Origin: Octopus sinensis
Taxonomy: Eukaryota
Length of the DNA stretch: 18,852 bases
Direction of reading: 5' to 3'
NCBI RefSeq assembly: GCF_006345805.1
Contig: NW_021824429.1
Location: 1-18,852, forward strand
This document shows, piece after piece, positions 1 to 18,852 of the stretch. The translations under genes were made by a program, and so were the position numbers. Each line of letters opens with the position of its first letter. Positions within the stretch are counted from its first letter, which is position 1. Below the pieces are notes generated by a model that did no database searches, had not been told where the DNA came from, and saw only the letters and a program-made list of their open reading frames with translations.

Positions 1-161
1 TTCACGAGTTGGATTTAATTTGTCTGGTTTTATTGCAAAAGAAACAACTTTCCAGCTAAAATCAATTCTCGTCAACTTTCCCTGGCAGTAGGCCGATGAG
101 TCCTTTTGGCATGATACAGTTGAAAAAGAGGATCTTCTATATTCCTGGATCAATCATTTAG

Positions 162-404
162 GATGGCGTTATCTGGTCCACTAAGTCAGTTGGATCTCGA
201 AACGCCCAGGAGGAACCTAATACCCACACCAAAAGAACCATTAGAACCTCTACCAATGGGACATCCTCGTACCAGGACGATGCACTTTCCATAGAACCTA
301 ACCATCCCAGACAAAATTCCCCAGTTCATACAAATGCTGCAAACCGATTAGCCGCCAGATACGGTTTTGTGTGGACTCGTAGGAAGATCACCAAACAAGG
401 ATGA
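162..404 (+). other. Unassigned coding-like fragment (80 codons, no in-frame ATG)
   Basis: Stop-free frame DGVIWSTKS...AANRLAARYGFVWTRRKITKQG* in a visibly GC-richer stretch. No family confidently recognised, and the strand is uncertain. Confidence 0.2.
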
Positions 405-1875
405 GGTCGCTTTCAAAGTTCAACATAATCACGGATTAATTAGTTTCGTTTTAACGTATCTTAAGACATAATAAATAGAATACAAAATTCCTTTCACCCA
501 TTTAATTAGCAAAAAGAGTTGGATTGTATTTATTAGAAGATTTACAGAGAAGATGGGAGAAAGATTTGTGGAGTCTCCCCTTTTTAAATATAAAAGTGCG
601 ATCTACATTATTATTTTATGAAATATAAAATAATATGTCACAGGCTGGATAATGCCCTGGGTTGGATAATACCCCCTTAAAATTTTGTTTAAAATCAAAC
701 GAAAATAACCTGATAATTAATTAAAAATAACTTGATAATGGAATTAATTCAATTTATTCAATTTTTTATCCATTTTTTGATTGAAAGAATTTTTCAAAGA
801 GTCGGCAAAAACCGGCATCACCAATTTTTCCAAATCAATAACGTATTTTATTATAATTATACAATTTTTTATTATTATTATAAAGCACTTTCGGAAAAGT
901 CATAAGTTAATTAAGCTTTCCTTGTGCCACCATTGAAATTCTCCCGGTCATGCGTCTCCAGGCTCTCCGGTCAGTTGCGATCGTCCTGAGTGAGTCGAGA
1001 TCATCGCCATTTTTCAGTTTTTTATTAATTCCAGCTAGATCTTCATTTAGCGTGGTAGCCAGAGTGACCCTGGGTCTTCCACGGAAGTCTCCTTTGGAAT
1101 GGGCAAAGTAGTTTTCCATCGCGATATTCGGCGGAGTGAGGCTGTCAAGTCTTAATATGTGTCCAAAGAGTCGCCATCTGGACTCCAGGATGTCCATAGA
1201 GATCGGTCTCGAATTGCATCTTTTGTATAGGGTGGAATTTGCTATTTTCCTTGAGAATTGCATGTTATCACTCTTCTCAGTTGGTTCCGATGAAATCGGT
1301 CCAAATTGTTCATATCGGTCTTACTGATTCCCCACGTCGATCCATTGTACATTAGGACTGGGACAACAAATGTGTTGTATATTTTAAGTTTTGTCTTTGA
1401 ATTTAGCTTCTTTAGGCGCCAGATGTTCATAAACTTATTGTATGTGGCAATTGATAGTATTTTTCTGTGCATAATGTCTTCAGAGTCCCCTAAGAGAGAT
1501 CCGACTTTTTTTTGTCTTCTCCAGGGCTCATCATGAGTTCGTTCAGATCGAATAAATTTCGTATGTTCAGTTTTGTTGTGGTTGATTGTTAGAAACCATT
1601 TGGAAAAAATATCTGGTAATGTTTCGATAATACAGTCCGACCCCAAAATGGGGCAGACCCCAGGGGTGGGGCACCCTCGGATTTTGGGGCACCCCCGCAA
1701 TTTGGGGCACTTTATTCCAAAAGTACATTTTGGCAGAAAAAAAATAAAAATCGATAAAAAATTATGGAATTTTTGGGGCACCATAAAATCATTTATAAGG
1801 AATTAAAAATAAAATAAAATTTAATAAATTAATTATTTTTGTTTTATTTTCAATTATATTTTTATTGTTGTGGTT

Positions 1876-3821
1876 ATGGATTACGAAACTAAATTGAAGA
1901 TTGCTAAAGAAATTTTGAAGAAAAATTTATCTGAGAGGCAACTAATGAAAAAGTACAACACAAGTAAAGGAACAATATCAAGAATAAAACGAAATATTGT
2001 ACCTTTCTTGCAACACGGCAATACTATTTCTGAGGAATATGACACATTTAAAGCCGATAAAGATAAATTTGATGATCAAGTCTTTGAAATATTTCAAAGA
2101 CTACGCGTAGATAAAATTCCGATTTCAGGCCCTATTTTGAAAAAAATTGCCTTAGTTACAGCTTCAAAAATTGGATTTACTTCTTTTAAAGCTTCCAATG
2201 GGTGGCTTGATAGATTTAAATTGCGGCATGAACTTCAATTCAAGTCAATATGTGGTGAAAAAGCTTCATGTGATTTATTATGTGAAAATTATTTTGAAAA
2301 ATATGACCAGAAAGTATTAAAATATGGACCTGAGAATATATTTAATTGTGATGAAACTGCGCTTTTTATAAAAAGAACTCCTCAAAAATCATTTGTTGAA
2401 CAAGGCGAACCGTGTTTGGTTATAAAACAAGGAAAGAAAGACTCACTGTTCTTCTATGCTGCAGTTTAATCGGGAAAAAACTGGTACTTATGTCGAAGTG
2501 GTCGCAGTTTTTTTAGGCCTTTTAAAAAATCTAATAATTTTTGAGGTGGAATATATTATATTTTATTTAAGTCGCTCTATCAATAATTTAAAATATTATT
2601 AATTTTTTACTAATTTATTTTCTAATTTTTTTAATATTATGGCGAGCATGTACCTAATATTGATATAAACTGGCACTATAGGTCACATGGAAAATTCTGT
2701 TGTGGACTTATGCAACATCAAATTCCGACAGCTCCCAATAAGTAAGGAGGATGCTGTGCATTTTCTGCAAAATGTGGATATCCTTTCAAAATCACGTATA
2801 TGTCCGAAGGGACATCAAATGCAAGAATAAAGCTCAAAGAGGAGCTGTAAGACATCATCTGGGATCTTATTTCGCAGGTTTTTTTAGTTAGTTATTTTTT
2901 CAGAATTTATGTGGCGAAAACAAATACAGAACTATAAGGAATGTTTTGCACAGATTGTAAAAGACATAAATTCCTTCTACAGTCCTGGAATTTGGATGCC
3001 GCGTACTAAAAATGACTAAATTGGTTAAATAAATTTTTAAATAATTTTAATAACCATTTAAATTATTGATAGAGGGTTATAAATTAAATAATCTATTTTT
3101 CACTAAAAAAATTAATTAATTTTAATTATCTTCTAAAAAAACTGCGACCACTTCGACAAAAGTACCAAAAACTTAATCCATTGATTATTGGAAAATATAA
3201 AAAACCTCGTGTCTAAAAAATTTTGATGTTCAAGATTTTGGGTTATTGTATTCATCTTCTCAAAATGCATGGATGACTGGAAAGACTTTTATGAGTTGGC
3301 TTACACTTATAAATGAATCGTTTTGCAAAAACAACAGAAAAATATTATTAATACTTGACAATGCGGGATGCCATAAAACTGCCGAATGTTCGAACATCGA
3401 ATTTTTATTTTTGCCGAAAAATACAACGCCCTATTTACAACCTTTGGATATGGGAATAATCAAGATTTTTAAAGATTATTATTCCTCTTTCTTAATGGAA
3501 TTTTTATGTTTTCAAGATTTCGAAAACGATTTTACACATTCTATTGGTAAATTAAATTTGCGTCAGGTTATGATGCTAATTTCAAAAGGATGGGAGAAAA
3601 TAGATGCTAAAAGTATTGTTAATTGTTGGAAGAAAATCGACAGGAACCGTGATTCTTATGCAACAAAAAACTGTCTAACAGATGAACATTTAGATCAAGT
3701 TGTTAACGAAACAATTGATGGAGAATGCGAAGACATGAACAATAATGTTTATGATACATATTCAGAAACCGAAAATAGTGAAAATGTCGTAGCAAAAACA
3801 AAAGATCTGCTTAACAATTAG
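1876..3821 (+). pseudogene. Tigger transposase (HTH_psq + CENP-B HTH + DDE_1), interrupted by Merlin
   Basis: FKASNGWLDRFKLRH, IFNCDETALF, LLILDNAGCH and LQPLDMGII motifs. Removing 2483-3173 restores CCSLIGKKLNPLIIGKYKKPR. Two 1-nt frameshifts (~2434, ~3210). Confidence 0.9.
2483..3166 (+). mobile_element. Merlin (IS1016-like) deletion derivative
   Basis: TIR GGTACTT(A/T)TGTCGAAGTGGTCGCAGTTTTTTTAG. TSD AAAAACT is 7 bp perfect, or 8 bp allowing one A-run indel. N-terminal AVHFLQ..ICPKGHQM is fused to C-terminal HHLGSYFA|EFMWR with a 26-nt intron (2878-2903). Confidence 0.85.
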
Positions 3822-4266
3822 AAGAAAAAATTTCTAATGTTGCACCAAGTATGCTCCGAGATTTTTTTGATTTTCGGCTGAAATTGACGAACAATATCAG
3901 ACAAAACTCTACAAATAAAAAGAAAATAACTGAATATTTTAGTAAAAATGTTTTTTGATGTTTATTAATGGTTTAATTTTTAAAAAAATAACAAACCCCT
4001 GTTTTTGGGGCACCCCCGCATTTTGGGGCACTTGGTGCCCCATTTGGGGGTCGGACTGTAAATCGAAGGGTTTCAGCATCATCAGATACGAAGTCGACAT
4101 CATCAGCATATATTATTTCGTTGTATTTAGTGTTGTCCACAAGAGGCCGAAAGTCTCTGAGGCCGAATTTAATTTAATTATTCAATTACAATTTTTTAGG
4201 TCTACCATTTAAAAACAAATATTAAAAATTCATGAATTTTTATTATATAAAAATTTTTTATAAGAG

Positions 4267-6132
4267 TCATATTTTTTTTATACGACTTTTGTGTACATAT
4301 TTGGATGATTCGTCATTAAGATCTTTAAGTACGCATTTGTCTTTATCAACCTCCGATATTTCATATATAGTGGAATCAATCTGATCGTATAGGGCAGAGG
4401 TTTCCAAATGGGGAGGCGCGCCTCCCTAGGGAGGCGTTGACTCGTGTCAAGGGAGGCGCGAAAAGTATTTCAGAAACATTTTTTAGAAAATTATATCTAT
4501 GTAAAAAACGTGACTATATTCCGATAATAAGAGTTATTAATTTAAAAATTATATTTTTTCAAAAATTTATTTAATTTATTAGACAATTAAATAATTTTAA
4601 CACATGGATAAATTCTTGAGTGGTTGCAAAAGAAAATTCACGAATAATAAAGATTTTGACGATGGTTCAAAAAATCAAAATGATTGGAATATAATCAATA
4701 CCACTCCAAAGACAAGAAAATACTTTCCATCTTACTTATTGTTAGGATTCACACAAAATAAAAGCATTTATGAAAAAATTGGTATTATGGAAATCAAATA
4801 TACAAAAAAATATCTATGACATGTTTCCACTTTTAAACACCTTTTGCGCCATAGTGAACATTGAAGCAAACAAAGACATATTTGCTGAACATTTGGATTG
4901 TTTGTTGAAGCATTTTGCTCACTATTTTAAAGATCTCGACTGTAAAATGTTCGAATGGATACAGAATCCATTTATTGATGAAGAAGATAATCAATTTGCA
5001 TTGACAACTTTTGAAAAGAAAAATTGATAGAATTGTCATGCGATACATTATTGAAACAAAAATTGAGAGAGAACCGCTAATTTCTTTTTGGTTGAATGTA
5101 AGAACGGAATATGAAATTTTGTCGAATAAAGCAATGAAAGTTTTGTTGCCATTTGCTACTTCATATTTATGCGAAACTGGATTTTCTGCACTAGCTGCAA
5201 TTAAATCTAAATATCGAACTCGTTTAGTAGTGACTAATGAGCTAAGAGTAGCACTCTCTGCGATGACACCAAGATTTGAAAAACTTTGCGCCAAGATGGA
5301 AAAAAAATTATCTCATTAACTTTTTGTTTTAAAAAATTTTTTTGATAAAAATAATAATTATGTATTATATTATGGAATATAAAGGGAGGCGCAAGATTGT
5401 ACTTTTTTTCTCTAAGGGAGGCGCGTAAAAAAAAGCTTGGAAACCTCTGGTATAGGGGGTATTTTCGGTTATTTGGATTCGCATCAATATCATGTCTCAG
5501 TAGGACATTATCTCCTACGGCTACATCTTCATCAAATTTCCATTTCCGCCTCCTTTTCATTTTTTCTCCAGAATTTCTTGATAGAAGTCTTTATAGCTTC
5601 CAAAAGACCCATTTGAGGCACTAGTTGAGCTAATCCACCTTTTGATCGATTGATTGAATCTAAAGATAAATTTACAAATAACTTGTCTTTCTACTTGACC
5701 CTGAATCCATGGTGCTTTAGGGCGTCCACTTATGTGTATGATTTTCAGATCATTACACATTGTTTCCATACATTTGTTCTTAAATTCTTTCCCATTATCC
5801 GTCTGTAGAATAAATAAGGGACCATTTCCTTTCTCAATATCGAAACCAACTTATCTCTTCCAAATGTGTCCTCATATGTTCAATCTATAATAATTATGTA
5901 ACGATCACCTCGATAGTTTTTAGTTTAAGTTCCTTTTCTTCTTTTGGAAAAAAGCGTAACCTTTGGTTTTTGTATTTTATGTATATTATCCCTTCCTCCT
6001 CGAAAATTAACTGTTCTGCTAATTTTCTGTATCTTTTCTTCAGATTTCTGAAATCGGTCCATATAAAAAAACATCTATTTGAATATTTTTGATTACTTAA
6101 AGTTCATCTTTGGTAAGCTTGAGTAAAACCAT
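4267..6132 (-). pseudogene. Ginger A integrase/transposase remnant
   Basis: ATG at 6132. EH..HFGRD Zn-binding half, then an internal deletion, then ILQTDNGKEF..GRPKAPWIQGQVER|FNQSIKRW. C-terminal VGDNVLLRHDID..RKYPLY|DQIDST.. is rejoined across the hAT insertion. Micro-introns at 5885-5908 and 5660-5686 (the latter with a mutated donor). Confidence 0.85.
4395..5449 (+). mobile_element. hAT (Buster/Charlie-type) deletion derivative
   Basis: TIR CAGAGGTTTCCAA. Perfect 8-bp TSD GTATAGGG (4387-4394, 5450-5457). Subterminal GGGAGGCGC repeats. C-terminal dimerisation motif LLPFATSYLCETGFSAL..KSKYRTRL in ORF 5011-5319. Confidence 0.93.
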
Positions 6133-6502
6133 TTCTGAAATATAGATTTGATCGATTATACTTATTATTTTTTCAAATTGGAAAACTTAGATAACCAAAA
6201 CAAATTTTCACGCTAGATTAATTTGAAAAAAACTTTGATAAATTACTAAAATAATTAAGAAAATCAAAAAATCTAATCAAAATTAATTTGAAAAAATATT
6301 TATTTTTTTTAAATAACGTTGAGGGGGCATTATCCAACCCAGGGCATTATCCAGCCGGTGACATAATTTTCTGACATAAAAGAAATTGATAAAATTCTCT
6401 GAAGTTTAGGGATTGAGTAACCTACTTTCCCAATCGATGTCGAGTTTAATTTGTAAATCTCAATTTTTTATTTAATAAATGTGATGGGATTTTTTTAATT
6501 AT

Positions 6503-8173
6503 TGTCGTAAGTTATAATGTCTAGGCCCGTTCTAAGTGTCCGGAGTGATAAATCGGATTTATCACTCCAAATCATCTAAATTCTTTGTTTAAGATCTGAA
6601 ATTCTTAATGATTACTTTTGTTAATTCAATAATTTTTTAAATTATTAAAATTTGAAAAAAGTAACTCAGTTAACAAGAACGCGGAAATTAAACAAAGAAA
6701 TTTTCATCAATCAGGTGATTGAGCGTCATAGTAACGAACATAAAATGTAAGATTACTCTATGCGAATTTTTTTTCACAATAACCTCAATTAATTCAATTC
6801 AAATCCTTTAGTTTTATAACTATTTGTTGATTGCTAAAAAGACTATAAAATAGAGATATTGACTAAATCGAAAACCGAAACTAAACATAAAATAGATAAT
6901 AAAATTTACAAACATTGTCCCAAACAGTCTCGTAATATAAATTCAGTTTTCAACAGAGTCTGTATTTAACCGCTACATATGATTCTGTGCAAACTCTTCC
7001 GGTCCTTATTTATGTGACGAAAAGGGTTTAGACGAGATGACCTTCTTCCAGTATAGAAGCAACGTCTCCTATGTCGAATAAAACAAAGCAAAAGTTCACT
7101 TATATTATGAAACAATTTTTAAAAAACATTACAAATTGATTGAATATAAAATGAAAATGTAATTTTTAAAGTTAATTTTTTTTAATTTAATCATTGACTT
7201 TGGAATTGTCTTCCTTTCACCAGATGTGCAATTCTCAACGAGAACGGAATGCAGAGAAACTTCTTCCACTACTAGAAATTGTTCCTTGCTAAAAAAACTA
7301 GTGAGTGGATATTTTCTTGTTTTTATATTTTTATCGAAATCAATTTTAATTGTAACATTATCTCCAATTGTGATATCTTTTTTTCGAAAATTTTTATTTG
7401 CGTCTTCTGTAACTTTTCTTTTATACTTTTAATTATGAGTTTTTACTTCTAAGGATAATTCCGTTTCTTCCGATTCTGAGTTAATCTCTTCTTCTTCGCC
7501 TCCACATGGCAAAATATTAAAACCCGTTATTCCGTAAAATAGACTGGGTAAATAAAAAGAGACTAACCAAAATAATGACTTTCCAGTTCCGCGATGACAA
7601 GTTATGTTGTATTTATACACCACCTTCTGTAGAATTTCTCTCCACCTTATATATTCTGTTGCGAACAAAGTCTTCCCCCACCAACGTTTGAGAGTTTGGT
7701 TATATCTTTCTATTTGTCCTTGAGATTGTGGGTGCCTTGGTCTTCCATATATCGGAGTTATTTTCCAATCATCAAAAAGTTTTGAAACTTCTTTGTTGCG
7801 GAATTCCTTTCCATTGTCCGAATGAAAATAAATTGGGAACCGACAGTCTGGAATAAACTCTCAATTGCATTATAGATGCTTTGTGATGTTTTATTCTCTA
7901 ACGCGAACTTTAAAATATAGACATTTTATCCCCAATTCGACCCATTTCCTATCTAATTCAACAAAAATAAAATTTCAATTTTTTTGCCTACCAGAAAAAC
8001 ATGCGGGTACATTTTACCAATAATTTCATCCGTATCCCCGTATAGGACGTTATTTAACCAAAATTAGGCGACACAAATAAAATTTATTCCCAAAATCATA
8101 ATGATTTGGAGTGATAAATCCGATTTATCACTCCGGACACTTAGAACTGGCCCGGACGCTATAACTTACGACA
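6503..8173 (-). mobile_element. Ginger/TDD-type DNA transposon B (internally deleted)
   Basis: 73-bp TIRs (6503-6575, 8101-8173; 5 mismatches) starting TGTCGTAAG. Perfect 5-bp TSD ATTAT. Integrase core FHSDNGKEFRN..GRPRHPQSQGQIERYNQTLK and C-terminal IGDNVTIKID..RKYPL. 24-nt intron at 7544-7567. Confidence 0.92.
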
Positions 8174-8190
8174 ATTATTAACTTATTAAA

Positions 8191-8779
8191 TGCACCCCAC
8201 ACCCCTGCAAATGTGGAAAGAGGATTGGTCCATTGGGAAGGCACCCACTTTCTTGCACTCGTAGCGCCGGTCGTTTTCCCCGACATTCCGCCGCCAATGA
8301 CATCATCAAAAGGGCCATGGACGCTGCCGGATTCCACTCTCAACTCGAACCAGCTGGTCTCGATAGAGGGGATGGCAAACGCCCAGACGGCGTAACCATC
8401 TACCCGTACACGAGAGGGAAAGCACTTGTTTGGGATTTTACCTGCCCTGACACGTTTGGACCTTCTTCATTCGGAAGTTCGGCATCCTTTCCTGGCTCTG
8501 CTGCAAAACGTTCTGAAGAGTTGAAGAAAAAGAAATACTCTTTCCTGGCAGACAGATATCTTTTCCAGCCAATCGCTGTGGAGACTTCTGGAGTCTTTGG
8601 AGCAGAGAGTTTTTCGTTCATTCGAAGATTGGGTGGTCTAATCACCAAAAAAACAGGTGATCCGCGGGAGACGTCGTGGCTCTTTCAGAGGATTTCGTGT
8701 GCAATTGTCCGCGGAAATTCACACGCTATCCTAGGGTCATACTAATTAATTCAATCGATTTTTTTACTAAAAAAAAAAA
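8191..8779 (+). mobile_element. 5'-truncated CRE-clade non-LTR retrotransposon (RLE domain + poly-A)
   Basis: CKCG..H..SC....RH zinc knuckle and restriction-like endonuclease motif DGKRPDG..WDFTCPDT..PIAVETSG. Stop at 8745, A11 tail at 8769-8779. TSD CTTATTAAA at 8182-8190 and 8780-8788 (up to 11 bp if tail A's are counted). Confidence 0.88.
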
Positions 8780-8924
8780 CTTATTAAAGAATTTTATTTT
8801 TAAAATGAAATTTAGAACTTAAACAGTTTAATAAATTAATCTAAAAATTACTTTCTGAAAAATATCAAAACCTTCTCATTTGGAGTGGTACAATTGGTTC
8901 TTCTGCATTTCCAATAAAATTATA

Positions 8925-9657
8925 TGTCACAGTCGGTTAATGAAACACGCCGTTAATGAACCGCCAACATCAAATTGATAAAATCCAATAAAATTATGTC
9001 GATAAAACCAACATACCGTATAAATTTGCGCTAACGTAAGCTTGTTCGACAATTTATTAAATTTAGGGCTATCCATTAATTTTAATATTGCAAATTTATT
9101 ATTTTTTTGAAATTTATTATAAATTTAATTTAATTATTCAATTTTAAATAATCTCGAATGATAAAGCGTTCCATTTTGTCATTCTCAATATTCACTGCAT
9201 TTTCCATTCCCATAATAGATAGAAAGGGACTTTCTTCGTCGTCGAGTGCACTATATTGTTGTAGTCGAAAACAATATCGTTAATGCATGCAAAGTATCTT
9301 CCAAAAAATCCATTTGAGGCGCTAGTAGATGAGATCCATCGCTTTATACTTTGGTTAAATCTAATTAAGAAAATAATTAAAATACAACCTCTCCACTTGA
9401 CCTTGTATCTATAAATCAATCTTCTCAGCTTTGAAAATAAGCGGTCCCGTCCAAAGTGAATAAGATTATGTTCCGTTTAAATTATATTGAAATAAATTTT
9501 AACTTCAACAAATTTGAGCTTCAGCTCCATTTCAACCTCGCAAAAAACGCAATTTTAGACCAGTTCTATTGTAGAATACAACTCCATTTTCGAATGTAAC
9601 AGATTCAGAGAGTTTCCTGATTCTTAAATAATTTATTGAATTTGGCGAATTCGCCAT
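8925..9657 (-). mobile_element. Ginger/TDD-type element D fragment (one TIR only)
   Basis: Terminus TGTCACAGTCGGTTAATGAAACACGCCGTTAATGAACC at 8925. Transposase runs from ATG ~9657 (EHNLIHFGRDRL), through an internal deletion, to IQGQVER|FNQSIKRWISSTSASNG, nearly identical in protein to element A. Introns at 9477-9503 (acceptor mutated) and 9361-9388. No second TIR found. Confidence 0.8.
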
Positions 9658-9751
9658 TTTATGTCAATACAGTGGAAGTTGTGACTGTTGCTTGAATATA
9701 ACATATATTTTTAATAACAATTAAGCCTAATAAATATCACTAACGACCATG

Positions 9752-10039
9752 TCAAATTCTGTCATAGACAAATACTGAGTATTGGATAAACATATTTCGA
9801 TTGGAATTTGAAATGCTTATTTTAGAGCAGGTGTAAAATAAAAGAAATGAAAGAGAATTGGGATTTTGACATTCTGATGGAATACCATGACAGAAAATCG
9901 CTTCTTTTGTAATAATTGTGACCGGTTCATAATCAGATACGGTTGAATACGAGCCGTTAAAAAATCGATAATTAATATACCGATTCAAAAGGCCAATTAA
10001 TATAAAGGCAAAGACAAGACAAGTTTTATTTCCCAACAA
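9752..10039 (-). pseudogene. Membrane-protein gene fragment, possibly mucolipin (TRPML) N-terminal part
   Basis: Hydrophobic segment then FILIGLLNR..YRFFNGSYST..ITKEAIFCH, which resembles remembered MCOLN1 LILFGLSNQ..FRHLFLLGYSD..YTRE..AIFH. The resemblance is weak and the upstream exon does not join cleanly. Confidence 0.35.
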
Positions 10040-10269
10040 ACCTATAAATTAATGTTAGGGAGAAAGCCAAGAGCAGAACAAGAGGCTAATTAATGTGGGT
10101 TTGATTTCATTGTATAGGGTCATTTTATGAGACACCACATGTCTCTTCTTCGCATATACCCAAATGAAAAAATTACATCATAATTTCCATAAGTGACGTA
10201 AAAAATCTACTATCTTTCTGACTTTAACGTCATAAGCATCTTCGATTTTTGAATTTAAGTCCAATCCAA

Positions 10270-11925
10270 ATGCCAATTTAATAGCAAATCTTCTGGTCTT
10301 TTCCAACTTTTTCACAAAAATGCTATTAAGTTTAGTTCATGTACAGAGTTGTACTGCTGATAGACATGGGGCATTGTACAATTCCCAGAACAGAGATACC
10401 TGAATAGATTTAAAAAACTAACCAAAAAAGAATCCCAAATGCAAATATGTCTACTCTCCTGTCGTATTTTCCACTGAGTAATTCAGGGGACATGTGGATA
10501 GGGGTCCCGACGACGGTCCCCGATATCAATGAGACAGGTTTACAGAATCCCATGTCAGTCAATTTTGCATGAAAATTACAATCCAGCAAAAAACTACCAA
10601 AAAAATGTCCAACCATAATATTGCTTAGTTTGATGTCTCTGTGGATGTGTCCCTGTCCGTGGATGAGGCGGATTCCCTCGACCACCTCCAGGGCGATCCC
10701 CATTCTGTGGTGGAATGGCCCAATGAGGGACCTCAGTTGTAGTGGCATTTGTTTTTTAAGGGCATGGCATAAATCCATGTCGTATTTCTTATAAAATGTG
10801 AATTGTAGTCGACATGTCATCCTCGTGCATGACTGTGCCCAACACGAACACCACACGGTCATTTTTGGGTAGAATTCTGTCAGAGGAGTTAGGGAGATTA
10901 ACCTTGCGTAGTTAGAGAGACGTACCCAGAGATACGTCAGAAATGTGTCGATCGTCTGGGGGAACTAAGGTTTTTACAGCACAGGACTCGAATTCTCCAT
11001 TTCTCACAAAAATAGACAACTCCATATTGTCCTCGGCCAAGTTCCCGTGATAGACAACCCCTGCCTGTTTAATAGTGTGCTAATAGTCCACCTCGGATAG
11101 CCTGATCTCGCGTGGAAGTGCTTTTTAGGTGGAGGAGGCTGAGTTTAGGGACTAAAAATTTGTTGATTTTTTTTCAAAATTTGGAATGTTTTTCAGCCTG
11201 TCCGCGATATTGTGATTCCATTTATTGTATTAGAAGATAGGCAACACTCGTAAAACAGCGTAGACAACTATGACTAAGACAAAGATGGACACCGGTCTTG
11301 AATTGCTGATAACTCGTGGGCTAATTTGGCCAGTCTTAGACTCAACAGTGTTCGACGTAGTATTTAATCACACGTTTGATTTTTTGTGGATGTGTCACAT
11401 CTGTCCAATGACACATCGAGACTATCGAATTATCCTCCCAACAGGACTCCACACTTCGGTTGGTTGGAAACTCAGTAATGTTAAAACTTAAAAAAACAAA
11501 AATAGAACAAACTTGTAGGGAGATAAGACTTCGTAAAACTTGTCCCTGATGTTCTGATGATCTGTTTAGTTTATATATTCGTAACTTACATGGTCTAGTA
11601 ATATTGCTAGGAAAACACAATAAACAAAACTCGTCGTTATTATATTTGTACATTTATACTATTTCTTGGTCCTTGCATAAATAAAGATCAAATCCAACCA
11701 CATATGCCAGAAAATCGTCTTGTTTCAATACACATATTACGATTATAAATTCTCCCGGATCAAGGGTAGACTGGTTTCCAGAAAAATGCTAAAAAAACAA
11801 AACACGTGAATATTTCCCACAATAAACGATTTTATGATATTTTTCTTGTTTGGATGAAATGGGAAAAGTCATAAATTTGGTGTCCTTGTGGAGGTTTAGT
11901 TCCCTGTCCATCACTGCTGACAAAA
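10270..11925 (-). pseudogene. DSTYK: Dual serine/threonine and tyrosine protein kinase (RIPK5) pseudogene, 5' part missing
   Basis: ELGRGQYGVVY, CAVKTLVPPDD, IALEVVEGIR..HRDIKL, DMGFCKP..SGTVVGTPIHMSPEL..GKYD..VDIFAFGILFW|YLCSG match DSTYK. Upstream MESQYRGQAEK..VPKL matches the pre-kinase region. Micro-introns at 11065-11091, 10877-10902, 10705-10731 and 10400-10422. In-frame stops at 11222-11224 and 11174-11176; frameshifts at ~11309, ~10997 and ~10791; C-lobe end degenerate. Confidence 0.9.
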
Positions 11926-12020
11926 TATCTATTTAACACTCCAATAATGGAAAGCACAAATAATGGAAAGCTGATTTAGGACGACTTTGATGTGATTCAA
12001 TATCTATTTAACACTCCAAT
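11924..12020. repeat. Local direct repeats at the DSTYK/COG2 junction
   Basis: AATATCTATTTAACACTCCAAT at 11924-11945 and 11999-12020; AATAATGGAAAGC at 11943-11955 and 11959-11971. Confidence 0.9.
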
Positions 12021-13680
12021 CAACCAAAAATTATGTCAAAAACTAGAGCAGCAGCTAGAATCATTAAATTCACAAATTTTTCAAATAACGACAAACAATT
12101 TTCCTTCAATATTATCAATAAAAACAAATTTGGTCAAACAATTTCAAATTAATAAAAATAGTCACAATTGAAGGAAAAAACGGGGCACTTAAACGACCAA
12201 TTTACAAGTATCAAGGAAACTGCACAAGTATATTAATGCTATAATCAGACTATGTTCGATGATGTGGAAATATCCTTCGGAAATATACATTATTGAAACA
12301 ACAACATCAAAAATTGGCTACCATTCGTGTATTGGCTGTTCTAATCGGCAGGTGTTCATCAGAGACTGTCGAGTGGTCGAAAGTGATCTTCAAAGACTGG
12401 GTTCATATTTTTGTCGACTCGAACAAACATTTGTATATTCGAGTGAGAGAATGTCTCTTATCCAATTGTCTGGGTTGTTCCTCCTTTGAACTGCTGCCTT
12501 CCTCTCCTGCTGGCCAGACTCTGCCATTTCTGTCAAATACCGACAAGTTTGTACAAATTTCATATTCGAAGCAACTTACTGTTCACCAGGCACAGTTTGA
12601 GAGGAATATTCGATCTCTGCTCAGTCGCACAGACTTGGGCGGAGTTCTACGCCTGGCCCGCTTGACGGGGAAACAGTCCGTCATGGAGGATGAACTGAGG
12701 ACCTTAACGATTGAAAGACTGTTTGTGGATCATCGTGGAGACTTGTTTGGTCACGTTTTTGGAGTATTGAAGTCCATTTTTGTGCCATTCGAACAAGTCG
12801 TGGAATCTTATGACAGATTTGATTTTCCTGCCAATTCACTCCTGTCTGCTTTTGTGGAGTATTTGTCGTTTCTTAAAACGAGTTTCTCTTTAGAGAAATA
12901 ATATGTCGCTTTTATACAATCAAACGCCTTACTCATCTACAGGTAAATTTGTGCTTTTATTTTTCCGTAGGTGTTAGTCCGTTTCGAAGATATCGAGAGA
13001 TCCCAGGCTACAACACTATTGAGAAAATACTTTAACAGAGACAGACGGTGAAGAAAAGCTGGAAAATGTGCATAATTCTGGTTTTTATAAAAGGATGAAT
13101 AAAAAGATGGGAGTGCATCGATAGAAATATGAATTCAACATTGGAGATAATTTATAATAACTTAAAGGTTCGTATTCAGAAGGACTGTGAAACTAATCCT
13201 TCACTATGTCTGCAAAAATTTAAGCATCTCTACGGAGATTTGTCACTATTGTTAGAAAATTTTTCAACAATTTTGTCAATGTTAATGATAGTGAGGGAAT
13301 AGTGAGAGATGTGCATTTCAAATTCTAAATAAAACCGTAGGTAACCAACTAAATTTTATTTTTAAGAAAACATGTCTTAATAATATTTTTACAATATGTG
13401 TGGTTGAGAGCTATACTTTTGTGAATATAAAAGTCGCCTTCATTTTTAGCTGTTTTTTAATACGTTAAATGTCTTTTGAGATAAAACTACGTAGTGTTGG
13501 TCGTAGTGACGACTATCCTGTTGCAGATATGGTATAGAATGAAGTTCTTGATTTTCTTCGGTCAGTCTGATGCTGTTTTAAATGTCTTCCGTGAAGGATT
13601 TTAGATAAAATTCAAATGCCGCTCAATTGGATATCAGAATTTTTCTATTTAAAATATATTTTTGTAGCGGCTATCTATAG
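11947..13680 (+). pseudogene. COG2: Conserved oligomeric Golgi complex subunit 2 (damaged gene or error-laden copy)
   Basis: DDFDV..LE..IKTNL, GHLNDQFTSIK, LPFL, VLR..GK....E, FDFPANSLLSAFVEYL, VRFE...SQA, LYGDL and DKIQM.L segments align in order with remembered human COG2 (EDFDV..LSTNL, GQLREEVLSLR, YDFLVNSVW, SQASV, DKIRLQL). Introns at 12133-12161, 12228-12248, 12943-12970 and, putatively, 12865-12893. Frameshift at ~12290; the 3' third is not resolvable into an open frame. Confidence 0.75.
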
Positions 13681-13769
13681 ATGGCGGATATGAATAATTT
13701 TACTGTACTTTTACATATTCATTTTAAAACCTTTTTCAAATACATGATAAGAAATCTTCAGCAGTTTTT

Positions 13770-16700
13770 TGGGTGTCGACTTATCGTGAAACAAAAAGTC
13801 TACATTGTCGGCATGTTTCTTTAGTTGTTGACTCAGTCTTTACTAGTTTTCTCAGATTTCTTAGAGCAGTATTAAATTCGAATCCACCCGTTCCTCAGGA
13901 TACTCACAAATATACTCAAATGACCACCAGCACTAAAAAGTCCTCAGTCCACATCACGTTTACCAAATTAACATATCTCAACAGTTTTCCCAACGGAAAC
14001 GACTTTTGTGAGTCTAATAAATCAACCGACACCCAATCATACACTCCCTCGTCCTTTCCTCCAAGCACACGGCCGTCGTGGAGGCAATCCATAGCCTTCC
14101 TCGGTGGGGTGTATACACGACTGATTCCGCGAACCTAATCAATAAGAAATCGCAGTAAAATATACTTTATGATCCTCCCAATTAGCAGGGAGGCCACTGG
14201 CTGGTCGACGGGGAGACACATCCTGGGGTCCCCCTTCCCGCCAAGTCCATTCAAATCACCCTCATTTCCACCCACTTTTCCAGAAGGGGGACTCACACTG
14301 TCGTTCACATTGGTGGACTGGCCTATTTTGGTAGCCTCTGATGTGAGATAAGCCATCTGCTCCAGTCGGACTTGATCAGTCACATCTTCGACTGAATTGG
14401 GTTGGAGTGAGACGTGGAATTTGTCTGATTTTAGACATTGGTCAATTCGGTCCTTCAACTGGTCAATTTCCCTCCTCTCCGACGAATCAGTCCAGTGATT
14501 GACAGAGAAGTAGTCCATTTGGTCGTCGATAACACCAGTTCGTAGTTGACTGCACACTAACATTACTTATTTTGTCGCGTCCCATGGTGGTTACGCATCC
14601 CATGCTGGCTACATGTCACCTGTCAATCAATCATTTTTACGAGGTCATTGGCTGTCAGATGTCATAATTAATGTGGTTTAATCATTCGTTACTCGTGTGG
14701 GCATATTTAATATTTTTAGCGTTATTATTAGGGCAATTTTTTTCAGGCACTTAAAATTTATTTTTAGGACCTTAAAAATAGGCATTTTAGGACTTTATTT
14801 TTAATTTTTAGGACTTTATTCTACATTTTTAGGCACATTTTAATAAGGTATTAAATCAAAAAGTCGTAAAAAATTATTTGTTATAGTAAGGTATTAAATA
14901 ATTTTTGACATTTTCCGCATTGAAACCTCTATCTTTAGTAATTAATTTTTTAAGCATAGAAAATGCTCTTTCAACGGTTGATGATGTACACTGACATTTT
15001 CTTATTAGTCCATATTCTTCAGGGGAGATATTACTTTTCTCCATTTCTATAATTGATTCTATGTCATTTTTGTGTAATCTTTTTTGTATGTATTCATTTA
15101 TTTCTGCATTATCAGACGGAAATTTTAACAAACAAAGATCTGAATGTGCATCATTTATTGTATAACTTGTGGATTCCATTTTTTTCAATATTTGATTAAG
15201 TATCTGATAATTTTCATTTATTTCCATTAGACTTTTTCTTAAGGTTGGCGATTCAATTGCTTGTTTTACTTTTTTAACTAATATTCCGTCGTCTTTGAAA
15301 TTCTCCACAATTTCAGCAATTGATACAAAATTATTTGCATAATAGTATGCTGCTTGCAGCCAACTACCCCATCTAGTTATGATGACGTCGGGCGGATAAC
15401 CAATTGTAGAAAACATTTTTTTTCTAGTTTTGTTTTTCACTATTGATGTCTTTATAGTCGCAATAAGATTATCAACGTCCGAATAATACGCCTTTACTCT
15501 GAGACAGCAATTATGTAACAAATGTGCAACACATGTTACATGGAACATCCTAGGATAAAGCATTTTCAATGTTTTTCCGGCTAAAAATAATTCAACAAAC
15601 TACCCAAAATCATATACGGGGCTGCATCAGAAAGAAAAAGAAGAAAATTATTGCGTATAATCTCGAATTTTTTAATCTCTTCATCGATAATCTGAAGAAT
15701 TGTGTTAGCAGTTACAGATTCATATAAAGGTTCACACGAAATTAAATAGGTCTTCTCTGGATAAGCGATATTCCCAATGAGAACAACTACAAACTTCTGT
15801 CCATTTACGTCACCCTCGTCAACAACCATAAAAATCTTTTGAGATCTAAAAATTAATCATTTGTTAACCTTAGATCACTTTTATACTTGGATAATTTTTG
15901 TTCACTGATTGCAGGAATACAATTGCGACAGGCTGACTGGGAAGGAAGCGAAATATTCAATTTTTCAAACAATCCCTTTAAGCTTGGATTATTGAGCTTA
16001 TGAAGAGGAATGTTTGCTTCAGAAAAGGCTTTGGCAACTTCCATCGGCATACTCTGAAAGTCTTCCGTTTCGGTTTGACCGTTGAATAGGGAATCTAAGG
16101 ATTGTTGGAATCCTTCATTGTTATCTAAAAAAAATAATTTTAAATTACTCAAAAGCTTTAGATGTTTTGTAGATTGTCTATGCTGATCAATATAATATTT
16201 TTTGATGCATTGACGTAGATCATACATATTTTACAATATAGACTGCCTTTAATCACTGTGAATTCTTTTACGTAAGTTTCATAGGCTTTTAGAGCTTTAG
16301 ACTTTATTGTAGAACGTACACGTGGCATTTGAACACAAAAAAGTAATTTATAGCGTGCCTAATTTGTTATTTTTAAAATATTTTTTTGTAACATTTAAAA
16401 ATAATTTATTTTAAAAATTTTTAAGACCTTAAAAAAATTTTTAGGACCTTAAAAAAATTTTTAGGACCTTAAAAAAATTTTTTAGGACCTTAACAATTTT
16501 TTAAGCATTTAAGGCATTTATAACTCGTTGTAGATAAATCTATTTTAATTAAATTATAGCTTAAATTAATTATTTAAATAAATAGACCTTTTGGTGCAAA
16601 AAGGCATTTTAGGCAAAAAATTGCCCTAGTTATTATTCAATTTTCAACATGTCCTCTTTAAATGATCCCCTGTATATGTAATAATAGTTTTGTAAAAATA

Positions 16701-18635
16701 TCTCAGAATATCATACCTTAGTCAATATTTTAAATGGCCAACCTGTACAGACATCTTCAAGACAAATAAAATATAATTAACTAAAAAATCCACTAAATTT
16801 ATTGTCATTGATGACTGCTTATACCTCAAAGACGAAAGATTTCAAAAGCACAAACTAGTTATTTGCATGGATAATGAGAGTGAGATGCAAACTATTGCAG
16901 ATTCTATTCACCGGAATAGCCATTCTGGAATTCGTAAACTGCAACAGGAATGTTTACACTCCTATTTTACAATAAAGCGTAAAATTATCGAACGAGTCGT
17001 CAAAGAGTGCTCAATATGCAAGTTTTCCATTCCACTTAAAGTATAAAATAAAAACTTATATAGCAGGTTTCAGATTCTAAGTACCATGTGATTGCCAAAA
17101 GACCAAATGAACGATTCCAAGCAGACCTTATAGACGTTAAAAAATTTAACGATTCGAACGATGGCTACAAATGGATATTTACCGTCATTGATGTTTACAG
17201 TAAGTATGCCATTTGTAAAGGAGTTAAAAATAAATCTGCAATAAGTATATTATGTTTTATATTGGAATTTAGATATTTGTGAGGCTTTCGAAGAATTTGT
17301 TCAGAAATCGGCTTTTGCGAGATTCTACAAACAGATAATGGAACTGAGTTTAGGAATAAATATCTCGATTCTTTTTGCACGAAAAACAAAATCCAACATA
17401 TTTACGGAAGACCAAATCATCCTCAATCACAAGTAATGACACAATATTTATCTGTTTCAGGGTATCGTGGAAAGATTTAATCAAACTTTAACACGAAATC
17501 TTTCAAAGCTGATGAGTGAAGAATCAACTAAAAACTGGATCCAATTATTAACGAAGCACTTTTACATATAACACGACTATTCATTCTTCTATAAATGAAA
17601 CACCATTTAAAAAACTAAGAGGAGTTTCTGGTATACACCGTCATTCATGATGATAAGTTTTTTTAATTTTTTAATTTCAAAGAAAGTGAGTGTTCGGATG
17701 ATTTTTATCATGTATCATCAGAGGATATGGATGCAGAAAATATTTTAGATGTTTCAGGTAAATTTTGAATAACATATGCTAGACAACTTGGATGCTAGTG
17801 ATTTTATATTGAATTTTTCTCCACCTAATTTAAATTCACCATATTTTAAACGCATGAATAAAAAAAATGAATGTTCATTAATCGAAATACGATTTTTCAA
17901 TTAGGAGCGGAGTATTTTTAGTGAATAATTGTTAGGTTAGAGTTCTAAAGGATTTTGGGACAAATCCTTCCCTAAGGCTAAACCGATTTGAATCCCCATA
18001 TGGAGAACCTGCTGAAGTTGTTCAAATTTTGTCAAACAATCGACTAGAGGTCTATTTTATTATTATTTTATTTAACAGATTAAAACAAGTTCAGGGAAGT
18101 CTAAAATAGTTAATATGAATCAAGTTAAAAAAACGTAGACGCTTTATTTTAATAAATTTTTATTGTTGAAACGATTATTGATTAGAAATCAATGCAATTA
18201 AATTAATTATTAAATTTGACAGTCACCATGACAGGCATTATTATTTATTGACAGGTGACATGTAACCACCATGGGATGGGTAGCTCGTGTGGACGCGACA
18301 TATTTACCACTTTATGTCAAAATCTAACAATCTGTTTTTATTATCCAAGGCCTGTTGTAGGGTGGGGTCGGGCTGGTGGGACACATCATCCGCGTAATGA
18401 CGACAGTTCTTACTCCTGACCTACCAATGAGGATGAGGACGACCATATCCCCACAGAACAAGCAGGGACCGGCTCCTTTTTGAAGGCAGACCACTCGCCC
18501 ACAGGAAAGACAGTTGTTGACCAATCCGTGAATGGTCGACTGGCAGGCACACTCCACTCGCCTTCCTGGCACTACATCTCCACTCCCCAAACCCTTTGAT
18601 TTGTCGAAAATAACGTCCCTGACTTCCTTGCCCCA
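13770..18635 (-). CDS. TRIP4: Activating signal cointegrator 1 (C2HC5 zinc finger + ASCH domain); 5' end missing or outside the window
   Basis: CACQSTIHGLVNNCLSCGRVVC..GAGPCLFCG, KNRLLDFDIK|CQLRTGVIDDQMDYF, CLPVDQPVASLL and YTPHRGRLWIA motifs. The frame is open across introns 18421-18443 (23 nt), 14550-18307 (TE-expanded), 14135-14165 (31 nt) and 14014-14042 (29 nt). The 3' end below ~13920 and overall functionality are uncertain. Confidence 0.85.
14874..16328 (-). CDS. hAT transposase, 461 aa if one A-run deletion is corrected
   Basis: zf-BED-like CKIC..H...KH; VVDE, LSDAAPYM, CVAHLLH, TRWGSW and VERAFS motifs. Three GT-AG introns (16125-16148, 15846-15868, 15581-15603) join the ORFs in frame. 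The only lesion seen is a 1-nt frameshift at ~16200. Confidence 0.85.
16421..16501. repeat. Subterminal tandem repeat of the hAT element, 4 x ~20 bp (TTAGGACCTTAAAAAAATTT)
   Basis: Directly visible head-to-tail units. The same core motif occurs at the other end (~14762-14835). Confidence 0.9.
16650..18150 (+). pseudogene. Ginger C integrase (H2C2 + rve DDE + C-terminal domain)
   Basis: H..SHSG..C..C zinc finger; ERFQADLID, ILQTDNGTEF and GRPNHPQSQ|GIVERFNQTL; C-terminal FESPYGEPAEV. Introns at 17041-17065, 17245-17272 and 17433-17460. Several stops and frameshifts. End coordinate approximate. Confidence 0.87.
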
Positions 18636-18852
18636 TAAAGACCTTCGGGAAGTTATGAGATAATAAACGGCTCAAGGGGTCTAATACAGGGACAAATATC
18701 ATGGGAACAATCTATCCCCCTGCAGGATTCCTCTCTCGATGCGTATATCTCGAATGTACTTGCCATTTAGCCTTAGTTTTACTCTCCATCTGGTAACCAT
18801 CGACTCAACAAACTTGACAATCCATCCAGGTAGACAAGACTTTTCCAAAATC
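18630..18852 (-). mobile_element. Reverse transcriptase fragment of an R4/Dong-like non-LTR retrotransposon (runs off the window)
   Basis: WIVKFVESMVTRWRVKL..IRIERGILQGDRLFP / MIFVPVLDPLSRLL corresponds to the RT domain 4 motif RGI.QGD.LSP..F...LDPLS. One frameshift. It stops before YxDD and abuts TRIP4. Confidence 0.8.

Follow-up and report, generated by a model that had tools for sequence, protein, structure and literature searches.

Transposons in the introns of conserved genes are an ordinary finding in animals and plants: they land in non-coding sequence, leave the splice sites intact, lengthen the intron and build up in nests. Introner elements are transposons that create new introns, in which a DNA transposon becomes the spliced intron body of a coding gene. 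In ciliates, internal eliminated sequences are transposon-derived inserts in the genes of a micro-intron genome, and they are removed before expression. Micro-intron genomes have a median intron length of ~22-27 nt and splice signals reduced to GTa...AG (PMC13644364). Ginger1 and Ginger2/TDD are two groups of DNA transposons described by Bao, Kapitonov and Jurka in 2010 (PMC2836005).

The event found in the window (the whole stretch of DNA analyzed, 18,852 nt) is of the known and ordinary kind, a transposon in an intron, in an unusual setting. The landing in non-coding sequence, the intact splice sites, the growth of the intron and the nested build-up are as in other genes; the recipient, however, was an intron of just 25 nt in an animal with almost all its introns of this size, and tolerance of a 150-fold expansion is not to be assumed. 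The locus resembles introners in that a DNA transposon forms the intron body in a coding gene, but here the intron came first, as indicated by a 25-nt frame-breaking GT-AG empty site and a matching aphid intron, and the element gives no splice site. It resembles ciliate internal eliminated sequences in combining a micro-intron genome with a transposon-derived insert inside a gene, and removal before expression would be possible in principle, whereas the source is an animal and the element belongs to another family.

We are highly confident that the host gene is TRIP4/ASC-1 of an animal with micro-introns, that the insertion hit an AT-rich TATTT just past the donor of an ancient phase-2 intron of 25 nt, and that a hAT element followed. 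Our preferred reading as a whole, in which this TRIP4 intron with its nested transposons is still spliced, has a probability of about 0.5. The features are listed in Table 1.

Table 1. Positions of TRIP4 and transposon features in the window
Feature	Position	Strand	Evidence or detail
Reverse-transcriptase-like fragment (non-LTR retrotransposon)	18640-18852	-	PDB matches to R2 and LINE-1 ORF2 reverse transcriptases, only E = 0.3-1.3
TRIP4 exon, C2HC5 zinc finger	18414-18625	-	profile positions 112-163, E = 5e-21; Pfam zf-C2HC5
GT-AG intron, 41 nt, phase 0	18373-18413	-	needed to pass from zinc-finger frame to PDPTLQQALDNKNRLLDFDIK frame
TRIP4 exon, PDPTLQQALDNKNRLLDFDIK plus TG (bases 1-2 of next codon)	18308-18372	-	profile positions 188-209; clean model translation
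Expanded intron, 3,758 nt, phase 2	18307-14550	-	donor GTAAATA 18307-18301; acceptor ...GTGTGCAG ending 14550
Ginger-type integrase-encoding transposon	14573-18300	+	inverted ends; Pfam rve, rve_3, Integrase_H2C2
Inverted ends of Ginger-type element	14573-14672 (left), 18202-18300 (right)	.	BLAST
Target-site duplication TATTT	14568-14572, 18301-18305	.	5-bp direct flanks
Decayed integrase gene	16649-18138	+	tblastn with relatives P0241-P0243; manual frame analysis
Integrase gene micro-introns	17041-17063, 17245-17272, 17433-17460, 17912-17935, 18050-18078	+	frame analysis
Integrase gene lesions	frameshifts near 16775-16780, 17300-17312, 17550-17560; TAA near 17878-17880	+	frame analysis
Nested hAT element, 1,900 bp	14729-16628	-	inverted ends, duplication; relatives with PF05699, PF04937
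hAT target duplication GTTATTAT, 8 bp	14721-14728, 16629-16636		chance ~3e-5
hAT transposase gene, 368 aa	14874-16044	- (as TRIP4)	49-50% identical to P0122, P0123
hAT gene micro-introns	15886-15846 (41 nt), 15603-15581 (23 nt)	-	
TRIP4 exon, QLRTGVIDDQMDYF to CLPVDQPVASLLIGRII	14166-14549	-	profile positions 212-281 and 350-369; 8alz match
GT-AG intron, 31 nt, phase 2	14135-14165	-	position and phase as aphid intron
TRIP4 exon, FAESVVYTPHRGRLWIASTTAVCLEERTRE	14043-14134	-	profile positions 377-401, E = 1e-6
Probable GT-AG intron, 29 nt, phase 1	14014-14042	-	frame change required here
TRIP4 exon, (Y)SQKSFPLGKLLRYVNL	13964-14013	-	alignment A1, profile, gene model
GT-AG intron, 31 nt	13933-13963	-	joins VNL to CWWSFEYICEYPEERVDS
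Last visible TRIP4 exon, ...EYPEERVDSNLILL then TAA (13862-13860)	13860-13932	-	alignment, profile

The TRIP4 gene and its 25-nt intron

TRIP4 had been proposed as the host gene in the first-pass annotation, and a Pfam zf-C2HC5 match, ASC-1 relatives and a match to the human ASC-1 structure 8alz in the Protein Data Bank (E = 1.4e-25) bore this out. The closest database relatives of the exons were ASC-1 proteins (33% identity, 97% query coverage, E = 4e-33); a collection of 5.8 billion proteins held none that was more than 33% identical, nor was a transcript-derived copy of the gene found, which counts against the still-spliced reading. The zinc finger matched Pfam PF06221 (E = 1.5e-8; 34.9 bits, cut-off 25.8), and eight of eight zinc ligands (C27, C29, H34, C40, C43, C48, C56 and C59), invariant in alignment A1, were present. 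The TRIP4 model kept all 50 invariant columns of that alignment, including the ligands and HRGRLWI. Using a profile of 498 positions built from 28 TRIP4 proteins, we found that the middle region (the third domain of TRIP4), with its RT.VIDD..DYF motif, matched positions 212-281 (E = 5e-7), collinear with the relatives. This region also matched residues 263-319 of 8alz and scored 18.1 bits against Pfam PF23134, under the cut-off of 27.7. With five introns, the model read through 292 codons without meeting a stop and was collinear with the profile over positions 112-455, and the first half of its ASCH domain was nearly identical to the human protein (YTPHRGRLWIA). The GC content was 49% in the exons versus 30% in the insert. 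By its intact codons, collinearity, invariant residues and exon GC, TRIP4 looks constrained. The animal that owns the gene we infer to be a dicyemid or a myxobolid myxozoan.

Deletion of 14573-18300 and one copy of TATTT, checked base for base, left GTAAATAAGTAATGTTAGTGTGCAG (25 nt, 32% GC), as had been claimed, and the predicted spliced product, LLDFDIK-C-QLRTGVIDD, aligned without gaps to TRIP4/ASC-1 proteins. Unspliced, the frame runs into a stop right after FDIKW; splicing of the 25 nt gives FDIK-C-QLRTGVIDD. Dicyemid and myxobolid micro-introns are recognized by GT-AG boundaries, a length of 20-30 nt, a "GTa" donor and removal that restores frame and collinearity (PMC13644364), and the restored intron is 25 nt long, runs GTA...CAG and regains both frame and collinearity. 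The intron has thus grown from 25 to 3,758 nt, a 150-fold expansion. Its signals were untouched by either insertion: the donor GTAAATA is still joined to the upstream exon, and 18 nt (...AAGTAATGTTAGTGTGCAG) with the acceptor and the inferred branch site are still joined to the downstream exon.

In the TRIP4 gene of the aphid Rhopalosiphum maidis (locus L008), a 123-nt intron occupies the same codon and phase as the expanded intron, which argues that the micro-intron is ancient rather than a product of the transposon. The phase-2 31-nt intron also matches an aphid intron exactly in position and phase, within NIK-S(AG|C)-HEGRTW, both lying eight residues before TPHRGRLW, and the probable 29-nt intron has an aphid intron of the same phase two residues away. 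The probability that two of five introns match exactly by chance is ~5e-4, by a rough estimate. Judged by these positions, the intron is old and pre-dates the insertion. The remaining introns of the gene are 29-41 nt long, not 21-31 nt as stated earlier; the 41-nt intron has 32- or 29-nt alternatives with the same acceptor, and a one-base frameshift is an alternative to the 29-nt intron.

The nested transposons

The insert had been described as a Ginger element carrying a hAT, and we recovered an integrase transposon with inverted ends and a hAT nested in it. The outer element is 3,728 bp long, or 1,820 bp once the hAT is subtracted. Both of its ends are TGTCGCGTCC, a 10-mer with two copies in the window, only at the element ends, against 0.19 expected by chance. 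They belong to imperfect inverted repeats of ~100 bp that are 77% identical (BLAST E = 8e-13); an 18-nt unit occurs twice in the left one. The 5-bp match of the flanks has a chance probability of ~0.0016 at this base composition. Apart from the hAT, the element carries only an integrase gene (rve, E = 1.2e-15; rve_3, E = 6.6e-9; Integrase_H2C2, E = 5e-5), with no reverse transcriptase, and the integrase relatives are proteins of 400-430 aa consisting of an integrase only. The integrase gene has decayed, as micro-introns leave at least three frameshifts and an in-frame stop unexplained, so that a recent insertion, as considered earlier, is not borne out.

The label Ginger-type was assigned by domains and ends. 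Ginger elements have inverted ends of 40-300 bp and TGTNR...YNACA termini (PMC2836005); here the ends are ~100 bp and the termini TGTCG...CGACA fit this pattern. Further likenesses are a Gypsy-type integrase with an H2C2 zinc finger and an rve core, a short target duplication, the lack of a reverse transcriptase and introns in the transposase gene, and the AT-rich target with a 5-bp duplication resembles TDD-4 and TDD-5 (Ginger2/TDD). In contrast, the duplication is 4 bp in Ginger1 (CCGG/CCGT) and in metazoan Ginger2, and Ginger2 is said to be without GPY/F, whereas the integrase relative P0244 has a C-terminal SH3_Tf2-1 (GPY/F-type) domain; the integrase C-terminus of the element itself is degenerate. 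At 1.8 kb the element is also shorter than the listed Ginger families, at 2.7-6.7 kb (PMC2836005).

The hAT element lies between the left end and the integrase gene of the outer element. It has perfect 14-bp inverted ends (TAGGGCAATTTTTT) and subterminal repeats of 20-21 nt. The ends of hAT elements follow the pattern YARNG, which the TAGGG start of this element fits. Its transposase gene is intact: after splicing, an uninterrupted coding sequence of 1,107 nt leads from ATG to TAA. In relatives at 46-52% identity PF05699 or PF04937 is present, and the protein itself gave only DUF659 in Pfam (22.1 bits, cut-off 34.7) and no PF05699 match. The 8-bp duplication, the short inverted ends, the subterminal repeats and transposase relatives with a hAT dimerisation domain and DUF659 are as in the hAT superfamily; the compact size (1.9 kb, a 368-aa frame), the two micro-introns and a protein below Pfam thresholds differ from it, and a zinc-finger region was not discerned at the N-terminus of the transposase.

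The window is dense in repeats, and their copies might have been misjoined into the TRIP4 locus during assembly. This is extremely improbable: in each of the two nested elements the inverted ends match and the duplications are perfect and of the length correct for the family (5 bp and 8 bp), and the empty site rebuilds an intron that is functional and conserved in position, which a misjoin would not do. The integrase transposon inserted first, into the TATTT of the 25-nt intron, and the hAT entered it later. In the preferred reading, the outer element would now be a dead passenger, and the hAT may still be mobile.

Splicing of the expanded intron and the state of the gene

If the gene is still expressed, the spliceosome would remove the full 3,758 nt in one piece, as a single intron with the original donor and acceptor, a possibility to which we give nearly even odds. 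Splicing would probably be less efficient than before because of a decoy AG, decoy GT donors (45-70 nt ahead of the acceptor) and the sense-strand transposase gene in the intron. Introns above micro size do occur in such genomes, which supports the still-spliced reading: in Dicyema, one intron in three is longer than 30 bp (PMC6543705), introns average 38 bp in D. japonicum (PMC6736024) whereas Dicyema sp. has a median intron of 27 bp (PMC6543705), and myxobolid introns of more than 100 bp exist, without special signals (PMC13644364).

Alternatively, this TRIP4 may be null or decaying into a pseudogene, its correct splicing blocked by the insertion, either on its own or together with a truncated C-terminus and a disruption of the 5' end. 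We regard this as a serious possibility, though somewhat short of an even chance; from the sequence, whole-intron splicing and a dead allele appear about equally likely. With intron definition over ~20-40 nt, the donor would pair with a decoy AG, or the transcript would end inside the element. Within 80 nt of the donor there is a single AG, 24 nt away (at 18284) and inside the element end; 24 nt is a typical micro-intron length, and splicing to this AG would yield C-YPSHGGYMSPVNK followed by a premature stop. Moreover, of 42 GTA sites on the sense strand of the insert, 26 have an AG 20-35 nt downstream. These features count against the still-spliced reading, but the stretch GTCGCGTCC (positions 8-17, between donor and decoy) has no A and may lack a usable branch point. 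The transposon-rich surroundings are consistent with a null allele, as is the intact hAT gene, which fits recent activity at the locus, and gene loss is common in reduced parasites (PMC6736024).

The coding sequence itself argues against inactivation, since 292 lesion-free codons and all invariant residues were kept while the outer element decayed, and the first half of ASCH is still almost identical to that of human. A null allele would require that inactivation was recent or that the function is covered by another copy or allele. We found at least four disabling lesions in ~1 kb of the integrase gene and none in 876 nt of TRIP4. Were TRIP4 unconstrained and had the lesions arisen in place, ~3.5 lesions would be expected in it, and the Poisson probability of zero is ~0.03. 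Time has therefore probably passed since the first insertion, provided that the lesions arose in place; they may instead be older than the insertion, if an already defective copy was mobilized by enzyme supplied in trans, and the elapsed-time argument would then be void.

The ends of the gene weigh on the other side. The terminal TAA aligns with a conserved cysteine, and the frame ends ~40 residues short of 28 of 28 relatives. The last ~40 ASCH residues (profile positions 456-498) were not found anywhere in the window. The incomplete ASCH domain matched residues 1-48 of the ASCH structure 2e5o and profile positions 350-455, and Pfam ASCH gave no match on the TRIP4 exons even at E = 1. At the other end, the zinc-finger exon has an uncertain 5' boundary (its reading frame opens at 18671, with no in-frame ATG), and neither an in-frame ATG nor the N-terminal domain (TRI4_N) was found in the window, which extends 230 nt beyond the first visible exon on its upstream side. 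Relatives P0001, P0025 and P0112 have only ~20-30 residues ahead of the zinc finger. The reverse-transcriptase-like fragment, which had no Pfam match, is frameshifted and extends from directly upstream of this exon to beyond the window's end. The early stop, the lost end of ASCH, the missing start and the adjoining fragment count against the still-spliced reading and for a null allele, but the missing ends may lie beyond the window or be lineage-specific. The earlier statement that the flanking exons show no lesions thus stood only for profile positions 112-455 of 498, which have no stops or frameshifts.

If the window comes from the germline of a dicyemid, excision at the DNA level might also take out either the nested transposon or a bigger block, in somatic chromatin elimination with circle formation. 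The 25-nt intron would then be restored in expressing nuclei, much as with ciliate internal eliminated sequences. Genome rearrangement, chromatin elimination and extrachromosomal circles have been reported from the somatic cells of dicyemids (Noto et al. 2003, as cited in PMC6543705). With its ends and duplications intact, a cut-and-paste element could in principle be excised, and nothing in the window contradicts such removal. We consider it very improbable nonetheless: there is no reported tie between transposons and dicyemid elimination, the circular contigs described had mitochondrial protein domains only (PMC6543705), and transposases are not normally precise enough to take out an insert together with one copy of its duplication.

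That transposons use micro-introns as shelters, as had been suggested, is speculation from one case. The description of the neighbouring genes as broken is doubtful, as a kinase gene near 10100-11150 reads through its micro-introns.

A nested insertion in an ancient TRIP4 micro-intron

The host gene, on the minus strand, was identified by homology. Pfam detected a zf C2HC5 zinc finger (E = 1.5e-8), a large protein collection returned solely ASC-1/TRIP4 proteins (the best 33% identical over 97% of the query, E = 4e-33), and the Protein Data Bank match was human ASC-1, in three collinear stretches (E = 1.4e-25), identifying the gene as TRIP4/ASC-1. A profile built from 28 TRIP4 relatives was searched against the six-frame translation of the window, and it matched the minus strand, in order, at profile positions 112-163, 188-209, 212-281, 350-369, 377-401, 405-440 and 439-455. 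The gene model contains 292 codons, no internal stops and five GT-AG introns (41 nt, the expanded intron, 31, 29 and 31 nt). It keeps every one of the 50 columns that are invariant in an alignment of eight sequences, the eight zinc ligands among them, and the alignment is ungapped across the spliced junction. The protein also has a 10-residue loop deletion.

The expanded intron, 18307 down to 14550, starts with GTAAATA and ends with GTGTGCAG. The 10-mer at both ends of the outer, Ginger-type element has no further occurrence in the window (0.19 expected by chance); the inverted repeats are imperfect and extend over ~100 bp (77% identical, E = 8e-13 by BLAST), and TATTT is present on either side, a 5-bp match with a chance probability of ~0.0016. 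Deletion of the element and one TATTT copy left an empty site of 25 nt, GTAAATAAGTAATGTTAGTGTGCAG; the intron is now 3,758 nt, a 150-fold increase. Unspliced, the TRIP4 frame runs into a stop right after FDIKW; once spliced, it reads FDIK-C-QLRTGVIDD. The hAT element is flanked by an 8-bp target duplication, GTTATTAT (chance match ~3e-5), and was inserted 156 bp in from the left end of the outer element, before the start of the integrase gene, with its own gene oriented along the TRIP4 strand. Since the hAT lies within the Ginger-type element, the Ginger-type element entered the intron first and the hAT entered the Ginger-type element second. The nested insertion is as the first-pass annotation described it.

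We fetched the TRIP4 genomic locus of the aphid Rhopalosiphum maidis (L008) and mapped its exons. An aphid intron of 123 nt interrupts LLEFDRT-S(AG/T)-AKRTTVIDD at the same residue and in the same phase as the window intron in LLDFDIK-C(TG/T)-QLRTGVIDD, showing that the 25-nt intron is ancient and that the transposon inserted into an existing intron. An introner-like origin, with the element making the intron, was ruled out by this conserved position together with the 25-nt non-coding remainder in the empty site. The 31-nt intron at 14165-14135 likewise corresponds to an aphid intron in NIK-S(AG/C)-HEGRTW, both in phase 2 and eight residues before TPHRGRLW. A 29-nt GT-AG candidate at 14042-14014, in a variable loop, is in phase 1, like an aphid intron two residues off, and the frame change in the ASCH region was therefore taken as an intron, a one-base shift being the less probable reading. 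A frameshift there ('ECMIGC / VDLLD'), suggested by the human sequence, was rejected; the alignment and the profile set FPLGKLLRYVNL..EYICEYPEERVDS opposite YPTGCLIGCVN..EEY..YP.ERVDSP. The 31 nt at 13963-13933 were kept as an intron because the coding reading (VNVMWTEDF) doubles the EEY motif and reaches a stop.

Features of the nested insertion and of the remainder of the window
Feature	Position	Strand	Details
Outer Ginger-type element	14573-18300		both ends TGTCGCGTCC; sequence read directly, junctions rebuilt by script
Integrase-gene GT-AG micro-introns	17041-17063, 17245-17272, 17433-17460, 17912-17935, 18050-18078	plus	
Integrase frame change 1	near 16775	plus	IKYN/LTKK
Integrase frame change 2	near 17300	plus	EEFVQK/IGFCEILQTDNG; conserved GPCEILQ block in other frame
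Integrase frame change 3	near 17555	plus	NWIQLL/..FTYN
Integrase in-frame stop	near 17880	plus	TAA; VH-stop-SKYD
Nested hAT element	14729-16628		within outer element; perfect 14-bp inverted ends TAGGGCAATTTTTT
hAT-gene GT-AG micro-introns	15886-15846 (41 nt), 15603-15581 (23 nt)	minus	
RT-like fragment, frameshifted	18640-18852	minus	GILQGD..LFPMIFVPVLDPLSRLL; directly upstream of zinc-finger exon, runs off window
Protein-kinase gene	~10100-11150	minus	LGRGQYGVVY, CAVKTL, HRDIKLSN, DMG, SPE motifs; Pkinase E = 2e-17
pogo/Tigger-type transposase, two reading frames ~780 nt apart	1870-2469, 3246-3821	plus	HTH_Tnp_Tc5, DDE_1
Second hAT-like C-terminus	4604-5319	plus	unrelated to nested hAT; Dimer_Tnp_hAT, E = 7e-5
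Three more integrase fragments	5629-5811, 7570-7860, 9213-9362	minus	32-49% identical to Ginger-type integrase
Frames resembling C-terminal part of a non-LTR retrotransposon protein	907-1784	minus	two overlapping reading frames; DUF6451, E = 2e-4
170-codon reading frame	8233-8745	plus	47% GC; no Pfam match

Two resident transposons with host-style introns

Pfam identifies the product of the outer element's plus-strand gene as an integrase, on the basis of an H2C2 zinc finger and an rve core. Its nearest relatives are proteins of ~260-430 residues that contain the integrase only, and one relative bears an SH3_Tf2-1 C-terminal domain. The best named relative (P0241), annotated as a 'Gag-Pol' polyprotein, is 48% identical and comes from the microsporidian Dictyocoela muelleri, which is also an intracellular parasite. 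The likeness could reflect horizontal spread among parasites or the mere sampling of sequenced genomes. With its inverted ends, TGTCG termini (TGTNR rule), short duplication and lack of reverse transcriptase, the element fits the published Ginger definition (PMC2836005). An LTR retrotransposon remnant was rejected, the ends being inverted rather than direct and reverse transcriptase being absent. The 5-bp AT-rich duplication is like those of TDD-4 and TDD-5 and unlike those of Ginger1 (CCGG) and metazoan Ginger2 (4 bp), whereas the SH3/GPY-F-type module of the one relative is a trait of Ginger1 or Gypsy.

Compared with its relatives, the integrase gene has at least three frame changes where an intron would not fit, plus one in-frame stop, TAA; this copy is dead. 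The hAT gene forms an unbroken frame of 368 codons, from ATG to TAA on the minus strand, once its two micro-introns are removed; its relatives (46-52% identity) contain either DUF659 or a hAT dimerisation domain. Of the two elements, the hAT is younger and has been preserved better. Near the ends of both elements short units are repeated: two copies of an 18-nt unit at the left end of the outer element (14576-14612), and arrays of 20-21 nt (TTTTTAGGACCTTAAAAA) at both ends of the hAT (14735-14833 and 16413-16505). These likely are transposase-binding sites. An 18-nt probe from the outer element's end gave seven matches, which were regarded as chance because none extends past the seed, and a 27-nt exon probe gave no match in the metagenome contigs. 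Exact-protein look-ups of two reading frames from the window had no record, and none of the protein searches hit the source organism.

The five micro-introns of the integrase gene (23-29 nt) are of host style, and since both transposase genes carry GT-AG micro-introns (23-41 nt), both transposons are fitted to the unusual splicing of their host. They probably are long-term residents of this host lineage or a similar one, and at this locus the resident transposons thus bear the host's kind of intron themselves.

Splicing of the expanded intron and the state of TRIP4

The TATTT duplication leaves GTAAATA on the upstream exon and 18 nt, including the acceptor, on the downstream exon, and the branch region would lie within these 18 nt. 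We estimate a probability of roughly 45-50% that the original donor and acceptor are used, in which case the whole 3,758-nt intron would be spliced out and TRIP4 would still be functional. Introns longer than 30 bp make up one third of those in Dicyema (PMC6543705), and myxobolid introns longer than 100 bp exist without special signals (PMC13644364). A novel possibility, milder than the removal at the DNA level considered below, is that in micro-intron animals a reduced spliceosome efficiently removes kilobase-scale, transposon-filled introns; if true, it would work over very short and very long distances.

Continued TRIP4 function is favored by the intact, highly conserved core, by the contrast with the decayed integrase and by the maintained exon GC. 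At least four lesions are present in ~1 kb of integrase versus none in 876 nt of TRIP4, and on the assumption that the integrase acquired its lesions in place, a lesion-free TRIP4 would have a probability of ~0.03. These observations count against a null allele or pseudogene, with TRIP4 dead or dying, to which we nevertheless assign somewhat less than an even chance. In its favor are the truncated ASCH domain, the missing start, the transposon-rich surroundings, the lack in the databases of any transcript-derived TRIP4 protein for this gene, and a decoy acceptor at a typical micro-intron distance. No other AG occurs within 80 nt of the donor; the decoy itself is 24 nt away, in the outer element's end, and splicing to it would yield a stop after 14 codons. 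Because positions 8-17 ahead of it contain no A, the decoy may lack a branch point. GT sites are found 45, 63 and 70 nt upstream of the true acceptor, the one at 45 nt being GTAACC. Of the insert's 42 sense-strand GTA sites, 26 are followed by an AG at 20-35 nt, and the sense-strand transposase gene could add termination signals.

The TRIP4 frame stops at a TAA (13862-13860) that, in the read-through alignment, is opposite the conserved cysteine of 'FICE'. All 28 relatives have the final ~40 ASCH residues (..NPIELP.KFPI.GKHKIYKLD); in the window, neither a six-frame profile search nor a read-through translation with stops as X found a C-terminus beyond 'LL-stop-E' in any frame. An apparent remnant at ~13800-13720 (TFCFTISRHPKNC, a stop, RFLIMYLKKVLK) was discarded, as the profile gives it no support. 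The first half of the ASCH domain is near-identical to the human protein despite the absent last ~40 residues. The Pfam ASCH model gave no score on the TRIP4 protein, Pfam had no matches on the ASCH half, and a search for inverted repeats beside the stop codon, as a sign of another insertion, yielded nothing convincing.

At the other end, the stretch from the stop at 18674-18672 to the zinc finger has no in-frame ATG, and the window lacks the N-terminal domain (profile positions 1-111). The fragment upstream of the zinc-finger exon, the last 210 nt of the window, weakly resembles non-LTR reverse transcriptase (best Protein Data Bank matches R2 and LINE-1 ORF2, E = 0.3-1.3), and Pfam gave no matches on it. 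The N-terminal exons may lie past 18852, with this fragment in a second enlarged intron; aphid TRIP4 has a 1.7-kb intron at the place where it would sit. Since the TRIP4 ends are missing from the window (C-terminal ~40 residues, ATG and N-terminal domain), the earlier statement that its exons show no lesions holds for the aligned core only.

Organismal setting and the remainder of the window

The only animals known to have introns mostly <30 nt with GTa...AG signals are dicyemids and myxobolid myxozoans (PMC13644364). The window is repeat-dense, with 49%-GC exons among 30%-GC transposons. Dicyema japonicum has 36.7% GC, 49% repeats and many LINE copies (PMC6736024), whereas Henneguya has 29% GC and few transposons. 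On the basis of its GC mix and repeat density, the window would be closer to Dicyema japonicum. Were the DNA from a dicyemid germline, the transposon could be lost in the reported somatic chromatin elimination and the 25-nt intron restored before expression, which would make this an animal equivalent of the internal eliminated sequences of ciliates. We consider this removal at the DNA level very improbable, and an assembly artefact slightly more so.

Transposons in introns are common in eukaryotes, and a hAT nested in another element is likewise ordinary; each of the two elements adds a new member to a known superfamily. The unusual part is where they sit, in a conserved intron of 25 nt in a micro-intron animal; a literature search on micro-intron genomes with transposon insertions gave no specific result. 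The locus offers a natural test case: the donor and acceptor of an ancient intron are unchanged but stand 3.7 kb from each other, and a decoy acceptor is as far from the donor as acceptors usually are. It could show whether micro-intron recognition needs a short distance or the splice sites alone. An AT-preferring element can insert into an AT-rich intron even when the rest of the gene is GC-rich, and this preference alone would be enough to steer it there. The suggestion that micro-introns serve as transposon shelters receives no support from a single case.

The neighboring genes had been described as broken, but the kinase gene seems readable across several micro-introns. The window gave no matches in Rfam and tRNA scans. 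The 170-codon frame may be a host exon or part of an unclassified mobile element, and the split of the pogo/Tigger-type transposase may reflect a further nested insertion or decay. The overlapping frames that resemble a non-LTR retrotransposon protein increase the LINE-type content of the window. The peptide RFNQSIKRWISSTSASNG was found twice, in reading frames 5557-5769 and 9192-9419, indicating another integrase-bearing family with at least two copies in the window.
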